Part shown: positions 1-18,952 of the stretch, one piece after another | Numbering within the stretch: position 1 is the first letter of the stretch | How the letters are laid out: the number at the start of each line of letters is the position of its first letter | Origin: a virus | Lineage: Duplodnaviria; Heunggongvirae; Uroviricota; Caudoviricetes | Strand: one strand, 5' to 3' | Length of the DNA: 18,952 bases | Virus record (IMG/VR): IMGVR_UViG_2563366990_000003 | Coordinates: 1 to 18,952 of that record | Position numbers and translations under genes: made by a program | The notes under the pieces: model-generated | What the model was told of the DNA's origin: nothing | The model's input: the letters and a program-made list of their open reading frames with translations, nothing else | The model's database searches: none

Positions 1-102
1 CTGGTACCGTTCGCCCTCCGGGGTGCTTATCACGAAGCCGCACGACTCCGCTGGCGCACACCGCCGGGCATGCACCAGAATCGCTGATTCAGTCTGTGTC
101 AT
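1..102 (-). CDS. K: Tail assembly protein K-like, N-terminal 34 codons only; gene continues past the window start
   Basis: ATG at 102 lies 10 nt downstream of the L stop, in the position lambda K occupies. Translation MTQTESAILVHARRCAPAESCGFVISTPEGERYQ contains an ESCGF motif I recall from K-family proteins. Frame is open to position 1. Confidence 0.65.
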   Translation of the reverse strand, partial: MTQTESAILVHARRCAPAESCGFVISTPEGERYQ

Positions 103-112
103 AAAACGGGAT

Positions 113-811
113 TTACTGCGAAAGTTTATTGATGGAAAGGAAACCGCCAAAATTGGCCGCCATGCCGCGCATCTCACACCCGCGCATGCATTTACTGCAT
201 CTGTCCTTCCGGATATCCGTGGTGGGGTTGTCGAACTCATCCGCCACTGCCGGACCGTTATACCCGCACTCATCGCCCCGGTAATCCCACATACAGGTGT
301 TCGCCAGCATGATGCGACCGGGAAACAGCGCCCCGTCCGTCTCCGTCGGTGTCGCCAGCACAAACGAGGCCGTCATGGCCGTCAGCGATGACATCTGCTC
401 CACCACCCACCGGTCCGTCAGCTCCTGCTCCGGGTCTGCCTCAGGATTGCCTGCCACAAAATTCACCGCATCCAGAAAACGCGCATACACCCGGCGACGG
501 ACCACCGTGGCACCCACCAGGCTCTGCAAATCCTCCGCCATCCCGGTGACCAGGCCGAAAAGATTGGAGACCGTCAGCGACGGGCGGGCACTGCTGCCCT
601 TTCCGTTCATCTCAAAGCCGCTGCCCTCAATCGGGTACGCCTCATACTTCCGCCCCTGCCAGGTCACCGGCTCCCCTTTTTCATTCAGCTCATTGCAGAA
701 AAAATACCGCTCACCGCCCTGCACCGTCAGGTCGATTTCCCAGAGCACCACCCGCGGTGACTGCTCTGACTTAACCGACTCGTTCAGGCTTTCTTCGTGA
801 ATATCCTGCAT
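113..811 (-). CDS. L: Minor tail protein L
   Basis: 232-aa ORF, ATG start confirmed. Colinear by eye with lambda gpL (MQDI...VVLWEIDLT...GERYFFCNE...GFLSINKLSQ). Start overlaps the M stop (ATGA-type coupling). Sits in the lambda M-L-K order. Confidence 0.95.
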   Translation of the reverse strand: MQDIHEESLNESVKSEQSPRVVLWEIDLTVQGGERYFFCNELNEKGEPVTWQGRKYEAYPIEGSGFEMNGKGSSARPSLTVSNLFGLVTGMAEDLQSLVGATVVRRRVYARFLDAVNFVAGNPEADPEQELTDRWVVEQMSSLTAMTASFVLATPTETDGALFPGRIMLANTCMWDYRGDECGYNGPAVADEFDNPTTDIRKDRCSKCMRGCEMRGMAANFGGFLSINKLSQ

Positions 812-1140
812 CAGTTCACCACCTGCTTAAACTCCGCGCTGAACTCAACGCGCAACATCCCGACCCGCGCAGACCACCCGGCGCAGGTCACCTTTATCTG
901 CCGGTATGCATAGGGTGGCTTCCACAAAAATGCCTTCCAGCCCCCGTGCTCTGCCAGAAACGCTTCCAGATGCCGGGCCTCCTCCCGGGTCACGGAAAGC
1001 GTCACCCGGTATGTTTTCAGGTCAGCATTCAGCCCTGCCGCCATACGCTGTGAGTACCCGTCACCAAAACGCACTTCACGCACCGACGGCTGCGAGTTCA
1101 CCTCCATATCCGGCTTCACTTTCCAGCGAAAGGTTTTCAT
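811..1140 (-). CDS. M: Minor tail protein M
   Basis: 109-aa ORF, the same length as lambda gpM, with recognisable similarity (MKTFRWKVKPDM...). ATG start overlaps the H stop. Confidence 0.93.
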   Translation of the reverse strand: MKTFRWKVKPDMEVNSQPSVREVRFGDGYSQRMAAGLNADLKTYRVTLSVTREEARHLEAFLAEHGGWKAFLWKPPYAYRQIKVTCAGWSARVGMLRVEFSAEFKQVVN

Positions 1141-3782
1141 CGCCCGCTCCCTGATAACATACCGCCATCACGCAACTGCAGCCGGAGTTCATCCTGCGCC
1201 CCCTTACGGGCCATGTCATACACCGCCTTCATCAGCTGCGGCCCCGCCTGTCCGTTTATACCGTCGTTCTGAATCACCACGTGATTGTTCTGATTAAAAT
1301 TAATACCTTCCGCCCGCCGCATCTGCGCCGGACTTCCGGCACCACCCACATAACCACCTTCCGCATAGCCGCGCATCAGACGGTAAAGATTCCCCACACC
1401 TATCCGGCTGGTTGCCTCTTTCGTGAAAACAAACTCCCCGCGGTGAACTATCCCCGCAGGCTCATATTTGCCGCCCGTCCCCGTAAATCCTCCGGTCGCG
1501 AAATGGAAGTTCGCCGCCGCAGCCTCAATGGCCGTCCCCGAGGAAGCAGATGCACCACCACCGAAAGCACCACCAATGGCGCTGCCGATACGCCCGACAA
1601 TTCCCACCATGGCCTGTTTAAGCAGGATTTCTGTCATCATGGACAGCACCGAACGGGTGAATCCCCGCCAGTCTGCCTCTGCACCGGTCAGCATCGCCGC
1701 CATATTCTGTGCAATACCATCAAAGGTCTGCGTGGCCGCACTTTTAACCTGCGAAAAACTGTCCGTCGCACTTTCCGCCCACTCCCCCCAGCCGGACTTC
1801 AGCCCGGCCAGCCAGTCACCGCGCAGCATGTCTTCATCCGCCCATGTCTGTTTCAGTGCCCCGGTGACCTGTGCCAGCGCCTGCGGATTATCGCCGTACA
1901 CGTCACGAAGACGCTGCTCTTCAGACTCCCGCTGTGCCTGACGGTCGGTGAGACCACGGGCTTTTGCGCTGATGGCGGCCTGCTTCGCGCTCTGCTGCTC
2001 TTCAAACCGCACCGCCTGCTGTGCCAGCTCATTCAGGCGTTTCTGGTATTCAACCTTGTCGCCCAGCTCAGCCAGCTGGCGTTTGTACTCCAGCGTCTCG
2101 TCTTTATGCGCCAGCAGGGATTTTTCCTGCCCGGATAACTGTCGTTTCGTGGCAGCCTCTTTCAGGACCGCATACTGACTTTCCGCCTTCCATAAATCAC
2201 GGCGCTGCCGACTGATTTTCTCATTCGCACCGCTGTGTTTTTCCAGCGTCCTGAGCTCAGCTTCAAGGGCAAGCAGAGCCTCTCTTGCCTGCTCCTCTTC
2301 CCTCTCCCCGGCAGAGCGCGTTTTCGGTGATGTATGCTTTTTACCTGTCAGCTCTTCAGCCAGACGGCTGACGGCTTCCTGCTGCCCCGGACCTTTGCTG
2401 ACGCCTGTTGCACGCGAACGGTTGATGTACCCCATTTCCCCCTGGCGTATACGCACATCCCGTTCCGCAATGGATTTTCTCAGCGCCAGTTCATCGCGTT
2501 TTGTTTTCTCAATAAATACGCGGTTCTCTTCTGCCAGTTCACCAAACAACGCACCAACGCCGGGCACATTCTTTGTCGTTTCCCAGGCTGACTGAATAAA
2601 TTCAGCCAGCGCCAGATCCCCCTGCACAAGCAGCAGCTTCACCTGTTCAACGGTTCCTGCCACCACGTCAGTGATCAGACTGAGTGCCCCCAGTGTATGA
2701 TCACCTATCCATGCCCATGCGTCAGAAGTCCAGGTTTTAACATCGTCCCAGATTTTTTCCACCGGCGTGGCCGCTTTATCAAGTTGCTCCAGACGTGCAT
2801 TCATGACATCCGCAAACAGGGACATCGCCTCCGTCACCGCAGCCTGTTTACCTTTCGTGCGCTCAAGCTCATCAATATGGCGTAACTGGGAAACGCTCAG
2901 GAAGTTATACTGCTGATTCAGGGAGGCCAGCGCCTTCACCGGATCTGCTGCAATCCCTTCAAAGGCTTTTTCCACCTTCCCGGCATCGTCCCCCACCGTC
3001 TGCAGCCATCTCTGAGAGGTTTCCCCCATGATCCGTAGCTGCCCGGCGGTATATTTCCCGCTTTCTGCCAGACGGGCCAGATTTTCTGCCGCCTGTCTGA
3101 TACCACCACCGGCTTCATCGCTGATCACCCCGGCCATTTTCCACAATTCTGCCGTTGTGGTGGCAGCCGCCCCTCCGGTCAGGGTCAGTGAACGCAATAA
3201 GGCCCGGTCAGCCTGCTCTGCCTGCCAGGCGGCAGCAGCAAGCGCGGCCAGTACGGCAACCCCGCCACCTGCCGCCACACGGGCCACCGACATAAATCGT
3301 CCCAGTTCACCGGCATTCCGGGCATTTTCAGCCAGTGCATTTGCCGTATCTGACAGCGAATCCTCTGATGATTCAGAGGCATCCCTGATCCCGAGAAGTT
3401 CCTCCTTCAGCAGGGTAAGCAGGCTGAGCGGTCCACCGAATGAATCGCTGATCTGCCCCCCCTGCTGCAGCATGATAAGGAAGGGATTCTGACCACCGGC
3501 AAGCTGAGTGACAATATCCGTGAACTGTGCGGGCAGTGTGCGCATGGCAGCCTTATACTGTCCGACTGATATCCCGGCTTTTTGTGCAGCCAGCGCCTGT
3601 CGGCTCAGACTCTGCTCAGCAGCATCAGCCTGTTTTCTGAAAGACTGACTGACTTTCCCGGACATCAAATCAGCAAGCGCACTGGTTTCACCCAGCTCTT
3701 TTTTTACCCGCGCTGCCTCTTCAGAAAAACGGGCAGAATCCAGTGTCAGCACGGCTGTCAGATCGGCAAAATTACCTGCCAT
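1137..3782 (-). CDS. H: Tail tape measure protein (lambda H-like)
   Basis: Long Ala/Gln-rich ORF with a segment matching lambda gpH (SLSRQALAAQKAGISVGQYKAAMR.LPAQFTD..TQLAGGQ). The ORF-track start at 3791 is a GTG; I place the start at the in-frame ATG at 3782, which has AGGAGG 8 nt upstream. Position between T and M fits. Confidence 0.93.
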   Translation of the reverse strand: MAGNFADLTAVLTLDSARFSEEAARVKKELGETSALADLMSGKVSQSFRKQADAAEQSLSRQALAAQKAGISVGQYKAAMRTLPAQFTDIVTQLAGGQNPFLIMLQQGGQISDSFGGPLSLLTLLKEELLGIRDASESSEDSLSDTANALAENARNAGELGRFMSVARVAAGGGVAVLAALAAAAWQAEQADRALLRSLTLTGGAAATTTAELWKMAGVISDEAGGGIRQAAENLARLAESGKYTAGQLRIMGETSQRWLQTVGDDAGKVEKAFEGIAADPVKALASLNQQYNFLSVSQLRHIDELERTKGKQAAVTEAMSLFADVMNARLEQLDKAATPVEKIWDDVKTWTSDAWAWIGDHTLGALSLITDVVAGTVEQVKLLLVQGDLALAEFIQSAWETTKNVPGVGALFGELAEENRVFIEKTKRDELALRKSIAERDVRIRQGEMGYINRSRATGVSKGPGQQEAVSRLAEELTGKKHTSPKTRSAGEREEEQAREALLALEAELRTLEKHSGANEKISRQRRDLWKAESQYAVLKEAATKRQLSGQEKSLLAHKDETLEYKRQLAELGDKVEYQKRLNELAQQAVRFEEQQSAKQAAISAKARGLTDRQAQRESEEQRLRDVYGDNPQALAQVTGALKQTWADEDMLRGDWLAGLKSGWGEWAESATDSFSQVKSAATQTFDGIAQNMAAMLTGAEADWRGFTRSVLSMMTEILLKQAMVGIVGRIGSAIGGAFGGGASASSGTAIEAAAANFHFATGGFTGTGGKYEPAGIVHRGEFVFTKEATSRIGVGNLYRLMRGYAEGGYVGGAGSPAQMRRAEGINFNQNNHVVIQNDGINGQAGPQLMKAVYDMARKGAQDELRLQLRDGGMLSGSGR

Positions 3783-3825
3783 CGTGGTCACCTCCTGAAA
3801 TGTCCTCTGATGCCATCAATAACTG

Positions 3826-4583
3826 TCACAACCTCCTTCCCTCCTCCCCGAAACGGACTCCACCGGCGAGGCCCGCCGCCTTCTGCATCAGTACATCATT
3901 TTCGTCCGGCGTCTCCGCCTGCCCTTCCTCTGCCTCCGGAGCGAACAGGCTGAAATCCGCCGGATGCATATCCGGATCGCAAAAAAACAGGCTGAGTACG
4001 GCGTACGTCAGCCCGGAAAAATGCATATCCAGCTGGGTATCCTGAAAATAATGCGTGCAGTAAAAACGTCGCCAGTCGGCATATTCGGTGGATGTCATCC
4101 CGGCAAGCATGGCGCGCCAGTCGGCTCTCCCCATCTCACGCGCCAGTTTCAGGACAAAGTTCAGCTCGCCTTCGAATGCTTTTTTGATGTTACCGGCTCA
4201 GTCGCTTCTGCTTTCCCGGTTGGTTCAGGATCGGCATCGTGCCGGTTATCCAGCATACCTGAAAGATAAAGCACCCGGTTCGTTGCCTGATTCAGTGCAT
4301 CAGCAGGCCATCCCAGCATCACTTCACGGCGGATCTGCTGCATCTCTGTCTCCGGAGATGCCAGAGTGCCTTTGAGGGAATGGGAATGCCATAGCGACAT
4401 CGCCACAAGCAGGGATGCCGTTTCCAGATATCGCTGGTTAATGTGCACGGCATCATGCTCCGTTGTCTCCTGTTGTGCTGCGTCTGAAACAAACTTCATA
4501 TAATCAAACCGCTGCAGCGCAGACAGCTCCGACAGCGTGACGGACACCCCGTTATATTCAAATTGTTCTGTTTTCAGGAACAT
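3826..4583 (-). CDS. Tail assembly chaperone G-T fusion, made by a programmed -1 ribosomal frameshift at 4179-4185
   Basis: The -1 frame relative to G is closed by TGA at 4198-4200 and open from 4197 down to a stop at 3826-3828. The only slippery heptamer in the G/T overlap is A_AAA_AAG. Predicted product is G residues 1-135 followed by about 117 T-frame residues. Lambda makes G-T the same way at the equivalent position. Confidence 0.8.
4161..4583 (-). CDS. G: Tail assembly chaperone G (zero-frame product)
   Basis: Internal ATG at 4583 with GGAGGAG RBS. The 140-aa product begins MFLKTEQFEYNGVSVTLSELSALQR, close to the lambda gpG N-terminus and the same length. The ORF-track start at 4697 lacks this support. 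Confidence 0.9.
   Translation of the reverse strand: MFLKTEQFEYNGVSVTLSELSALQRFDYMKFVSDAAQQETTEHDAVHINQRYLETASLLVAMSLWHSHSLKGTLASPETEMQQIRREVMLGWPADALNQATNRVLYLSGMLDNRHDADPEPTGKAEATEPVTSKKHSKAS
4179..4185 (-). promoter_or_regulatory. Slippery heptamer A_AAA_AAG for the G to G-T -1 frameshift
   Basis: Read directly: minus-strand TCA AAA AAG in the G frame, 6 codons before the G stop. It is the only X_XXY_YYZ site inside the window where both frames are open. Confidence 0.75.
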
Positions 4584-4599
4584 GCTTGATCTCCTCCCC

Positions 4600-5349
4600 T
4601 CAGCCCGCAGCGCCATCCGTGACGGTGATCTCCGCCACCGCCGCAAACTCACCGTTGCCGGTGACAACAGGGATCTGCGCTTTACCTGCCGCAACACCTT
4701 TCACGATGATCGTGTTCCCTTTCACGGTAATGGTGGCGAAATTCTGATTCGCTGAGGTTGCGCGGAACGTTTTATCCGTTGCGCCTTCCGGCTGAACGGC
4801 CACGGTCAGGGTGATATTCTGACCTTTTGCCACATTCCCCGTTAGTGGCGTCACGGTAATACCGGTGACCGGTGTGATTTCTCCCCGATCCTCAGCCAGC
4901 GACGGACGACCGATATTGGTGATTTTCACAGTGCGGGTGATCACTTCTTTGGCGGTCACGGATTTACCAATGGCGCTCACCCAGCCACGGAACACATCCA
5001 CCGTGCCGTTCGGGAAGCGGATTTTGTAGGCCCGGGTCTCGCTGCTGTCAAACCAGGCAATCAAATCACGCTGCCCTTTCTCGCCGGGCTTCCAGGCCAG
5101 CGTAAAACTGGTGTCACCGGCAGATTTCTGCCCCTGCCCGGTGGATACCCAGTCAGCATCCTCATCATCCAGATAGTTATCGTCGTAGGATTCCGCCGTC
5201 ATCTCGCCGGGGGTCAGATCCTTTATTTTTGCCAGGCGCGTCCAGTCATCATCTGACAGCGGGTTTGCCCAGGCATCGCCATTTCCGGTATAAACCCAGA
5301 GCGTGGTGCCGGAACCTTTTACCGGCGCAAGGGGATTAGGGAGCGTCAT
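4600..5349 (-). CDS. V: Major tail protein V, with C-terminal Ig-like domain
   Basis: 249-aa ORF with extensive similarity to lambda gpV along its length ([45 protein letters not shown]...[14 protein letters not shown]). ATG start. Confidence 0.95.
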
Positions 5350-5356
5350 AACGTCC

Positions 5357-5755
5357 TCACATCTGGTAAGTAATATTCCACTGGAGATCAGCCGATCCCC
5401 ACATCATATATTCGTCATCCCGGCGATAGTCATACCCCTGAAGATTCATCTTCAGCAGTAATGCACTTAGCCCGGGAACCGCCTCCAGCGCCGGAAGTAT
5501 TTTTTCTTCCATCCACATATCCAGCACGGAGTCCGTCTCTTTCGCCCTGAGAAACACCTCAATATGAAGCACGGCCTCCCAGGTCCCCTCGTCAACAAAC
5601 TCCTCCGTCGCAGAAGCATCTGTCAGATAAACCGCCACCGCAGGCAGTTCCTGTTCATCAATAAATACCGGGCGGCCGTCAAACCAGTTCACCCGCTCAG
5701 AAATATTTTCTTTCAGGGCAGACAGAACTGCCGCCCGTATTTCACGGTGTTTCAT
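5357..5755 (-). CDS. U: Tail terminator protein U
   Basis: 132-aa ORF similar to lambda gpU (MKH.E.RAAVL.AL...GYDYRRDD). Correct position between Z and V. Confidence 0.9.
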
Positions 5756-5767
5756 ACACCCTCCCTG

Positions 5768-6397
5768 TCATTTTCGTTTCAGCACCAGGCGTAACTGATG
5801 CGCCATGGCCGTCATCATCTGCGCCGGTAATTTTTCCCGGTACATCCGGTCCCGTTCACGTTCAAAGGTTTCTGCCAGCGGTCCGGCAGTCGGAATCTTC
5901 ACCACTTCGATCGGCAGACGGTGGCGTTTCGGCCTCCCTTTGCTGTCCGCGCCGCTGGACGATGGTGCCCACGGCATACGCTGCATCACATGCCAGCGTC
6001 CGTTAGCCAGCCGGGTGATAAAGGCGTCCGGGATCCGTCTTTTCCCCACAATCAGCACACTGCCGCCCCCTTTCAGGGCCGCACGCTGTCCTTTCTTTCT
6101 CCGTTTTCTGCGGGAAAGTCGAACGCGGGCCTCCCCCAGTTTGATGGCGGGCAGGTTGCCGGTATTGATGTAAACCTTTGCGTAAACCTTATCCGGTCGT
6201 GCCGGACTTAACCGGATGCGGGCACGGATAAGACGACGGGGAACGGCCAGCTCCCTGGCAACTGAAGAGGCCGTTTTCGCAATAATGGCCCCCGCCACGC
6301 GGTTCAGTGTCGTGGCAGAGGCCCGGGGAACGGCACGGCGGTCAATTGCATCCAGATTTTTCATGGCCTGCGCCAGACCTTTTATTGCCATACTCAT
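5768..6397 (-). CDS. Z: Tail completion protein Z
   Basis: Similarity to lambda gpZ (MAIKGL.QA..NL...RRKRRKKGQR...KGGGSVL.VG.RRIP.AFI..L.NGRWHVMQR). Start could be ATG at 6397 or the second Met at 6391. Confidence 0.9.
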   Translation of the reverse strand: MSMAIKGLAQAMKNLDAIDRRAVPRASATTLNRVAGAIIAKTASSVARELAVPRRLIRARIRLSPARPDKVYAKVYINTGNLPAIKLGEARVRLSRRKRRKKGQRAALKGGGSVLIVGKRRIPDAFITRLANGRWHVMQRMPWAPSSSGADSKGRPKRHRLPIEVVKIPTAGPLAETFERERDRMYREKLPAQMMTAMAHQLRLVLKRK

Positions 6398-6675
6398 TCC
6401 TGTTCGACAAAAATCCGGGGTTTACCGTTGTACGTGTCATAACGGGTCACCGTCAGTGTGCGCCCCGCAAACACAACAACATCATGACGGGCCGGACGGT
6501 ACCGGGCTGAAAACACCACCAGTGACAACTGGCTGCCCGAAAGCGCCCCCATCTCCGCGGACTCTTCCTCCGGCATCACGTCATACACTACGCCGTTAAT
6601 CTCCGCCTGTTTGCCCATCACCCGAACGGTCGCCCCGTCCATCCGGCAACACATTCGCGTAAACAGATCAGACAT
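6394..6675 (-). CDS. Head-tail joining protein, FII-like
   Basis: 93-aa ORF in the position of lambda FII, immediately upstream of Z, with weak by-eye resemblance to gpFII. Start is uncertain: ATG at 6675 overlaps the upstream gene by 8 nt and three further in-frame Met codons follow. Confidence 0.55.
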   Translation of the reverse strand: MSDLFTRMCCRMDGATVRVMGKQAEINGVVYDVMPEEESAEMGALSGSQLSLVVFSARYRPARHDVVVFAGRTLTVTRYDTYNGKPRIFVEQE

Positions 6676-6994
6676 TGATTTTTACCGCCACAGTGGCGCT
6701 GTTTGCAGGAGCATTTTCCCAGGCTACCCCCGCAGCCACCGCACCGTCTGCAGCCAGCTGCACAACCCCGTCCTTCAGATAAACCACCGCGCCGGACTGA
6801 ATATCGTCAGCAGACTGTTTGGGCAGCAGGAACACGCCTTCGGCAAAACCGTCACCGGCATCACCGGCAGGAATATCGGTAATGGCCACTGCCACCATAC
6901 TGCCGACCACCACCGCAGCACCGCTCAGGATGGTCTGATCTCCGGCATTCACCAGTTCAATGGTGGTGCCGTCCTGTACAAAATTTTTCGCCAT
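6668..6994 (-). CDS. Small Ala/Gly/Val-rich head protein (DUF2190-like; possible decoration or cement protein)
   Basis: 108-aa ORF directly downstream of the major capsid gene, with GGAGAAA RBS and ATG at 6994. Composition and position resemble the small head proteins that follow HK97-type capsid genes. The family assignment is from memory and the function is not established. Confidence 0.5.
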   Translation of the reverse strand: MAKNFVQDGTTIELVNAGDQTILSGAAVVVGSMVAVAITDIPAGDAGDGFAEGVFLLPKQSADDIQSGAVVYLKDGVVQLAADGAVAAGVAWENAPANSATVAVKINV

Positions 6995-7010
6995 AATGCT
7001 GTTTCTCCGG

Positions 7011-7060
7011 ACAGCCCCTGTGGGGCTGTTTTTCAGGCATAAAAAAAGCCCTTTCGGGCA
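7011..7060. terminator. Paired stem-loops between the capsid gene and the next head gene
   Basis: Read directly. 7047-7058 forms GCCC-GAAA-GGGC followed by 7 T on the minus (sense) strand, 22 nt after the capsid stop. 7011-7029 forms an 8-bp stem (ACAGCCCC/GGGGCTGT) followed by T5 on the plus strand. Confidence 0.4.
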
Positions 7061-7081
7061 GTGATTGTGATAACGCGGTTA

Positions 7082-9061
7082 TCAGGCCACCGACGAACGC
7101 ACCAGACCGCGCCAGTCAAGTGGTGCCACACCGGCATCAATACGAATTTTTGTGGCAATGCCGTCAGTGGTGAAACCTTCCTGCTGATCAATGTATGGCG
7201 TGTCCACACCATCCAGCCAGGCCACTTCAATGGTGTCAGTGCCCTGTGCCGCCGCCAGATACCAGGTTTTCGGATCTGCCGCATCAAGACGCGCTTCCGC
7301 AATCACCTCAGCAAAGTTCTGGATGGGGTTAATGACACCGGCGTTTGCATCCGCCCCTTTCACACTGGCCGATTTGATGGTCTGGTTCGCCACCGTCTCC
7401 AGTGCCACCGGTACCAGCATAAAGGCCGGACGGATATTCAGGGCGCGCTCGCCTTCTTTCTGCAGGCGCATCATCTGACGGGCCGCATCCAGTCCGGAAA
7501 CGGAGATCCCGCCGGTGGCAATATTTTTGTGATCGGCATGGAACAGCGCCTTACCGTCGGACAGTTTCGGGTTATCCGTCAGCACCTTGTAAACCAGGTC
7601 ACCAATCGTTGCCTTCGCCGCACGCCCCATCTTCATCGGCACGTCCACCAGCATATTCAGATCATCATTGATAATGGCCTGGCGGGTGATGGAGAAAATC
7701 TCCCCGTAGGTGGCCAGAGCAATGGTCTCCTTGCGATCTGAGGTGGTGATGTATTTATACTCCGCCCCCTCACGAACCTGACGCAAAGAACCAAAACCGC
7801 CCATCCCCACGCGATACGCTGTTTTGAAGTCTGACAGGCGTCCCTTACGGGTCCACTTCTGGAAGGTTTCTTCTGATTCCTCCCAGCCCTGGATCAGCCC
7901 CTTGTTCGACACATCCAGCAGGATATTGCCAAAATCAGAGGTGCTGTGCGTAAGCGCCAGCCCGACCATCTGCATGGGGTTATAACTGGCCACCCCAATA
8001 CCGCGCTCCGTCAGTGACATACGAGCCCATTCACGCAGGGTCATCCCGTTATAGGCGTTATCCTTCTCGACATTTTCAAATCCGGCACGGGCCAGCATCG
8101 CCTGGCGGATCCCGTCTCCCACAAAATTGCCGTTTCCGGCATAAATATGGGCCGGTGTGTTTTTGTTGGTCGGCGAGGACTCCTTGCCCATTTCATTCAG
8201 CAGACGTTCACGGGCCATTTCCAGCGAACAGTCAGGATCAGCCACGCACTGTGCCTGAAGCGTCTGATAGCGACCGCCGAACATGGCAAACAGATCGTTA
8301 ATGCCTGACATGCGTGCTTTCTGCTCAGCCATAACGCGGGCGCGAATGGTCGCCTCATCAGACACTGCCGGTACCGGTGATGGTTCTGTTACCGCCGGTG
8401 CAGGGATTGTCACTGTGGTATCACGCGGGGCACTGTTGCGTGGTGGAGTAATCATGTTTCGGATGGATTCCGGCATCTTTTTAAATTCCTCTGTACGTTT
8501 TGACTGAATACATGCCATTGCCTCAACAGCGGGTGTCACCTGGTCAGCAAATCCGTGTGCCAGACATTCGGCACCGGACATCCAGGTTTCATCCGCCAGC
8601 ATGGCGGCAATTTCATCGGTGGTTTTTCCGGTTTTCTGCGCATAGGCTGGCAACAGTACCGATTCGACTTTATCCAGCAAATCAGCATAACTGCGCATAT
8701 CCTCAGCATCCCCGCCACTGAATCCCCATGGCTTATGGATCATCATGAAGGCATTTTCCGGCATAATGACCGTATCACCGGCCATCGCAATCACAGATGC
8801 CATCGAGGCGGCAACGCCATCCACATACACGGTAATGGTCGCCCCCTGATTTTTCAGGGCATTAAAAATGGCGATGCCTTCAAAGACATCGCCACCCGGT
8901 GAGTTGATGTGGAGATTAATGTGGGTGATATCACCCAGAGCATTCAGTTCGCTGACAAACTGCTTCGCGGTAACTCCCCAGAAACCAATCTCGTCATAAA
9001 TATAAATATCCGCGTCACCCGGCCCCCCAGCCTGCATCCTGAACCAGGATTTATTCTTCAT
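7082..9061 (-). CDS. Fused prohead protease (S49/ClpP-like) - scaffold-like linker - HK97-fold major capsid polyprotein
   Basis: About 659 aa from ATG 9061. The N-terminal part has the serine-protease-like region (HINSPGGDVFEGIAIFNAL...MASVIAMAGD). The middle is a charged helical segment. The C-terminal roughly 320 aa looks like an HK97-type capsid protein. The ORF-track GTG at 9253 would overlap the portal by 200 nt, so I prefer 9061, which overlaps the portal stop by 11 nt. Confidence 0.85.
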   Translation of the reverse strand: MKNKSWFRMQAGGPGDADIYIYDEIGFWGVTAKQFVSELNALGDITHINLHINSPGGDVFEGIAIFNALKNQGATITVYVDGVAASMASVIAMAGDTVIMPENAFMMIHKPWGFSGGDAEDMRSYADLLDKVESVLLPAYAQKTGKTTDEIAAMLADETWMSGAECLAHGFADQVTPAVEAMACIQSKRTEEFKKMPESIRNMITPPRNSAPRDTTVTIPAPAVTEPSPVPAVSDEATIRARVMAEQKARMSGINDLFAMFGGRYQTLQAQCVADPDCSLEMARERLLNEMGKESSPTNKNTPAHIYAGNGNFVGDGIRQAMLARAGFENVEKDNAYNGMTLREWARMSLTERGIGVASYNPMQMVGLALTHSTSDFGNILLDVSNKGLIQGWEESEETFQKWTRKGRLSDFKTAYRVGMGGFGSLRQVREGAEYKYITTSDRKETIALATYGEIFSITRQAIINDDLNMLVDVPMKMGRAAKATIGDLVYKVLTDNPKLSDGKALFHADHKNIATGGISVSGLDAARQMMRLQKEGERALNIRPAFMLVPVALETVANQTIKSASVKGADANAGVINPIQNFAEVIAEARLDAADPKTWYLAAAQGTDTIEVAWLDGVDTPYIDQQEGFTTDGIATKIRIDAGVAPLDWRGLVRSSVA

Positions 9062-10553
9062 GCTGGCTTTCGGTGTCACGCTGATACTGTCGTTCAGTTC
9101 CGGCACTGTTGCCTCCTTTGTCGTTGACGGGGTCAGTATCAAAGACCAGCCCCAGTCTGCTGTTTTCATCAATTTCAGCCTTGCGGCGACGTTTGACCTC
9201 ATCCGGATTGCGCCCGCCGGCACGCACCCAGTCAGATTCTGTCGCTGCACCACCCCGGATCTGAATTCTCCAGGCTTCAGCTTCCTTAACCGGGTCGATC
9301 CACGGCATCACCGGACCGGAATACGTCGCGTTATATAGCGTTTTCATCTCCACATCCGCCGGAATTTTCAGCAGACCTGCCGCAACCACCATATTCAGCC
9401 ATGTCCGGTACACCGGGCGGGTTACCGCGCCAATAAAACAGTCCTGCAGGATCAGGTAACCATCCGTGGACTCGACCAGCTCCTGCCGCTGGGCGCTGTA
9501 GGTGCCGTTATAGTTACGCGCCGCACTGGAAAAACTCAGACGACTGCCAGCTGCCACTGCACGCAACTGGCCGTTGCGGAAAGTTTCAAGGTTGGGATTG
9601 GGACGGTCAGATTTGACCATGCCGATATCCTCGCCCTTGCGCAAATCGTCATAAATAATACCCGGGGTGATATGGACTTCCCGCTCGGTTTCTTTGATCC
9701 CCGGATCTTCATAGTCCTGTCCGTCACCTTTACGGATATACAGTCCCAGCGCCGCAGCAATACGCGCCGCTGTCAGTTCCGCATCCTCATACTCTTTAAG
9801 GGCACTGATCCGCATCAGCACCCCCGATAACATGGATGAGCCTCGCGTCTGATGCAGACGACGAGTGAACTTCAGGTGGATCATTTTTCCGGCAGCGATT
9901 TCTTTCGTATCACTCTGCCGGCCGCTGACCGGATAATTTTTATAAACCAGATATTTTTTCGGTCTTCCCCACTCATCAAGAAAAACCCCCTGATTCAGCC
10001 CGGCGGATTCATCAGTGCGCATGGGAACAAAATCCGGCTCCATCGCCTCAAGCCAGAATGGCACTCCCGCCGTCCGTTCCAGACCGTTTCCCGCACCACT
10101 GACCATCTGCGCAAACACTTCACCATCCCGCAGCCAGGTCCGCAGCAGTAAACGTTCAAGCACGGGACGGGTATACTGCCCTGTCACATCCGGACTCACG
10201 GACCATTCAGCCCACAACCGGCGGATATCCGCAGCCAGCTCTGCCACCATTTCCCCGTTTTTTCGTAATGGCTGAGGCTCCACAATAATTCCCCTGGCAC
10301 CAATCACCCGCTCTTCCAGCTTGTCAAACACACCAATCACCAGGTCATGATTGATATCCAGAAAACGGACCTGCTCCCGCAGGGAAACCGCACCGTATTT
10401 ACTGAGCTGATCAGCAGAGCGATTTTCCCGCCGGGCTTTATGTGTCCGGGTCGGTTTCACCGCCTCATAGGCCATGATTAACGCCCTTGAACGCAGTCTG
10501 GCTGCTTTCCATCCGGGGGAAAACACGCCTATCACATCATCAATAATTGCCAT
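9051..10553 (-). CDS. Portal protein
   Basis: 500-aa ORF between the W-like gene and the protease/capsid gene. Size, position and acidic C-terminal tail are typical of lambda-family portals. ATG start overlaps the W-like stop. Confidence 0.88.
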   Translation of the reverse strand: MAIIDDVIGVFSPGWKAARLRSRALIMAYEAVKPTRTHKARRENRSADQLSKYGAVSLREQVRFLDINHDLVIGVFDKLEERVIGARGIIVEPQPLRKNGEMVAELAADIRRLWAEWSVSPDVTGQYTRPVLERLLLRTWLRDGEVFAQMVSGAGNGLERTAGVPFWLEAMEPDFVPMRTDESAGLNQGVFLDEWGRPKKYLVYKNYPVSGRQSDTKEIAAGKMIHLKFTRRLHQTRGSSMLSGVLMRISALKEYEDAELTAARIAAALGLYIRKGDGQDYEDPGIKETEREVHITPGIIYDDLRKGEDIGMVKSDRPNPNLETFRNGQLRAVAAGSRLSFSSAARNYNGTYSAQRQELVESTDGYLILQDCFIGAVTRPVYRTWLNMVVAAGLLKIPADVEMKTLYNATYSGPVMPWIDPVKEAEAWRIQIRGGAATESDWVRAGGRNPDEVKRRRKAEIDENSRLGLVFDTDPVNDKGGNSAGTERQYQRDTESQHEE

Positions 10554-10789
10554 TAAAACCTCGCCAGTTTAAATCCCGGTTTTCCCCGCCTGCGGCTCAC
10601 CATCGCGGCAAGCCTGCGTTCCCACTCCTGACGTCCGGCGCGGATCTGAGAAAGGCTTTCCAGCGTCAGTTGCTGCCCGTTGAAGGTGACAGACTTCCCC
10701 TCCAGTACGGCCATTTCCGCTTCACGGTACCGCTGTATCATTTCTCTGGCTTCTTCTGTGCTCACAACCAGCCTCCTGATGTTATCCAT
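10553..10789 (-). CDS. Head-tail joining protein, gpW-like
   Basis: 78-aa ORF between terminase large subunit and portal, the lambda W position. The C-terminus (RRRGKPGF) resembles the lambda gpW C-terminus (RRRGPAGF). ATG at 10789 confirmed. Confidence 0.7.
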   Translation of the reverse strand: MDNIRRLVVSTEEAREMIQRYREAEMAVLEGKSVTFNGQQLTLESLSQIRAGRQEWERRLAAMVSRRRGKPGFKLARF

Positions 10790-12885
10790 GGATTATCTTC
10801 CGCACGCTCCGTCCGCAGTTTTTTCTTCCGGCGACGGCGTTTTTCTGCCCCGGCCGTCAGTTCCGGGGATACCGTTTCACCAGAACGCGCCTGCGGGAAG
10901 ACGAGCCACGTTTCCCGCTGTGCCCAGTCCGGTGCGGAGGGCCAGCGGATCTTTTCATAACCATGCAGAACAGCAAGCGCATCCGCATAAACCAGCAGGT
11001 CAAACGCCTCGTTAGCGCCCCTGCCCGGTTTTCGCCATTTTCCGTCACTGCCGCGCTCTTCATAGGTCAGCTCATCGTAAAACCACCGCCCCAGCCAGTC
11101 GGGAAAGTGGATATAGTTCGGCCCTGGTGTGTCACGCCACAGGGCATTATTTACACGGTCCTTAAACGCATCCGTCTGAACCAGCCACAGCGCGACATCG
11201 CCACTGGCTCTGGCACGGCGGGCACTTCTGCCGGTATTATCCGGGAAGGTACGGTTAATCAGCCTGTCACGGCGAAGACCATCCCCCTTGAACAGAAACA
11301 CCCTGTTGCCCAGTCCGTCACTCCGGCAACGACGCCAGAAACGATAGGCGTTATCTGTCACCCCGGCTTCCCCTCCCGTATCCACCGCCATGGCCATCAG
11401 ACGCATGCGCACATCCGGATCAGAAGCCAGCGGCCATGTTTTATGGAACACATCCGTCAGCAACAAATCCCAGTCCTCCGGATATGCCGCCGGATCAACC
11501 GGCAGACTTTCACCGTTGGGACTGCATCGCAGTGAATGCCGGATGTTGTAGCGATCAACAATCCAGCGTTCCCCCTGCTCTCCGTATCCGGTGATCTGCA
11601 CAACAAAACGGCGATTTTTACCGCCCTGTACGTCAACCGTTGCCTCAATAAAACGCACACCATCCGGCACAGATCGCCGGGGAAACGGCTCGGCACGCTG
11701 TTCAAGCAGTTCACTTTTACGCTGTTCCGTGGCTGAACGGGGCAGATAGGGTCGTCCGATATCGGTGTTCACCACCGCTTTCAGGGTCTCTTCACTGCCG
11801 GTTCGCTCATACTCTTCTTCTGCCGCCAGCAGCTTAAAAATCAGTTGTTCCCAGGTCTGAAACGCCGCAGCCGGCCCCTCCATCCAGAAACTTGCTATTC
11901 TGGAATTTCGGGGGGTTCCGGTGATACTGCCATCCGCCGCTGCCCGTTCGCCTTCCCGCAGCCAGATCCCCTGGTTATTCAGTTCACGCTTCTGTTCCGG
12001 AGCAATCAGGCCGCGGCAGTGCGGACACATCAGGCGGGCCGCCTGCCCGGCAGCCACAAAATCAGGGTTATTCCGGTAACCGGTCATGTTATCCATCACC
12101 GGCTGAAAATATTCCCCGCAGTGCGGACACGGCCAGTACCACCGGCGGCGGTCTCCCCGGTTATACAGTGACAGGATCCCCGTTGTTGGCGGTGCCTCAT
12201 GTGCGCCACCACAACGCCATTTGGTATCGGTGATATCCCGCCCGGGCGAACTTTCGACCAGGGTCATCCCCGAGGACATAAAGGTGGTGGTACGCTTTGA
12301 GGCCAGGGTGAAGGCATCCCCTTCCCCGTCCACGTTTTCAGGGAAACGGTCATAATCCGTCAGCGCCACACGACGGTAATCCGAGGAGGAAAATACGGTG
12401 ATCGACGGCCAGCCAATTTTCAGGAATGAGCCGTCAAGAAACATTTTATCGTGGACGTTGTTGTCATTACGGGAAGGGCTGAGGCGTTTGCAGACCTCCG
12501 GGCTGTGGCGAAACGTCCTGGAAAGACGCGTTCTGGAATGCTCACGCGCCTTCGTCTCGGTCATCTGCACCACCAGCATGTCAGCCGGATCACAGATGAT
12601 GCCGTACACAATCCAGCCATCAATCAGCCCTTCGGTTTTCCCGGTTCGCGCCGGTCCGACAAACACCACCGCGTCATATTCACGGGCTGATAATGTATTA
12701 ATGGGGTCTATCATATAGGGCGTCAGCGATGACTCCCACGGACCGGAAGTATTGGCTCCCCGTGGTACCCGCATATAACGCCTGATGGCTTCCGCTACTG
12801 GTAACCGGCCAGGTGGGCGAAACAGCGAGGCCACTTCGCGCCAGATATCGGATGCGCGGCTATGGCTCTCGTTCACCTGATTCAC
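10762..12885 (-). CDS. Terminase large subunit (lambda gpA family)
   Basis: 707-aa ORF with a Walker A-like motif (VGPARTGKT), Cys-rich segments (CPHCGEYF, CPHCRG) and a basic C-terminal tail. The start is a GTG at 12885 that overlaps the small-subunit stop; no in-frame ATG is nearby. The exact start is uncertain. Confidence 0.88.
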   Translation of the reverse strand: MNQVNESHSRASDIWREVASLFRPPGRLPVAEAIRRYMRVPRGANTSGPWESSLTPYMIDPINTLSAREYDAVVFVGPARTGKTEGLIDGWIVYGIICDPADMLVVQMTETKAREHSRTRLSRTFRHSPEVCKRLSPSRNDNNVHDKMFLDGSFLKIGWPSITVFSSSDYRRVALTDYDRFPENVDGEGDAFTLASKRTTTFMSSGMTLVESSPGRDITDTKWRCGGAHEAPPTTGILSLYNRGDRRRWYWPCPHCGEYFQPVMDNMTGYRNNPDFVAAGQAARLMCPHCRGLIAPEQKRELNNQGIWLREGERAAADGSITGTPRNSRIASFWMEGPAAAFQTWEQLIFKLLAAEEEYERTGSEETLKAVVNTDIGRPYLPRSATEQRKSELLEQRAEPFPRRSVPDGVRFIEATVDVQGGKNRRFVVQITGYGEQGERWIVDRYNIRHSLRCSPNGESLPVDPAAYPEDWDLLLTDVFHKTWPLASDPDVRMRLMAMAVDTGGEAGVTDNAYRFWRRCRSDGLGNRVFLFKGDGLRRDRLINRTFPDNTGRSARRARASGDVALWLVQTDAFKDRVNNALWRDTPGPNYIHFPDWLGRWFYDELTYEERGSDGKWRKPGRGANEAFDLLVYADALAVLHGYEKIRWPSAPDWAQRETWLVFPQARSGETVSPELTAGAEKRRRRKKKLRTERAEDNPWITSGGWL

Positions 12886-13358
12886 ATATCGGCCTCATCA
12901 CAACAGTCAATGACTGCCTTTTCCAGTGTGTCGCGGATCTCATCAACCACAATCTGTACTTCATTCAGTTGTGATGCGGTCCACCCCCTGTCCCTCTCCA
13001 GCCGGTCAGGCCAGGTTTCCAGTACCTGAACTATCGCTTTCACCACGACAGAAAACGACCGCCTGACATCACTGACAGGCACGAGCAGACCGGTTTCCTG
13101 CTCAAATTTCAGTCGGTCACGTTCTGACTGGTACCATGCTTTACGCGCATGAGGATCCATTTCCTCGTTATCTACAGGCAGAGGAGCTTTCATCAGTTCG
13201 GCAAGGATATCTGTCAGTCGGTACAGTTTGAGATTGCTCTCATGACCACCGGCTGGGCTTATGTTTTTTACCCGAGCCGCGACAGTCTGTCGATGAGCAC
13301 CGGATAATGCGGCCAGTTGGGAAATATTCAGATGCAGATTTTTTAATTCACGATCCAT
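12882..13358 (-). CDS. Terminase small subunit (Nu1-like)
   Basis: 158-aa ORF with an N-terminal HTH-like segment (ISQLAALSGAHRQTVAARV), a strong GGGGGAG RBS, and a position directly upstream of the large subunit and about 150 bp downstream of the cos-like site. Confidence 0.78.
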   Translation of the reverse strand: MDRELKNLHLNISQLAALSGAHRQTVAARVKNISPAGGHESNLKLYRLTDILAELMKAPLPVDNEEMDPHARKAWYQSERDRLKFEQETGLLVPVSDVRRSFSVVVKAIVQVLETWPDRLERDRGWTASQLNEVQIVVDEIRDTLEKAVIDCCDEADM

Positions 13359-13499
13359 AACTCCCCCTGAAAATTATGTAAATACACGCCAGTGATGAAC
13401 AAAAAACAACCAAATTCGACACTAAAAATTTTTATTTTTCTATATATCAATGACTTACACTGGTGGTGATGGTGCCATAAAAATCAAAAAATGCGCCTT

Positions 13500-13525
13500 T
13501 TTCCGCGCCGCCCGCCCCGTGTTCA
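13500..13525 (-). other. Putative cos site (cosN-like GC-rich core) with cosB-like AT-rich spacer down to the terminase start
   Basis: The minus strand reads ACGGGGCGGGCGGCGCGGAAAAAGGCGCATTTTTTGATTTTTATGG. This resembles the lambda cohesive-end region (GGGCGGCGACCT followed by a T-rich tract) and sits at a lambda-like distance upstream of the Nu1-like start. Exact nick positions cannot be read from sequence. Confidence 0.45.
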
Positions 13526-13777
13526 GGCCCACCCCACCAGGAGGACCCGCAAAATGATAATGGTTATCATTTGTAATGTAGTCCGGTTTCTTCCACCATC
13601 GCACCGGACCAGCGACCATGAGGGGACAACGCCGCGCTCCGTTAACGCGGTAAACCCCGGTGTGTATCGTTTTTGATTATCCCCGCACACTCGCGCAGAG
13701 GAGTCTCCCTGTCGGGCTGCGGTCTCTGTTAATACGGGAATACGGCGACAATACCGCGCCATGGATAATAAGGTCGC

Positions 13778-14002
13778 TCAACACACTGGCTGTAATGCAG
13801 CCGATACCATGCGGCATTTAGCGGCATTCATCGTACACTCAACGGTTAGCTCTTCATTCGTGGCATTCACCTGAAAGGTCCGGGAGTATAATTGCGTACA
13901 TTTACCACTGAACGAACCTTCAACAAGAACACGACCACGCTGCAAAATACGGAACGGAATTGTTCCCTGAAAAGGCTTTACGGTTACCAGTAATTTCTTC
14001 AT
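13778..14002 (-). CDS. Hypothetical 74-aa protein with four cysteines, between Rz and cos
   Basis: The ORF-track start is a TTG at 14020. An in-frame ATG at 14002 has a GGAGAA RBS and begins MKKLLVTVKPFQG. The region looks lower in GC than its flanks. No family recognised. Confidence 0.5.
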   Translation of the reverse strand: MKKLLVTVKPFQGTIPFRILQRGRVLVEGSFSGKCTQLYSRTFQVNATNEELTVECTMNAAKCRMVSAALQPVC

Positions 14003-14025
14003 GCATTCTCCGGATAACAAAAATA

Positions 14026-14493
14026 CTAGTTAATACACTGAGTGCGGATATATTCCTGCGCCCCTTCCAGCTGCTTCTGCATTGTCATCAACCGTTCTCT
14101 GAGGATGAAATAATCCCGTTCAGCGGTGTCTGCCAGTCGGGGGCCGGTTGCATTATCCACGCCGGAGGTGCCGGTGGCTTCACGCACGGTACCGTGGCAG
14201 GTGGCGTTGATCCGCAGGCGCTTACGACCAGCGGCAACATCAGCACGCAGAGTTTCATTTTCAGCTCTCGCATCGGCTAATTCCCTCGAGTATTTTGCAT
14301 CGAGCGCAGCAACATCGCGCTGGCGCACCTGCATATCAGTAATGGTGGCATTCGCCTGTTCCAGCTCTCTGGCTTTTTTATCGCGCTGCGCTTTGTAGGT
14401 GATGGCGTTATCGCGGTAATGATTCAGCCCCAGACTAAGCGCACCACAGGCCACCAGCAAGGCAATGATGACCACACACAGAACGCGGTTCAT
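14026..14493 (-). CDS. Rz: Rz i-spanin
   Basis: 155-aa ORF with an N-terminal TM segment ([18 protein letters not shown]) and a charged coiled-coil-like periplasmic part. Position downstream of the endolysin and the embedded Rz1 frame support the call. Confidence 0.85.
14088..14273 (-). CDS. Rz1: Rz1 o-spanin (lipoprotein), embedded in the +1 frame of Rz
   Basis: 61-aa ORF with a lipobox (LVVSAC) and a Pro-rich mature part ([27 protein letters not shown]) closely resembling lambda Rz1. ATG at 14273 confirmed. Confidence 0.82.
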
Positions 14494-14494
14494 T

Positions 14495-14593
14495 TCACCA
14501 CCAGCGTATCTGACCGATGAAATAACCGGAGGCCATAATCACAAACACCAGCCAGATAAGGATGAACTTCCAGGTGGATAATTTTTCAGCCAT
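14495..14593 (-). CDS. 32-aa single-pass membrane peptide ORF, not in the ORF track
   Basis: Read directly: GGGAGA RBS, 8-nt spacer, then ATG at 14593. Translation is [32 protein letters not shown]. Its TGA stop is separated from the Rz ATG by one nucleotide. Confidence 0.4.
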
Positions 14594-14668
14594 CACTCGA
14601 ATCTCCCGAATCAGTTTGCTAAAATTAAACACACTTTCTCCTTTGACTTTTCCGGAGTCAGGAAACAC

Positions 14669-14702
14669 AAAACCCCGCTTGCTACCAACAAACGGGGTTT
14701 TT
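14669..14702. terminator. Bidirectional intrinsic-terminator-like hairpin between the endolysin and the small ORF/Rz
   Basis: Read directly: 9-bp stem AAAACCCCG/CGGGGTTTT with a 15-nt loop, flanked by T-rich tracts on both strands. Confidence 0.4.
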
Positions 14703-14791
14703 ACTTTTATTCACTTAGGTTTTGCCAGTTCGCAGGATTTCGTGTTATCCGTCCGCGTTGGCCAACGTCATTTTTCAGCAAAATATTCTGC

Positions 14792-15325
14792 TTATCTGTC
14801 GATTCCCCAGCACGCCAGCGCGCTCTCCTGGTCACGACGGGATATCTGGCCGTAACAGTTGTTTGAGCGGATACGGCAGTCTCTGCCACCGTCCTTAATC
14901 CACCAGCGAATCGCTTCACACGCTCCCCTGCGATCGCCTGCATTAATTCGTTTATAAAACGTCGACGGGAAACACTTACCGGGGCCAATGTTATACGGGC
15001 AGAATGACGCAATACCCGCTTTCTGGGGTTCGGTCAGTGGCACTCTGATGTTTTTCTCCACCCATGCCAGCGCCTTATCCCGTTCGATAGCGTTAACCCG
15101 GTCGCATTTTTCCTTCGACAGCTTCATGCCAGGAATCACAGGCTTACCATCCACCATGATGGCACCCCGGCAGATGGTCCAGATACCCGCACCATCACGG
15201 TATGCCGTGGTGTGGTTGCCTTCCTTTTCATCCAGAAACTGGTCGAGGATTTCAGGCGCAGAAGCCCCTGCGGCAATCAGCGCCAGAACGGCAGCTGACA
15301 GGCCGTATTTGATTTTTGCGTTCAT
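14792..15325 (-). CDS. R: SAR endolysin (phage lysozyme, GH24 / T4-lysozyme fold)
   Basis: 177-aa ORF. The N-terminus has a weakly hydrophobic Gly/Ala-rich SAR-like segment (YGLSAAVLALIAAGASAPE). The catalytic E-x8-D-x5-T triad is present (EGNHTTAYRDGAGIWT). It matches my recollection of the R lysozyme of Shiga-toxin-type lambdoid phages. ATG at 15325. Confidence 0.9.
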   Translation of the reverse strand: MNAKIKYGLSAAVLALIAAGASAPEILDQFLDEKEGNHTTAYRDGAGIWTICRGAIMVDGKPVIPGMKLSKEKCDRVNAIERDKALAWVEKNIRVPLTEPQKAGIASFCPYNIGPGKCFPSTFYKRINAGDRRGACEAIRWWIKDGGRDCRIRSNNCYGQISRRDQESALACWGIDR

Positions 15326-15352
15326 GGATATTTATCAGGATTTATAGCTCTC

Positions 15353-15403
15353 TTATTCCTGGATATGTCAGATATATAATCCGGTACTCACGATGAATAT
15401 AAT
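15353..15403 (+). promoter_or_regulatory. Candidate sigma70 promoter(s) for the plus-strand 106-aa ORF
   Basis: Read directly: TATAAT hexamers at 15375-15380 and 15398-15403 in a very AT-rich intergenic region 50-75 bp upstream of the ATG at 15451. The -35 elements are poor (TTATTC). Confidence 0.3.
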
Positions 15404-15450
15404 CAACAGGCACCAGGACACACCCGGTAACAACAAATGAGATTTTATAA

Positions 15451-15771
15451 ATGAATAATAATGACAACAATTTACGCAAAGAGTTTTTGCAGATAATGAA
15501 CGAAAATGTTAAATCAGAATTAAAAGCGCTTATCCCGGATAATAGCGAAACCACTCAGGCCATTCTCTCAGAGCCTTACGGCATGCTTTCAACAGAAACA
15601 CTGGATATCATTATCACCACATTAACACCATTGATGCTTCAGCATCTGAAGCACAACATTAACAAATGGTTTAATGACGAACTCAGTCACCCGGGTTGTT
15701 CATGGGATAAAAACTTTGCCTGTCTGCAAAAAAAACGGCTCTTCAATAAACTATCGCTTAAGTTCAGATAA
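15451..15771 (+). CDS. Hypothetical 106-aa protein, plus strand, convergent with and overlapping the 3' end of the 385-aa gene
   Basis: It is the only plausible plus-strand gene in the window. It is AT-rich, Asn/Lys/Leu-rich and predicted helical. ATG at 15451, weak RBS. No family recognised. Confidence 0.5.
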   Translation: MNNNDNNLRKEFLQIMNENVKSELKALIPDNSETTQAILSEPYGMLSTETLDIIITTLTPLMLQHLKHNINKWFNDELSHPGCSWDKNFACLQKKRLFNKLSLKFR

Positions 15772-16921
15772 CCGCCCCAAACCGCCCTTTCAGATAAGTC
15801 AGCCCCGGCTGGATCCAATCATCTGGCTCAGTCTTAAAGGGTGGAGTATTGAAATCACGAAGAACGGTCTCCCGCACAACTGCATCCTTATCAGCACCAC
15901 TGACCAGCGCTTCAATCTCAGCGGCTACCTGCAGATACCCCATGCAACGACCAATGCGCTTCATTAGTCCCTGCTTTTTATTGTTCTTCAGGTAATCAAT
16001 GGCAAATTCAATGAGCGTCTCACAGTGCTGGTGCGATGGCGGTGTTACTTTTCCATTTTCTGAGATAGTTATTTTCCCGTCATCACCGGATACAACAAAG
16101 GATGGCCGGTTACACTCCCATTCCTGGTCACTGAAATCTACCTTCAGAAAGAACGGCCCGATTTTTGTAAAGGAACCTTTGGCATCGTTCCCCTCATGAC
16201 GGAATACACCGACTCCGGCGGTAACGAGTTCACCGGTTATCGTATTTGTGTCTATTTCGATGCTTACGGGAATGGAACAGAGGATACCTGGACTTCTCTC
16301 AACATCATGTTTGATGGCCTCATGAAAGCCACCAAAAGAATGAGCAATGAAACAATCACTGGCGAGATGCGTCCCCTTTAAAAAATTATCCAGAATCTCA
16401 CTATTTGCAGAGCGCTCTCTGTTTTTTTGAATACGGAAACACTCTGCGAGATTTCTGCTCATCACTTTCCGGCAATAATCGTAAAACGCCGCGAACTGCT
16501 CATCACGGCGTTTTTTTTCACCTTCGGAAGGGATCTGCACCGACAGTTTTTTATTCAGTTCAACGACGCTGTTCTCCAGTTTTTCAATGCGTGATTCGAT
16601 ATCATCTTTTTCTGACTGTATCGTGTTATATGCATTGTTAATTTGTATGGTATACCGCTCTTCTGAACAGAGGCGCTTTTCCCGTGACTGTTCATCCCCT
16701 TCACATAAAGCGGCAGCAATATCCATGAAAAACTGCTTCGCCTTCTTTTTCGCCTCAGCTTCGTAAAATTCCAGCGTGGCACCTTCAGTACGGTCAAGAC
16801 TAATCGCCACATATGGCGACAACAACGACGGCTGCCCGGCAATTTCCAGTGCCACAGTAACAGTAATCTTATCCGGGTAATTATTTATCCCTTTAACAAC
16901 CAGTTCGTATTGTTTATTCAT
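15764..16921 (-). CDS. Hypothetical 385-aa protein inserted between holin and endolysin; function unknown
   Basis: ATG at 16921 lies 3 nt after the holin stop, with GGGGAGAG as RBS. The ORF is long and uninterrupted in AT-rich DNA. Architecture by eye: N-terminal domain, a central charged heptad-like segment (about aa 85-170) and a C-terminal Cys/His-containing domain. No signal peptide or TM segment. No family recognised. Confidence 0.8.
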   Translation of the reverse strand: MNKQYELVVKGINNYPDKITVTVALEIAGQPSLLSPYVAISLDRTEGATLEFYEAEAKKKAKQFFMDIAAALCEGDEQSREKRLCSEERYTIQINNAYNTIQSEKDDIESRIEKLENSVVELNKKLSVQIPSEGEKKRRDEQFAAFYDYCRKVMSRNLAECFRIQKNRERSANSEILDNFLKGTHLASDCFIAHSFGGFHEAIKHDVERSPGILCSIPVSIEIDTNTITGELVTAGVGVFRHEGNDAKGSFTKIGPFFLKVDFSDQEWECNRPSFVVSGDDGKITISENGKVTPPSHQHCETLIEFAIDYLKNNKKQGLMKRIGRCMGYLQVAAEIEALVSGADKDAVVRETVLRDFNTPPFKTEPDDWIQPGLTYLKGRFGAVI

Positions 16922-16924
16922 CGT

Positions 16925-17140
16925 CTACTCTCCCCGTGCCGCCTTGCGCCGGTCCTCTTTAATTTTGAAATACAGGTTTGTCAGGTACGTCAGCAACCCA
17001 AACAGCAGACTCCCCAGCACACCTATTGCCGCCCACTGAGACGGGGAAACCCTGTCCAGCAACTGCAGGAACCAGTAGCCCGTTCCCACCGCTGACGTGG
17101 TGTATGACACACCTGTTGTGATTTTTTCCATCTGGTACAT
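16925..17140 (-). CDS. S: Class II holin of the phage 21 S21 pinholin family, with dual-start motif
   Basis: 71-aa product [71 protein letters not shown], near-colinear with S21 as I recall it. It has two TM segments and Met1/Met4 starts (antiholin/holin). GGAG RBS. The ORF-track start at 17194 is a GTG further upstream. Confidence 0.9.
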
Positions 17141-17216
17141 ACCCCGTCTCCCGCAATCCGGAAGCTCACAACAATATAAAGACCACCGGCACACACCGAT
17201 GGTCCCTTGCGCATGC

Positions 17217-17462
17217 TTACATCATCATGTCGCTGTCAGGTGTGGGTTCACCGCCATCTGAAGCACTCCCGTCACCCGCAATGCCTTCCGGCTCCGGAAC
17301 TGCCGGTGCGCCCAGCAGTTCATCCAGAATGGCATCCACTTCTGCATCAAGACGCGACTCAAGGTTCTGGCGGAGTTTCTGTTTCAGTGCGCTCAGGACT
17401 TCTTCAGAGCGCAGGACTTCCTTCACTGCTTCAGCAGTGACCAGGGATGTGATTTCTGACAT
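17217..17462 (-). CDS. Hypothetical acidic 81-aa protein upstream of the holin
   Basis: ATG at 17462, following the 60-aa ORF stop by 26 nt. Product [51 protein letters not shown]... is helical and acidic with non-random composition. The RBS is weak. Confidence 0.5.
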
Positions 17463-17487
17463 GGGATTTTCTCGCTGAAAGGGGTTG

Positions 17488-17670
17488 TTAAGGAGTAACG
17501 GGCTCTTCGGGTTTGCTTCCGGCTGACTGACTGGCGCTGATTTTCTCAGCGGCCCTTTTATCAATCTGCCTGCGCCAGAAATCGCGCACGGCCCTGTACC
17601 CACCCGAAAGAAGATACAGCACACAGACCGCCGTACAGAAGTACAGCATCACCTGATGAATAAATGTCAT
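17488..17670 (-). CDS. Hypothetical 60-aa small membrane protein
   Basis: ATG at 17670. One predicted TM segment (VMLYFCTAVCVLYLLSGGY) followed by a basic/polar tail. Same strand and operon context as the lysis genes. Confidence 0.45.
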   Translation of the reverse strand: MTFIHQVMLYFCTAVCVLYLLSGGYRAVRDFWRRQIDKRAAEKISASQSAGSKPEEPVTP

Positions 17671-17770
17671 AATTTCTTACCGTTATGGTTGACTAAGTAA
17701 ACAGTTTTCATTTAAAAATGCCGATGACGAAAGTGGTAGTATCTTTCCTTGATTCTCCATGAATCTCACA

Positions 17771-17806
17771 CCGCCAGAGGTCTCAGGCAACTGGCGGCTT
17801 TTTTTA
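17771..17806 (+). terminator. Plus-strand intrinsic-terminator-like hairpin, abutting the stop of the large minus-strand ORF
   Basis: Read directly: 7-bp GC-rich stem CCGCCAG/CTGGCGG with a 13-nt loop, followed by C plus T7 on the plus strand only. The minus strand has no U-tract after the stem. Confidence 0.4.
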
Positions 17807-18952
17807 TCATGCCGCGGCATCCGCGTTGTTCACTTCCACCTTCACACTGTCAATCAGCAGCGTATATGTCGCCGCCTTTGATATGCCTGTCAGTTGCAGT
17901 TTGTCCGCCGCCCCTGATGCCGGAGATTTCACCAGTGTGAACGGTGTACCCCGTTTCTCATCCAGTACCGGCGTCACCTGAATGCTGTTGTTTCCGGCAA
18001 ACTCAAAAGCCAGTGTGTGCCATCCGTTATCAAAGACCCCGAACGTATCCAGCTTCGCATTCTGCTTCTTGTGGTACATCGCGTTCAGGTTCGTCGCATC
18101 CGTCTGCAGGAAGAAGGACATCAGCATGTCGTTGCCTTCCTCTGACAGCGTCACTCCCTCCGGCAGGGACGACAACTGCCAGTAAATACCCAGGGCAAAC
18201 TGATTCGGCACCAGTGCGCCCGGCACCTTAAACCGCACGCTCACACGTCCGCCTTTCTTCAGCAACTCTGCCCCCTGCCCGGCGGCATCATGCTCCAGAA
18301 ACCAGATGTGGCTTTCCGGTTTGTTCAGTTGCAGGGCCTTACCACCGGTGGCACCCTCATCACTGACCACGGCCTCAGCGATGTTTTTATCAACACTGTC
18401 TCCGCTCGCCGGTTTGTGATAATAGCGCCAGCCCTGTGATGCCAGGTCTTCACCGGACGCCAGCAGACTCATCAGGGTTCGGTTACTGACCGGGGCTTCC
18501 GGCTCTCTCTCCGGGCCTTCACCGGAAGGTCCGGTGGGCTTCACCGTATCAGGCTGTTTTCCGGTAATGAATTCAGCGGTTCTCCCGGCATGCACCAGAA
18601 TCGCCGTTGCCAGACGGTCGGAAATAATCCCACGGCGAGCCCATGAACTGAAATGGCTGGCCCTGTCCACAGATGTCCAGGTCTTCTGGTCATTACGCCA
18701 CTTTGAACCGTAATAACCGACGGCTTCCAGGTCCGGGTCTTCTGCCGGGTCATTGGTCTGCACATTCGCACCATTCTCATCCGTCATTAACGGTACAAAG
18801 AAAATGTTCTGCGACTCCTTACCCTTATACCCTCCGTATACTGATGCATACCCTTCCGCATGACGCTGCTTCCAGAAATACGTTGTGTCCCCGCAAACCC
18901 ACGGTACCGCTGATGCGCTGCCTCCTGTGCTCTGTGATGCCTGACCGGCAAG
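17807..18952 (-). CDS. C-terminal 381 codons of a larger late-operon protein truncated at the window edge; possibly NanS-p-like
   Basis: The frame is open from 18952 down to TGA at 17807-17809; the ORF track shows only the part from the first in-frame ATG at 18787. Large ORFs in this position upstream of the holin in Shiga-toxin-type prophages are NanS-p-like sialate O-acetylesterases as I recall. I cannot confirm this by sequence recognition. Confidence 0.6.
   Translation of the reverse strand, partial: LAGQASQSTGGSASAVPWVCGDTTYFWKQRHAEGYASVYGGYKGKESQNIFFVPLMTDENGANVQTNDPAEDPDLEAVGYYGSKWRNDQKTWTSVDRASHFSSWARRGIISDRLATAILVHAGRTAEFITGKQPDTVKPTGPSGEGPEREPEAPVSNRTLMSLLASGEDLASQGWRYYHKPASGDSVDKNIAEAVVSDEGATGGKALQLNKPESHIWFLEHDAAGQGAELLKKGGRVSVRFKVPGALVPNQFALGIYWQLSSLPEGVTLSEEGNDMLMSFFLQTDATNLNAMYHKKQNAKLDTFGVFDNGWHTLAFEFAGNNSIQVTPVLDEKRGTPFTLVKSPASGAADKLQLTGISKAATYTLLIDSVKVEVNNADAAA

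What the first reader, a model, noticed from the sequence alone, without database searches (positions are those of the whole stretch)
4179..4217. G-T frameshift uses an A_AAA_AAG heptamer; the lambda-type GGGAAAG nearby is out of phase
A GGGAAAG heptamer is present at 4211-4217 but is phased GGG|AAA|G in the G frame, and the -1 frame downstream of it is closed by TGA at 4198-4200. The only functional candidate is A_AAA_AAG at 4179-4185, six codons before the G stop, which is the dnaX-type heptamer. This fixes the fusion junction precisely and shows a different slippery sequence at the conserved G-T position.
Basis: seen in the sequence. Interest (0 to 1): 0.45.

Follow-up and report, generated by a model that had tools for sequence, protein, structure and literature searches.

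The report
Known AAAAAAG tail-chaperone frameshift site
This lambda-like E. coli prophage makes its G-T tail-assembly fusion protein by ribosome slippage on A_AAA_AAG instead of lambda's G_GGA_AAG at exactly the same position, an ordinary variant already catalogued for the near-identical phage VT1-Sakai and carried by about one in eight complete E. coli genomes.

Summary
The genes lie on the minus strand. G is 4583..4161 and the T frame is -1 relative to G. A_AAA_AAG (4185..4179) is in X_XXY_YYZ phase. It is the only such heptamer in the 34 nt where both frames are open. GGGAAAG (4217..4211) is phased GGG|AAA|G, and the -1 frame behind it closes at TGA 4200..4198.

An ungapped alignment with lambda puts AAAAAAG column for column on lambda's proven G_GGA_AAG, 15 nt before the same TGA. 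Among 77 related loci scored, every one carries AAAAAAG (38) or GGGAAAG (39) at that offset. The upstream out-of-phase GGGAAAG varies among close relatives and is a chance match.

Published E. coli reporter data give the two heptamers equal slipperiness. No SD-like upstream element is present. A downstream long-range stem is predicted but has no covariation support.

Xu, Hendrix and Duda (2004), as cited by Lynch et al. (2012), already list AAAAAAG as the VT1-Sakai frameshift site, and this window's G-T region is 98% identical to that phage. The allele occurs in 644 of 5,426 complete E. coli genomes. The four database records I opened annotate G and T as separate genes, with no frameshift join. 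Interest is low.

The parts
4161..4583 (-). Gene G, tail assembly chaperone (140 aa; ATG 4583..4581, TGA 4163..4161)
   Evidence: Translation. Pfam Phage_TAC_2 E = 7.6e-35. RefSeq annotates the 99.6% identical copy as gpG, phage tail assembly chaperone G.
4179..4185 (-). Slippery heptamer A_AAA_AAG in X_XXY_YYZ phase of G (codons 134-135, Lys-Lys); inferred -1 shift site
   Evidence: Sequence and phase. It is the only in-phase heptamer in the overlap. It aligns column for column with lambda G_GGA_AAG. It is invariant in 39 related loci.
3826..4179 (-). T-frame (-1) segment read after the shift: 117 codons (GCA 4179..4177 to CTG 3831..3829) plus TGA 3828..3826. With G residues 1-135 it gives a 252-aa G-T fusion, ...EPVTSKK|AFEGELNF...
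   Evidence: Translation. Pfam Phage_tail_T matches fusion residues 164-242, E = 3.7e-12. Substitutions among relatives fall on T-frame third positions right from the heptamer.
4198..4200 (-). Last stop (TGA) in the -1 frame upstream of the shift site. It limits the shift window to 4197..4164
   Evidence: It is polymorphic: five related loci read GACAGAG here.
4211..4217 (-). Out-of-phase GGGAAAG (GGG|AAA|G in the G frame); a chance match, not a shift site
   Evidence: Phase. It aligns to lambda GAGGACG rather than to lambda's slip site. It varies among close relatives (GGGAAAA, GGTAAAG). The 7-mer occurs at chance frequency in the window.
4102..4170 (-). Predicted long-range stem (4170..4164 pairs with 4108..4102) enclosing a GC-rich hairpin (4145..4138 with 4117..4110), starting 8 nt 3' of the heptamer. 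A possible stimulator, unsupported
   Evidence: Fold z = -2.1 for the window and -3.3 for lambda. No compensatory changes in 28 predicted pairs across 15 distinct sequences.
1137..3782 (-). Gene H, tape measure protein, immediately downstream (ATG 3782)
   Evidence: Pfam TMP_2 and Tape_meas_lam_C. VT1-Sakai annotation.
4600..5349 (-). Gene V, major tail tube protein, immediately upstream
   Evidence: Pfam Phage_TTP_12 E = 1.4e-66.

Best explanation
This is the G/G-T tail assembly chaperone recoding site of a lambda-like (VT1-Sakai/Stx-phage type) E. coli prophage.

Most ribosomes translate G (4583..4161) to its TGA and make the 140-aa chaperone. A small fraction slip back one base on A_AAA_AAG (4185..4179). 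At that point the P and A sites hold Lys codons AAA and AAG, and in E. coli both are read by the single tRNA-Lys(mnm5s2UUU). That tRNA re-pairs at least as well with AAA AAA in the -1 frame. These ribosomes bypass the G stop and read 117 T-frame codons, producing a 252-aa G-T fusion with the junction ...VTSKK-AFEGELNF...

By analogy with lambda, the G part binds the tape measure protein H and the T part recruits the tail tube protein V. The heptamer is an allelic replacement of lambda's G_GGA_AAG at the identical position, with equivalent intrinsic slipperiness.

Shown here: gene order, homology, phase, uniqueness of the site, positional homology with lambda, conservation of the site, and T-frame constraint beginning at the heptamer. 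Inferred: that the fusion is actually made, its rate (probably a few per cent, as in lambda), and its role in tail assembly.
For: - Gene order is Z-U-V-G-T-H-M-L, with Pfam hits for every gene.
- T is in the -1 frame of G, and the two frames are both open for only 34 nt.
- A_AAA_AAG is the only in-phase X_XXY_YYZ in that overlap. It is also the only V_VVA_AAG heptamer in phase in any of the 20 minus-strand ORFs examined in the window.
- The ungapped lambda alignment places it exactly on G_GGA_AAG, 15 nt before a shared TGA. Lambda's site is experimentally established, with about 96% of ribosomes staying in the zero frame (PMC3296357; PMC5009743).
- All 77 related loci scored carry AAAAAAG or GGGAAAG at this offset. 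The AAAAAAG context is identical in 39 loci.
- Variable columns between the heptamer and the annotated T ATG fall on T-frame codon positions 3 (six columns) and 2 (four columns) and never on position 1. The T-frame peptide [K/G]K[A/V]F[E/D]GEL[N/S]F[V/A]L[K/R]LAREM is conserved, while the G-frame tail varies (HSKAS, SSTAS, CSTVS, PSTAS and others).
- Measured -1 frameshifting in E. coli reporters, without stimulator / with IS911 stimulators / with the IS3 pseudoknot: AAAAAAG 0.29 / 4.3 / 39 %, GGGAAAG 0.28 / 3.8 / 43 % (Sharma et al. 2014, supplement).
- AAAAAAG is listed as the VT1-Sakai G-T shift site in Xu et al. 2004, as cited by PMC3483164. The window is 98.1% identical to VT1-Sakai here.
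Against: - There is no direct protein evidence for this allele in anything I could read.
- No public record I opened annotates the join. VT1-Sakai and phage ASU11 annotate T from the internal ATG 4134, and RefSeq marks T as an incomplete pseudogene.
- The T part here is about 35 residues shorter at its C-terminus than in lambda and many relatives, so full function of the fusion is not guaranteed.
- No stimulatory element is demonstrated. No SD-like sequence lies upstream (by inspection), and the predicted downstream stem has no covariation support.
Confidence: 0.9

Rival explanations
1. T is an independent gene translated from its own start (ATG 4134..4132), as the database records annotate it, and no frameshift is used.
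For: AP000400 (VT1-Sakai), ON416862 (ASU11) and RefSeq all annotate a separate T CDS starting at that ATG.
Against: - The bases before the ATG (CUGGCGCGUGAG-AUG) contain no properly spaced Shine-Dalgarno sequence (read).
- The T-frame peptide is conserved for 15 further codons upstream of that ATG, right back to the heptamer, with substitutions on T-frame third positions.
- The -1 frame closes 12 nt upstream of the heptamer.
- In lambda the homologous T frame is expressed through the G-T frameshift.
Confidence: 0.04
2. The shift happens at the lambda-like GGGAAAG at 4217..4211.
For: The 7-mer is identical in sequence to lambda's slippery site and lies 26 nt upstream of the real candidate.
Against: - It is phased GGG|AAA|G, so a -1 slip would re-pair tRNA-Gly on CGG and tRNA-Lys on GAA, with a first-position mismatch at each.
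- The -1 frame then ends at TGA 4200..4198.
- It is not homologous to lambda's site.
- It is GGGAAAA or GGTAAAG in close relatives.
- The 7-mer occurs at chance frequency in the window.
Confidence: 0.01
3. The frame change is made by RNA polymerase slippage on the A run (six A residues, 4185..4180) rather than by the ribosome.
For: Homopolymeric A runs can cause transcriptional slippage (PMC3711429).
Against: Productive transcriptional slippage is reported for runs longer than seven A residues, and here there are six. The allelic site in lambda and in 39 loci is GGGAAAG, with only three A residues at the same position. That fits tandem tRNA slippage and not polymerase slippage.
Confidence: 0.03
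4. The site is intact, but the tail module is a decaying prophage remnant, so no functional G-T is needed or made.
For: RefSeq flags T as incomplete and missing its C-terminus. The T part ends early at GEEGRRL*, leaving a 43-nt gap before H.
Against: - The Pfam T domain is complete, covering profile positions 1-72 of 73.
- The same short-T form occurs in 17 of the fetched related loci.
- It also occurs in phage ASU11, whose genome was obtained by mitomycin C induction.
- All neighbouring tail and head ORFs in the window are full-length.
- The allele is present in 644 genomes with the heptamer context preserved.
Confidence: 0.1

Closest known systems
Bacteriophage lambda G / G-T programmed -1 ribosomal frameshift (Levin, Hendrix & Casjens 1993; Xu, Hendrix & Duda 2004, 2013, 2014)
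   Same: Same gene order (V-G-T-H) and homologous G and T proteins; the fusion is 57% identical to lambda's. The -1 overlap is the same. The heptamer sits at the identical aligned position, 15 nt before the same TGA. The A-site codon AAG, read by tRNA-Lys, is the same.
   Different: The first three bases are AAA instead of GGG. The P-site codon is therefore AAA (Lys) rather than GGA (Gly), and the junction reads Lys-Lys rather than Gly-Lys. The C-terminal part of G is a different allele. The T part lacks about 35 C-terminal residues, including the second GGVRYG motif.
Phage VT1-Sakai (prophage Sp15 of E. coli O157:H7 Sakai) G/T, with shift site AAAAAAG as listed by Xu et al. 2004
   Same: The G-T region is 98.1% identical. 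It has the same heptamer, the same offset, the same -1-frame TGA and the same short T (L001). PMC3483164 names VT1-Sakai as using AAAAAAG, citing Xu et al. 2004.
   Different: Only a few point differences. For example, VT1-Sakai has GGGAAAA where the window has the out-of-phase GGGAAAG.
E. coli dnaX tau/gamma -1 frameshift cassette
   Same: The slippery heptamer A_AAA_AAG is identical and relies on the same single tRNA-Lys.
   Different: dnaX has an SD-like stimulator upstream and a stem-loop shortly downstream, and shifts about 50% of ribosomes to give a shorter product. Here no SD-like sequence is present and only an unsupported long-range stem is predicted. The product is longer than the zero-frame product, and the expected rate is a few per cent.
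IS3/IS911-family transposase OrfAB frameshift sites
   Same: A_AAA_AAG is the commonest heptamer there too, and it also yields a longer fusion protein.
   Different: The proteins are unrelated. IS sites usually have a proven downstream hairpin or pseudoknot, sometimes with an upstream SD as well.

Membership tests
Lambda-type G/G-T tail assembly chaperone frameshift | Two overlapping ORFs lie between the major tail protein gene and the tape measure gene, with the second ORF in the -1 frame of the first | tested here: met
   V 4600-5349, G 4161-4583, T frame 3826-4197 and H 1137-3782, all on the minus strand. The T frame is -1 relative to G.
Lambda-type G/G-T tail assembly chaperone frameshift | The proteins are homologous to lambda gpG and gpT | tested here: met
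   Pfam Phage_TAC_2 E = 7.6e-35 and Phage_tail_T E = 3.7e-12. The fusion is 57% identical to lambda G-T.
Lambda-type G/G-T tail assembly chaperone frameshift | An X_XXY_YYZ heptamer lies in the zero-frame phase within the stretch where both frames are open | tested here: met
   A_AAA_AAG at 4185..4179 is the only such heptamer in the 34-nt overlap.
Lambda-type G/G-T tail assembly chaperone frameshift | The heptamer is at the position homologous to the experimentally mapped lambda site | tested here: met
   The alignment is ungapped and both heptamers end 15 nt before the shared TGA. All 77 scored loci have the same offset.
Lambda-type G/G-T tail assembly chaperone frameshift | The second frame is under coding constraint from the shift site onward and has no start of its own | tested here: met
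   Variable columns fall on T-frame positions 3 and 2 and never on position 1, and the T-frame peptide is conserved from the heptamer. No spaced SD precedes ATG 4134. The sample of variable sites is small (10 columns).
Lambda-type G/G-T tail assembly chaperone frameshift | A fusion protein is produced at a low, fixed ratio to G and is required for tail assembly | not testable with these tools
   This needs protein detection or genetics. It is established only for lambda.
dnaX-type frameshift cassette | A_AAA_AAG heptamer | tested here: met
dnaX-type frameshift cassette | An SD-like stimulator lies about 10 nt upstream of the heptamer | tested here: not met
   The upstream 30 nt, GAAAGCAGAAGCGACTGAGCCGGTAACATC, contains no GGAG, AGGA or GAGG. 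The other alleles have none either (by inspection). Sharma et al. list the related lambda-type gpG cluster as having no SD.
dnaX-type frameshift cassette | A stable stem-loop lies a few nt downstream and stimulates the shift | tested here: inconclusive
   The first 50 nt contain no local hairpin (z = +2.3). A long-range stem starting 8 nt downstream is predicted in both the window (z = -2.1) and lambda (z = -3.3). None of its 28 pairs shows a compensatory change.
dnaX-type frameshift cassette | The frameshift gives a shorter product at about 50% efficiency | tested here: not met
   The frameshift product is longer here: 252 aa against 140 aa. Efficiency was not measured.

The most novel reading that the evidence does not exclude
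The AAAAAAG allele may not be functionally neutral. Both the P-site and the A-site codon are read by the same thiolation-sensitive tRNA-Lys, and the base 3' of the heptamer is C rather than lambda's U. This lineage might therefore set a different G:G-T ratio from lambda, or depend more strongly on host tRNA-Lys modification. Such a shift could be co-adapted with the shortened T domain and the distinct G C-terminus that travel with the allele.
Probability: 0.1. Interest if true: 0.3.

Novelty: already known. Interest (0 to 1): 0.1.

Why it matters
It matters little for discovery. It is a textbook recoding site in a very common STEC-type lambdoid prophage, and the heptamer variant was listed in the 2004 survey of tail chaperone frameshifts.

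Its practical value is for annotation. The four public records opened here (the original lambda entry J02459, VT1-Sakai, ASU11 and a RefSeq E. coli chromosome) give G and T as separate genes, and RefSeq marks T as a pseudogene. The exact junction (G codon 135, then GCA at 4179..4177) would allow a correct join to be annotated.

The two interchangeable alleles at one fixed position, with equal measured slipperiness, also illustrate that selection preserves the slip site and its position rather than its exact sequence.

Tried and rejected
1. Shift at the upstream GGGAAAG. Rejected because it is out of phase, is followed by a -1-frame stop, is not homologous to lambda's site and varies among relatives.
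2. Independent initiation of T at ATG 4134. Rejected because there is no spaced SD and T-frame conservation extends upstream to the heptamer.
3. Transcriptional slippage. Rejected because the run is only six A residues and the allelic site GGGAAAG has three.
4. A conserved RNA stimulator. RNAalifold on 15 distinct sequences found a common fold but no compensatory pairs. Single-sequence z-scores are only -2.1 to -3.3. This remains inconclusive.
5. Rfam scan of the whole window: no family matched.
6. The genome-contig scan with the single fusion protein returned only one locus, from E. albertii.
7. Xu et al. 2013 could not be read, by DOI or by PMC3762263. I did not try to retrieve Xu et al. 2004 or Levin et al. 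1993. The attribution of AAAAAAG in VT1-Sakai to Xu et al. 2004 is therefore second-hand, through Lynch et al. 2012.
8. The Sharma et al. cluster A_AAA_AAG_25 (ECs1801, 124-aa zero-frame product, 226-aa fusion) is a different tail chaperone family from this 140/252-aa G-T. I did not count it as prior description of this locus.

Full report
**What is in the sequence.** The genes in this part of the window run on the minus strand. Read in that direction, gene G starts at ATG 4583..4581, preceded by GGAGGAG, and ends at TGA 4163..4161. It encodes 140 aa.

The frame that encodes the lambda T homologue is -1 relative to G. Its last upstream stop is TGA 4200..4198, and it stays open to TGA 3828..3826. 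The two frames are therefore both open only between 4197 and 4164, a stretch of 34 nt.

Within that stretch the G frame reads ACA TCA AAA AAG CAT TCG AAG GCG AGC TGA. A_AAA_AAG at 4185..4179 is thus in the X_XXY_YYZ phase needed for tandem -1 slippage. It is the only such heptamer in the overlap.

The GGGAAAG at 4217..4211 begins on a codon boundary (ACC GGG AAA GCA). It is out of phase, and a shift there would run into TGA 4200..4198. Every coordinate and phase statement in the finding is correct.

**Is it more than chance?** As plain 7-mers neither motif is enriched in the window: AAAAAAG occurs 5 times against 2.96 expected, and GGGAAAG 4 times against 3.46. In-phase X_XXY_YYZ heptamers of any kind occur 21 times in the 5,587 codons of 20 minus-strand ORFs, about what chance predicts. 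Only one of those belongs to the class that is highly shift-prone in E. coli (V_VVA_AAG), and it lies in the G/T overlap. The signal therefore comes from position, phase and conservation.

**Identity of the locus.** Pfam assigns G to Phage_TAC_2 (lambda gpG, E = 7.6e-35). In the conceptual 252-aa fusion it assigns residues 164-242 to Phage_tail_T. The neighbouring genes are:

- L, M and H (tape measure) on one side;
- V (tail tube), U and Z on the other;
- then head-tail, cement, ClpP-capsid, portal and large terminase genes, and a lysis cassette.

The G-T region is 99.4% identical to several Stx2a-converting phages and 98.1% identical to phage VT1-Sakai. It is 99.6% identical to a copy in an E. 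coli chromosome. The window is the late region of a lambda-like STEC-type prophage.

**Comparison with lambda.** An alignment of the window's G-T region with lambda 9704..10559 is ungapped through the end of G. The window's ACATC-AAAAAAG-CATTCGAAGGCGAGCTGA lies column for column on lambda's TCTGC-GGGAAAG-TGTTCGACGGTGAGCTGA. In both, the heptamer ends 15 nt before the same TGA.

Lambda's G_GGA_AAG is the experimentally established shift site. About 96% of ribosomes stay in frame there, and the G:G-T ratio is critical for tail assembly (PMC3296357; PMC5009743). The window's upstream GGGAAAG aligns with lambda GAGGACG, so it is not a displaced copy of that site.

**Survey of relatives.** I fetched 80 IMG/VR loci with a two-sequence G-T profile and added lambda, VT1-Sakai, an E. 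coli chromosome and an E. albertii contig. Seventy-seven sequences, including the window, had a G of normal length and could be scored. All of them carry either AAAAAAG (38) or GGGAAAG (39) exactly 15 nt before the G stop, and it is always the only in-phase heptamer in the overlap. Two further loci have a shortened G ORF and no heptamer at that offset.

The 22-nt context ACATCAAAAAAGCATTCGAAGG is identical in 39 loci. By contrast, the out-of-phase GGGAAAG is GGGAAAA in eight close relatives and GGTAAAG in six. The -1-frame TGA at 4200..4198 is absent from five (GACAGAG). Neither feature is conserved, as expected for non-functional sequence.

The heptamer allele travels with the G allele. The sequence upstream of the heptamer falls into unrelated families, while the sequence downstream is nearly invariant across all of them. 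One locus (L055) combines GGGAAAG with the window-type T N-terminus. The region around the slip site is therefore a mosaic boundary.

**Where T-frame coding begins.** Among 30 distinct sequences, the four variable columns in the 15 nt between the heptamer and the G stop fall on T-frame codon positions 3, 3, 3 and 2. These are G-frame positions 2, 2, 2 and 1. From the heptamer to the annotated T ATG the tally is six columns at position 3, four at position 2 and none at position 1.

The T-frame peptide [K/G]K[A/V]F[E/D]GEL[N/S]F[V/A]L[K/R]LAREM is conserved, whereas the G-frame tail varies (HSKAS, SSTAS, CSTVS, PSTAS, FSTAS). The number of sites is small. Even so, the pattern says the T frame is the constrained one immediately after the heptamer. 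That argues against independent initiation at ATG 4134, which also lacks a spaced Shine-Dalgarno sequence.

**Mechanism.** On A_AAA_AAG both codons are lysine. In E. coli both are read by the single tRNA-Lys (mnm5s2UUU), which pairs more strongly with AAA than with AAG. After a -1 slip the ribosome reads AAA AAA and then GCA TTC GAA... The product is G residues 1-135 followed by 117 T-frame residues, 252 aa in all, with the junction ...VTSKK-AFEGELNF...

Published reporter measurements in E. coli give AAAAAAG 0.29%, 4.3% and 39% frameshifting without a stimulator, with the IS911 stimulators and with the IS3 pseudoknot. GGGAAAG gives 0.28%, 3.8% and 43% under the same conditions (Sharma et al. 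2014, supplement). The two alleles are therefore intrinsically equivalent. The same paper notes that 3' context alone can raise such motifs about 12-fold, to roughly 3.7%. That is the order of lambda's rate.

I looked for stimulators:

- No SD-like sequence lies upstream in any allele.
- The first 50 nt downstream contain no local hairpin (z = +2.3).
- A long-range stem starting 8 nt after the heptamer and enclosing a GC-rich hairpin is predicted in both the window (z = -2.1) and lambda (z = -3.3).
- Across 15 distinct sequences, none of the 28 predicted pairs shows a compensatory change, because the region hardly varies.

The stimulator question stays open. No Rfam family matches anywhere in the window.

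**Rival explanations.** A shift at the upstream GGGAAAG is excluded by phase and by the stop codon. Transcriptional slippage is unlikely. The run has only six A residues, whereas productive slippage is described for runs longer than seven, and the allelic site has only three A residues at the same position. A decaying prophage cannot be fully excluded, because the T part is short and RefSeq flags it as incomplete. Against that:

- the Pfam T domain is complete;
- all neighbouring genes are intact;
- the identical short-T form occurs in 17 related fetched loci and in phage ASU11, which was recovered by mitomycin C induction.

**Novelty.** Lynch et al. [quoted passage not shown] They cite Xu, Hendrix & Duda 2004. 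VT1-Sakai has only this G/T pair, with this heptamer at this position. The specific observation has therefore been in the literature since 2004. I could not read the 2004 paper itself, so this attribution is second-hand.

A_AAA_AAG is also a recognised tail chaperone shift site in another E. coli prophage family, the Sharma et al. cluster A_AAA_AAG_25. The allele is very common: a 71-nt query spanning the site matches 1,445 places in 644 of 5,426 complete E. coli genomes.

What is missing is annotation. The four public records opened here (the original lambda entry J02459, VT1-Sakai, ASU11 and the RefSeq E. coli SMBL chromosome) give G and T as separate CDSs, and RefSeq marks T as a pseudogene.

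**Verdict.** It is an ordinary, already described variant of the lambda G-T frameshift, so the interest is low.

Noticed in passing
window 3826-3870 (minus strand); compare L021, L038, L054 and L003: The T frame ends early at ...GGVRFGEEGRRL*, 117 codons after the shift. It lacks about 35 C-terminal residues, including the second GGVRYG motif found in lambda and in the 149- and 152-codon forms. A 43-nt gap follows before H's ATG 3782, which has its own AGGAGG. RefSeq calls T 'incomplete; missing C-terminus'. The same short form is in 17 fetched loci, including VT1-Sakai, and in the mitomycin-induced phage ASU11.
   Followed up: partly
window 4100-4230 (minus strand); loci L003-L084: The slip site sits at a mosaic boundary. 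The last roughly 45 nt of G fall into unrelated allelic families, while the first roughly 95 nt after the heptamer are nearly invariant in all of them. L055 combines the GGGAAAG/other-G allele with the window-type T N-terminus.
   Followed up: partly
window 4102-4170 (minus strand); L003 524-594: The same bipartite fold is predicted downstream of the heptamer in the window and in lambda: an outer 7-bp stem starting 8 nt after the heptamer plus an inner GGCGCG/CGYGCC hairpin. The z-scores are -2.1 and -3.3, and there is no covariation.
   Followed up: partly
window 3826-4134; AP000400, ON416862, NZ_CP061914, J02459: None of the public records opened annotates the G-T join. T is given as a separate CDS, starting at an internal ATG in VT1-Sakai and ASU11, or as a pseudogene in RefSeq. 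The original lambda record J02459 also lists G and T separately.
   Followed up: yes
window 16373-16385 (minus strand), in ORF 15764-16921 (DUF1327 N-terminal domain): TTTTTTAAAGGGG contains three overlapping in-phase slippery heptamers: T_TTT_TTA, T_TTA_AAG and A_AAG_GGG. The -1 frame closes after 9 codons (FFKGDASRQ*), so a slip would only truncate the protein.
   Followed up: partly
window 3699-3705 (minus strand), in H (codons 26-28): An in-phase A_AAA_AAA, a run of seven A residues followed by G, lies near the start of the tape measure gene. Reading the -1 frame from the sequence gives AAA AAA AGA GCT GGG TGA, a quick stop.
   Followed up: no
window 7082-9253 and 9051-10553 (minus strand): A 723-aa ORF fuses a ClpP-type protease domain (residues 95-240) to a major capsid domain (residues 433-720). 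Its longest form overlaps the end of the portal ORF by about 200 nt, so the true start is probably internal.
   Followed up: no
Five related loci read GACAGAG, which leaves the -1 frame open for 61 nt. The argument against the upstream site therefore rests on phase, not on this stop.
   Followed up: yes

What the first reader, a model, noticed from the sequence alone, without database searches (positions are those of the whole stretch)
7082..9061. Single-polypeptide protease-scaffold-capsid head module in an otherwise lambda-like gene order
Lambda encodes the protease C, scaffold Nu3 and capsid E separately. Here one roughly 659-aa ORF has an S49/ClpP-like protease N-terminus, a charged helical linker and an HK97-fold capsid C-terminus, and its start overlaps the portal stop. 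The head module is therefore of a different lineage from the lambda-like tail module, a clear case of modular mosaicism, and it implies autoproteolytic maturation of the capsid subunit.
Basis: partly seen in the sequence, partly recalled or inferred. Interest (0 to 1): 0.4.

Follow-up and report, generated by a model that had tools for sequence, protein, structure and literature searches.

The report
Fused protease–scaffold–capsid phage head gene
The window carries one long prophage gene that joins a ClpP-like head-maturation protease, a scaffold-like linker and the major capsid protein, but this is an ordinary member of a named family first studied in Salmonella phage Gifsy-2.

Summary
On the minus strand, one uninterrupted reading frame ends at 7082 and encodes three parts in order. 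They are a ClpP-like serine protease, a Pro-rich and helical middle region, and a Mu-gpT/HK97-type capsid domain.

It is not new. The protein scores 1004 bits against NCBIfam NF045540, [quoted passage not shown] (cutoff 475). It is 62% identical over its full length to the Gifsy-2 "tripartite capsid gene" product (Effantin et al. 2010) and sits in the same gene order. About 2,000 of 5,426 complete E. coli genomes carry it, including Stx prophages.

- The protease is ClpP/S14-like, not S49.
- Lambda's Nu3 is nested inside C, so it is not a separate gene.
- The family-conserved start is probably GTG 9106 (674 aa, AGGAGG 5 nt upstream), not ATG 9061.
- The middle region is not one charged helix. 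It is a short conserved charged segment, a variable Pro-rich linker and a helical segment of about 58 aa.

Head–tail mosaicism is confirmed: tail proteins are 43–80% identical to lambda, head proteins 24% or less.

One untested lead remains. An invariant internal Met-Pro with an upstream Shine-Dalgarno-like motif could give a protease-free scaffold–capsid product.

The parts
7082..9106 (-). Fusion ORF, 674 aa and 73 kDa from GTG 9106, stop TGA 7084-7082. The alternative annotated start, ATG 9061, gives 659 aa.
   Evidence: NF045540 at 1004.5 bits. 62% identical to the Gifsy-2 product.
9112..9117 (-). Shine-Dalgarno AGGAGG, 5 nt upstream of GTG 9106, inside the end of the portal gene.
8534..8971 (-). 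ClpP-like serine protease domain (residues 46-191 of the 674-aa form). Ser101 is at 8806-8804, His124 at 8737-8735, and Glu173 at 8590-8588 aligns with the ClpP catalytic Asp.
   Evidence: Pfam CLP_protease E 1.7e-36. NF045542 at 224 bits. Alignments to solved ClpP structures. The three residues are invariant in A1 and A5. Coordinates checked.
8450..8515 (-). Conserved charged segment ACIQSKRTEEFKKMPESIRNMI (residues 198-219), containing the invariant Met211-Pro212.
   Evidence: Homology to the second fusion family starts here.
8474..8491 (-). Candidate internal translation start: GAGGA (8491-8487), a 10-nt spacer, then ATG 8476-8474 (Met211). This is hypothetical.
8357..8449 (-). Pro-rich linker (residues 220-250, 26% Pro), variable in length and sequence.
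   Evidence: Predicted non-helical, at low confidence.
8183..8356 (-). Helical scaffold-like segment (residues 251-308, 28% charged).
   Evidence: AF2 predicts helices 251-274, 281-289 and 295-308. This is the only region with pLDDT 61-84. Composition.
7085..8149 (-). Capsid region (residues 320-674, 38.7 kDa). The core Phage_capsid_4 / Mu-gpT-like domain lies at 7094-7969.
   Evidence: Pfam Phage_capsid_4 E 6.5e-56 and Mu-like_gpT E 1.2e-9. A profile hits solved Mu-gpT-type capsid chains 8rkc and 9jod at about E 4e-10.
9051..10553 (-). Lambda-family portal gene. Its 3' end overlaps the start of the fusion gene.
   Evidence: Pfam Phage_portal_2 E 4e-79. 64% identical to the Gifsy-2 portal and 22% to lambda B.
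6668..6994 (-). 108-aa cement/decoration protein (DUF2190 / Phage_cement_2) directly downstream.
   Evidence: Pfam E 7.8e-19. 54% identical to the Gifsy-2 107-aa protein. The same position is occupied in Vibrio and Ralstonia phages.
7041..7059 (-). Terminator-like hairpin GCCC-GAAA-GGGC followed by T7, between the fusion and cement genes.
   Evidence: Conserved in position in Gifsy-2 and in a Pseudomonas phage.

Best explanation
This is the major head gene of a lambdoid, Stx-phage-type E. coli prophage. [quoted passage not shown]

Likely mechanism:
1. The gene is translated from a start that overlaps the end of the portal gene, giving a polyprotein of about 73 kDa (shown from the sequence).
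2. The C-terminal Mu-gpT/HK97-type domain assembles around the portal into a procapsid. The protease and scaffold-like regions face inward, playing the roles of HK97 gp4 and the delta domain, or of lambda C/Nu3 (inferred).
3. The ClpP-like Ser101-His124-Glu173 protease then removes the N-terminal 310-390 residues, leaving a mature capsid protein of roughly 31-40 kDa (inferred; the cleavage site is not known here).
4. After DNA packaging by the gpA-type terminase and shell expansion, the 108-aa DUF2190 cement protein binds the shell as lambda gpD does (inferred from the Gifsy-2 work as cited).
5. The finished head joins a tail of clearly lambda lineage.
For: Family membership: NF045540 at 1004.5 bits against a cutoff of 475, PHROG 133 full length, and Pfam CLP_protease plus Phage_capsid_4. 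PGAP gives the gene that name in E. coli genomes.

Gifsy-2 homology and synteny: 62% identity over the whole length. The portal is 64% identical and the cement protein 54%. The order is the same: small terminase, large terminase, small ORF, portal, fusion, cement, 93-99 aa ORF, Z, U, V, G, T, H, M.

[quoted passage not shown] 2010, Virology 402:355). Gifsy-2 has a trimeric decoration protein at the 3-fold axes (PMC8538268).

Protease: Ser and His align with the ClpP catalytic residues and are invariant.

Capsid domain: a profile of the domain matches solved Mu-gpT-type capsid chains at E 3.4e-10.

No other capsid gene lies between the portal and gpZ.

The gene is intact in at least 82 phage records and 2,015 E. 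coli genomes.
Against: Nothing here shows directly that this copy is expressed or cleaved. The Effantin paper could not be read, so its contents come from my memory and from papers that cite it. AF2 on a shallow alignment failed (mean pLDDT 35.8), so the HK97 fold of the C-terminal domain rests on sequence and profile homology only. The third triad residue is Glu rather than the canonical Asp. The mature N-terminus cannot be placed more precisely than residues ~309-389. An internal start could mean that most capsid subunits are never linked to a protease.
Confidence: 0.9

Rival explanations
1. It is a nested gene rather than a pure polyprotein. Besides the full-length protein, ribosomes start at the invariant Met211 (ATG 8476). 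That would make a ~50 kDa scaffold-capsid protein without protease, as lambda makes Nu3 inside C. The full-length form would then be a minor, protease-delivering species.
For: Met211-Pro212 is invariant in 27 homologues and in a Pseudomonas phage at 58% identity. AGGA lies 9-10 nt upstream in the window, Gifsy-2 and the Pseudomonas phage. The MCP2-type Ralstonia phage has an unrelated N-terminal domain, yet carries GAGAGAGGAAAACACC-ATG-CCT at the equivalent boundary. Homology to NF045541 and PHROG 4523 begins at this residue. Apart from the portal overlap, codons 199-209 have the lowest synonymous diversity in the gene among 15 sequences (0.5-2nd percentile).
Against: Among 6 well-diverged lineages the synonymous dip reaches only the 4th-8th percentile. 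The conserved E-E-F residues could by themselves produce the GAGGA motif. The spacer of 9-10 nt is on the long side. Vibrio phage 1.049.O has no clear SD at its equivalent Met. There are no expression data. A full-length-only procapsid seems physically possible by my own rough packing estimate.
Confidence: 0.2
2. The gene encodes only a protease/scaffold ('head-tail preconnector', 'Nu3', 'Clp protease'), as many database records label it, and the real capsid protein is encoded elsewhere.
For: Annotations such as 'protease/scaffold protein', 'head-tail preconnector protease C' and 'Nu3' appear on homologues.
Against: The C-terminal 290+ residues match capsid families strongly. No other capsid-like ORF exists in the head module: only 108-aa and 93-aa genes lie between it and gpZ. 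Other records label the homologue 'major capsid protein'.
Confidence: 0.02
3. The long ORF is an artefact, or an inactive remnant in a decaying prophage: two genes joined by a sequencing error or a recent mutation.
For: Prophages in EHEC-type strains are often defective. The VT1-Sakai copy of this very gene is split by IS629.
Against: The fused frame is conserved from E. coli to Salmonella, Pseudomonas, Citrobacter and Kosakonia, and it has its own curated NCBIfam model. This copy has no interruption.
Confidence: 0.03

Closest known systems
Salmonella phage Gifsy-2 tripartite capsid gene (STM1034.3n; Effantin et al. 2010, Virology 402:355)
   Same: Same three-part layout: ClpP protease, a central region of about 100-200 aa, then the capsid protein. 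It is 62% identical over the full length. The neighbours match: lambda-family portal upstream with an overlapping start, a DUF2190 cement protein downstream, then a PF13856 protein and lambda-like Z, U, V, G, T, H, M.
   Different: The Pro/Gln-rich linker differs in sequence and length, and Gifsy-2 has an 8-aa insertion before the capsid region. The annotated Gifsy-2 protein is 696 aa against 674 or 659 aa here. The host is E. coli (Stx-prophage type) rather than Salmonella.
NCBIfam NF045541 scaf_prot_MCP2 / PHROG 4523 (e.g. Vibrio phage 1.049.O, Ralstonia phage YO135_4)
   Same: Also a single ORF of about 670-700 aa placed after the portal and followed by a DUF2190 cement gene. Its linker, scaffold and capsid part is homologous to residues ~211-674 here (28-33% identity).
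   Different: The N-terminal ~200 aa are unrelated to ClpP. The window protein scores 417.7 bits, below the model's cutoff of 525, so it is not a member.
Phage lambda C / Nu3 / E / D head genes
   Same: Same position in the late operon, between portal and tail genes. The same functional set is present: protease, scaffold, HK97-fold capsid protein and decoration protein. Lambda also links protease to scaffold in one frame.
   Different: There is no significant sequence similarity to C, Nu3, E or D. Lambda C is an S49 peptidase. In lambda the capsid gene is separate and the decoration gene comes before it rather than after it.
HK97 gp4 protease plus gp5 (delta domain-capsid), and stand-alone ClpP-like prohead proteases (e.g. 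Vibrio phage K311)
   Same: The working logic is the same: a scaffold domain fused to the N-terminus of the capsid protein and removed by a phage protease inside the procapsid. The K311 stand-alone protease is 49-52% identical to the N-terminal domain and has the same Ser, His and Glu.
   Different: There the protease is a separate gene, and the K311 capsid protein belongs to another Pfam family (PF05065). The HK97 protease has a different fold (from my own knowledge, not tested).
Actinobacteriophage 'major capsid and protease fusion' proteins (clusters EE, AN, AX, CW, etc.)
   Same: They are described in print as protease-scaffold-capsid fusions in siphoviruses (PMC7302621).
   Different: The hosts are unrelated and the genomes are small. 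Sequence relationship to this family was not tested.

Membership tests
NCBIfam NF045540 (ClpP-like prohead protease/major capsid protein fusion protein) | Whole-protein HMM score above the curated cutoff (475 bits), with end-to-end coverage | tested here: met
   1004.5 bits; residues 17-657 match profile positions 2-651 of 652.
Gifsy-2-type tripartite capsid gene | A single uninterrupted ORF with an N-terminal ClpP domain, a central non-catalytic region and a C-terminal capsid domain | tested here: met
   (62% identity over 669 aligned positions).
Gifsy-2-type tripartite capsid gene | Genomic context: a lambda-family portal immediately upstream and a small decoration/cement gene immediately downstream | tested here: met
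Gifsy-2-type tripartite capsid gene | The precursor is processed to a mature capsid protein, giving a T=7 shell decorated with trimers | not testable with these tools
   This needs virion proteomics or cryo-EM. It is known for Gifsy-2 only through citing papers (PMC12315714, PMC8538268).
ClpP / MEROPS S14-like serine protease fold | Pfam CLP_protease match above threshold, with catalytic Ser and His conserved | tested here: met
   126.3 bits against a cutoff of 20.2. Ser101 and His124 align with the ClpP catalytic residues and are invariant.
ClpP / MEROPS S14-like serine protease fold | Catalytic Asp as the third triad member | tested here: not met
   The aligned position is Glu173, invariant across the family and in the stand-alone K311 protease. 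It is an acidic residue but not Asp. The functional consequence is unknown.
   SppA_dom scores 27.2 bits against a cutoff of 155. Pfam Peptidase_S49 is not listed at E <= 0.01. There is no significant BLASTP match to lambda C.
HK97-fold major capsid protein (Mu gpT-like branch) | Sequence or profile homology to capsid proteins of solved structure | tested here: met
   Pfam Phage_capsid_4 at 191 bits and Mu-like_gpT at 38.4 bits against a cutoff of 20.1. A profile hits chains 8rkc, 8rkx and 9jod at E 3-5e-10.
HK97-fold major capsid protein (Mu gpT-like branch) | Three-dimensional fold (A and P domains, E-loop, N-arm) | tested here: inconclusive
   The AF2 model has mean pLDDT 35.8 and the C-terminal region is below 50. 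No fold search was attempted.
NCBIfam NF045541 (scaf_prot_MCP2) | Score above the 525-bit cutoff | tested here: not met
   417.7 bits, and only residues 198-656 align.

The most novel reading that the evidence does not exclude
The 'single polypeptide' may in fact be a nested gene pair. A conserved internal start at Met211 (ATG 8476, GAGGA 10 nt upstream) would make a protease-free scaffold-capsid protein as the main building block. The full-length protein would then be a minority species that brings the protease into the procapsid. That would set the protease-to-capsid ratio by translation, as lambda does with C and Nu3. The same device may exist in the unrelated-protease MCP2 family. I do not know whether this has been tested for Gifsy-2.
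Probability: 0.2. Interest if true: 0.4.

Novelty: already known. Interest (0 to 1): 0.12.

Why it matters
It matters little as a discovery. The architecture was published for Gifsy-2 in 2010, has its own NCBI naming model, and is present in over a third of complete E. coli genomes. The practical value is in annotation. Many records still call this gene 'Clp protease', 'Nu3' or 'head-tail preconnector' and therefore appear to lack a capsid gene. The start codon is also called inconsistently (659 versus 674 aa). The family has no atomic structure detectable by sequence in the PDB. Its cleavage site, and whether an internal start is used, seem open. Those would be modest but testable questions about how a phage sets protease:capsid stoichiometry.

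Tried and rejected
1. AlphaFold2 on the 674-aa protein with a 26-sequence alignment (76-100% identity) gave mean pLDDT 35.8. Only residues 251-308 were usable. I therefore ran no fold search and spent no second AF2 job.

2. I tried to read Effantin et al. 2010 by PubMed id, but it is not held. A five-term literature search found nothing.

3. A CBASS-escape preprint mentioning a 'prohead protease fusion' turned out to concern a protease-scaffold protein, not this architecture.

4. The search for related loci on viral contigs returned only close relatives (77-100% identity), so it could not give an independent deep test of the internal-start idea.

5. The synonymous-site scan looked striking with 15 partly redundant sequences. 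It weakened to the 4th-8th percentile with six diverged lineages, so I treat it as suggestive only.

6. The consensus terminator scan missed the 4-bp GC hairpin with T7 after the gene. That hairpin was found by folding and alignment instead.

7. I rejected the S49 assignment, the 'protease/scaffold only' annotation and the sequencing-artefact explanation. The reasons are given under the rival explanations.

Full report
**Observation**

All long ORFs in the window lie on the minus strand. The frame holding the finding is open from 9253 down to a TGA at 7084-7082. It overlaps the portal stop codon (TAA 9053-9051) by 11 nt.

**Start codon**

A GTG at 9106 lies 15 codons upstream in the same frame and has AGGAGG 5 nt before it. 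ATG 9061 has no Shine-Dalgarno motif. In an alignment of 27 homologues most begin 'MP(E/K/Q)..' at the position of this GTG, and many have no Met at the position of ATG 9061. The annotated Gifsy-2 start also aligns with the GTG. The 100%-identical database representative is 674 aa long and stands for 3,481 sequences. NCBI's pipeline annotates the 659-aa version. I take 7082-9106 (674 aa, 73 kDa) as the more likely gene, which gives a 56-nt overlap with the portal gene.

**Domains**

- Pfam finds CLP_protease at residues 31-176 (E 1.7e-36) and Phage_capsid_4 at residues 365-656 (E 6.5e-56), plus Mu-like_gpT (659-aa numbering).
- NCBIfam NF045540, 'ClpP-like prohead protease/major capsid protein fusion protein', matches end to end at 1004.5 bits against a cutoff of 475.
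- PHROG 133 also matches full length.
- S49-type models are far below threshold, and lambda C gives no significant BLASTP match. The protease is ClpP/S14-like, not S49.
- Solved ClpP structures align over residues 39-182. Their catalytic Ser and His fall on Ser101 and His124 (674-aa numbering). The ClpP catalytic Asp falls on Glu173.
- All three residues are invariant in the family and in a stand-alone ClpP-like prohead protease of Vibrio phage K311.
- A profile of the C-terminal region hits solved Mu-gpT-type capsid chains (8rkc, 8rkx, 9jod) at E 3-5e-10. No closer solved structure exists by sequence.

**Middle region**

The region is not one charged helix. It has four pieces:
- a conserved, 36%-charged segment (residues 198-219);
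- a 31-aa linker that is 26% Pro and varies in sequence and length between homologues (220-250);
- a 58-aa segment (251-308) that is 28% charged;
- a short variable junction (309-319).

AlphaFold2 on a shallow alignment failed overall (mean pLDDT 35.8). It predicted residues 251-308 as three helices with pLDDT 61-84. No fold-level claim is made for the rest of the protein.

**What it is**

The protein is 62% identical over its whole length to the Gifsy-2 product annotated 'Clp protease involved in capsid processing'. The neighbourhood is the same gene for gene:
- a DUF1441 small-terminase candidate;
- a gpA-type large terminase;
- a small ORF;
- a lambda-family portal (64% identical);
- the fusion gene;
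- a DUF2190 cement protein (54% identical);
- a PF13856 'Gifsy-2' protein;
- then Z, U, V, G, T, H, M, L.

The Gifsy-2 gene is the subject of Effantin et al. [quoted passage not shown] I could not read that paper. [quoted passage not shown] Another lists Gifsy-2 among phages with a trimeric decoration protein at the 3-fold axes (PMC8538268). Protease-scaffold-capsid fusions are also described as common in small actinobacteriophages (PMC7302621).

**Distribution**

- The gene is 95.9-99.1% identical at DNA level to 12 phage records. These are phage 1720a-02, VT1-Sakai, ASU11, CP-1639 and several Stx2-converting phages. It is about 78% identical to the mEp460, cdtI and Ayreon group.
- 82 phage records carry a full-length relative, including Pseudomonas phages at 58% identity.
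- 2,070 of 5,426 complete E. coli genomes have a match, and 2,015 of them cover at least 80% of the gene. NCBI names it as the fusion protein.
- The closest chromosomal copy lies in an Stx2b prophage.

**Mosaicism**

Against lambda, the tail proteins are 43-80% identical: Z 53%, U 55%, V 75%, G 43%, T 72%, H 50%, M 80%, L 76%. TerL and portal are only 24% and 22% identical. The fusion and cement proteins have no significant match to C, Nu3, E or D. The junction lies between the 93-aa gene (6394-6675) and Z (5768-6397). The premise that lambda encodes C, Nu3 and E 'separately' is not quite right, because nu3 is nested in-frame inside C.

**Evolutionary context**

Residues ~211-674 (linker, scaffold, capsid) are homologous to the same part of a second fusion family. 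That family is NF045541 / PHROG 4523, seen in Vibrio phage 1.049.O and Ralstonia phage YO135_4. Its N-terminal ~200 aa are unrelated to ClpP. Both families sit between a portal and a DUF2190 cement gene. The ClpP-like domain also occurs as a separate gene next to an unrelated capsid gene in Vibrio phage K311. The cassette is therefore old and modular.

**Mechanism**

The steps below are inferred, except where marked:
1. Translation gives the ~73 kDa precursor (shown from the sequence).
2. The capsid domains assemble on the portal with protease and scaffold inside.
3. The concentrated protease removes the N-terminal part.
4. The shell expands on DNA packaging.
5. The cement protein binds.

The mature N-terminus lies somewhere between the variable junction (~309) and the start of the Mu-gpT-like core (~389). 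That corresponds to a mature protein of 31-40 kDa.

**An open lead**

Met211-Pro212 is invariant and sits exactly where homology to the second family begins. AGGA lies 9-10 nt upstream in the window, Gifsy-2 and a Pseudomonas phage. The Ralstonia MCP2-type gene has GAGAGAGGAAAACACC-ATG-CCT at the equivalent boundary.

Synonymous diversity over codons 199-209 is the lowest in the gene, apart from the portal overlap, among 15 sequences. It reaches only the 4th-8th percentile among six diverged lineages. An internal start giving a protease-free scaffold-capsid protein, as with lambda C/Nu3, is therefore possible but unproven. I put it at about 0.2.

**Verdict**

The finding is real and correctly interpreted in outline, but it is an ordinary member of a described and curated family. 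Novelty: already known. Interest: low.

Noticed in passing
window 9104-9117 (minus strand): Start-codon disagreement. GTG 9106 with AGGAGG 5 nt upstream matches the family-conserved N-terminus (674 aa). NCBI PGAP and phage 1720a-02 annotate ATG 9061 (659 aa).
   Followed up: yes
window 7041-7059 and 7012-7028 (minus strand): A GCCC-GAAA-GGGC hairpin followed by T7 lies 23 nt after the fusion-gene stop. It is conserved in position in Gifsy-2 and, as a different GC stem with a T-rich tail, in Pseudomonas phage BR200a. A second hairpin precedes the cement-gene ribosome-binding site. It could be a partial terminator or an mRNA-stabilising element between the capsid and decoration genes.
   Followed up: partly
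window 8588-8590 (minus strand): The residue aligned with the ClpP catalytic Asp is an invariant Glu (Glu173). This holds in this family and in a stand-alone phage ClpP-like prohead protease, which suggests a Ser-His-Glu arrangement.
   Followed up: partly
window 8474-8515 (minus strand): Invariant Met211-Pro212 with an upstream GAGGA and locally reduced synonymous variation. This is a possible internal translation start giving a protease-free scaffold-capsid product.
   Followed up: partly
phage VT1-Sakai AP000400.1 23239-26723 (hit H2): The 98.7%-identical copy of this gene in the Stx1 phage VT1-Sakai is split in two by an IS629 insertion, so that prophage's capsid gene is disrupted.
   Followed up: no
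window 3826-4697 (minus strand): Lambda-like tail chaperone genes G (PF06894) and T (PF06223) lie in the arrangement expected for the G/GT programmed frameshift. The mechanical G ORF (178 aa from GTG) is about 38 aa longer than the part that aligns with lambda G.
   Followed up: no
window 14500-17000 and 15764-18787: The late-region end of the window has lower GC (45-50% against 55-60% in the structural genes). It carries the lysis genes (lysozyme 14792-15325, Rz 14026-14493) plus DUF1327, DUF826 and DUF6645 ORFs typical of Stx-phage late regions. In the closest chromosomal relative the DUF6645 gene is twice as long and stx2b lies just beyond it.
   Followed up: no
window 12882-13358 (minus strand): The gene in the small-terminase position is a DUF1441 protein with no significant similarity to lambda Nu1 (E 0.28). 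Gifsy-2 annotates its counterpart as the small terminase subunit.
   Followed up: no

Follow-up and report, generated by a model that had tools for sequence, protein, structure and literature searches.

The stretch between positions 13387 and 13572 of the window (by which we mean the whole 18,952-nucleotide DNA analysed) is very probably the cos site of a lambdoid prophage belonging to the Shiga-toxin-phage/Gifsy/VT1-Sakai packaging lineage. Judged from its sequence, it is an ordinary lambda-type cos of an E. coli prophage, and the cos region holds no new kind of element: Feiss's group has described cos sites of this lambda-like type for the Gifsy/DUF1441 terminase lineage, and the Fur site is familiar from K-12. 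What we observe are the subsites themselves, with their sequences, order and spacing, their homology and the families of the genes around them; from these we infer the positions of the nicks, the binding of proteins at the subsites and any role of Fur.

The initial annotation had placed a lambda-like cos upstream of the terminase genes, implying cos packaging and defined genome ends. Homology supports this reading, subsite by subsite, with lambda, Qin, DLP12 and phages of the same lineage, as do the gpA-family large terminase (TerL) and the lambda-family portal, and the physical ends are predicted by the same route. On the minus strand, which is the gene strand, the order from upstream to downstream is palindrome, cosQ, cosN, I2-like segment, cosB and start of the small-terminase gene. 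The stretch reads ...CAAATGATAACCATTATCATTTTGC-GGGTCCT-CCTGGTGGGGTGGGCCTGAACA-CG/GGGCGGGCGGCG/CG-GAAAAAGGCGCATTTTTTGATTTTTATGG-CACCATCACCACCAGTG-TAAGTCATTGATA..., the slashes marking the predicted nicks, to be compared with GATGATAATCATTATCACTTTAC-GGGTCCT-TTCCGGTGATCCGACAGGTTA-CG/GGGCGGCGACCT/CG-CGGGTTTTCGC... when the right end of lambda is joined to its left end. In this alignment order and spacing agree, and the two sites match base for base at cosQ and in the left half of cosN.

cosQ, cosN and the predicted register of the nicks

The cosQ of lambda, which we take to be the GGGTCCT at bp 48473-48479, was reportedly delimited to 7 bp by the saturation mutagenesis of Wieczorek and Feiss in 2001. 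The window carries this heptamer on the minus strand at 13542-13548, 24 bp before the predicted top-strand nick (23 bp in lambda), where it would act as the packaging-termination signal. The same GGGTCCT is found at the same place, between differing flanks, in lambda, Qin, DLP12, mEp460, mEp213, LLS and cdtI, whereas Gifsy-2 and Fels-1 have the variant heptamer GGTACTC at this position. High conservation of the 7-bp cosQ has been described (PMC4669245). The spacer between cosQ and cosN, CCTGGTGGGGTGGGCCTGAACA (13520-13541, minus strand), is 22 nt long, against 21 nt in lambda; in 106 related sites its length is 19-22 nt, mostly 20 or 21. There is a single occurrence of the composite GGGTCCT-N22-CGGGGCGG in the window, for which shuffled sequences give an expectation of 0.06 with at most two mismatches.

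The GC-rich core singled out in the initial annotation, GGGGCGGGCGGCGCGG (minus strand, 13518-13503), is indeed present and overlaps the predicted cosN, CG/GGGCGGGCGGCG/CG, at 13504-13519 on the minus strand. The nicks are predicted between 13518 and 13517 on the top strand and between 13506 and 13505 on the bottom strand, which would leave a 12-nt 5′ cohesive end, GGGCGGGCGGCG, at 13517-13506. Four observations point to this assignment: a left half like that of lambda, CG on both sides, two-fold symmetry, and the LLS and cdtI records considered below. The left half, GGGCGG (positions 1-6), is identical to that of lambda. The right half differs from lambda at 5 of 6 positions (7, 8, 9, 10 and 12), and this divergence falls where natural variation is known, since among lambda-like phages cosN variation is concentrated in bp 7-12 while cosQ and the nick-flanking CG are conserved (PMC4669245). 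The two-fold symmetry of the window's cosN is best, at 10 of 16 bp, when centred between overhang positions 6 and 7; this centre is equivalent to that of lambda, where symmetry likewise extends to 10 of 16 bp (PMC9026076).

The same picture emerged from a scan of IMG/VR for GGGTCCT-N18..32-CGGGGCGG, which returned 132 matches, 106 of them with a spacer of 19-22 nt. CG directly follows the 12-nt GGGCGGNNNNNN in 97 of these 106 sites, against 5 of the 26 with other spacings, and this is the pattern of conserved CG flanks and variable right half described by Feiss (PMC4669245). Among the cohesive ends recovered were two that agree with published descriptions: GGGCGGCGTCCG, with departures from lambda at positions 9 and 12, agrees with that of N15, and GGGCGGCAGCGT, with departures at 8, 9 and 11, with that of Gifsy-1. 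The variant seen in the window, GGGCGGGCGGCG and then CG, recurs in 44 IMG/VR loci, where the cosB/terminase part attached to it is of two different types, and this fits the known modular structure of cos.

It could be argued that the cos site is genuine and that the nicks lie in another register, or that the overhang is not 12 nt long (10-13 nt), an alternative that we consider rather unlikely. One form of it shifts the register by 2 nt to the left, giving CA/CGGGGCGGGCGG/CG; such a shift is conceivable because the window, compared with mEp460, has 2 nt more in the cosQ-cosN spacer and 2 nt fewer in the right half of cosN. The distance between cosQ and the GGAAAAA tract is moreover conserved across types, at 37-38 nt, and sister variants exist with 13 nt between the CG flanks (GGGCGGGCGGGCG in VT1-Sakai and in locus L076, GGGCGGGTCGGCG in locus L074). 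The right-hand nick of lambda is positioned from R3 (PMC9026076), a relation which does not discriminate here, as the R3 offsets of the window and mEp460 are just 1 nt apart whichever register is taken. The conserved left half-site ACG/GGGCGG and the CG flanks on both sides favour the 12-nt register, as does the symmetry, with 5 of 8 pairs against 4.

The predicted cosB and the terminase genes

In what follows, +1 denotes the predicted left end, window position 13517. The AT-rich sequence that was originally read as a spacer, GAAAAAGGCGCATTTTTTGATTTTTATGG, is present with its A5, T6 and T5 tracts, but it appears to be more than a spacer: it is the counterpart of lambda I2, a functional bent segment, and a predicted cosB follows it. 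This I2-like segment occupies 13475-13503 on the minus strand (+15 to +43) and presumably has a static bend. The I2 of lambda (bp 18-50), with its poly-dA/dT tracts, has an intrinsic, static bend, and packaging depends on it (PMC4856287). Five phages of the DUF1441 lineage share an invariant motif, CGCGG..GGC..TTTTT.

Read on the minus strand, the predicted cosB would follow the lambda order, with a candidate R3, a single exact IHF consensus, then a candidate inverted R2 and a candidate R1. The candidate R3, CACCATCACCACCAGTG, lies at 13458-13474 on the minus strand (+44 to +60), an offset like those of lambda (50-65) and N15 (48-60) (PMC9026076), and aligns with the obvious R3 of Fels-1, VT1-Sakai, mEp460 and Gifsy-2. 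It is followed by an I1-like IHF site, TATCAATGACTTA (13445-13457, plus strand), which matches the consensus WATCAANNNNTTR exactly and stands between R3 and R2. This exact consensus occurs a single time in the 18.9-kb window, inside the predicted cosB, and the variants of the site among the 44 loci carry changes confined to the four N positions. The candidate inverted R2, TAGTGTCGAATTT (13412-13424, minus strand, +94-106), whose reverse complement contains TTCGACACTA, aligns with the inverted R2 of Gifsy-2, Fels-1 and VT1-Sakai at +93 to +96; that of Gifsy-2, CAGTGTCGAA, is a perfect inverse of the R1 of the same phage. The candidate R1, GTTCATCACTGGCG (13387-13400, minus strand), extends from +118 to +131, the R1 of the relatives lying at +118 to +123, and the block GTTTTTTGTTC..CA is invariant across the DUF1441 lineage.

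A scripted search for direct/inverted/direct triples recovered R3, R2 and R1 of lambda as a control and gave clear triples in Gifsy-2 (TCGACACTGAA), Fels-1 (TCATCATCTT) and VT1-Sakai. These follow the layout of the DUF1441 lineage, in which R3 is found near +45-52, the inverted R2 near +93-96 and R1 near +118-123. The score was 29 of 33 for Fels-1 and for Gifsy-2 and 25 of 33 for VT1-Sakai, against about 20 of 33 for the degenerate triple of the window. At the homologous positions the window reads CACCATCACCACC (+44-60), inverted TTCGACACTA (+94-106) and TTCATCACTGG (+118-131), and we treat these as candidates because the part that they share is just a TC..CAC core. An unbiased repeat search in the window was swamped by A/T-rich matches.

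The R sequences of the window are unrelated to those of lambda, and their cores also differ from those of its DUF1441-lineage relatives (Gifsy-1/-2, Fels-1, VT1-Sakai, mEp460, mEp213/LLS and cdtI), with which it shares the small-terminase family and the overall cos layout; packaging specificity presumably differs among them too. The cohesive ends are not the same either (GGGCGGCGCGCT in LLS, GGGCGGGAGCGT in cdtI, GGGCGGGAGCGG in mEp460 and GGGCGGGCGGCG in the window). Feiss places Gifsy-1 with those lambda-like phages whose 5′ ends are 12 nt long and whose cosB is complex (PMC4669245, PMC9026076).

The long genes around the cos region are all on the minus strand. The ATG of the small-terminase gene at 13358 corresponds to +160, compared with +191 for Nu1 of lambda, so that the lambda-like distance to the terminase gene claimed at the outset holds. 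The description of this gene as Nu1-like was right as to position, which is equivalent to that of Nu1, but not as to family. Its product (12882-13358, minus strand, 158 aa) belongs to Pfam DUF1441 (1.7e-48) and to PHROG 141, 'terminase small subunit' (6e-68). DUF1441 is its sole Pfam match, and the Nu1 profile (PF07471), which lambda Nu1 itself matches at 2.5e-100, did not detect it at the curated cut-off. The sole similarity between the two small terminases (TerS) is 24% identity over the N-terminal 62 aa (E = 0.011), and a PDB sequence search with the window's TerS gave nothing meaningful. The DUF1441 protein is the positional and functional equivalent of Nu1 outside the Phage_Nu1 family. 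The large subunit (10762-12885, minus strand, 707 aa) is of the gpA family (Pfam GpA_ATPase 8e-81, GpA_nuclease 6e-84), though only 24% identical to lambda gpA along nearly the whole length. Beyond it, still on the minus strand, lie genes for a gpW-like adaptor and then the lambda-family portal.

On the other side of the cos region, a non-coding stretch, are an 80-aa frame (13778-14020, minus strand) and an Rz spanin gene (14026-14493, minus strand). Three frames that overlap the region, 13455-13619 and 13523-13762 on the minus strand and 13491-13676 on the plus strand, have no Pfam match; the first two have small PHROG matches only, consistent with mis-annotated frames in other phage records. 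No RNA family of Rfam was found in the whole window at the gathering threshold, or in 13300-14100 at E<=1. A scan for consensus promoters and terminators at the palindrome and the GC core returned nothing, and a terminator formed by the GC core and the following T-run is hence unsupported.

By homology with lambda, packaging would proceed as follows. The DUF1441 small terminase would bind the three R sequences of cosB, and host IHF would bend the DNA at the consensus between R3 and R2, assisted by the bend of the I2-like A/T tracts. Two nuclease centres of the gpA-type large terminase would thereby be positioned on cosN, where nicks 12 bp apart, at 13518/13517 (minus strand) and 13506/13505 (plus strand), would generate the 5′ overhang GGGCGGGCGGCG. 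The end that bears cosB would then be packaged toward lower window coordinates, with the terminase and head genes entering first, until GGGTCCT (cosQ) and cosN of the next cos on the concatemer trigger the terminating cut.

Record ends of relatives, distribution and prophage state

Several records of related phages bear on the predicted ends. In LLS, whose TerS is 50% identical to that of the window, bases 1-12 are annotated as "5' extended single-strand cohesive site GGGCGGCGCGCT", at the homologous nick, and the record ends ...GGGTCCT-N20-CG. The cdtI record begins at GGGCGGGAGCGT, directly after ...CCACG, which is the homologous nick, and the mEp460_4F5 record begins 5 nt before it. The mEp records of the JQ1827xx series are uninformative on the nick, because they start at the terminase gene instead of the physical ends. 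Of the 44 IMG/VR and 15 metagenome loci with this exact cosN, none lies on a contig that terminates at the predicted nick; the 44 are apparently mostly prophage regions of isolate genomes, as judged from the contig identifiers. A literature search with the exact cohesive-end strings GGGCGGGCGGCG and GGGCGGGAGCGT brought up unrelated papers only, and one for ASU11 found nothing.

ASU11 is a phage recovered by mitomycin C induction, with a TerS 98.7% identical to that of the window and the same cosB. Its record does not contain 43 nt around cosN, from -6 to +37. All the chromosomal copies listed match the ASU11 junction (a 301-nt query) in two pieces spanning 343-344 nt, and therefore hold these 43 nt. 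Such a gap would be expected if the under-covered ends of a linear virion molecule were joined during assembly, which is suggestive of an end at this place.

The 241-nt cos region was matched in 569 of 5426 complete E. coli genomes, and in 227 of these the match covers 80% or more of the region. These genomes are mostly from Shiga-toxin-producing lineages, and many records of Stx-converting phages match as well, with nothing annotated at the cos site. A single genome can hold up to 5 copies. Mosaic joints are found just before the palindrome (~13582), just after cosQ (13542) and after R3/I1 (~13455-13467).

Lambdoid prophages in Shiga-toxin-producing E. coli are in many cases defective. The cos of the window might accordingly be the relic of a defective prophage, intact in sequence and no longer used for packaging, and this general defectiveness, together with the up to 5 copies of the region in one genome, would agree with such a state. 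The nearest phage record, CP-1639, is moreover described as cryptic and its TerL annotation is shortened. Against this stand the intactness of all the subsites, the full-length frames of TerS, TerL, W and the portal in the window, and the recovery of ASU11, with its near-identical TerS and identical cosB, after mitomycin C induction. We regard a relic as improbable and retain the reading as a cos site of the lambda type.

The palindrome upstream of cosQ

The perfect 7-bp inverted repeat that the initial annotation had reported at 13553-13569 exists, one base away, at 13554-13570. Its suggested role as a cosQ-like element does not stand, cosQ being the GGGTCCT at 13548-13542, between the repeat and cosN; the other suggestion, a protein-binding site, fits, as the repeat belongs to a Fur-box-like palindrome. 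This palindrome spans 13552-13572, with perfect 9-3-9 arms, AAATGATAA and TTATCATTT, at 13552-13560 and 13564-13572 (3 nt between them), and in phage orientation it ends 6 nt upstream of cosQ, as in lambda. Its core, TGATAATgGTTATCA (plus strand, 13555-13569), matches the 7-1-7 Fur motif TGATAATNATTATCA at 14 of 15 positions and occurs once in the window, in which 0.04 matches to this motif would be expected with at most two mismatches. Against the 19-bp Fur consensus it scores 15 of 19 on both strands, with overlapping matches of 14 of 19 at a distance of 6 nt; nothing else in the window scores as high.

At the same place lambda, Qin and DLP12 carry TGATAAT(C/T)ATTATCA, the Qin copy being centred 233 nt before nohA. 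Chen et al. described in 2007 a 22.3-bit Fur cluster at -233 of nohA, selected in vivo and gel-shifted by Fur, and a 25.3-bit cluster before nohB (PMC2189734). The palindromes at Qin nohA and DLP12 nohB/nohD are homologous to that of the window and stand in the same place with respect to the small-terminase gene, cosN and cosQ. These K-12 sites fit the 7-1-7 consensus without a mismatch, whereas that of the window has one. Since the nohA copy of Qin is bound by Fur, the palindrome of the window is a homolog of an experimentally bound Fur site, and most likely it binds host Fur as well. By its sequence we would consider it a Fur-box operator that accompanies many lambda-type cos modules and lies outside the cutting signal.

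Half of the distinct lambda-type cos sites (39 of 78) show a box, with up to three mismatches allowed, whose end is 3-7 nt from cosQ on the upstream side, against a background of 0.5% for 40-nt stretches drawn at random from these loci. Many of the sites devoid of a box have a terminator-like hairpin abutting cosQ in its place. In lambda, Qin and DLP12, some 145 nt separate the box from the start of a DUF3950 gene that reads leftward (ynfO/ylcI; the lambda copy is unannotated). Such a gene accompanies only 9 of 48 box-bearing sites; 39 are without it, the window included. A role of the box as operator of a DUF3950 gene was rejected for the window, in which no homolog was found even at E<=10. 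A simple consensus scan for a sigma-70-like promoter at the box found none, and no paper mentioning Fur together with cosQ was found in the literature searched.

In about half of the cos sites the box stands at 5-7 nt from cosQ, and it is kept in the absence of the DUF3950 gene, and for these reasons one may ask if it is a functional accessory element of lambda-type cos modules, beyond an operator of a neighbouring gene, an idea that we put forward as a doubtful one. That the repeat itself belongs to the packaging signal, whether as a longer cosQ or as a motor-pausing site, instead of being a transcriptional operator, seems very unlikely: its nearly fixed distance from cosQ in half of the distinct sites, its persistence in the 39 sites lacking the DUF3950 gene, the window among them, and the mosaic joints that group it with the cos module would suit such a role, but it is missing from about half of the cos sites, many of which have the terminator-like hairpin there, the lambda cosQ is reportedly only 7 bp long, and the sequence is a Fur consensus whose Qin copy binds Fur.

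In conclusion, our analysis fixes the probable genome ends and the direction of packaging for a prophage family present in about one in ten complete E. coli genomes, in whose database records the site is unannotated or crossed by spurious reading frames. The predicted 12-nt cohesive end can be used to check assemblies of induced phages, such as that of ASU11, which appears to have lost 43 nt here. Of wider interest is the presence of a consensus Fur operator beside cosQ in so many lambda-type phages, among them lambda itself. If the box does function with cos, Fur bound beside cosQ could let iron influence late transcription that reads through into the packaging and head genes, and it could equally act on an antisense transcript or on the terminating cos cleavage.

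Cohesive ends in related phages and deposited records

In the sister cos variants of VT1-Sakai (locus L136) and of loci L076, L074 and L119, the interval between the conserved CG flanks is 13 nt and not 12 (GGGCGGGCGGGCG and GGGCGGGTCGGCG). Judged from sequence, either the overhang length or the CG-flank rule would therefore differ within this sub-lineage.

Two deposited phage genomes depart from the expected sequence around the predicted nick. The record of the induced phage ASU11 (ON416862.2; L001, around 3290) is without 43 nt, from −6 to +37 relative to the predicted left end, and since this gap spans cosN, the site is absent from the record as deposited. The same 43 nt are present in all chromosomal copies among the matches listed. 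The gap is probably an assembly artefact in which the virion ends were joined. The mEp460_4F5 record (LR595868.1; L002, 1-20) begins 5 nt upstream of the predicted nick, and its cohesive-end segment is 3 nt shorter than that of mEp460 (GGGAGCGCGG versus GGGAGCGGCGCGG, respectively), a deficit which is possibly an end-of-assembly error.

Sequences overlapping and flanking the cos region

Just upstream of the Fur-box palindrome, the minus strand carries a hairpin-like inverted repeat, GTCCGGT-N15-ACCGGAC (13581-13609), located at the end of a post-Rz block of about 220 bp common to many Stx phages. Its variants (ACTGGAT, and GTCCTGT/ACAGGAC in mEp460) preserve pairing on the late-transcript strand, and no Rfam family matches the repeat. 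Three short reading frames run over the palindrome, cosQ and cosN, at 13455-13619 and 13523-13762 on the minus strand and at 13491-13676 on the plus strand. None of the three had a match in Pfam; the two minus-strand frames match the small PHROG families 5188 and 6954 ('Rz-like spanin'). They probably reflect frames wrongly annotated across cos in the records of other phages.

Lambda itself has a DUF3950 gene that is missing from its annotation, on the minus strand of its locus (L005, 613-804; lambda about 48112-48303). The product is a homolog of YlcI/YnfO and shares 100% identity with DLP12 YlcI across 64 aa. The gene is directed away from cos, and the Fur box lies about 145 nt from its start. 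In the IMG/VR set, a perfect Fur box adjoins the DUF3950 gene in all nine cases, and the gene was found at none of the 36 sites devoid of such a box.

Convergent cos pairs

Several IMG/VR contigs (L027, L011, L033, L083 and L116) each hold a convergent pair of lambda-type cos sites that are only 0.56-0.9 kb apart. At one site of every pair, a terminator-like hairpin (GGCCGGAGAAATCCGGCTTTTTTTT) abuts cosQ. Because capsid-like genes adjoin the paired sites of L027 (4162-4197, plus strand, and 4722-4757, minus strand), this contig may represent a satellite or PICI-type element.

Conservation and apparent shuffling of cos subsites

The cos DNA signals are much better conserved than the large terminase which reads them (10762-12885, minus strand).

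Homology to different groups of Stx phages ends at three points, namely around 13582, just before the palindrome, at 13542, just after cosQ, and at about 13455-13467, after R3/I1. The cosN of the window is also found joined to two cosB/TerS types. Given the three breaks in these alignments, the cos subsites appear to have been reshuffled by recombination as separate modules.

Follow-up and report, generated by a model that had tools for sequence, protein, structure and literature searches.

In phage lambda, the non-essential interval between the spanin gene Rz and the cohesive-end site cos carries bor, a lipoprotein gene that lies on the strand opposite to the late genes and is expressed in lysogens from a promoter of its own. 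Another arrangement has been described for this slot in phage phi80, where the opposite strand encodes taiEcA (orf63), a defence gene expressed in lysogens, and the late strand encodes atiEcA (orf64), a Q-dependent gene with no identified promoter of its own, the product of which neutralises Tai when the phage grows lytically (He et al. 2024; PMC11364771). The same study located the Tai defence genes of phages predominantly upstream of the packaging module and found the members of the AtiEcA family by PSI-BLAST (PMC11364771). In the phi80 record, a 76-aa late-strand gene adjoins an opposite-strand 204-aa gene, which we regard as orf64 and orf63, respectively.

Here, we compare with these systems a small open reading frame (ORF) from a tailed phage (class Caudoviricetes) of the IMG/VR collection (record IMGVR_UViG_2563366990_000003), of which the whole stretch of 18,952 nucleotides that was analysed is referred to as the window. 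The ORF, referred to as gene A, occupies positions 13778-14002 of the minus strand, stop codon included, and its 74 codons plus stop give the translated product MKKLLVTVKPFQGTIPFRILQRGRVLVEGSFSGKCTQLYSRTFQVNATNEELTVECTMNAAKCRMVSAALQPVC (protein A), which belongs to PHROG 2571. A Shine-Dalgarno sequence GGAG (14008-14011, minus strand) stands 5 nt before the ATG at 14002-14000, in agreement with the initial annotation of a same-strand 74-aa ORF with a good ribosome-binding site (RBS), and a related locus (L114) has AGGAG at the equivalent position. A TTG at 14020 offers an alternative, longer start in the same frame, and the homologues all begin with MKK. With a GC content of 45.8% (44% at third codon positions, GC3), gene A has, as had been suspected, a lower GC content than the genes around it (GC/GC3 of 55.3%/59.6% in Rz, 54.7%/60.7% in the lysozyme gene and 57.7%/61.0% in the large terminase gene). 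In this departure from flanks of ~55% GC, gene A has the base composition of a moron.

The minus strand around gene A is the late operon of a lambdoid E. coli prophage. Ahead of Rz it encodes, in this order, a class II holin-like ORF (~16925-17140), a 385-aa ORF with DUF1327 at its N-terminus, a lysozyme (PF00959) and a 57-aa ORF. Immediately upstream of gene A follows the i-spanin gene Rz (14026-14493, minus strand; PF03245, E 2.9e-50; phrog_13), in which the o-spanin gene Rz1 is embedded (14088-14273, minus strand; PF06085, E 6.4e-22). In the window, 23 nt separate the stop codon of Rz from the ATG of gene A, and in two related loci (L206 and L207) stop and start overlap as ATGA. Downstream of gene A lie ~420 bp that are free of genes and contain a lambda-type cos, after which come the terminase genes, and the description of gene A as the last late-strand gene before cos therefore holds. 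The cosQ-like sequence GGGTCCT was located at 13542-13548 (minus strand) by alignment to lambda, with 89.7% identity between window positions 13570-13542 and lambda positions 48451-48479, and cosQ of phi80 is annotated at the equivalent place. A 12-nt cohesive end of cosN, GGGCGGGCGGCG, is predicted at 13506-13517 (minus strand) from the alignment with lambda and phi80, being in register with GGGCGGCGACCT of lambda and phi80. The first gene past cos encodes a small terminase subunit of the DUF1441 type (12882-13358, minus strand; PF07278, E 1.7e-48; phrog_141) and is followed by a gene for a gpA-like large subunit.

The cos-side edge of the slot is formed by a conserved non-coding block (13583-13759) with 81% identity to lambda positions 46885-46981. 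Phage PhiR46_1 has two copies of this block, one on each side of its own cargo, and we read the block as a recombination joint. It gave no RNA-structure signal (z = -0.21) and no Rfam match at E<=1, nor was any structured RNA or Rfam family found in the Rz-to-cos interval as a whole. The lack of an opposite-strand Bor-like gene, which had been noted from the sequence, was borne out: lambda Bor, p78 and p79 had no match in the window by tblastn at E<=10, none of the plus-strand ORFs of the interval is lipoprotein-like, and positions 13359-14025 hold no opposite-strand gene. Crude scans with simple consensus sequences found neither a minus-strand sigma-70-like promoter in 13200-15500 nor a terminator between gene A and the small terminase gene. 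As these scans point to no promoter or terminator of its own, gene A is probably made only as the last part of the late transcript that depends on Q and also carries the lysis genes, although expression in lysogens may occur as well, the promoter scan having been a simple consensus search.

Gene A has many relatives in which the same frame is kept. Among ~5.8 billion proteins searched, close relatives form 66 clusters, all of them from Escherichia coli or Salmonella, with 57-99% identity and mostly exactly 74 aa, and where the length changes it does so by indels of whole codons, such as the loss of five codons in the 69-aa forms. More distant members were sought exhaustively by HMM among 1.8 billion cluster representatives (49 matches), and many of these are stand-alone proteins of 72-82 aa with 27-42% identity. 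Those with a named source come from Cedecea, Klebsiella, Citrobacter and Salmonella, and these distant proteins share the pattern MKKLxVT...F.V.Q.G+vLveD..SGK...Y.+.Y.V.a...l.vEh. The initial annotation had let the case for a gene depend on conservation of the reading frame in relatives, and hundreds of loci have kept the frame, down to ~27% identity. Across 89 loci, 27 different coding sequences occur, and nine of them encode one and the same protein. The median dN/dS is 0.33 (range 0.18-0.51; Nei-Gojobori method, eight lineages); residues 1-55 give 0.27, and residues 56-74, which vary more, give 0.48. This substitution pattern points to purifying selection on gene A.

By megablast, gene A is detectable in 1139 of 5426 complete E. 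coli genomes, in up to five copies per genome, and the matched feature is annotated there as "hypothetical protein". A locus of strain 155 with 98.7% identity to the window encodes RefSeq WP_000735655.1, a 74-aa hypothetical protein, at the same position; the E. coli matches that were listed come mostly from Shiga-toxin-type and other prophage-rich strains. Literature searches with the accession, the peptide and the Rz-cos interval returned nothing on the 74-aa protein. Since the frame is conserved, dN/dS is close to 0.33 and the product is modelled with confidence as an all-beta domain, we hold it to be almost certain that ORF 13778-14002 is a true accessory gene. The description that suits it best is that of a conserved hypothetical gene, already present in the databases, that forms moron-like cargo of the lambdoid spanin-to-cos hotspot.

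That gene A is cargo is seen most directly where it is missing. The gene and its RBS make up a low-GC cassette of 267 bp (13760-14026) that is either there in full or missing altogether. Phages 1720a-02 and Stx2_499 are without it, and in both only 12 nt separate the flanking blocks, which are 95-97% identical to the window on the small terminase and cos side (from 13300/13455 to 13759) and 97-98% identical on the Rz side (from 14027 onward). The comparison of related phages that had been proposed for this gene thus finds it as a discrete insert between two genes that are neighbours in its relatives, which is how a moron is recognised. Because phage genomes that are nearly identical do without the cassette, gene A is accessory cargo rather than part of the core lysis or packaging machinery, and its being dispensable and mobile is firmly supported.

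Three unrelated types of terminase accompany gene A. The DUF1441 small subunit with a gpA-like large subunit occurs in the window and in loci L001 and L208, Nu1 with gpA in L113-L115, and Terminase_2 with an HNH gene in L002, L003, L206 and L207. In distant phages, the homologue of gene A follows a lysozyme, a CHAP endolysin or a GH19 endolysin, and the genes in spanin position before it have a Pfam match in some cases and none in others. The homologue can also stand elsewhere in the late region: between Q and the holin gene (L030 and L031), between the tail genes I and J in phage SaltyDalty, or after a tail tube gene and a DUF6246 gene (L032).

Protein A has a single family match, to PHROG 2571 (E 6.3e-29, 102 bits), in which its residues 1-73 correspond to profile positions 100-172 of 291; this family of enterobacterial phages is without an assigned function. 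No family of Pfam, NCBIfam or PADLOC (the latter at E<=1) matches the protein. The initial statement that no family could be recognised is thus right for characterised families and wrong in so far as the protein belongs to PHROG 2571 and is already listed as WP_000735655.1. An AlphaFold2 model built from the family alignment (mean pLDDT 90.3) has six strands and one short helix, and accordingly describes protein A as a predicted all-beta sandwich domain of ~8 kDa. No transmembrane segment was found (maximum 19-residue hydropathy 0.76) and no signal peptide or lipobox, residues 2-8 forming a strand inside the predicted fold; as it has neither a signal peptide nor a transmembrane segment, protein A is presumably soluble and cytoplasmic. 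The structural matches are generic beta-sandwiches, including CBM35 and CBM6 modules. Foldseek searches of PDB and BFVD returned nothing under E 0.07, profile searches of PDB gave sub-threshold noise (a hydrolase at E 0.87 and an alpha-crystallin domain at E 0.18), and none of the structure searches found a specific relative of the PHROG 2571 domain.

The four cysteines that had drawn attention to the ORF are present (residues 35, 56, 63 and 74) and are incidental. In the clade of E. coli and Salmonella proteins, C35 never varies and C56 hardly does, C63 and C74 occur in one subclade only, and many members, the window copy not among them, have a CxxC (GKCTEC). In the wider family G33 is the only invariant residue and the positions of the cysteines are held by T, A, V or S; a metal-binding or disulphide motif was dropped for this reason.

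In the wider family, gene A can be followed by a second small gene, referred to as gene B (68-73 aa, PHROG 4280), the product of which has the motif GWVxGWxVV..PWHLVGVY...YGSHRLGSDDF. Protein B has no significant Pfam match, and its best PDB profile match, the DamX SPOR domain, is sub-threshold (E 0.12). Gene B lies directly downstream of A, within tens of bases, in 21 of 28 distant viral loci. Viewed from B, gene A is directly upstream on the same strand in 77 of the 79 B loci that have upstream sequence, and a B homologue in Pseudomonas phages has another upstream partner and is found among the tail genes, encoded on the opposite strand. In the close clade of the window, B is absent from every locus (86 of 86, the window included). 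The dependence between the two genes is one-sided, B being nearly always with A and A being often alone.

Phage mEp237 carries an A+B pair as gp60/gp61, and a Salmonella locus (L113) has A, with 68% identity to the window protein, then B and a strong terminator. In both, A comes after a spanin gene and before the terminase genes, as in the window, and belongs to the same family, in which the more distant members are ~30-40% identical. Both differ from the window in having retained B (L113 also its terminator), whereas the window has A only: homology with L113 resumes after ~940 bp that follow A in that locus and are missing here, and no remnant of B was found downstream of the window ORF. In two further loci (L114 and L115) A is intact, the B next to it has lost its 5' end, and a terminator is present as well. 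The related A+B cassettes show a terminator after B and, by crude consensus scan, no promoter match upstream. Judged from these arrangements, gene A in the wider family leads a mobile A-B-terminator cassette that occupies several slots of the late operon.

The domain also occurs within larger proteins, and the PHROG 2571 profile is long (291 positions) since some of its members are long. A beta domain with 36% identity is part of a protein of phages PhiR46_1 and YDC107_1. The PhiR46_1 protein XSB42772.1 (286 aa; PHROG 2571 at E 6.7e-164) is encoded between Rz and Nu1, the same interval as in the window, and its residues 101-153 are 36% identical to residues 2-54 of protein A. It differs in having an additional helical region of ~100 aa at the N-terminus and an additional domain of ~100 aa at the C-terminus, whereas the window protein consists of the beta domain alone, with a start codon and RBS of its own. 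In a further fusion (P0073), the beta domain is joined to a tail like the C-terminal end of phi80 orf66. Another fusion (P0068) joins it to a segment that, on visual inspection, looks similar to residues 85-165 of the 385-aa ORF of the window.

Of the described systems, AtiEcA appears to be the closest functional and positional analogue of gene A. The two products are similar in length (76 and 74 aa), both genes belong to the late strand and share the slot that separates Rz from the packaging module, and both are non-essential cargo with Q-driven late transcription, which for gene A is deduced from its surroundings. Homology between them was rejected: an hhalign comparison of the family alignments gave a probability of 0.3% (E 0.21), and the HMM profile of A, run against the phi80 proteins, returned only noise, with AtiEcA absent even at E<=100. 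A further difference is that atiEcA stands beside its cognate taiEcA on the opposite strand, whereas the window has no opposite-strand gene there and no Tai homologue, with no match for phi80 TaiEcA or the other phi80 slot proteins by tblastn at E<=1. An adjacent Tai-like gene was not found, and the minus-strand ORFs beside A in the distant loci L005, L007 and L012 are antisense shadows of Rz and lysozyme genes.

With lambda Bor and other morons, gene A shares the Rz-to-cos interval, the discrete insertion and the atypical base composition. It differs from Bor, an opposite-strand lipoprotein, in lying on the late strand and in lacking a signal peptide, a lipobox and any detected promoter or terminator. 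A Bor-like lipoprotein was rejected as an identity for protein A, which has no tblastn match to Bor at E<=10, a beta strand at the N-terminus and a maximum hydropathy of 0.76. The same is true of a holin, antiholin or spanin, there being no transmembrane segment and no match to a lysis-category family of Pfam or PHROG, and of one half of a type II toxin-antitoxin pair, as B is absent from the window; neither A nor B matched the toxin and antitoxin models of Pfam, NCBIfam and PADLOC.

The reading that we prefer, with a probability of roughly one in three, is that protein A acts as a late-expressed, protein-binding neutraliser or counter-defence factor. A protein-binding role is suggested by its size, fold, genetic architecture and position. 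The reading as a neutraliser or modulator is favoured because the beta fold is small and compact, the domain is fused to variable partner domains, the A+B architecture is one-sided, the C-terminal third is more variable, and the slot is one that hosts defence and counter-defence genes. Protein A would be made late in infection from the Q-dependent transcript and would bind another protein, which it would neutralise or modulate. Wherever B is present, B would be this target, and the target of a solo A would be a defence protein of the host or of a rival element. Protein A would thus work like AtiEcA of phi80, though outside the AtiEcA family.

A more far-reaching form of this proposal, which we regard as rather doubtful, holds that A with B constitutes an unrecognised family of late counter-defence or neutraliser proteins that hop between cargo slots of the late operon (behind Q, behind the spanin gene or within the tail genes). 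The solo A in about one-fifth of the complete E. coli genomes would then be an orphan antidote that lets its prophage escape the defence or the B-like effector of rival prophages or satellites.

An overlapping alternative, in our view unlikely, is that gene A is the orphan antidote of a decayed effector/antidote module, in which B would be active or toxic and the upstream A its neutraliser. After the loss of B, A may persist as a leftover that either guards against B-carrying rivals or heads for loss itself. This would fit the rarity of B without A (77 of 79 loci have both) against the frequency of A alone, the succession of two small adjacent same-strand genes and a terminator, and the intact A beside a 5'-truncated B in L114 and L115. 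Decay is at odds, however, with the purifying selection that dN/dS of ~0.3 indicates for the solo A and with its intact state in more than 1100 complete genomes. Nor was a promoter found for the constitutive expression that a toxin-antitoxin pair needs, and A lacks a DNA-binding antitoxin fold, with both proteins outside the known toxin and antitoxin families.

Protein A could instead be an accessory of the lysis cassette, co-translated with Rz, that tunes the spanin, the endolysin, the holin or the timing of lysis. Gene A directly follows Rz after only 23 nt, or overlaps it as ATGA in L206 and L207, and keeps this place across different packaging modules. We nevertheless consider such a role quite unlikely, as the protein is predicted to be soluble, lacks a transmembrane segment, a signal peptide and a lipobox, and is encoded beside unrelated endolysins and spanins and also outside lysis cassettes altogether (between tail genes I and J, and after the tail tube gene), while phages with a 97-98% identical Rz do without it.

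Very unlikely is a factor for lysogenic conversion, or one that is released by lysis and acts outside the cell, for instance as a lectin-like beta-sandwich, by a logic like that of Stx release or of the role of Bor in host fitness. The low-GC moron slot, the weak structural matches to lectins and carbohydrate-binding modules and the prevalence of Shiga-toxin-type and prophage-rich strains among the listed E. coli matches are in keeping with this, but protein A has no secretion signal, no promoter of its own was found, the fold matches are generic, and the cysteines that could form extracellular disulfides are not conserved. An accessory of the virion or of packaging (a decoration protein, an assembly factor or a helper in cos recognition) is likewise very unlikely, given that gene A is independent of the terminase type and is missing from near-identical phages with the same cos and terminase. 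Finally, a spurious ORF in a non-coding spacer that is open by accident, to which the short length, the lack of a Pfam family and the absence of an annotation in many phage records could lend some credit, is effectively refuted by a frame kept down to 27% identity, whole-codon indels, dN/dS of ~0.3, a conserved RBS and a confident fold prediction.

What is new here are the exact boundaries of the cassette, the A+B cassette with its one-sided dependence and the mobility between slots of the late operon. Gene A emerges as a very common and unstudied occupant of the spanin-cos slot, including that of Shiga-toxin-converting phages and of other E. coli prophages. The one-sided dependence of B on A provides a simple and directly testable genetic hypothesis. 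Should protein A have no counter-defence or neutralising role, gene A would be one more conserved hypothetical cargo gene. If it has such a role, it would add a new family to the inventory of the phage arms race and would help to explain the coexistence of multiple lambdoid prophages in one E. coli genome.

The cargo slot, the Rz-to-cos interval that holds the 74-aa ORF (A), is bordered towards cos by a conserved non-coding block (window 13583-13759) with 81% identity to lambda 46885-46981. Phage PhiR46_1 carries two copies of this block, at 2968-3143 and 4751-4969, which stand either side of its cargo. Folding of the block gave nothing out of the ordinary (z = -0.21), and the block probably serves as a recombination joint through which cargo is exchanged.

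At the other side of the slot, Rz and A are 23 nt apart in the window. The Rz-A junction of the Stx2a phage Stx2_EH1846 (L206, 1010-1725) and of the E. coli genome record CP001846 (L207, 2010-2725), in both of which Rz has 164 aa, is formed by an ATGA overlap of the Rz stop with the start of A, and this arrangement suggests that the two genes are translationally coupled in these two sequences. The Rz start in the window is in turn overlapped by the stop codon of a 57-aa ORF (14495-14668, minus strand; PHROG 6632) between the lysozyme and Rz genes. This ORF has no Pfam family and contains a transmembrane-like hydrophobic stretch; directly upstream of it is a minus-strand 15-pair stem-loop (14701-14669) that lacks a T-run. 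Possibly, the 57-aa ORF is an accessory of lysis that has gone unrecognised. A low-GC stretch of ~430 bp (15330-15760; GC 0.34-0.47 in overlapping profile windows), with only short ORFs on either strand, is situated between a 385-aa ORF and the lysozyme gene.

In the wider family, A is accompanied by a partner gene, B, which is not present in the window. B encodes 68-73 aa (PHROG 4280; L113 of Salmonella, 3765-3971; phage mEp237, L118, 2501-2722; L124-L203) with the motif GWVxGWxVV..PWHLVGVY..YGSHRLGSDDF, and its profile matches were all sub-threshold (DUF7457, E 0.0017; DamX SPOR domain, E 0.12). A lies directly upstream of B in 77 of 79 loci where upstream sequence is available, and in L113 a terminator follows B. 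A 39% identical homologue of B is found on the opposite strand within the tail gene cluster of Pseudomonas phage YMC11/02/R656 (2189-2707), where the preceding gene is not A but an unrelated 83-aa gene. B can thus take another upstream partner, a typical moron arrangement. In L032, where an A+B cassette follows a tail tube gene and a DUF6246 gene, the cassette is adjoined by two opposite-strand ORFs (4358-5001, minus strand) for proteins of 77 and 135 aa, which may be a toxin-antitoxin or defence pair. The 77-aa protein looks like an Arc-type ribbon-helix-helix protein.

The A-type beta domain also occurs in longer proteins. The 286-aa form in PhiR46_1 (L004, 3201-4061) starts with a coiled-coil-like N-terminus, followed by the beta domain at approximately residues 100-170. 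Its C-terminal domain, ~100 aa long, has no Pfam match and contains Walker-A-like (KPRSGMT) and Walker-B-like (VVIIDDVE) strings. In the 181-aa homologue P0068, the beta domain is fused to a C-terminal half that by eye resembles residues 85-165 of the 385-aa ORF of the window (15764-16921, minus strand), which has a DUF1327 N-terminus and is located between the holin and lysozyme genes. This resemblance points to domain shuffling among the cargo proteins of the late operon.

What the first reader, a model, noticed from the sequence alone, without database searches (positions are those of the whole stretch)
14495..14593. Unannotated 32-aa membrane peptide ORF translationally coupled to Rz
It is below the ORF-track size cutoff but has a strong RBS, an ATG start, a clean single TM helix, and a stop one nucleotide before the Rz start codon. 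Lambda has no gene at this position between R and Rz. Small membrane peptides in lysis cassettes can act as antiholins, lysis-timing modulators or spanin partners.
Basis: seen in the sequence. Interest (0 to 1): 0.55.

Follow-up and report, generated by a model that had tools for sequence, protein, structure and literature searches.

The report
Portable small membrane-protein cassette before Rz
The small ORF before the Rz lysis gene is a real, conserved 45-residue membrane protein (13 residues longer than first read) carried on a 220-bp cassette that sits in the late genes of many phages and appears to be gated by its own antisense RNA; its function is still untested.

Summary
The ORF is real, and it lies on the minus strand. 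ATG 14593 to TGA 14495 gives 32 aa, and the stop is one base before the Rz ATG (14493). The conserved frame starts earlier, at GTG 14632 behind AAAGGAG, and gives 45 aa. This matches PHROG 6632 end to end and the RefSeq hypothetical WP_000459349.1.

Fourteen divergent homologues (Enterobacterales, Pseudomonas, Azoarcus) show purifying selection: pS 0.68, pN 0.27. The first 13 codons are also under protein-level selection.

The gene travels as a roughly 220-bp cassette: a covarying hairpin that looks like a bidirectional terminator, a leader, a strong SD, and a GTG/TTG-start ORF. It sits between five endolysin types and at least three i-spanin families (Rz, DUF2514 and others). It also sits in baseplate, tail and internal-virion clusters, so it is not lysis-specific.

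Synonymous sites in codons 3-6 and 10-12 are frozen. On the opposite strand they form a TG-extended -10 in all 27 representatives, aimed at the leader and hairpin. This predicts a cis-antisense RNA of about 73 nt over the translation start. A variant cassette supplies an unrelated antisense promoter at the same place.

Best reading: a late-expressed inner-membrane peptide under antisense control, built like a type I toxin module. No expression or toxicity data exist.

The parts
14495..14632 (-). 45-codon ORF plus stop: (V/M)[47 protein letters not shown] start. This is the conserved coding unit.
   Evidence: PHROG 6632 covers 45/45 positions, E 1.5e-28. PGAP calls a 45-aa homologue. pS 0.68 vs pN 0.27, and control frames show no such excess. 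All non-redundant representatives whose start codon was read (21 of 27) start GTG/TTG; the five Pseudomonas-type representatives shown start at TTG one codon later.
14495..14593 (-).
   Evidence: Met14 is invariant in 25 sequences. An SD-like 4-mer lies within 16 nt upstream of the ATG in 23 of 24 representatives; in the 13 sequences aligned it lies about 8-10 nt upstream.
14638..14644 (-). Shine-Dalgarno AAAGGAG, 5 nt before GTG 14632.
   Evidence: Read from the sequence. A strong SD is conserved in the homologues.
14603..14607 (-). Internal SD-like GGGAG, 9 nt before ATG 14593.
14669..14701 (.). GC-rich hairpin AAAACCCCG...CGGGGTTTT with an A-tract on one side and a T-tract on the other. It looks like a terminator on both strands and forms the left edge of the cassette.
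   Evidence: The terminator scan finds it. Covariation: 11 of 16 pairs and 7 of 10 pairs show double-sided compensatory changes. Homology with Sakai Sp6/Sp10 ends exactly here.
14597..14625 (+). Predicted antisense promoter: -35-like TCGAAT (14597-14602), 17-nt spacer, TG (14617-14618), -10 TAAAAT (14620-14625).
   Evidence: TGNTAAAAT occurs once in the window. TGn plus T-A-n-n-n-T is kept in all 27 representatives. Synonymous sites under it are frozen.
14632..14705 (+). Predicted cis-antisense RNA of about 73 nt, complementary to the start codon, SD and leader of the ORF and ending at the hairpin and U-run. The ends are inferred, not mapped.
   Evidence: Geometry of promoter and terminator. 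Variant cassette L284 has an unrelated antisense promoter, TGGACA-18-TATACT, aimed at the same leader.
14495..14712 (-). The whole portable cassette: hairpin, leader, SD and ORF.
   Evidence: The same unit appears in unrelated gene contexts. Its boundaries were mapped.
14026..14493 (-). Rz (i-spanin). It starts 1 nt after the ORF stop. Rz1 is embedded at 14088-14273.
14792..15325 (-). R, a phage lysozyme with a hydrophobic N-terminus of the SAR type. It lies upstream of the cassette.

Best explanation
Window 14495-14712 (minus strand) is a self-contained cassette of about 220 bp inserted at the R|Rz junction of a lambdoid prophage. It encodes a 45-residue inner-membrane protein. The protein has a short basic amphipathic N-terminal helix predicted to face the cytoplasm, one transmembrane helix, and a 4-residue periplasmic tail.

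The cassette has no detectable sense promoter and begins with a hairpin that looks like a terminator. The peptide would therefore be made only from late transcripts that read through the hairpin; in a lambdoid phage these would be Q-antiterminated. On the opposite strand, a TG-extended -10 promoter embedded in codons 3-6 is predicted to produce an RNA of about 73 nt. This RNA would run across the start codon, SD and leader and stop at the same hairpin. It would pair with the translation start and keep the peptide (and possibly the coupled Rz start) off until late transcription outruns it.

This architecture works like a type I toxin-antitoxin module plugged into a late operon. The peptide most likely acts on the inner membrane late in infection. 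In this cassette, which has a P21-type holin and an SAR-type endolysin, a membrane-perturbing peptide would be expected to speed up or sharpen lysis.

Shown here: the coding status, the 45-codon frame, the cassette boundaries, its mobility and gene contexts, the hairpin covariation, and the conserved antisense promoter-like element.

Inferred: the topology, dependence on read-through, existence and action of the antisense RNA, and any toxicity or lysis effect.
For: Coding status: pS 0.68 vs pN 0.27 overall. Codons 14-45 give pS 0.82 and pN 0.24-0.36. Codons 2-13 give pS 0.40 and pN 0.17, with the second codon position least variable (0.07). Shifted and reverse frames show no such excess. The ORF is intact in 87 of 87 close relatives.

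Family: PHROG 6632. The word-index search returned 79 clusters and the exhaustive search 76 representative clusters, nearly all small stand-alone proteins of 24-95 aa.

Structure: helix 4-17, break, helix 20-43, pLDDT 82. Five K/R on the N-terminal side against one on the C-terminal side.

Cassette: the same hairpin, leader, SD and GTG/TTG ORF appears in E. coli, Salmonella, Edwardsiella, Citrobacter, Yersinia, Pantoea, Brenneria, Sodalis, Providencia, Pseudomonas and Azoarcus. The left boundary is at the hairpin and the right boundary at the stop codon. The hairpin covaries.

Antisense element: D3 is GAT in 12 of 12, F4 is TTT in 11 of 11 (while F23 uses TTC 8 and TTT 6), S5 is AGC in 13 of 13, L11 is TTG in 10 of 10, and R12 is CGA in 13 of 13. 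Codons 7-9 vary freely. Codon 4 encodes F, I, L, Y or S but always ends in T, which is the complement of the A at position 2 of the -10 hexamer. TGn plus T-A-n-n-n-T is present in all 27 representatives, and a hairpin with a U-run lies 75-80 nt downstream. In variant L284, the only promoter-like site in 520 nt is antisense, matches 10 of 12 consensus positions, and is aimed at the shared leader and hairpin.

No sense promoter was found on the minus strand of 13900-15500. The SD is paired more often than in shuffled controls, 0.80 vs 0.62, in 22 of 27 representatives.
Against: There is no expression evidence of any kind. The three Sakai prophages I checked (Sp6, Sp10, Sp15) lack the cassette, so the published Hfq CRAC peaks could not test the RNA there. 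The peptide is absent from the Sakai Ribo-seq supplements.

The -35 element is weak (3 of 6 matches), and the simple promoter scan did not call this promoter. A single TGNTAAAAT in a window this size is not significant on its own (expected 0.46), so the argument rests on conservation.

The frozen synonymous sites could serve another purpose, such as the internal SD and its spacing, the structure of the translation start region, or recombination. The U-runs are short (4-5 U). SD occlusion is only a modest trend.

Classical type I toxin genes have their own promoter, and this one does not. Toxicity is untested. Always sitting at the endolysin/i-spanin junction within lysis cassettes could still reflect a lysis-specific role.
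Confidence: 0.5

Rival explanations
1. Dedicated lysis accessory. A small membrane peptide, either 32 aa from the ATG or a 45/32 dual-start pair, that works with the holin, the SAR endolysin or the Rz i-spanin as an antiholin, timing modulator, releasin-like factor or spanin partner, and is translationally coupled to Rz.
For: About 168 of 274 loci have the architecture lysozyme | ORF | Rz. In every lysis cassette the ORF is exactly at the endolysin/i-spanin junction. The endolysins are PF00959, GH19, GH108, CHAP and a 138-aa type. The i-spanins are Rz, DUF2514 and two other clusters. The stop lies 1 nt before the i-spanin start or overlaps it. Two non-homologous small hydrophobic proteins occupy the same position in other E. 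coli prophages: ECs_1966 (48 aa) and WP_000675931.1 (37 aa). Met14 is invariant and preceded by an SD-like motif, which recalls dual-start holins.
Against: The same protein and leader occur with no lysis gene adjacent. About 53 loci lie after a gpV-like spike. Others lie between tail genes I and J, between T7-like internal virion genes, or after a tail fibre or MuF protein. Relatives with the same R and Rz lack it. There is no match to any holin, releasin or spanin family. The periplasmic tail is only 4 residues, too short for spanin-type contacts.
Confidence: 0.2
2. Ordinary moron. A lysogen-expressed small inner-membrane protein that benefits the host or prophage, for example by superinfection exclusion that blocks DNA entry, as HK97 gp15 does. 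Under this reading its position next to Rz is incidental.
For: It is a cassette inserted between genes that are adjacent in relatives. It sits at junctions where morons are known to lie, such as tail I|J and K|I and after tail fibres. It is a small inner-membrane protein. It is present in 899 of 5426 complete E. coli genomes, with up to 7 places per genome.
Against: No sense promoter lies within or upstream of the cassette, and only about 30 nt separate the hairpin from the SD. A terminator-like hairpin precedes the gene rather than following it. The conserved antisense promoter argues for repression outside the late phase. It is co-oriented with its late-gene neighbours wherever neighbours were identified; only same-strand neighbours were searched.
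Confidence: 0.15
3. Pure coupling leader. The ORF exists only to bring ribosomes to the downstream gene after the hairpin, and the peptide itself has no function.
For: The stop abuts the next start in many contexts. The C-terminal codons TGG TGG TGA form an SD-like GGTGGTGA for the next gene.
Against: The amino-acid sequence and transmembrane character are conserved down to 40-50% identity, with pN much lower than pS. In SEN34 and Dryocola the next gene has its own AAGGAGG, 14-15 nt downstream. The Pseudomonas forms lack the RWW ending.
Confidence: 0.07
4. Not a gene. The open frame is a by-product of an RNA element, such as a terminator or an sRNA.
For: The surrounding RNA features are strongly conserved, and most genome records leave the ORF uncalled.
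Against: Only this frame has pS well above pN (shifted frames 0.19/0.16 and 0.08/0.24 for the first 12 codons; reverse frames 0.41/0.35, 0.52/0.32, 0.23/0.40). It is the only forward frame free of internal stops in all 14 homologues, although one reverse frame is also stop-free in about half of them.
Confidence: 0.03

Closest known systems
PHROG 6632 / RefSeq WP_000459349.1 (45-aa hypothetical 'phage protein')
   Same: Same family. The HMM match is full length and the O157 protein differs at 2 of 44 residues after the start codon.
   Different: Nothing differs at the sequence level. The family has no assigned function, no Pfam or NCBIfam model, and no description in the papers I searched.
Type I toxin-antitoxin modules (hok/sok, ldr/rdl, ibs/sib, zor/orz; symE/symR for the geometry of an antisense promoter inside the 5' coding region)
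   Same: A small hydrophobic peptide under 60 aa, a non-ATG start, a partly occluded SD, and a predicted short cis-antisense RNA over the translation start that ends at an intrinsic terminator. Prophage-borne and mobile.
   Different: No sense promoter of its own. It is embedded co-directionally in late operons. It has no sequence similarity to any known toxin family. Toxicity and the antisense RNA are both unverified.
Dual-start holin/antiholin pairs (lambda S107/S105, phage 21 S71/S68)
   Same: A small membrane protein in a lysis cassette with two in-frame candidate starts, each preceded by an SD.
   Different: It has one transmembrane helix. The starts are 13 codons apart rather than 2-3. 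It lies after the endolysin, not before it. It has no holin Pfam match, and the window already has a P21-type holin at 16925-17194.
Mu gp25 releasin (DUF2730)
   Same: A small membrane-tethered protein encoded near a SAR endolysin and spanins, with a short cytoplasmic domain (PMC9239132).
   Different: Releasin is 99 aa and N-out/C-in, with a 73-aa acidic cytoplasmic domain. This protein is 45 aa, predicted N-in, with a basic 20-aa N-terminus, and does not hit DUF2730.
Phage morons (HK97 gp15, lambda bor/lom, phi80 cor)
   Same: An autonomous unit inserted between conserved late genes. It carries an intrinsic terminator and often encodes a small envelope protein.
   Different: Classical morons have a promoter, then an ORF, then a terminator, and are expressed from the prophage. 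Here the terminator comes first and the only promoter-like element is antisense.
Prophage anti-sRNAs AgvB/AsxR (Tree et al. 2014, PMC4104026)
   Same: Short prophage RNAs antisense to the late operon, built from an A-rich stretch, a terminator and a U-tail.
   Different: They map to the moron site downstream of PR', not to the R/Rz junction. They share no sequence with this element and act in trans on host sRNAs.

Membership tests
PHROG 6632 | Full-length match to the family HMM | tested here: met
   E 1.5e-28, covering 1-45 of 45 positions.
Type I toxin-antitoxin | Small (under 60 aa) hydrophobic membrane peptide | tested here: met
   45 aa; Kyte-Doolittle 2.13 over residues 24-42; helix 20-43.
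Type I toxin-antitoxin | Antisense RNA that pairs with the toxin mRNA | tested here: inconclusive
   A TG-extended -10 and a downstream terminator are conserved on the antisense strand in all 27 representatives, and L284 has an independent antisense promoter. No transcript data exist.
Type I toxin-antitoxin | Toxin gene has its own promoter | tested here: not met
   No sense promoter was found on the minus strand of 13900-15500. The cassette starts at the hairpin, about 30 nt before the SD.
Type I toxin-antitoxin | Peptide is toxic when overexpressed, and the RNA neutralises it | not testable with these tools
   Needs expression experiments.
Holin / antiholin | Match to a holin family, or position upstream of the endolysin controlling its release | tested here: not met
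   No Pfam hit. It lies downstream of R, and the window has a separate PF04971 holin.
Holin / antiholin | Dual-start motif giving two products | tested here: inconclusive
   There is a GTG/TTG start plus an invariant Met14 preceded by an SD-like motif in 23 of 24 representatives. Initiation sites have not been mapped.
Releasin (DUF2730) | DUF2730 domain; N-out/C-in topology with a long cytoplasmic C-terminal domain | tested here: not met
   No Pfam match. The positive-inside rule predicts N-in. Compared with PMC9239132.
Spanin (i-, o- or u-) | Periplasmic domain long enough to span the periplasm, or a lipobox | tested here: not met
   Only 4 residues follow the transmembrane helix, and there is no lipobox.
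Moron | Inserted between genes that are adjacent in related phages | tested here: met
   rrrQ and rzpQ overlap in Qin. Homology with Sakai Sp6/Sp10 breaks exactly at the cassette edge.
Moron | Own promoter upstream and terminator downstream of the ORF | tested here: not met
   The terminator-like hairpin is upstream. There is no sense promoter, and the stop abuts the next gene.

The most novel reading that the evidence does not exclude
A promoter-less cassette built like a type I toxin module that plugs into phage late operons across Gamma- and Betaproteobacteria. A constitutive antisense RNA of about 73 nt holds a membrane-active 45-aa peptide (and the coupled downstream gene) off until late transcription swamps it. 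The cassette would then act as a portable late-phase membrane trigger or fail-safe that sharpens lysis timing. This would be a class of lysis or late-gene regulator not described before, and it would explain why small hydrophobic proteins recur just before i-spanin genes.
Probability: 0.25. Interest if true: 0.75.

Novelty: new variant of a known kind. Interest (0 to 1): 0.55.

Why it matters
The lysis cassettes of lambdoid and Shiga-toxin prophages are among the best-studied gene sets in biology. Even so, about one in six complete E. coli genomes carries this conserved membrane-protein gene between R and Rz with no function assigned, and it is usually not annotated at all.

If the peptide is membrane-active and gated by antisense RNA, it would add a regulatory layer to lysis timing, and therefore to Shiga-toxin release, since H-19B and Stx1a, Stx2a and Stx2c phages carry it. 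It would also be an example of a toxin-antitoxin-like module co-opted as a movable part of phage late operons.

The work also gives annotators concrete guidance: the correct start is GTG (45 aa), and the cassette has recognisable boundaries. The proposed experiments are simple.

Tried and rejected
1. AgvB/AsxR identity. The C/A-rich stretch before the hairpin on the plus strand suggested a GcvB-target mimic, but the paper places these sRNAs at the moron site downstream of PR'.

2. Mapping Hfq CRAC peaks from Tree 2014 Table S2 onto the predicted RNA. EcOnc11 lies downstream of Rz, EcOnc33 lies inside the 3' end of nanS-p, and EcOnc22 lies in the Sp15 I|J gap over a different moron. Sakai Sp6, Sp10 and Sp15 lack the cassette, so none of these tests the prediction.

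3. Rfam gave only a sub-threshold rimP-leader hit, which is just the terminator.

4. Pfam, NCBIfam, PADLOC and PDB sequence searches of the peptide found nothing.

5. The Sakai Ribo-seq supplements do not contain the peptide. The microproteome preprint has no mention of prophage, lysis, spanin, endolysin or holin in its main text.

6. The promoter-like site CTGACC-18-CATAAT at 14510-14539 (+) from the simple scan was not pursued, because the TG-extended -10 in codons 3-6 proved conserved in all homologues. Conservation of this site itself was not examined.

7. SD sequestration by a leader stem is only a modest trend (0.80 vs 0.62) and is not individually significant. The consensus fold supports it in 13 sequences but not in 26.

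9. Literature searches for a described gene between R and Rz, or for a type I toxin in lysis cassettes, found nothing relevant.
Full report
**1. Observation**

The lysis genes of this window are on the minus strand. In transcription order they are:
- a P21-type holin (16925-17194, PF04971);
- variable cargo;
- lysozyme R (14792-15325, PF00959), whose hydrophobic N-terminus is of the SAR type;
- a 300-nt interval;
- Rz (14026-14493, PF03245) with Rz1 embedded (14088-14273, PF06085);
- a 74-aa ORF, then the terminase genes.

Within the interval, ATG 14593 opens a 32-codon frame ([32 protein letters not shown]). It ends at TGA 14497-14495, one base before the Rz ATG, and GGGAG lies 9 nt upstream of the ATG.

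The frame is also open upstream. A GTG at 14632 lies 5 nt after AAAGGAG and gives 45 aa. A further GTG at 14668 would give 57 aa.

**2. It is a real gene, and the 45-aa form is the conserved unit**

- PGAP annotates the 45-aa form in an O157:H7 genome (WP_000459349.1) but leaves it uncalled in two other close relatives.
- It matches PHROG 6632 (unknown function) over 45 of 45 positions, E 1.5e-28. It has no Pfam or NCBIfam model.
- Homologues at 40-69% identity occur in Salmonella, Enterobacter, Klebsiella, Citrobacter, Edwardsiella, Yersinia, Pantoea, Brenneria, Sodalis, Providencia and Pseudomonas, and in an Azoarcus MAG.
- An exhaustive profile search of 1.84 billion representatives finds only 76 clusters. 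All but one are small proteins of 24-95 aa; the exception is a 723-aa protein that matches only part of the hydrophobic stretch.

Selection was measured by Nei-Gojobori counts on 14 divergent sequences.

| Region | pS | pN |
|---|---|---|
| Whole ORF | 0.68 | 0.27 |
| Codons 14-22 | 0.83 | 0.24 |
| Codons 23-45 | 0.82 | 0.36 |
| Codons 2-13 | 0.40 | 0.17 |

In codons 2-13 the second codon position is the least variable (0.07, against 0.30 and 0.29). Shifted and reverse frames show no comparable excess of pS over pN. This is the only forward frame free of internal stops in every homologue, although one reverse frame is also stop-free in about half of them. In the initial set of 15 divergent homologues every one starts with GTG or TTG, never ATG. 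Among the 27 non-redundant representatives, the 21 whose start codon was read are all GTG or TTG, and the five Pseudomonas-type representatives shown start at a TTG one codon later. S5, K6, R12, M14 and F23 are invariant in 25 sequences. All 87 close relatives that were fetched keep the 45-codon frame, though that sample was chosen by protein similarity. A few frameshifted copies exist.

AF2 predicts helix 4-17, a break at 18-19, and helix 20-43, with pLDDT 82. Five K/R lie before the hydrophobic segment and one after it. The positive-inside rule then gives N-in, C-out, with a 4-residue periplasmic tail (the topology is inferred).

**3. It is a portable cassette, not a fixed part of the lysis cassette**

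Every homologue is preceded by the same non-coding unit: an A-tract, a GC-rich hairpin, a T-tract, a leader of about 30 nt, and a strong SD. The hairpin is maintained by compensatory changes. Eleven of 16 pairs in 13 sequences, and 7 of 10 pairs in 26 sequences, show double-sided changes.

In E. coli the window and Sakai prophages Sp6 and Sp10 are homologous from the R stop to GTGAATAAA. They diverge exactly where the hairpin's A-tract begins. At the other end, similarity stops at the ORF's stop codon. The unit is therefore window 14495 to about 14712.

Contexts were classified in 274 loci and checked with Pfam.

| Context | Approx. loci |
|---|---|
| R-type lysozyme, ORF, Rz | 168 |
| gpV-like baseplate spike, ORF, one of two downstream families | 43, plus about 10 with no or other downstream gene |
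| GH19, GH108, CHAP or a 138-aa endolysin, ORF, Rz or another i-spanin (DUF2514 and two other clusters) | about 12 |
| Pseudomonas tail genes (K/I, I/J) | about 15-20 |
| T7 gp14-like protein, ORF, SLT-domain protein | 1 |
| After a tail fibre | 1 |
| After a MuF polyvalent protein | 1 |

Wherever neighbours were identified the ORF is co-oriented with the flanking late genes, although only same-strand neighbours were searched. Within lysis cassettes it is always at the endolysin/i-spanin junction.

At least 80% of the 221-nt cassette is present in 899 of 5426 complete E. coli genomes, with up to 7 places per genome. It occurs in H-19B and in many Stx1a, Stx2a and Stx2c phages, mostly unannotated. 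Relatives with the same R and Rz flanks have something else at this site. Qin has nothing, because rrrQ and rzpQ overlap. Sakai Sp6, Sp10 and Sp15 have an antirepressor gene plus an unrelated 48-aa hydrophobic protein. The gene is therefore accessory to lysis.

**4. Extra nucleotide-level constraint and a predicted antisense RNA**

The synonymous rate in codons 2-13 is half that of the rest of the ORF. The codon table shows two frozen blocks.

| Residue | Codon use |
|---|---|
| D3 | GAT 12 of 12 |
| F4 | TTT 11 of 11 (F23 uses TTC 8, TTT 6) |
| S5 | AGC 13 of 13 |
| K6 | AAA 13 of 14 |
| E10 | GAG 13 of 14 |
| L11 | TTG 10 of 10 |
| R12 | CGA 13 of 13 |

Codons 7-9, between the two blocks, vary freely. 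On the opposite strand the two blocks read as a -35-like TCGCAA (TCGAAT in the window), a 17-nt spacer, and a TG-extended -10, TGcTAAAAT. All 27 non-redundant representatives keep TGn plus T-A-n-n-n-T. The hexamers seen are TAAAAT, TAATAT, TAAGAT, TATAGT and TAGAAT, so variation falls only at the weakly conserved positions 3-5.

Codon 4 encodes F, I, L, Y or S, yet its third base is always T. That T is the complement of the A at position 2 of the -10 hexamer. This constraint acts on the nucleotide, not on the protein.

About 75-80 nt downstream on that strand lie the hairpin and a U-run. In the window these elements are at:
- -35: 14597-14602
- TG: 14617-14618
- -10: 14620-14625 (the only TGNTAAAAT in the window)
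- inferred start: about 14632
- inferred end: about 14705

The predicted RNA would be complementary to the start codon, SD and leader of the ORF.

Independent support comes from a variant cassette, L284. About 1100 further E. coli genomes match only the hairpin and leader, and the one such locus examined, L284, is this variant. It shares the hairpin and leader, but entirely different sequence follows: an 8-codon mini-ORF and then a 37-aa hydrophobic peptide ending in IRWW. The only promoter-like site in 520 nt of L284 is antisense, TGGACA-18-TATACT. It matches 10 of 12 consensus positions, against 0.4 sites expected by chance, and it points into the same leader and hairpin.

No sense promoter was found around the cassette. 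A weaker observation is that the SD tends to be paired with the pyrimidine-rich tract after the hairpin (0.80 against 0.62 for shuffled controls).

An SD-like 4-mer lies within 16 nt upstream of the invariant Met14 ATG in 23 of 24 representatives; in the 13 sequences aligned it lies about 8-10 nt upstream. The Pseudomonas forms keep it through a different codon pair.

**5. How it most likely works**

Shown:
- a conserved 45-aa membrane-protein gene;
- a mobile cassette with defined edges;
- a covarying hairpin;
- a conserved antisense promoter-like element aimed at the translation start.

Inferred:
- The peptide is made only from late transcripts that read through the hairpin.
- A constitutive antisense RNA of about 73 nt blocks its translation until late transcription is high. 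Through the stop/start junction it may also affect Rz.
- The peptide acts on the inner membrane.

The architecture resembles a type I toxin-antitoxin module. In symE/symR, for instance, the antisense promoter lies inside the 5' coding region (general knowledge). I do not file it as a member, because the toxin-promoter criterion is not met and toxicity is untested.

In this window's cassette, which has a P21-type holin and an SAR-type endolysin, release is sensitive to membrane energisation (established knowledge of the phage 21 system). A membrane-perturbing peptide would therefore be expected to speed up or sharpen lysis. That step is speculation.

**6. Rivals**

- A dedicated lysis or spanin partner is favoured by the strict junction position, and by non-homologous small hydrophobic proteins sitting at the same place. 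It is weakened by the tail, baseplate and internal-virion contexts, and by the gene's absence from close relatives.
- A lysogen-expressed moron (superinfection exclusion, for example) fits the mobility. It does not fit the missing sense promoter, the upstream terminator or the antisense promoter.
- A pure coupling leader is contradicted by protein-level conservation.
- A non-coding reading is contradicted by the substitution pattern.

**7. Known relatives and novelty**

The sequence family already exists in databases as an uncharacterised hypothetical (PHROG 6632, WP_000459349.1). I found no paper that describes it. Mu releasin (DUF2730) is larger, has the opposite topology, and is unrelated. 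AgvB and AsxR lie elsewhere in the prophage.

What this analysis adds:
- the correct gene boundaries;
- the cassette structure and its boundaries;
- its distribution across late-gene junctions in several phage types;
- the conserved antisense element.

I rate it a new variant of a known kind: an antisense-controlled small membrane peptide, or moron. Interest is moderate, because every functional step still lacks experimental support.

Noticed in passing
L103:5625-5771 (Sakai Sp10 ECs_1966); also L104 ECs_5741 and L105 ECs_5713: In Sakai Sp6, Sp10 and Sp15 the R|Rz junction holds an antirepressor gene plus an unrelated 48-aa hydrophobic protein (MGWLMISDKLITLVKSLCVLVGISFLVMLVAIFFSTAWRVLTLSGLVG) that ends 7 nt before Rz. 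Non-homologous small hydrophobic proteins therefore recur directly upstream of the i-spanin gene.
   Followed up: partly
L284:1500-1760 (E. coli MFDS1006657): A variant cassette with the same hairpin and leader. Its SD feeds an 8-codon mini-ORF (MGREVLSL). A different 37-aa peptide follows (WP_000675931.1, ending IRWW, with the stop 1 nt before Rz), together with a strong antisense promoter, TGGACA-18-TATACT. About 1100 E. coli genomes match only the hairpin and leader of the window's cassette; L284 was the only such locus examined.
   Followed up: partly
window about 13582-13759; peak equivalent about 13648-13696 (+): This stretch is 94% identical to the Sakai Sp10 region that contains EcOnc11, one of the most abundant Hfq-bound orphan sRNA peaks in Tree et al. 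2014 (with EcOnc10 and EcOnc12 apparently at equivalent positions in Sp12 and Sp9). It lies downstream of Rz on the strand antisense to the late genes.
   Followed up: partly
window 15342-16921: Variable cargo between the holin and the endolysin: a 385-aa protein with an N-terminal DUF1327 domain (15764-16921, minus strand) and a 106-aa ORF on the opposite strand (15451-15771), in a lower-GC stretch (0.38-0.41). Close relatives carry different two-gene cargo at the same place (L001-L003). Neither protein hits PADLOC.
   Followed up: partly
L285:1492-1731 (Sakai Sp15, gap between tail genes I and J): EcOnc22 (about 85 nt on a northern blot, Hfq-dependent) maps antisense within a 240-nt I|J gap. 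The gap holds a 38-aa non-hydrophobic ORF flanked by two hairpins. This is the same junction that the 45-aa cassette occupies in the Pseudomonas reactans prophage (L018).
   Followed up: partly
window 14495-14503 and the homologous junctions: The C-terminal codons TGG TGG TGA form an SD-like GGTGGTGA just before the next gene's ATG. The cassette therefore brings a ribosome-binding site for whatever gene it lands in front of.
   Followed up: no
window 13778-14002 (-): A 74-aa ORF directly after Rz, annotated as hypothetical in relatives, with no Pfam or PADLOC match.
   Followed up: partly
plasmid records H73-H80: Eight large plasmid records from E. coli, Salmonella and Enterobacter encode the peptide. 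They may be phage-plasmids or plasmid-borne prophages. Their contexts were not examined.
   Followed up: no

Follow-up and report, generated by a model that had tools for sequence, protein, structure and literature searches.

A chimeric YdfR-family gene and a small orphan gene between the holin and lysozyme genes of a phage-21-type lysis cassette

Gene content and base composition

The window, that is, the whole stretch of DNA analysed, comprises 18,952 nucleotides of the IMG/VR record IMGVR_UViG_2563366990_000003, and positions refer to it throughout. The segment studied (15326-16924) lies between a phage-21-type holin gene and a lysozyme gene, with Rz/Rz1 after the latter. A previous sequence-only reading had placed two ORFs here, and both, like its coordinates, were found as described: a 385-aa ORF on the minus strand and a convergent 106-aa ORF on the plus strand, the 3' ends of which share 8 nt. 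The features are:

14792-15325, minus strand: lysozyme gene, SAR-type and R21-like, with a SAR-like N-terminus
15326-15450: intergenic spacer, GC 0.36
15451-15771, plus strand: 106-aa orphan gene on the reverse strand, soluble product with a predicted five-helix bundle
15764-16921, minus strand: 385-aa ORF, chimeric YdfR-family gene with modules A+B+C+D
15764-16138, minus strand: module D (aa 262-385), a C-terminal domain conserved in long YdfR-family proteins and in B+D proteins
16139-16420, minus strand: module C (aa 168-261), antisense read-through of a truncated reverse-strand gene and its terminator, not a protein domain
16139-16381, plus strand: moron remnant, 5'-truncated, the last 80 codons and stop of a reverse-strand gene of about 209 aa
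16407-16430, plus strand: intrinsic-terminator-like hairpin with T-run
16421-16621, minus strand: module B (aa 101-167), coiled coil, common to stand-alone B+D proteins of 194-213 aa
16622-16921, minus strand: module A (aa 1-100), N-terminal domain of DUF1327/YdfR type with a predicted strand-strand-strand-helix order
16925-17140/17194, minus strand: holin gene, class II (pinholin)

The holin matches Phage_holin_2_1 (P21 S; Pfam PF04971, 1.5e-32), has 71 aa in the gene calls of identical loci and contains the MYQM dual-start motif, while the lysozyme matches Phage_lysozyme (PF00959, 2.2e-23). Rfam and tRNA scans of the window gave no matches. The segment had been described as AT-rich, and both windowed GC and GC3 bear this out. 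Its GC is 0.434 vs 0.556 in the left and 0.544 in the right flank, the lowest-GC stretch of 1599 nt in all 18.9 kb starts at 15321 (z = -5.5, non-overlapping windows), and GC3 is 0.43-0.49 in the cargo vs 0.60-0.69 in holin, lysozyme and Rz.

Inside the 3' end of the holin gene there is a Shine-Dalgarno-like run, GGGGAGAG, that serves whichever gene is next. The ATG of the 385-aa ORF is found 3 nt past the holin stop; given this position and the Shine-Dalgarno-like run that the gene would borrow from the holin, its product is expected to be made together with the lysis proteins from the late transcript, in agreement with the earlier proposal that one gene rides the late operon. At the other end of the segment, most occupied alleles share the spacer part 15326-15368, a new lysozyme leader without a nearby Shine-Dalgarno sequence; the remaining part (15369-15450) is confined to the small-gene allele present here.

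A composite YdfR-family ORF

The sequence-only reading had recognised neither protein. Actually, the large ORF belongs to the DUF1327/YdfR family (Pfam PF07041, E = 1.6e-34), the family normally found at this site. The match covers residues 1-83 with 118.5 bits (cut-off 25), and module A is 38% identical to YdfR of E. coli K-12 (BLASTP, E = 8e-20); the AF2 model reaches pLDDT values of 73-90 over aa 1-70. For module B, a PDB sequence profile search retrieved solely GCN4-like coiled-coil matches (approximately profile positions 113-157), and the AF2 model shows long helices. Module D is 80-92% identical in proteins of 287, 296 and 213 aa and 41-64% in diverged ones, and among 185,579 species representatives it was restricted to Escherichia/Shigella. 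It had no match in Pfam or in PDB sequences, and NCBIfam, PHROGs and PADLOC gave it no function. Purifying selection across alleles acts on module A (pN/pS 0.57) and especially on D (0.28, the lowest among the six frames). The modules are also found as split genes, in which a 213-aa B+D gene is followed by a 75-aa DUF1327 gene. Neither the 385-aa nor the 106-aa protein has a membrane segment or signal peptide and both N-termini are polar (19-residue Kyte-Doolittle maxima 1.05 and 1.23, GRAVY -0.43 and -0.53). The product of the 385-aa ORF is thus a soluble cytoplasmic protein with a DUF1327 domain, a coiled coil and domain D. This exact protein was found on only three other contigs, and no other allele class has the A+B+C+D combination.

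Compared with A+B+D alleles, the segment has an insert of 287 nt with exact breakpoints (16138-16424) that includes module C, so that the allele corresponds to an A+B+D allele with a piece of a moron cassette between B and D. On the plus strand this piece carries a gene remnant 100% identical to residues 131-209 (the C-terminal 79) of an E. coli protein of about 209 aa (P0107) and 59% identical to a Yersinia homologue (P0112, E = 5e-33). Members of this family are found in E. coli (P0107), Salmonella (P0108-P0110) and Yersinia (P0112), the homologues in the last two genera being 52-65% identical to the P0107-type protein. Intact versions of the gene are present in loci L002, L010, L015, L056 and L085, and elsewhere in the interval between Q and the holin (Salmonella) and between tail genes I and J (Yersinia). 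Pfam, NCBIfam, PHROGs and PADLOC gave the family no function. Only the last third of the gene is left here, with neither start codon nor promoter. The terminator-like hairpin begins 26 nt past the remnant stop and belongs to the moron cassette itself; for the 106-aa gene it has become the first such site downstream on the plus strand.

We also considered module C as a real domain akin to the short linker of the 213-aa proteins (MAFFT alignment), and discarded this since the opposite frame is a conserved gene. A 233-aa antisense ORF, without matches in Pfam or PHROGs, was at first taken to be spurious, a view that had to be given up once homologues were found in Salmonella and Yersinia.

All copies of module C differ by only 2 SNPs and its pLDDT is about 30 throughout. 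The antisense frame and the moron have the same codon boundaries, and by inference the open frame through this region requires only the absence of TTA, CTA and TCA codons. The dead fragment is open in antisense and the insert is in frame (net +282 nt), so that D stays translatable, and about 94 non-native residues are added that inflate the ORF to 385 aa. With these residues the protein may have lost its activity, or D its coupling to A+B. The large ORF therefore stands as a single open frame, with a composite make-up that its first description had missed, and instead of a two-gene cargo the segment contains three units of separate origin, one of them a dead fragment in antisense to the large ORF.

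The holin-lysozyme junction as a variable site

We have compared the junction in a sample of 70 IMG/VR phage contigs with holins 97-100% identical to the one described here. In 12 of the 70 it is empty, with the lysozyme ATG 1-4 nt past the holin stop and a sequence that includes ...GAGAGTAAGCTGATGAGC..., and in the other 58 it is occupied by more than 20 distinct cargo layouts. As in the window, the YdfR/DUF1327 gene of occupied loci is placed on the late strand in the gap between class II holin and lysozyme genes. Since empty sites exist beside holins 97-100% identical, the segment is an insertion, and the idea that it splits the holin-endolysin pair is upheld by this presence/absence comparison together with the foreign composition. 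The lysozyme starts with M(N/S)(A/T)KI(K/R)YG in occupied alleles and with MSRKLRYG in empty ones, indicating that the cargo junction is inside the first codons of the lysozyme gene. Portions of the segment were matched by 1379 of 5426 complete E. coli genomes, none of which covered at least 80% of it. Furthermore, at least five reverse-strand ORF types, seemingly unrelated as judged by their N-terminal sequences, are found in the junction sample. Frameshifted or split long YdfR genes are common at the site (for example in L033 and L085, and as PGAP pseudogene flags), which suggests weak selection on them.

The annotation of this site in RefSeq is patchy, the 209-aa gene being mostly unannotated and the YdfR genes flagged as pseudogenes.

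Morons are exemplified by bor and lom of phage lambda. Like the lambdoid morons in the sense of Hendrix, the segment is additional DNA that separates two genes found side by side in close relatives, has a deviant base composition, includes reverse-strand genes and keeps one cassette terminator, that of the truncated 209-aa gene. Unlike them, the late-strand YdfR-family gene lacks its own signals and relies on the late promoter, and a promoter for the reverse-strand gene was not detected: a sigma-70 consensus scan of 14700-17400 gave no sites. The moron-like layout proposed before, one gene in the late operon and one real gene on the opposite strand, is nevertheless the one found. In our best explanation, which as a whole we consider fairly probable, the segment is one rare recombinant form of a hypervariable moron site of a known kind, located at the S21-R21 junction in lambdoid/Stx-type prophages of Escherichia. 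Its anatomy and history are well supported, with high confidence, and we see no sign of a new class of system.

A different view of the same data would be that the 385-aa ORF is a decaying and functionless product, a YdfR gene that a moron insertion and then a deletion disrupted and that stays open by chance, in mostly neutral passenger DNA at a permissive site. The C segment is indeed antisense junk whose frame, in register with the moron codons, needs so little to be open; the allele is rare and clonal (identical on three contigs and absent from the 5426 complete genomes), frameshifts, splits and pseudogene flags are frequent among neighbouring alleles, and the empty junctions show that the cargo is dispensable. 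Purifying selection across alleles on A and especially D, the in-frame insert that leaves D translatable and the intact start context argue against it, and we regard decay as possible but on the whole rather unlikely.

The small gene and the question of a pair

From its pattern of substitution (dN/dS of about 0.2-0.35, pN/pS the lowest of the six frames), the 106-aa ORF is a real gene of a narrow orphan family. Its protein belongs to phrog_1853 (1e-43), has homologues of 45-98% identity and gave an AF2 model with pLDDT 80.8 and pTM 0.71. In an exhaustive profile search of 1.84 billion representatives, only 19 clusters were retrieved, all of them small or fragmentary. There was no fold match and no PDB sequence-profile match for it, nor any match in Pfam or NCBIfam, and PHROGs and PADLOC gave it no function. 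Being on the reverse strand, the gene needs its own transcription, against late transcription, and its promoter, if any, must be within 15369-15450. The sequence-only reading had credited it with promoter-like elements. Two TATAAT hexamers are found upstream (15375-80 and 15398-403); diverged homologues have no conserved -10/-35 hexamers there, and with the null sigma-70 scan this part of the reading is not confirmed.

The two ORFs could be thought of as one unit, either a toxin with its immunity gene or a defence or exclusion system of two components, in which the late-strand gene is the effector and the reverse-strand gene a constitutive antidote or partner. A convergent D-containing gene and small reverse gene do recur in diverged form in Stx2 phage 86 (orf5/orf6), Stx2_12E129 and locus L001, and D was the adjacent module in every examined locus where a D-containing gene is beside the small gene. 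However, D is very commonly found without it: the 296-aa A+B+D protein, listed in 147 blocks of the assembly index, directly adjoins the lysozyme, and the junction classes of 596-603 nt and 931 nt also have D and no small gene. Conversely, a 120-aa homologue of the small gene fills the junction alone, without any YdfR gene. Co-occurrence is thus not obligate, the two convergent genes do not share a transcript, nothing in PADLOC, Pfam or NCBIfam suggests a pair system, and the large ORF is here broken by a foreign insert. A one-unit system is largely refuted already by this distribution and we hold it to be highly improbable; the toxin/immunity suggestion is likewise not supported.

D and the small gene were also evaluated as a co-evolving pair, a candidate rejected on context look-ups that found each at the junction without the other.

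A role in phage defence had been another suggestion, and it found no backing in PADLOC-DB 2.0, where neither protein had a significant match (the 385-aa protein reached E = 0.011 and 0.049 at best, the 106-aa protein had no hit). The homologues P0104, P0107, P0112 and P0054 gave nothing in the same database, and P0027 only E = 0.018. This bears on the possibility that the 106-aa gene alone matters, as a lysogenic-conversion gene (superinfection exclusion or anti-phage) expressed from the prophage like bor, with the remaining segment irrelevant. Reverse-strand lambdoid morons such as bor are expressed in lysogens, and the small gene is real, under purifying selection, low in GC (0.374), always opposed to late transcription and able to fill the junction alone, at a site where several unrelated families of small reverse-strand ORFs are found. 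Against this, it has neither a promoter consensus nor conserved upstream -10/-35 hexamers, matches no defence model and no fold, belongs to a tiny family (the 19 clusters mentioned) and, unlike most exclusion proteins, lacks a signal peptide or membrane segment. We consider such a role unlikely as the whole explanation.

Known relatives and a possible link to RNase E

The closest known system is YdfR of the Qin cryptic prophage of K-12, which has the same N-terminal domain and the same site and strand, between essQ (class II holin) and rrrQ (lysozyme), with the same tight spacing after the holin as the 385-aa ORF. With 103 aa, K-12 YdfR consists of the domain and one helix, whereas the 385-aa ORF adds the coiled coil, the 94-residue insert and the 124 residues of D. 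Long YdfR alleles from Stx prophages and further lambdoid ones (287/296-aa A+B+D, 263/305-aa A+B+C, 213-aa B+D and orf5 of Stx2 phage 86) are found at the same junction, with modules 50-100% identical.

A single paper bearing on YdfR function was found in the literature. In bacterial two-hybrid assays residues 1-72 of YdfR gave signals against RNase E 1-597, and in purifications they came down together with Rne 1-598; a DNase-resistant nucleic acid co-purified with YdfR, and YdfR overproduction altered few transcripts (PMC13232886); according to its authors a contaminant could not be excluded as the source of the RNA signal. RNase E binding is reported there for K-12 YdfR only, the homologue 38% identical to module A.

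In the mechanism that we propose by analogy, the YdfR-family protein would be a dispensable late accessory factor whose DUF1327 domain may dock on RNA and/or the catalytic half of the host's RNase E, as is reported for residues 1-72 in K-12. The coiled coil would oligomerise the protein, and the exchangeable C-terminal part would determine target or effect. The 106-aa gene would be a separate moron expressed in the lysogen, the two cargo genes forming no system. We treat the RNase E/RNA mechanism as a lead only, and a doubtful one. Dispensable phage proteins that bind or modify host RNase E include T4 Srd, T7 gp0.7 and phiKZ Dip. They provide only a functional analogy for DUF1327, having no kinship in sequence or structure, and are early or middle proteins of virulent phages, whereas the YdfR-family gene is located with the lysis genes of temperate phages.

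The cargo might instead act on lysis, either through a YdfR-family protein that tunes pinholin/SAR-endolysin timing or through an insertion that shifts the S:R expression ratio. It sits within the lysis cassette, it has taken over the Shine-Dalgarno-like run embedded in the holin, leaving the lysozyme with an AT-rich leader and changed first codons, and a genetic screen, as cited in PMC13232886, ties ydfR to envelope integrity. On the other side, both proteins are soluble and lack transmembrane and signal sequences, and neither showed the marks of a lysis accessory of antiholin, spanin or releasin type, such as a lipobox, a signal peptide or a membrane segment. The holin regulators and spanins known so far reside in membranes. 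Modules that turn over to such an extreme and decay so often are also unlike core lysis functions, and an effect on lysis appears very unlikely.

A broader possibility is that the S21-R21 junction is a dedicated exchange site for host-interaction modules, with a conserved DUF1327 adaptor on RNase E or RNA that would present interchangeable C-terminal effectors late in the lytic phase, and with several unrelated small reverse-strand genes, the 106-aa orphan among them, that would be undescribed defence or exclusion genes expressed in the lysogen. The site would then be a hotspot like the P2/P4 defence hotspots, but within a lysis cassette. We give this speculative extension little credence.

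Implications

The rare recombinant allele described here illustrates that a long and clean ORF in phage cargo can be chimeric, in this case with a middle part that is the reverse complement of the remnant of another gene. Protein searches or structure predictions with the whole ORF would mislead for such chimeras. In Stx prophages, as in others of E. coli, the junction between holin and endolysin genes in lysis cassettes of the phage-21 type is much used by accessory genes. If the RNase E lead were true family-wide, late genes at this site would give temperate phages a way to tune the decay of host RNA as infection ends.

Locus and base composition

The window represents the late region of an E. 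coli prophage that is lambdoid and Stx-phage-like, with the late genes on the minus strand. DUF6645, DUF1378 and DUF826 genes lead to the holin, and the lysozyme, 3' of the segment (15326-16924) in the late direction, is followed by Rz/Rz1, the DUF1441 small terminase, large terminase, portal and the rest.

Features of the holin-lysozyme (S21-R21) junction
16925-17140, minus strand: P21-type class II holin
15764-16921, minus strand: 385-aa ORF
15451-15771, plus strand: 106-aa ORF
14792-15325, minus strand: lysozyme with SAR-like N-terminus

The sequence-only reading had placed both ORFs exactly; they are convergent and their 3' ends share an 8-nt overlap. The AT-richness that it described is real, with windowed and third-position GC both deviating from the flanks: GC is 0.434 in the segment vs 0.556 and 0.544 in the flanks, the 1599-nt window of minimum GC in the whole sequence starts at 15321 (z = -5.5), and GC3 is 0.43-0.49 in the cargo vs 0.60-0.69 in holin, lysozyme and Rz. 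The promoter-like elements ascribed to the small gene did not hold up: a sigma-70 scan of 14700-17400 gave no site, and two TATAAT hexamers 5' of the ORF are not kept in diverged homologous loci. A terminator-like hairpin (15411-15429, minus strand) is found in the spacer between the small-gene start and the lysozyme; if active, it would stand inside the late operon directly ahead of the endolysin gene.

The junction is an insertion hotspot

We sampled 80 IMG/VR loci (L028-L107) with a holin 97-100% identical to that of the window, and holin and lysozyme could both be placed in 70. The junction was empty in 12 of the 70, with the lysozyme ATG 1-4 nt past the holin stop (...GGGGAGAGTAAGCTGATGAGC...) like in phage 21, confirming the segment as an insertion. 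It was occupied in 58, whose spacers measure 358-1316 nt and fall into more than 20 classes by length. In all of them the first cargo gene starts 3-5 nt past the holin stop and thus inherits the GGGGAGAG run in the holin 3' end, which could shift the holin:endolysin ratio. The late-strand gene is placed for efficient translation alongside the lysis genes. The lysozyme begins MSRKLRYG at empty junctions and M(N/S)(A/T)KI(K/R)YG, behind an AT-rich leader, at occupied ones; that this changed leader affects lysis is conceivable but improbable. At occupied junctions the leader (15326-15368 in the window) lacks a nearby Shine-Dalgarno and precedes a start such as MNAKIKYG.

The 1.6-kb state of the window was absent from all sampled loci, and 0 of 5426 complete E. 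coli genomes covered at least 80% of the segment, parts of it being matched in 1379. Only three further contigs are recorded with the identical 385-aa protein, and each also has the 106-aa gene. Contig L005, with the identical allele, has a tandem duplication of the DUF6645-DUF1378-DUF826 block 5' of the holin (1-3705), whose second DUF6645 gene is a short, DUF6645-only copy and whose first encodes a full-length SASA-esterase (NanS-p-like); this arrangement matches the right end of the window (17217-18952).

Besides the small gene, the junction accommodates at least four types of reverse-strand ORF whose N-terminal sequences are unrelated. Among L028-L107 such ORFs start MDNNTISLQELL (90-94 aa, 10 loci), MNEENTALFDRI or MSEENSKENTAL (87-91 aa) and MADNLNKENLME (105 aa). 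A 95-aa reverse-strand ORF in locus L019 gave a weak partial PADLOC match to PDC-S51 (E = 2.5e-5).

A modular YdfR-family gene

Judged by its sequence, the segment belongs to the YdfR/DUF1327 family. Residues 1-83 of the 385-aa ORF match Pfam DUF1327 (118.5 bits, cut-off 25) and are 38% identical to K-12 YdfR, encoded between essQ and rrrQ of the Qin prophage, so that this protein, previously regarded as unrecognised, is a member by both sequence and position. BLAST against 95 homologues divided it into four modules.

Modules of the 385-aa ORF and alleles of the family
Module A, residues 1-100: DUF1327
Module B, residues 101-167: coiled coil, GCN4-type being the only PDB sequence matches
Module C, residues 168-261: antisense read-through, no domain
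Module D, residues 262-385: conserved C-terminal domain
A+B+D alleles: 287 and 296 aa
A+B+C alleles: 263 and 305 aa
B+D alleles: 194-213 aa
A alone: 86-116 aa

One arrangement has a 213-aa B+D gene and then a separate 75-aa DUF1327 gene, so A and B+D exist fused and split. Modules A and D are genuine coding sequence (pN/pS 0.57 and 0.28, the latter the lowest of six frames), and a search of 185,579 species representatives found D only in Escherichia and Shigella. Several phage contigs (L033, L085, L036) carry long YdfR-family genes broken into two ORFs (162+134, 140+110 and 68+62 aa), a sign that frameshift decay is frequent here. The late-strand gene is dispensable, modular and often decayed.

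Module C is the antisense of another moron

At A+B+C loci a long ORF spans module C on the opposite strand. Pfam, PHROGs and phage tblastn returned nothing for it, and a large protein database gave a matching 209-aa E. coli protein with 294 member sequences. Yersinia enterocolitica (52% identity) and Salmonella enterica (65%) have homologues with many invariant residues over the full length. Both are encoded opposite to the late strand at different prophage sites, the Yersinia one flanked by tail genes I and J and the Salmonella one by the Q region and the holin, indicating a mobile reverse-strand moron (an extra phage gene cassette). The last 80 residues of the moron protein are encoded by window 16139-16381 (plus strand), with identities of 100% to the E. 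coli and 59% to the Yersinia protein (E = 5e-33); a hairpin with a T7 run (16407-16430) begins 26 nt past the stop of this remnant.

A+B+D alleles match the window to 16137 and resume at 16425 with 5 nt in between, so the insert in the window measures 287 nt, adds a net 282 nt in frame and shows junction microhomology of at most 1 nt. For A+B+C alleles the stretch in common with the window is 16137-17185, beyond which they run into the intact moron. Module C copies differ by two SNPs in total, and AF2 confidence is about 30 throughout. Together, breakpoints, moron identity, near-invariance and AF2 confidence indicate that the 385-aa ORF is an A+B+D gene plus 94 antisense read-through codons. 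Module C as a protein domain was discarded, being the antisense of a conserved ~209-aa reverse-strand gene. This in-frame 94-residue insert could well cripple the protein in the allele of the window, a rival reading of fairly low probability. In RefSeq the intact moron is unannotated in most records (L002 2526-3240; 133 complete E. coli genomes), and the YdfR gene beside it is flagged as a pseudogene.

The two cargo genes are independent

The 106-aa ORF is a genuine orphan gene in its own right. E. coli prophages encode homologues with 45-98% identity, one of them orf6 of Stx2 phage 86. Synonymous sites are saturated, dN/dS is 0.21-0.35, and of six frames the annotated one gives the lowest pN/pS. 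A profile search run exhaustively over 1.84 billion representatives found only 19 clusters, small or fragmentary, and the small-gene allele of the window is present in 27 of 5426 complete E. coli genomes.

Each gene is found without the other. The 296-aa A+B+D protein adjoins the lysozyme with no reverse gene (147 blocks in the assembly index), junction classes of 596-603 nt and 931 nt also lack the small gene, and a 120-aa homologue of the latter (58% identity) is elsewhere the sole occupant, with no YdfR gene. The toxin/immunity and two-component readings therefore fail their defining test, and a toxin-antitoxin pair was rejected. The cargo interpretation stands as an insertion with a moron-like layout; the reading as a functional two-gene unit, or as one beyond recognition, does not. 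The E. coli prophage loci with the 120-aa homologue (L023-L027) carry two extra genes shortly ahead of the holin, at a distance of ~290-1650 nt; one is a 110-aa gene and the other encodes a 263-aa ADP-ribosyltransferase of Enterotoxin_a/Scabin-like type. In Stx phages stx sits at this same position.

Possible functions

Both cargo proteins are cytoplasmic, the 106-aa one being soluble. The sole experimental lead for the YdfR family comes from K-12 YdfR: its residues 1-72 scored against RNase E 1-597 in a two-hybrid assay and were recovered together with Rne 1-598 on purification, and nucleic acid resistant to DNase accompanied YdfR, but overproduction of YdfR altered few transcripts (PMC13232886). 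These data favour, as a tentative and rather doubtful proposal, a late accessory factor: DUF1327 would dock onto RNase E or RNA, the coiled coil would oligomerise the protein, and its C-terminal part would be exchangeable. For the 106-aa gene the simplest reading is a moron expressed in the lysogen. A role in defence or exclusion is unlikely; the protein had no family, PDB-sequence or PADLOC match, and the segment falls outside the catalogued defence systems, as it does outside membrane-bound lysis accessories. Absence from relatives and deviant composition are those of a moron. The segment is a rare, new allele at a site of known kind and no new kind of system; its main value lies in the dissection of a chimeric ORF and in describing the S21-R21 junction as a hotspot for cargo.

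Follow-up and report, generated by a model that had tools for sequence, protein, structure and literature searches.

Why should a lambdoid late region, read in one direction throughout, carry an intact gene pointing the other way between its lysis genes? The question is raised by an 18,952-nt stretch of phage DNA, hereafter the window, in which all late genes with family support lie on the minus strand and run leftward in the lambda late-operon order. Read from right to left, these encode a DUF6645/SASA-type esterase, DUF826, the holin, a 385-aa ORF, the endolysin, Rz/Rz1, terS (DUF1441), terL and the portal, followed by a protease-capsid fusion and the tail genes Z, U, V, G, T, H, M and L. 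The holin S (16925..17140, minus strand; PF04971, E 1.5e-32) is of the phage 21-type class II and is encoded by a late gene upstream of the 385-aa ORF, while the endolysin R (14792..15325, minus strand; PF00959, E 2.2e-23) belongs to the lysozyme family and has a hydrophobic N-terminus. Rz and Rz1 occupy 14026-14493 and 14088-14273 on the same strand. The gene under study lies on the plus strand at 15451..15771 and, according to the ORF list, consists of an ATG start, 106 codons in all and a stop. The preceding 15353-15450, which the first-pass annotation had counted as part of the feature, is upstream leader and not coding sequence. That annotation had also called the gene the only plus-strand coding candidate of the region. 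This is accurate for intact genes, as the longest plus-strand ORFs elsewhere in the window (285, 226, 190, 167 and 154 aa) have no PHROG family match, but it overlooks the plus-strand remnant of another gene at 16136-16378, to which we return below. Rfam and tRNA scans of the window were empty.

Other features of the late operon concern its RNA and its state of preservation. Between the endolysin and Rz genes lies a strong hairpin (14669-14701, 15-bp stem AAAACCCCG...CGGGGTTTT) that is terminator-like on the minus strand. It is adjoined by a small hydrophobic minus-strand ORF (14495-14668), the last 45 residues of which match the 45-position phrog_6632 profile. A terminator-like minus-strand hairpin with a 13 bp stem (AGGGACCATCGG...CCGGTGGTCTTT) is located at 17178-17207, directly upstream of the holin gene and inside the late operon; it is kept in the retrieved locus L004, with an analogous hairpin in L001 and L006, and presumably Q enables late transcription to pass this structure. 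From terS to Rz, a stretch of 660 bp (window 13400-14020) contains gene fragments only: a minus-strand ORF at 13778-14020 corresponds to the middle of phrog_2571 (positions 98-172 of 291) and another at 13523-13762 to the N-terminal part of an Rz-like spanin (phrog_6954). This stretch looks like decayed or recombined sequence.

The 106-aa ORF is almost certainly a real protein-coding gene. Its product matches phrog_1853 with an E-value of 1e-43 (residues 1-104 against profile positions 56-158 of 159), and the homologue from CP-933O matches the same family with an E-value of 3.5e-47. Among homologues with 40-78% amino acid identity, a frame of 104-106 codons is kept and the residues P42, G44 and L58 are invariant. 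Pairwise dN/dS between clades (Nei-Gojobori) ranges from 0.15 to 0.47, with synonymous sites saturated. The start is conserved as well: every clade has the ATG, preceded at 6-8 nt by a GAG(G/A) box, represented in the window by an SD-like GAGA at 15439-15442, 8 nt before the ATG. Family match, selection and start site together bear out the intact convergent plus-strand gene originally proposed, and the comparison of homologous loci for frameshifts favours it too, with ~112 intact against 5 broken copies. Were the ORF spurious, the true feature should lie on the minus strand, for example in a 70-aa ORF at 15342..15554 that covers the leader and the first 35 codons of the 106-aa gene. Yet this ORF has no family match and neither its frame nor its length is kept in other loci, whereas the plus-strand 106-codon frame is conserved and under purifying selection, so that such a reading is highly improbable.

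As an ORF, the gene is not new. The exact protein is present in 166 public E. coli contigs, and blastn detects the gene in no fewer than 674 of the 5426 complete E. coli genomes: a close variant in 27 and a CP-933O-type variant of ~69% identity in ~648. Annotated copies in these genomes are labelled 'hypothetical protein', which is where current knowledge stops. In one case, strain DEC4E, RefSeq (PGAP) begins the CP-933O-type copy at a later start codon, giving 90 aa instead of 104 aa. The named homologues, within a range of 45-63% amino acid identity, are orf6 of Stx2-converting phage 86 (YP_794053.1) and an 'unknown protein' of EDL933 CP-933O (WP_000138558 family), both encoded between holin and endolysin and likewise backward. 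In phage 86, orf6 is also placed tail-to-tail with a DUF1327 fusion protein annotated as 'YdfR family protein', whereas CP-933O, unlike the window, lacks this neighbour. Literature searches on DUF1327, on ydfR and on lysis-cassette morons or hotspots turned up nothing on the 106-aa gene, expression data included.

The protein itself is small and predicted to be soluble (12.4 kDa, pI 7.8, GRAVY -0.53). AlphaFold2 (AF2) models it confidently as a five-helix protein, with a pLDDT of 88 and a pTM of 0.78. No helix-turn-helix domain of a Cro/CI/Aca-like transcription factor is recognisable by sequence or fold. An antiholin or holin-type lysis regulator was considered and ruled out, as the protein contains no transmembrane segment (the maximum 19-residue Kyte-Doolittle hydropathy is 1.23) and matches no holin family. 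An exhaustive phmmer search of 1.84 billion representative proteins returned only 15 clusters, which defines a tiny enterobacterial phage protein family and leaves no deeper family to exploit.

The late gene that meets the 106-aa gene tail-to-tail encodes a protein that we call X, composed of a coiled coil and a conserved C-terminal domain, with a core form of ~185 aa. Its N-terminus varies: in the window and in phage 86 it is a DUF1327 fusion, whereas in 12E129, 88-3493, JNE141411, ML775 and ERL03 only a short coiled coil is found. The C-terminal domain of ~120 aa is common to all tail-to-tail partners and carries the motifs ECNRPSF, H-x-H, GRCMGYLQVAAEIE, NPPFK and W..PG.TYLK (also given as W..PG.YLK), including a conserved GRCMG...NPPFK segment. 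It has 93 homologues, mostly hypothetical proteins of 185-217 aa, and no match in Pfam, NCBIfam or PADLOC. Its AF2 model is too poor to be usable (pLDDT 58) and we therefore draw no conclusion on its fold. For the 106-aa protein and the X C-terminal domain alike, searches of Pfam, PHROGs, PADLOC, NCBIfam and PDB sequence profiles indicated no function by homology.

In the window, X is embedded in the 385-aa ORF (15764..16921, minus strand; PF07041, E 1.6e-34; phrog_1085, E 2e-151), which is assembled from four pieces: a DUF1327/YdfR domain (residues 1-83; 16673-16921, minus strand), a coiled coil, a 94-codon insert and, according to the alignments, the X C-terminal domain (residues ~266-385; 15767..16126, minus strand). 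A breakpoint runs through it. Positions 14707-16137 are 95.4% identical to the 88-3493 type and positions 16137-17134 are 94.9% identical to the Stx1_14040 type; compared to 88-3493, the segment 16138-16424 constitutes a net in-frame insert of 94 codons. E. coli KTE75 (ELE54172.1) is the only source of the exact 385-aa protein, which occurs there on 2 contigs, and among complete E. coli genomes none matches 80% or more of 15300-16950. The 385-aa ORF is thus a rare recombinant mosaic, and the relevant partner of the 106-aa gene is therefore its C-terminal domain.

The DUF1327 part gives a hint of what some forms of X might do. YdfR (DUF1327) of E. coli K-12 is reported to bind RNase E in the catalytic N-terminal half of the enzyme and to co-purify with RNA (PMC13232886, 2026), and by analogy late proteins that fuse DUF1327 to X may act on host RNA decay. 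An intact fusion of this kind, an ORF of 297 aa, is present in E. coli ATCC 25922 (locus L009, 2494-3387, minus strand), with a full-length match to phrog_1085 (E 1.5e-189). The RefSeq/PGAP label for this ORF is a truncated 'YdfR family protein' pseudogene, and the X C-terminal domain is left unannotated. For the same part of L009, a 355-bp segment, nearly all sampled matches covering only that segment have no annotated feature; these matches lie in an identity band of 90-95%, into which ~537 complete E. coli records fall.

How tightly the 106-aa gene is tied to X was assessed from 207 retrieved loci classified by local tblastn. In each of the ~117 loci with the gene, its orientation is opposed to that of R, X and the holin gene. 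Small genes of the window type have X adjacent in 6 of 7 loci and those of the phage 86 type in 42 of 42, together 48 of 49 among viral contigs. The tail-to-tail pair is seen in Stx2 phage 86, 12E129, 88-3493, JNE141411, ML775, ERL03 and the loci of homologue P0126. It also recurs in relatives with a small protein of only 44% (P0012) or 40% (P0017) identity, where the pair is found upstream of the holin gene; two loci in this identity range have a lambda-S-type holin beside the pair instead of the phage-21-type. A query with P0012 against the viral contigs returned nothing. The persistence of the pair in different places and beside different neighbours is what chiefly speaks for a module of the 106-aa gene and X.

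The association is asymmetric. None of the 49 CP-933O-type loci has X adjacent to the small gene, but this type is a near-clonal deletion derivative that keeps only codons 1-12 of X. Outside this one lineage, the small gene essentially always occurs with X, while X does not depend on the small gene: 78 of the best 80 X loci in the viral-contig collection lack it, and X abuts R directly in ATCC 25922-type prophages (phrog_1085, 297 aa) and in the P0130 and P0135 loci. Such asymmetry is compatible with an accessory gene that modulates X, or with a passenger at the 3' end of X, and since each gene also occurs alone, a strict relation of toxin and antidote is disfavoured. The first-pass annotation had proposed a partner of the 385-aa protein. 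The link to the neighbouring late gene holds, given the tail-to-tail pairing in distant relatives, but the partner must be narrowed to the conserved C-terminal domain of ~120 aa, and the pairing is not obligatory. We consider it likely that the 106-aa gene and X form a heritable module; that the small protein functionally modulates or inhibits X is a more doubtful proposition, possible at best.

The site itself also accommodates other cargo. On the plus strand, the insert in the 385-aa ORF contains the last 80 codons (16136-16378) of an unrelated cargo gene of 210 aa, which the 385-aa ORF reads in antisense as its 94-codon in-frame insert. In tblastn comparisons, the remnant shares 98.8% identity with P0161, 65% with a homologue from Salmonella and 58% with one from Yersinia. 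A terminator-like hairpin (GCAGAGCGCTCTCTGT) with a T-run comes next, at 16407-16430, so that remnant and terminator-like site together span 16136..16430. The 210-aa ORF is a real gene: the family has homologues of 52-65% identity in Salmonella and Yersinia, with no matches in Pfam, PHROG or PADLOC. Its members P0161-P0166 represent an alternative cargo of the holin-endolysin (S-R) gap, at the same site and in the same backward orientation, but unrelated in sequence to the 106-aa gene and equipped with a terminator-like hairpin of their own. In phages of the Stx1_14040 and Stx2_499 types, the 210-aa gene replaces the X C-terminal domain and the small gene together, while the window keeps the 3' remnant only. 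The family also occurs elsewhere: prophages of Yersinia carry it as a backward insert separating tail genes I and J, and in Salmonella it is located close to sodC. The presence of this second, unrelated reverse cargo indicates that the S-R gap behaves as a moron hotspot.

The full 210-aa gene is unannotated in the records of the two phage types just mentioned, where it lies backward in the S-R gap at 2182-2883 (plus strand) of L003 and 1501-2199 (plus strand) of L012. In both, an annotated minus-strand 'hypothetical protein' of 263 or 161 aa runs ~250 nt antisense into the 210-aa gene, and the C-terminus of this protein is therefore probably an annotation artefact.

The first-pass annotation had credited the 106-aa gene with a promoter of its own. 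This could not be confirmed. A sigma-70 scan of 15330-15450 returned no promoter, and the perfect TATAAT hexamers recognised by eye at 15375-15380 and 15398-15403 lack a usable -35 element (2/6 matches each). The first of these hexamers is moreover confined to the clade of the window and CP-933O. Conservation highlights a different element within the leader and candidate promoter region (15335..15450, plus strand): it contains CCTGGATATGTC at 15358-15369, which is kept across clades, and in the alignments the upstream motif CCCTGG(A/T)TATG(T/G)T is conserved in all clades, including the relatives of 40% identity. This motif is the best candidate for a conserved -10 region, and promoter activity upstream of the gene is plausible on these grounds. 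The leader RNA of the window has no significant structure (z = 0.76).

Leaders of other clades differ in this respect. The phage 86 clade and the relatives of 40-44% identity share a conserved hairpin, CGCCAGTG-(5-9 nt)-CACTGGCG, followed by a plus-strand T-run and located 50-65 nt upstream of the small gene (L001 ~2390-2420, L002, L011, L020, L013 ~3925-3955 and L014 1338-1361). It is absent from the window, and the window and CP-933O clades have TATAAT-containing sequence instead. Of its natural variants, two preserve pairing through G-U when read in the plus sense, and one when read in the minus sense. The hairpin could be a leader attenuator or a 5' stabiliser. A similar hairpin occurs upstream of the holin gene on the minus strand of L006 (3946-3972).

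At the other end, the gene overlaps the 385-aa ORF by 8 nt (15764-15771), exactly as claimed at the outset. This overlap is not a conserved trait: spacing between the converging genes varies from a 33-nt overlap (P0017) to a 20-nt gap (P0012), and in no case does it leave room for a terminator. Scans of the window and of L001, L004 and L006 detected no plus-strand terminator between the converging genes or after the 106-aa gene, and the first plus-strand terminator-like site in the window is the one at 16407, 640 nt downstream of the 106-aa gene. A plus-strand transcript, if made, must therefore run antisense into X; in the CP-933O type it would run into the holin gene, 256 nt away. Conversely, late transcription arrives at R, Rz and the structural genes only after traversing the 106-aa gene in antisense, as the earlier annotation had recognised. 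The mutual antisense relation that it derived from this geometry is a sound inference, geometrically unavoidable provided that the 106-aa gene is transcribed.

The observations on position and composition are those expected of a moron. The 106-aa gene sits between X and R, which are adjacent in related prophages lacking it, and its GC content of 0.37-0.41 departs from that of the flanking endolysin gene (0.53-0.54), with an AT skew that turns positive within the gene. The explanation that we favour overall, tentatively and with a confidence somewhat short of even, is that of a reverse-oriented moron which forms a tail-to-tail module with X and modulates X. The gene would have been inserted as an accessory between X and the endolysin gene of a lambdoid (Stx-phage-like) prophage and would be inherited with X, which is sometimes fused to the RNase E-binding DUF1327/YdfR. 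We infer that a weak or regulated promoter of its own, independent of the Q-dependent late promoter, would switch the gene on in the lysogen and/or early, and that the soluble five-helix product would act on or with the X C-terminal domain as a modulator or inhibitor. Its transcript would run antisense into X and the holin gene, while Q-modified late transcription would run antisense across the 106-aa gene. With opposed antisense transcription and no terminator in between, induction would shift the balance from the small protein to X, although such a transcription-collision switch is speculative.

The strongest competitor, which we rate as a substantial possibility and not far behind, is an independent moron without any functional tie to X. 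The gene would then be cargo expressed in the lysogen, for lysogenic conversion, anti-phage defence or the exclusion of superinfecting phages, and its landing at the 3' end of X, with which it is co-transferred, would be fortuitous. Several observations are in keeping with this: the gene stays intact in the CP-933O lineage (~648 complete E. coli genomes), where X is missing; X usually occurs without the gene; the same gap carries the unrelated 210-aa cargo; and the composition of the gene is AT-rich. Three points weigh the other way. The CP-933O lineage amounts to a single near-clonal deletion derivative, recognisable by the residual codons 1-12 of X; no PADLOC defence model matches the 106-aa protein; and the pairing with X is kept at 40-44% identity despite a new position in the late region and another holin type, which is hard to attribute to chance adjacency. 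Alternatively, the transcript could be the main effector and the ORF secondary, with transcriptional interference or RNase III-sensitive duplexes damping leaky expression of X and holin in lysogens. The invariant orientation and the unterminated run into X, or into the holin gene in the CP-933O type, would suit such a role, but the 105-codon frame is under purifying selection over its entire length, also in the two-thirds free of any overlap, the protein fold is predicted with confidence, the overlap or gap at the gene ends is not conserved and the sigma-70 scan gave no demonstrable promoter. We consider this alternative unlikely.

Readings that oppose a toxic X to a protective small protein fare no better. 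Variable N-termini on a conserved C-terminal domain, next to a small neighbouring gene, do resemble the architecture of polymorphic toxins and their immunity proteins. A classical toxin-antitoxin or toxin-immunity pair is nevertheless improbable, and in its strict form it is at odds with the co-occurrence data: the association is loose both ways, with X alone in 78 of its best 80 loci and the small gene alone in all CP-933O-type loci. The two genes are furthermore convergent, and hence not co-transcribed, in every locus examined, and PADLOC, Pfam and NCBIfam contain no matching toxin-antitoxin or defence family. A looser version is somewhat less improbable but still a long shot. Here, a late effector X would be held in check by a dedicated opposite-strand antidote made in lysogens, an undescribed kind of module in which collision with late transcription frees X at induction. 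X would be a late effector of host takeover or lysis modulation, in some versions fused to DUF1327, and the five-helix protein would possibly also neutralise the X of co-resident or superinfecting phages.

Known systems offer partial parallels to a reverse-oriented moron that accompanies X. Like lambda bor and other lambdoid morons (in the sense of Hendrix and Juhala), the 106-aa gene is small and AT-rich, runs against the late operon in or beside the lysis cassette and is absent from otherwise syntenic relatives; such morons are expected to be expressed from the repressed prophage. Bor, however, is a lipoprotein with a signal peptide, encoded downstream of Rz under a defined promoter, whereas the 106-aa protein is predicted to be cytoplasmic and helical, and its gene, placed between X and R, is tied to one particular late gene and has a candidate promoter only. 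In the pairs oop/cII and paQ/Q of lambda and sar/ant of P22, the transcript of an opposed unit overlaps a lytic-cycle transcript and acts via a short non-coding RNA. The 106-aa gene is likewise an opposed unit with scope for interference that is reversed on induction, but its locus encodes a conserved protein. Type II toxin-antitoxin and polymorphic toxin-immunity systems share with it the small protein beside a larger one with a conserved C-terminal domain and variable N-termini, and differ from it in that here the genes converge, co-occur loosely and match no family, and the larger late gene often stands alone.

In summary, what is new beyond an already annotated ORF is that the 106-aa gene travels tail-to-tail with the ~185-aa protein X, down to 40% identity and at another position in the late region. 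It is probably a reverse-oriented moron and accessory partner of X, and not one half of an obligatory toxin/antidote pair. The holin-endolysin gap, usually seen as part of a fixed lysis cassette, holds X and at least two alternative backward cargo genes. Should the small protein prove to be a moron independent of X, it would join the lysogen-expressed candidates for effects on exclusion or fitness in EHEC; if it modulates X, it would provide a handle on an unstudied late function encoded beside the genes that control Shiga-toxin release.

Follow-up and report, generated by a model that had tools for sequence, protein, structure and literature searches.

A rare mosaic member of the YdfR/DUF1327 prophage family encoded directly after a class II holin gene

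YdfR and comparable systems

A large share of Escherichia coli prophages, those of Stx phages included, carry YdfR/DUF1327-family genes within the lysis cassette. In the Qin cryptic prophage of K-12, ydfR (b1555) encodes a 103-aa protein made up of the DUF1327 domain alone; the gene directly follows an S21-type holin gene (essQ), overlaps the start of the lysozyme gene (rrrQ) by 4 nt, and is not followed by a convergent gene. Two-hybrid and pull-down experiments showed that residues 1 to 72 of K-12 YdfR bind RNase E 1-597 (PMC13232886), and this binding, published for the K-12 protein only, is the sole published functional lead that we found for the family. The same protein co-purifies with RNA, for which the authors state that a contaminant source could not be excluded, and its overproduction barely changed the transcriptome and left growth unaffected (PMC13232886). 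PMC13232886 also cites an envelope-integrity screen in which a K-12 ydfR mutant was recovered; in our own reading, polarity on the lysozyme gene downstream is an obvious other explanation of that phenotype.

Other family forms are longer or differently divided. The Stx1a phage Stx1_14040 encodes a 263-aa DUF1327 protein (BCI49067.1; cluster of 444 sequences), phrog_1085 includes YdfR-family proteins of 296 aa and 287 aa (for example, P0027 and P0004), and O157/Stx prophages (L006 to L009) carry a pair made up of a 213-aa protein and a 75-aa DUF1327 protein. Outside the family, a comparable layout is known from the operons of pore-former colicins, in which the colicin gene is followed by a convergent immunity gene and then by a lysis gene; the immunity proteins of these colicins have a membrane segment.

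Here we describe a further form, encoded in a window of 18,952 nt from a Caudoviricetes virus record. The open reading frame (ORF) occupies positions 15764 to 16921 of the minus strand, begins with ATG, and encodes a 385-aa protein of 43.3 kDa with a pI of 5.5 that is identical to ELE54172.1 (E. coli KTE75). Since the same protein is encoded letter for letter in three independent assemblies, and the homologues of its parts are under purifying selection, the ORF is not a chance frame. As at the K-12 locus, it sits directly after the holin gene and before the lysozyme gene; the cassette order in the window is holin, 385-aa ORF, convergent gene, lysozyme, and Rz/Rz1, a gene order that recurs in K-12 Qin, phage 86, and others.

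A four-piece recombinant coupled to the pinholin gene

The upstream gene (16925 to 17140, minus strand) encodes a 71-aa class II holin of the phage 21 pinholin type (PF04971, E = 1.5e-32) with a MYQM dual start, the two Met codons lying at 17140 and 17131. The next late gene (14792 to 15325, minus strand) encodes a 177-aa R21-like lysozyme (PF00959, E = 2.2e-23) with a Gly/Ala-rich, hydrophobic N terminus typical of signal-arrest-release (SAR) endolysins. The minus strand at the holin junction reads ...GCA CGG GGA GAG TAG ACG ATG, so that the holin ends in ...ARGE* and is followed by three bases (ACG) and the ATG of the ORF. The ribosome-binding site, GGGGAGAG, lies at 16928 to 16935 within the last holin codons, ahead of TAG, ACG, and ATG. 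A sequence-only reading of the window had placed the start 3 nt past the holin stop, with GGGGAGAG inside the holin 3' end, and both placements are correct on the minus strand. The translational coupling to the holin that this reading proposed also held up, because the junction CGGGGAGAGTA(G/A)nnnATG is common to 11 related loci regardless of the module that starts the next gene; the conservation of this junction indicates that translation of the ORF is coupled to that of the pinholin.

No sigma-70-like promoter was found in a scan of positions 14700 to 17900, and in a true Stx phage (L008) the family gene lies a few kilobases downstream of stx on the same strand. Together with the conserved coupling junction, these observations make it reasonable to infer, purely from position, that the ORF is transcribed late along with the lysis genes. 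Within the window there was no match to any Rfam RNA family, and no meaningful repeats were found flanking the locus. The protein has no detectable signal peptide and should be soluble and free of membrane segments, given that its highest 19-residue hydropathy is 1.05 (GRAVY -0.43).

The sequence-only reading had called the protein unknown, which is only partly right, as residues 1 to 83 align to positions 1 to 83 of the 93 in the DUF1327/YdfR model PF07041 at 118.5 bits against a cut-off of 25 (E = 1.6e-34). The DUF1327 domain (residues 1 to 85; 16667 to 16921, minus strand) has a predicted fold of three strands and a long helix (AF2 pLDDT 64-91 over residues 1 to 70) and a dN/dS of 0.26-0.58. 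It is followed by a charged coiled coil and a conserved helix, EKKRRDEQFAAFYDYCRKVMSRNLAECF, which together span residues 86 to 163 (16433 to 16666, minus strand) in our alignments and have a dN/dS of about 0.55; heptads were detected at residues 92 to 128, in agreement with the heptad-rich segment noted earlier. The profile of phrog_1085 matches the protein end to end (E = 2e-151; residues 1 to 381 on positions 1 to 296 of 296), and this alignment leaves about 90 extra residues in the 385-aa protein. A search of NCBIfam returned nothing, and among 178 DUF1327 relatives from Escherichia, Shigella, Salmonella, and Yersinia no Pfam domain besides PF07041 was present.

The site after a class II holin gene is occupied by the family in K-12 Qin, Stx2 phage 86, other Stx1 and Stx2 phages, and many E. 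coli genomes. Of 5426 complete E. coli genomes, 2910 match part of the region, often with multiple copies, and distant relatives with 30-40% identity still sit between the Q antiterminator and the holin. Disruption of the ORF in all related phages, which by the sequence-only reading would count against its proposal, is seen only in part: the ORF is intact in many relatives, yet its length (103 to 385 aa at the site) and content vary widely, and some copies are pseudogenes or are interrupted by an IS element.

Compared with the described family members, the window protein differs in which pieces are joined. It shares the Pfam family with K-12 YdfR, at 38% identity over the first ~99 residues, has the holin junction in common with it, and adds a coiled coil, a filler segment derived from antisense sequence, and a C-terminal domain that we term E. 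It belongs to the same 90% cluster as the 263-aa protein of Stx1_14040, which lacks the E domain and ends in ...FFLKVER*. Homology to Stx1_14040 breaks off exactly at the end of FFLKV and picks up again 45 nt 5' of the lysozyme ATG, the ~45 nt ahead of that codon forming the right-hand boundary of the swapped cassette; identity is 100% in the coil and 98% in the filler but only 81% in the N-terminal domain. The 296-aa and 287-aa proteins align end to end and have the N-terminal domain, coil, and E in the same order, without the residues corresponding to ~164 to 262, and by alignment the 385-aa protein resembles this type carrying an antisense insert between ...NLAECF and ...FSDxEWECNRP. The 213-aa and 75-aa pair shares the site, the junction, and the E domain (89% identical), but there the family is split over two genes in reversed order, with coil plus E first and DUF1327 second, followed by a different convergent gene (phrog_10490).

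Across loci the modules occur in many combinations. The N-terminal domain stands alone in K-12, and coil plus E occur without it in L001, L011, and L017; since each is also found apart, the modules need not act together. These comparisons identify the 385-aa gene as a real but rare four-piece recombinant of the YdfR/DUF1327 prophage family, the 385-aa form having been found in three assemblies, whereas the clusters of the 263-, 296-, and 213-aa forms have from hundreds to about a thousand members. It is a new architecture within a known, uncharacterized family, and the family itself is a set of shuffled modules rather than a single domain.

An overlooked opposite-strand gene and a conserved C-terminal domain

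The filler, or D segment (~97 residues, 164 to 262; 16136 to 16432, minus strand), results from reading a truncated convergent gene, together with its terminator, in the antisense direction. On the plus strand, positions 16143 to 16381 hold the last 80 codons, including the stop, of a convergent gene X that here has no start codon and has intact homologues elsewhere. Gene X encodes about 210 aa and is intact in Stx1_14040, where it overlaps the last ~84 codons of the 263-aa gene on the other strand, and in L026. A terminator-like hairpin with a T-run lies 26 nt past the gene X stop (16407 to 16432, plus strand), and its reverse complement encodes residues 164 to 172 (IQKNRERSA); an analogous hairpin is present 3' of gene X in L026, and these two loci are diverged.

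Where the X and D frames overlap, most substitutions hit third positions of X codons in five of the six comparisons, identity is 47-68% in the X frame versus 34-57% in the D frame, and dN/dS is 0.18-0.52 versus 0.40-1.36. These patterns indicate that selection acts on the opposite strand, in the frame of gene X. Modeling of the D segment gave a pLDDT of 28-58, and it is probably a linker and not a domain. In each of the four gene X homologues that we examined the D frame stays open, a biased observation because the loci were found through D-frame ORFs; some use of this frame as protein may nevertheless occur. We had considered residues 166 to 262 as a genuine D module with a convergent partner of its own, and dropped this because the supposed partner is a single long gene on the opposite strand, which overlaps D and shows the signal of selection. 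The comparisons thus point to an unannotated convergent gene X of about 210 aa at this site, missed by current annotation because the opposite-strand ORF is called instead. This is a concrete annotation problem, in that at least one apparent module of the family, along with its stand-alone database proteins, is the shadow of an overlooked gene.

The antisense origin of the D segment bears on the Cys/His-containing C-terminal region highlighted in the sequence-only reading. The strings it quoted are present, HSFGGFHEAIKHD at residues 194 to 206, within D, and PSHQHCETL at residues 295 to 303, within E. As a site, however, the region did not survive comparison: among its Cys and His residues, His299 alone is constant across the E-domain alignment. 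Cys270 is not conserved, nor is Cys300, which relatives replace with Arg or Ser, and Cys326 varies among Cys, Ser, and Ala. Cys190, Cys215, and His185, His194, His200, His205, and His242 fall in the filler. A Cys/His metal-binding domain was rejected on these grounds, the ligands apart from His299 not being conserved. The earlier decision not to call a metalloprotease was sound, as HEAIKH has the form HExxxH, not HExxH, and there is no peptidase match in Pfam. The corresponding His/Glu positions read FQE, FKK, and ERA in relatives, and with no HExxH, variable positions, and a motif located in antisense-derived sequence, a zincin metalloprotease was also rejected. The stretch containing HSFGGFHEAIKHD and HEAIKH is unlikely to be an enzyme site, since it is a back-to-front reading of a broken neighboring gene.

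The E domain (residues 263 to 385; 15767 to 16135, minus strand) is the most constrained part of the protein, and its dN/dS of 0.15-0.32 and pLDDT of 80-94 establish it as a real domain. The full-length AF2 model was poor (pLDDT 46), and a second model of residues 160 to 385 gave a confident E domain of three short strands and four helices. Conserved motifs include His299, GR(C/S/A)MxxLQxAAEIE, DxPPxK, and WxxPGxxYLKxR. E had no fold match in the libraries searched and no sequence match to anything characterized, and PDB sequence searches with a single sequence and with a profile returned nothing significant.

Next to E, a convergent gene on the plus strand (15451 to 15771) encodes a 106-aa protein of phrog_1853 (E = 1e-43), its 3' end overlapping the 385-aa ORF by 8 nt. 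Substitutions in this gene follow a coding pattern, with position 3 > position 1 > position 2. Because it runs antisense to the late operon, the gene must be served by a promoter of its own; none was found by scan or alignment. The convergent arrangement of E and phrog_1853 occurs in five loci, among them phage 86, L001, L011, the window, and one distant locus, and is kept even at 35-40% identity; a phrog_1853 homologue (40% identity, E = 8e-27) adjoins a stand-alone E protein of 125 aa. The pairing is not obligatory, because E is found without the partner gene in L017, L018, and L020 and with a DUF1883 convergent gene in L010, L021, and L022. A general partner family of small convergent genes was rejected, as the genes of phrog_2411, phrog_2572, and phrog_10490 that follow N-type genes are mutually dissimilar.

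Possible roles in the late operon

The reading that we place slightly on the probable side is that the 385-aa ORF is an intact, recombinant YdfR/DUF1327 member serving as an accessory gene of the late operon. YdfR/DUF1327 genes would be nonessential accessories of this operon in lambdoid and Stx prophages, and recombination has here joined DUF1327 (1-85), coil plus helix (86-163), an opposite-strand reading of the terminator and the last 80 codons of truncated gene X (164-262), and an E domain (263-385) that usually travels with the convergent phrog_1853-family small gene. The soluble product would remain in the cytoplasm, and in the last minutes before lysis its DUF1327 domain might dock on RNA and/or the RNase E catalytic half, as has been reported for K-12 YdfR, while the coiled coil would oligomerize the protein and E would carry a second activity linked to the convergent partner. 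Taken as a whole, this mode of action, extrapolated from K-12 YdfR and from domain layout, is tentative and rather doubtful; transfer of RNase E binding to the window domain is weak because identity to K-12 YdfR is just 38%. The RNase E lead can now be tested on the long forms of the family.

The recurrent neighborhood of E suggests another possibility, which we consider unlikely but worth setting out, namely that E and the phrog_1853 gene form a two-gene conflict cassette. Either a late-made effector would be paired with an antidote from the lysogen, arranged as in pore-former colicin operons, or a defense protein expressed in the lysogen would be neutralized by the prophage's E at induction. 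The strong constraint on E, the truly coding partner lying antisense to the late operon, and a convergent layout that recurs in phage 86, L001, L011, and the window and persists at 35-40% identity even where E stands alone would all fit such a pair. The likeness to the colicin operons lies in a damage-induced protein, a small opposite-strand gene right after it, and then a lysis function; there is no similarity of sequence or fold, and the partner here lacks the membrane segment of pore-former immunity proteins. E also occurs without the partner (L017, L018, and L020) or beside other convergent genes, no promoter-like site was found for the partner, and adjacency may reflect co-transfer of neighboring DNA. 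We found no toxin, nuclease, pore-former, or defense signature and no fold match: the C-terminal part contains no known toxin fold or domain in the libraries searched, the best hit of the 385-aa ORF to the PADLOC-DB 2.0 defense models (PDC-S66, E = 0.011) is not a match, and the same search gave nothing for the phrog_1853 gene. We likewise consider it unlikely that E and phrog_1853 make up a previously unrecognized cassette embedded among the lysis genes of Stx-type prophages, with one partner produced in the lysogen and the other restricted to induction; if they do, Stx-phage induction would be linked to a new accessory function.

Coupling to the holin gene could also fix the ratio of the two products, as expected if the protein were an antiholin-like regulator of lysis timing in the pinholin/SAR-endolysin cassette. 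The conserved junction, the persistence of the family, even at 30-40% identity, beside genes for class II holins and lysozymes, and the envelope-integrity screen that recovered the ydfR mutant (cited in PMC13232886) agree with this role, which we nevertheless think improbable. The holin and the SAR endolysin have their sites of action in the membrane and the periplasm, respectively, whereas the 385-aa protein has no membrane segment or export signal and no holin match in Pfam or PHROG; holin and lysozyme genes are directly adjacent where the family gene lies upstream (L010, L020, and L022). Variation in content from 103 to 385 aa, pseudogenes, and IS insertions fit a tuned regulator poorly, as does K-12 YdfR overproduction without effect on growth (PMC13232886). 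Following the logic of Stx, as the sequence-only reading had it, the protein might instead be cargo released at lysis to act outside the cell, since in true Stx phages such as L008 the gene shares a late transcript with stx and its product would be made just before lysis. We give this very little credence: there is no signal peptide, receptor-binding or toxin domain, or fold match in the libraries searched, family members are as short as 75-103 aa, and the sole published evidence indicates a partner inside the cell, RNase E (PMC13232886). Finally, the rarity of the form relative to the other lengths (three assemblies), its two sharp breakpoints, and the antisense-derived filler that makes up one quarter of it could mark a nonfunctional recombination accident, a merely tolerated in-frame fusion. 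This is highly improbable in our view, as the N-terminal and E parts are undamaged and have matching homologues under constraint, the frame is kept across both junctions, and the coupling junction and partner gene are intact; still, the chimera may be a neutral or even impaired recombinant.

The conserved E domain with its recurrent convergent partner makes a simple experiment possible. In a scan of species-representative genomes, the E profile hit only three loci, in Escherichia and Shigella.

The ORF within the prophage late region

The window represents the late region of a lambdoid, Stx-type prophage of E. coli. From the high-coordinate end, its minus strand carries a DUF6645 gene, DUF1378, DUF826, the holin, the ORF (15764..16921, ATG start, 385 aa), lysozyme, Rz/Rz1, terminase, head genes, and tail genes. 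The holin upstream of the ORF is of the phage-21-type class II (PF04971, E 1.5e-32), and the next late gene, the lysozyme (PF00959), has a Gly/Ala-rich, hydrophobic N terminus typical of signal-arrest-release (SAR) endolysins. This backbone is common (92% coverage, 97 to 98% identity), whereas the ORF locus is the variable part of the window; no phage or E. coli collection record covers at least 80% of 15300-17200. Part of the region is matched in 2,910 of 5,426 complete E. coli genomes, at a median of two places per genome. The ~45 nt 5' of the lysozyme ATG (15326-15370, minus strand; AACATATCCAGG...ATAAATCCTGATAAATATCC) are kept in most related loci, contain no obvious lysozyme Shine-Dalgarno sequence, and form the right-hand recombination boundary.

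At the holin-ORF junction, the minus strand reads GCA CGG GGA GAG TAG ACG ATG; three bases therefore separate the holin stop from the ORF start, and GGGGAGAG falls within the last holin codons. The junction CGGGGAGAGTA(G/A)nnnATG is kept in 11 related loci, regardless of the type of gene after the holin. The features from which a sequence-only reading had proposed coupling to the holin are thus all present. Translation of the ORF would be coupled to the pinholin, so that its product would appear together with the lysis proteins. The late expression that the same reading had likened to that of Stx is reasonable: no promoter-like site was found in 14700-17900, and distant family relatives share the placement between Q and the holin. 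Judging from its position, the ORF would be transcribed on the Q-dependent late transcript.

The holin has a MYQM dual-start motif (17129-17140, minus strand; Met codons at 17140 and 17131), which predicts products of 71 and 68 aa, as in phage 21 S. A strong terminator-like hairpin (17178-17207, minus strand), with 13 pairs and then a T-rich tail, lies ~40 to 70 nt 5' of the holin start and could stop polymerase that is not Q-modified from reading through into the lysis genes.

Module shuffling in the YdfR family

The ORF protein is soluble (43.3 kDa, pI 5.5), lacks a membrane segment, and has a heptad pattern at residues 92-128. Its sequence occurs unchanged in three independent assemblies, including E. 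coli KTE75 (ELE54172.1). The protein had been described from sequence as unknown, but its family is known: residues 1-83 match DUF1327/YdfR (PF07041; 118.5 bits against a cutoff of 25), and phrog_1085 matches the whole protein, which has ~90 extra residues. A YdfR-family gene occupies the same position in K-12 Qin (essQ-ydfR-rrrQ), Stx2 phage 86, many Stx1 and Stx2 phages, and E. coli genomes more widely. Family and position are already annotated, though uncharacterised, and we found no literature on the intervening gene beyond an RNase E study and one passing mention. The family is narrow: a set of 1.84 billion representatives contains only 79 clusters of it at 50% identity. Its N domain extends to Salmonella, Shigella, E. 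albertii, and Yersinia ruckeri and was never seen fused to another Pfam domain among the relatives.

Alignments and locus comparisons define modules N (the DUF1327 domain), B/C (coiled coil plus helix EKKRRDEQFAAFYDYCRKVMSRNLAECF), "D" (residues ~164-262), and E (residues 263-385), and the family is a shuffled set of these. N stands alone in K-12 (103 aa), and N+C makes 169 aa. N+C+D (263 and 305 aa), N+C+E (268 to 330 aa), and C+E without N (185 to 213 aa) are all common, whereas the N+C+D+E form of the ORF protein is rare; this four-part architecture is new. In O157/Stx prophages (L006-L009, 4001-4897), a 213-aa coil+E gene is followed by a separate 75-aa DUF1327 gene, an order opposite to that of the fused form. 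In one of these (L008), stx A and B are encoded on the same strand, ~3.5 kb farther upstream. Compared with the Stx1a phage Stx1_14040, homology ends exactly after FFLKV and restarts ~45 nt before the lysozyme ATG, and identity is 100% in the coil and 98% in the D segment but only 81% in the N domain. The sharp break and unequal identities mark the ORF as a patchwork gene.

Antisense origin of the D segment

"Module D" is antisense to a broken gene, which we call gene X, a convergent ORF of ~210 aa downstream of D-ending genes. X is intact in L002 (Stx1_14040; 2657-3289, plus strand), whose record has no annotation at this site, and in L026 (3445-4077, minus strand), frameshifted in L023, and partial in L027. 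Neither Pfam nor PHROG gives a match to it, and its last ~80 codons are read opposite D in a shared codon register. Within this overlap, identity is higher in the X frame (47 to 68% versus 34 to 57% in the D frame), five of six comparisons place substitutions mainly at third codon positions of X, and dN/dS is 0.18 to 0.52 for X versus 0.40 to 1.36 for D; the selection signal in the overlap thus favors X. The loci were collected via D-frame ORFs, and the openness of the D frame among them is therefore biased. In two diverged loci, the X stop is followed by a hairpin and T-run resembling a terminator. X is kept across four diverged prophage loci, in lysis as well as tail regions, and the database proteins resembling D alone (P0133 and P0162), placed in tail-gene regions of other phages, are antisense shadow ORFs of X.

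In the window, X is truncated to its last 80 codons, which lack a start codon (16143-16381, plus strand), and its terminator (16407-16432, plus strand). Residues 164-172 (IQKNRERSA) are encoded by the reverse complement of this terminator, and the X stop TAA is Leu181 (TTA) of the ORF. The segment, with AF2 pLDDT of 28 to 58, is presumably still translated; its recognition as antisense-derived filler from an unannotated gene is also new.

The E domain, its partner, and possible roles

E is a real domain, with dN/dS of 0.15 to 0.32 against five relatives and an AF2 model (pLDDT 80 to 94) of four helices and three short strands. It resembles no known domain, and PADLOC and NCBIfam gave no match. 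Among the invariant residues are His299, Gly324-Arg325, LQVAAEI, Pro361, Lys363, Trp369, Pro372-Gly373, and Tyr376-Leu377. The emphasis of the sequence-only reading on a Cys/His region did not survive comparison: relatives carry Arg or Ser in place of Cys300 of PSHQHCE, Cys326 is variable, and HSFGGFHEAIKHD (residues 194-206) lies inside the antisense-derived segment. The comparison gives no support to a metal site.

The convergent partner gene (15451-15771, plus strand; 106 aa, phrog_1853, E 1e-43; WP_001063217.1 in NZ_CP027457) overlaps the ORF 3' end by 8 nt and runs antisense to the late operon. Its homologues are found after E-type genes in phage 86, L001, and L011; another (40% identity, E 8e-27) comes after a free-standing E protein of 125 aa, in which the E domain is only ~35% identical. 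Partner substitutions show a coding pattern (pos3 > pos1 > pos2) in four comparisons, and a good Shine-Dalgarno sequence precedes the phage 86 gene; a search for a partner promoter found none. E occurs without any convergent gene in L017, L018, and L020, and the convergent gene found with it in L010, L021, and L022 is a DUF1883 gene. N-type family genes are followed by small convergent genes from unrelated PHROGs. The pairing, newly recognized here, is thus recurrent and not obligatory.

Anatomy, family membership, mosaic origin, selection pattern, and synteny are established. In two-hybrid and pull-down assays, residues 1-72 of K-12 YdfR bound the catalytic half of RNase E, and RNA copurified; overproduction changed few transcripts, and ydfR was silent under standard growth (PMC13232886). 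By homology, the DUF1327 domain of the ORF protein may have the same targets, the catalytic half of RNase E and/or RNA, and we consider a role in RNA decay possible but not likely. That E and its recurrent partner form a conflict cassette seems slightly less probable. A part in lysis timing, for a product presumably made alongside the pinholin, is quite improbable. A released effector and a functionless chimera are each very improbable.

Neighboring genes also vary. The lysozyme-Rz interval (14494-14791) holds only a small ORF and no antirepressor (ant/KilAC) gene, unlike close relatives (L011, phage 86, and L001), and is thus a second variable site of the cassette. In three distant relatives (L010, L021, and L022), the family gene is located on the upstream side of the holin. 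A DUF4406 gene with overlapping stop/start and a reversed hicBA pair come before it, and a 79-aa gene and the convergent DUF1883 gene after it. The DUF6645 protein of the window (17807-18787, minus strand) has 326 aa, versus ~650 aa in the full SASA-DUF6645 (NanS-p-like) esterases of relatives, and KTE75 carries the DUF6645-DUF1378-DUF826 block twice in tandem (L013:1-2115).

Follow-up and report, generated by a model that had tools for sequence, protein, structure and literature searches.

Genes and features at the locus

The window, by which is meant the whole stretch of 18,952 nt that was analysed, represents the late region of a lambdoid prophage of the Stx type, which is read from the minus strand (Table 1). 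All genes called from Rz (14026) to the esterase lie on this strand, and homologues of the esterase ORF are annotated either as SASA family carbohydrate esterases or as DUF6645 proteins. A gap of 136 nt extends from the esterase stop codon to the DUF1378 start codon; the matching phage and genome records hold no annotation inside it. The gap is wholly filled by the element described here. Its -35 hexamer is at a distance of 19 nt from the start codon of DUF1378, and a single nucleotide (A17806) separates the end of its U-tract from the stop codon of the minus-strand esterase ORF, which reads TCA (17807-17809) on the plus strand, the complement of TGA. The 700 nt around the element match 306 phage records, mostly those of Stx2a-, Stx1a-, and Stx2c-converting phages, and a 301-nt stretch has matches in 513 of 5,426 complete E. 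coli genomes.

Table 1. Features of the esterase-DUF1378 gap and of the neighbouring late region (window coordinates)
Feature	Position	Strand	Basis
-35 element TTGACT	17689..17694	+	Sequence; TTGAC invariant in 20 window-type variants
-10 candidate TAAAAAT	17713..17719	+	Weak by consensus; flanking TTTCATT conserved
Predicted transcription start, A of conserved ACGAAAG	17727	+	Homology with the 933W Cappable-seq start
Predicted 79-nt small RNA	17727..17805	+	Predicted start to end of U-tract
Conserved 5' end ACGAAAG	17727..17733	+	CGAAAG invariant and A nearly invariant in 20 variants
Variable U/C-rich body	17734..17752	+	14% invariant columns, six representative subtypes
Invariant UUCUCCAU, candidate seed, anti-Shine-Dalgarno-like	17753..17760	+	Same in 20/20 variants; putative seed role
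Terminator hairpin (arms 17771-17777 and 17791-17797, loop 17778-17790)	17771..17797	+	Sequence, fold, variants
U7 tract, termination signal, likely Hfq-binding 3' end	17799..17805	+	Sequence; Hfq binding predicted
NanS-p-like esterase ORF, 3' part, DUF6645 C-terminal domain (C-terminus ends at 17807)	17807..18952	-	Pfam, E = 4e-46
DUF1378 gene, back-to-back with the sRNA promoter	17488..17670	-	Pfam, E = 4e-37
DUF826	17217-17462	-	Pfam
P21-type holin	16925-17194	-	Pfam
DUF1327-containing protein	15764-16921	-	Pfam
Lysozyme	14792-15325	-	Pfam
Rz	14026-14493	-	Pfam

A predicted one-way terminator and a promoter-like element

A preliminary description of this DNA placed a hairpin followed by a T7 run, oriented to act on the plus strand only, directly against the stop of the large minus-strand ORF, and both the sequence and a strict scan agree with that assignment. 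The stem, in which CCGCCAG pairs with CTGGCGG, is a perfect 7 bp with six GC pairs; it closes a 13-nt loop and is followed by C17798 and T7. The hairpin has a predicted energy of -15.6 kcal/mol on the plus strand and of -14.0 kcal/mol when the same segment is folded as minus-strand RNA. On the minus strand, A7 precedes the hairpin and UGUGAGAUUC follows it; as there is no U-tract on that side, termination is expected in the plus direction only. In the custom scan, a site had to have a perfectly paired stem of 7 bp or more that included four or more GC pairs, a loop of 3-15 nt, and a run of at least six T no more than 2 nt away; on both strands of the window, 17771-17805 was the only site that it returned, whereas the chance expectation is a mean of 0.01 sites (100 dinucleotide shuffles). 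The built-in terminator scan missed the hairpin because it allows loops of 8 nt at most. Hairpin and U7 together have the form of an intrinsic (Rho-independent) terminator, that is, a GC-rich hairpin and then a U-tract, on one strand.

Upstream of the hairpin, the sequence confirms TTGACT, previously proposed as a -35-like hexamer, which matches the consensus at five of six positions. The accompanying A/T-rich -10 had been called imperfect, and it is weak: it may be read as TAAAAA (17713-17718), with an 18-nt spacer from TTGACT, or as AAAAAT (17714-17719), with a 19-nt spacer, and either reading agrees with the consensus at four of six positions. TAAAAA is without the conserved T at -7 of the -10 element. 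In a sigma-70 scan of the window, no promoter was called at TTGACT.

A strong hairpin with T7 that works in the plus orientation only, next to a weak -10 that the sigma-70 scan passed over, would suit a reading in which the site is nothing but a one-way terminator or insulator: it would keep stray plus-strand transcripts from entering the esterase and toxin region in antisense, TTGACT would be incidental, and any short RNA would be a functionless by-product. The preliminary description had likewise considered a terminator that protects the late operon from convergent transcription. However, such a bare protective terminator is disfavoured because no plus-strand gene that would need to be terminated lies upstream in the called region, where all genes from Rz to the esterase have the minus orientation. 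Conservation of the promoter and the start site is a second argument against it. In particular, the -35 element, the region around +1, and an internal 8-mer keep a constant spacing to the terminator, a primary 5' end has been mapped 79 nt upstream of it in prophage 933W, and the same layout at this site gives abundant Hfq-bound RNAs in EPEC and Sakai (see below). It is therefore judged very unlikely that the site is an insulator only.

A transcription start mapped in prophage 933W

Cappable-seq captures primary 5'-triphosphate ends. The closest well-studied variant of the element lies in prophage 933W of EDL933 (NZ_CP008957.1; esterase gene end 1358609, DUF1378 start 1358744), where the promoter consists of TTGACA, a 17-nt spacer, and TAAAAA. 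A prediction based on this promoter, made beforehand, placed the start at approx. 1358691 on the minus strand. A Cappable-seq study of EDL933 (CP008957.1) lists an antisense start at 1358689(-) (Zehentner et al. 2023, PMC10469882, Table S6). This start was seen in stationary cultures grown in M9 or in LB with malic acid, i.e., in two of eight conditions, under a calling rule by which a start must occur in all three replicates (PMC10469882). The same dataset contains approx. 20,000 starts in 5.5 Mb, among them some ten further starts that are antisense within this esterase gene, and thousands of non-canonical starts are reported (PMC10469882). Even at the higher local density, the chance that a start would fall within 2 nt of the predicted position on the right strand is roughly 1-3%.

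The mapped start is the A of ACGAAAG; TAAAAA precedes it by 7 nt, and its distance to the last U is 79 nt. This start also accounts for the conservation of ACGAAAG, which would form the 5' end of the RNA. Transferred to the window, the start corresponds to 17727, from which an RNA of 79 nt would extend to 17805. The window differs from 933W in that the last base of its -35 element is T instead of A, in one extra spacer base, and in a different discriminator. The earlier suggestion of an 80-90-nt plus-strand transcript from TTGACT to T7 is thus supported, with a predicted length of 79 nt, by the 933W start together with the islands of conservation, the layout shared by ten sequence types, and the position of PasC and EcOnc52, all of which are described below. 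As a side observation, the stationary-phase signal of the 933W start fits what has been reported for the small RNAs HnrS and StxS.

Conservation among variants at the locus

IMG/VR was scanned with a pattern that combines the U-tract with the esterase 3' end, which gave 120 loci; duplicates were removed and the remainder typed. The window type is defined by the stem CCGCCAG/CUGGCGG and comprises five subtypes, including the window's own and that of 933W and Sp5. Further types at the locus are those of PasC, EcOnc52, and PasA-like elements, with stems based on GCCAG.../...CUGGC, and there are two intermediate types (L024 and L111). In each of the ten sequence types, TTGAC(A/T) precedes the end of the U-tract by 100-132 nt, and the hairpin is followed by at least seven T, whereas the stem sequences differ; TTGACA stands at the equivalent place in all types other than that of the window. 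A TTGAC hexamer is not significant by itself; what is significant is that its fixed distance to the terminator is conserved.

Among 20 distinct window-type variants, the conserved parts are TTGAC, AAC.G.TTTCATT with an A-run, CGAAAG, TTCTCCAT, and the stem arms. No base of the 5' arm CCGCCAG differs among the 20, and the only change in the 3' arm affects its first C, in a single variant (L009); TGGCGG is constant throughout. The bases between the -10 and ACGAAAG (the discriminator), the RNA body, and the hairpin loop are variable. In six representatives, the share of invariant columns is 0% in the discriminator and 14% in the body but 83% in the -35 element, 86% in ACGAAAG, and 100% in TTCTCCAT, with 62-79% in the flanking coding regions; values for the stem in these six are distorted by misalignment, and the alignment of 20 variants serves as the reference for it. 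As read from the alignments, the conserved islands coincide with parts of a plus-strand unit of promoter, RNA, and terminator.

The preliminary description named conservation and covariation of the hairpin as a check, and the outcome is divided. Near-invariance of the arms bears the hairpin out, and so do changes across types: when 12 representatives drawn from all types are compared, bases pair in 91.7% of the stem cells, as against 24-53% in slid controls, and three stem pairs show compensatory changes (CG to AU, CG to UA, and GC to AU). Inside the window-type lineage, by contrast, no covariation was found, as the stem hardly varies.

The pattern of conservation bears on two further readings. 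In the first, the features serve the late mRNA of the minus strand: the hairpin, placed after the esterase gene, would be a 3' stabiliser or processing site, and a short ORF before DUF1378 would begin with ATGGAGAA, which is complementary to TTCTCCAT. The fold of the hairpin on the minus strand (-14.0 kcal/mol, as given above) is in keeping with this, as is a minus-strand ORF of 25 amino acids (17762-17685) that begins at an invariant ATG GAG and has Shine-Dalgarno-like bases supplied by the 3' arm of the hairpin. However, this mini-ORF, 25 amino acids long here, has only 4 in the 933W type and 14 in the type represented by L006, so that there is no conserved protein. Moreover, T7 is always on the plus-strand side in the ten types, an A-run upstream of the hairpin is useless to a minus-strand RNA, and the conserved TTGAC and ACGAAAG, the latter at the mapped plus-strand start, are left unexplained. 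A role confined to the late mRNA is accordingly considered highly improbable.

The second reading is that of low-level, pervasive antisense transcription without a regulatory role, in which conservation would reflect recent common ancestry. Several observations accord with it: the window-type variants are closely related (mean column identity across the 20 is 86%), the -10 is weak, the 933W start appeared in two of eight conditions in a study with thousands of non-canonical starts, and a search of the window's late genes found no target. Common ancestry would, however, leave the patchiness unexplained, i.e., the low values in discriminator and body set against those of the -35 element, the +1 region, and TTCTCCAT, the near-invariant stem arms, and the intermediate values in the flanking coding sequence. 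In addition, unrelated sequence types keep the promoter-hairpin-U7 layout at the site, and RNAs of other types at this site are abundant and Hfq-dependent. Pervasive transcription is for these reasons regarded as unlikely. It is most likely that the hairpin and the promoter-like hexamer form a compact small RNA (sRNA) gene of approx. 79 nt.

Fold and coding potential of the predicted RNA

The predicted 79-nt RNA has a minimum free energy of -23.3 kcal/mol (z = -2.7 versus shuffles). A 5' hairpin that uses GAAAG is predicted in all five subtypes, in registers that differ; in the modelled structure for the window, a 5' stem-loop may arise from pairing between ACGAAAG and CUUUC (17743-17747). CCAU of the UUCUCCAU motif is unpaired or in a loop in four of the five predicted subtype folds. 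A second internal hairpin around UUCUCCAU, along with the GAAAG/CUUUC hairpin at the 5' end, was not retained as a conserved structure: both come from single-sequence folds with differing registers, and RNAalifold supports the terminator only.

A coding function was also considered and set aside. A plus-strand ORF of 14 codons (17718-17762) begins before the predicted transcript does and has no equivalent in the 933W type, and the plus-strand ORFs inside the transcript are without a Shine-Dalgarno sequence or a stop codon.

Comparison with PasA, PasC, and EcOnc52

RNAs of this architecture are known from other prophages. Five prophage sRNAs of EPEC E2348/69 were identified by RIL-seq, confirmed by Northern blot, and shown to be Hfq-dependent (Pearl Mizrahi et al. 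2021, PMC8550237). PasC (NC_011601.1, 1290909-1290832, minus strand) is 79 nt long, and PasA (743499-743415 of the same record, minus strand) is 85 nt long and has a minor form of 236 nt that ends at 743264 (PMC8550237, Table S6). In NC_011601.1, the genes for SASA-family esterases end at 1290830 at the PasC locus and at 743265 at the PasA locus; hence, PasC and the minor form of PasA converge on the esterase stop, at a distance of 1-2 nt. The sequences of both comprise TTGACA, an A-rich -10-like stretch, a hairpin, and U7. EcOnc51 and EcOnc52 are named as their EHEC homologues (PMC8550237, Table S6). EcOnc52 was detected by Hfq-CRAC as a 78-nt peak at 1181998-1182075(-), which has a Rho-independent terminator (Tree et al. 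2014, PMC4104026). In prophage Sp4 of Sakai, this peak brackets a unit that runs from a TTGACA/AAAAAT promoter to U7 and abuts the stop of esterase ECs_1088; the placement assumes that the coordinates of NC_002695.1 and NC_002695.2 are the same in Sp4, which the fit supports. According to a recent preprint, pasA and pasC have the sialic acid esterase gene on one side and the operon for holin and lysozyme on the other (Zhu, Shabalina and Storz 2026).

The element of the window likewise has the esterase on one side and the lysis cassette on the other, runs opposite to the late operon, and shares with the PasA/PasC group a size of approx. 80 nt and a U-tract of at least seven; the terminator is present in the sequence, and the length of 79 nt is predicted from the 933W start. 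PasC, in E2348/69 prophage PP5, resembles it in layout, as PasC is 79 nt long, faces the late genes, has its hairpin and U7 1-2 nt from the homologous esterase stop, and is preceded by TTGACA approx. 113 nt from the end of its U-tract. The body of the RNA is unrelated, however, and the stem of PasC is GCCAGCG/CGCUGGC in place of CCGCCAG/CUGGCGG. Furthermore, the neighbour of PasC in PP5 is an IS element instead of DUF1378, and PasC is backed by Northern, Hfq, and RIL-seq evidence, whereas the element of the window is a prediction from sequence. EcOnc52 and an identical second unit in E2348/69 prophage PP2 also abut the esterase stop and are antisense to the late genes, but EcOnc52 has another body and another stem sequence. 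The gap that separates the esterase from the lysis cassette is also the site of PasA and EcOnc51, which have the same orientation and are Hfq-dependent RNAs of 84-85 nt with a terminator and U7; PasA in E2348/69 lies approx. 150 nt from the esterase stop, whereas the element of the window abuts it. The proposed seed of PasA overlaps its terminator stem.

At the level of sequence, the relationship is much less clear. Direct alignment to PasA and PasC is weak, and sequence similarity between PasA and the window element is not detectable. An nhmmer profile built from 20 PasA/PasC/EcOnc52-type sequences gave no match at 17720-17806, and a covariance model of 14 PasA/PasC-group sequences found nothing in the window; on the 933W variant, the covariance model yielded a match to the terminator only (15.9 bits, E = 0.63). 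The 933W stem, CC-GCCAGCG...CGCUGGC-GG, contains the stem of PasC, and the intermediate type L111 combines a window-like promoter and the UUCUCCA motif with a PasC-like stem. As judged from these sequences, the stems of L111 and 933W hint at mosaic descent. The shared GCCAG/CTGGC core is nevertheless weak evidence, as it also occurs in an unrelated terminator downstream of Q: the same covariance model matches, approx. 250 nt downstream of Q in 933W, a terminator with GCCAGCC...GGCUGGC-U6, which is probably tR'. Because the alignment is weak, the profile search gave no match, and the covariance model is marginal, no claim of homology to PasA or PasC is made; the element is a positional and architectural counterpart of these RNAs, with sequence homology unproven. 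These comparisons suggest that the esterase-DUF1378 gap holds a diverged, differently sequenced counterpart of known prophage sRNAs, most likely an unnamed member of a known sort of prophage sRNA gene rather than a novel class of element.

Comparison with other known RNAs

In the window, Rfam gave no match at the gathering threshold, and none to RF02702 or RF02703 at E values up to 10. A sensitive Rfam scan produced only terminator-shaped matches at chance level, such as NsiR1 with 21.8 bits against a gathering score of 39. AsxR and AgvB (RF02703 and RF02702) are comparable in that they are short prophage RNAs antisense to the late operon that end in a terminator; they bind Hfq and consist of a variable 5' part and a conserved 3' part. 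In contrast to the window element, they are 51-60 nt long and are encoded on the opposite flank of the esterase gene; AsxR is located between stx2B and that gene, 282 bp 3' of stx2B. Identity with AsxR or AgvB was rejected on the grounds of the missing Rfam match and the position of the window element on the far side of the esterase gene. HnrS (EcOnc10-12) and StxS are sRNAs of EHEC prophage late regions that accumulate in stationary phase and target host genes. HnrS, of 66 nt, lies downstream of Rz; homology of the window with that region stops just before HnrS, and identity with HnrS was likewise dismissed, as the site is different and the HnrS sequence is absent from the window. StxS arises from the late promoter PR' with terminator tR' and is on the sense strand.

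The OOP RNA of phage lambda is a 77-nt transcript with its own promoter and an intrinsic terminator, which converges on the 3' end of its neighbour and acts as a cis-antisense RNA on cII through RNase III. It thus provides a working model for a possible cis action of the window element. OOP differs from the window element in its locus (cII/O), in its unrelated sequence, and in that it overlaps the 3' end of its target's coding region, whereas the RNA of the window would stop 1 nt short of the esterase stop codon and cover the intergenic gap only.

In the literature searched, no name or description of the element was found, its only appearance being one row in a genome-wide table of start sites; a paper on small genes of Sakai and a paper on NanS-p diversity do not mention it. 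The Hfq-CRAC list of Tree et al. (PMC4104026, Table S2) has no peak at the equivalent gap in Sakai prophage Sp5, which lies at 1272086-1272219 on the minus strand of NC_002695.2 (coordinates in NC_002695.1 are lower by approx. 142); this absence is uninformative because the list excluded peaks within 100 nt of annotated features. In the ncRNA tables for EDL933 (Neuhaus 2017), nothing was listed at approximate, guessed NC_002655 coordinates.

Proposed function and significance

The explanation favoured here, and considered fairly probable, is that the gap holds an independent plus-strand sRNA gene for a transcript of approx. 79 nt, whose product would probably be an Hfq-type, trans-acting RNA and, in addition, fully antisense to the late mRNA. 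Of the alternatives offered in the preliminary description, a small antisense RNA is thus preferred, with the refinement that the known RNAs at this site act mainly in trans via Hfq; by analogy with them, the label 'antisense RNA' probably captures only part of the function. Transcription would proceed from a sigma-70-type promoter (TTGACT, a spacer of 18-19 nt, and TAAAAAT), start at approx. 17727, and end at 17805 at the one-way terminator. By analogy with PasC, PasA, and EcOnc52, the RNA would probably be made from the resting prophage, most likely in stationary phase. Hfq would bind through the terminator, the U7 tail, and the U/C-rich body, and the exposed, invariant UUCUCCAU region, which resembles an anti-Shine-Dalgarno sequence, would serve for base-pairing with mRNAs in trans. 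Among the translation start regions of 25 late genes in the window, no convincing trans target was found, with no z better than -2.0, and on the minus strand of the window, ATGGAGAA occurs at the cis site only.

The predicted RNA matches the late mRNA in perfect complementarity over a stretch that extends from the esterase stop to approx. 56 nt before the DUF1378 start codon. Because this complementarity to the transcript between the esterase and the lysis-proximal genes is full, a cis action after induction is conceivable, which could take the form of an RNA duplex cleaved by RNase III or of transcriptional collision. Alternatively, the sRNA itself may be silenced after induction by collision with late transcription.

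A further-reaching proposal, put forward tentatively and with rather low confidence, is that the window-type element represents a distinct sRNA family present in most Stx2a-type phages, including 933W. By means of the UUCUCCAU seed, complementarity to the late transcript, or both, such a family might tune the late operon after induction (toxin, esterase, and the timing of lysis) or, in the lysogen, might reprogramme host genes. The toxin that underlies severe EHEC disease is carried mainly by Stx2a phages, and the late-region small RNAs StxS, AsxR, AgvB, and HnrS are already known to rewire host metabolism and virulence. A survey by blastn and cmscan assigned Pas genes to only 43 phage genomes (Zhu et al. 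2026); if the proposal is true, phages scored there as being without Pas genes would carry a diverged counterpart at the same site. Moreover, if the RNA is functional, an added regulator would lie directly between the toxin and esterase genes and the lysis genes, and the site would be a conserved slot in which sRNA cargo is exchanged between phage lineages.

Small RNA-Like Units and Stem Variation Beside the Esterase Gene

In the E2348/69 prophage PP2, the esterase gene is followed by two promoter-terminator units in tandem, namely PasA and a second unit that adjoins the stop codon and is identical to EcOnc52 (see the table below). Because the 3' end of the 'minor 236-nt PasA' coincides with the terminator of this second unit, the latter may be an independent small RNA gene. 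In one IMG/VR contig, a covariance model derived from PasA/PasC-type RNAs gave a weak full-length match (15.4 bits, E = 0.78) on the side of the esterase gene away from this site, which may represent another antisense sRNA-like unit.

Among the variants seen, a 933W-type variant is the only one that disrupts the stem of the terminator hairpin; the substitution in its 3' arm costs the stem one base pair.

On the strand opposite the predicted sRNA gene, a mini-ORF begins at an invariant ATG GAG, which is the complement of UUCUCCAU, and the 3' arm of the hairpin provides SD-like bases for it. The length of this mini-ORF differs between types: the window codes for 25 aa, 933W-type sequences for 4 aa and the type represented by the IMG/VR locus L006 for 14 aa.

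Positions of the additional units, variants, hairpins and reading frames
Feature	Position	Strand	Location or remark
Second unit, abutting stop codon	L002:2768-2875	minus	E2348/69 prophage PP2
EcOnc52 unit	L005:3011-3109		Sakai prophage Sp4
Covariance-model match	L018:2619-2716	plus	IMG/VR contig
933W-type variant, C-to-A in stem 3' arm (CGATGGCGG)	L009:4448-4591		2 IMG/VR loci
Mini-ORF	window 17685-17762	minus	opposite sRNA gene
13-bp hairpin, then T-rich stretch	window 17178-17207	minus	between DUF826 stop codon and holin start region
385-aa ORF	window 15764-16921	minus	holin-lysozyme interval
15-bp palindromic hairpin AAAACCCCG...CGGGGTTTT	window 14669-14701		A4/T4 flanking both sides
Sp9-like segment	window 13582-13759		downstream of Rz in Sp9

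Other Features of the Late Region

The Sp9-like segment (178 nt) shares 94% identity with the stretch that follows Rz in the Sakai prophage Sp9. This similarity ends just short of the HnrS terminator; thus, HnrS is absent from the window prophage. The palindromic hairpin sits within the 298-nt gap between the lysozyme gene and Rz and has the appearance of either a bidirectional terminator or the end of another small RNA. In the ORF between holin and lysozyme, the DUF1327 match is confined to the first 83 residues. The ORF at the equivalent position in Sp9 is just 345 nt long, whereas that of the window encodes 385 aa; its C-terminal approx. 300 aa are thus an extension relative to the Sp9 ORF.
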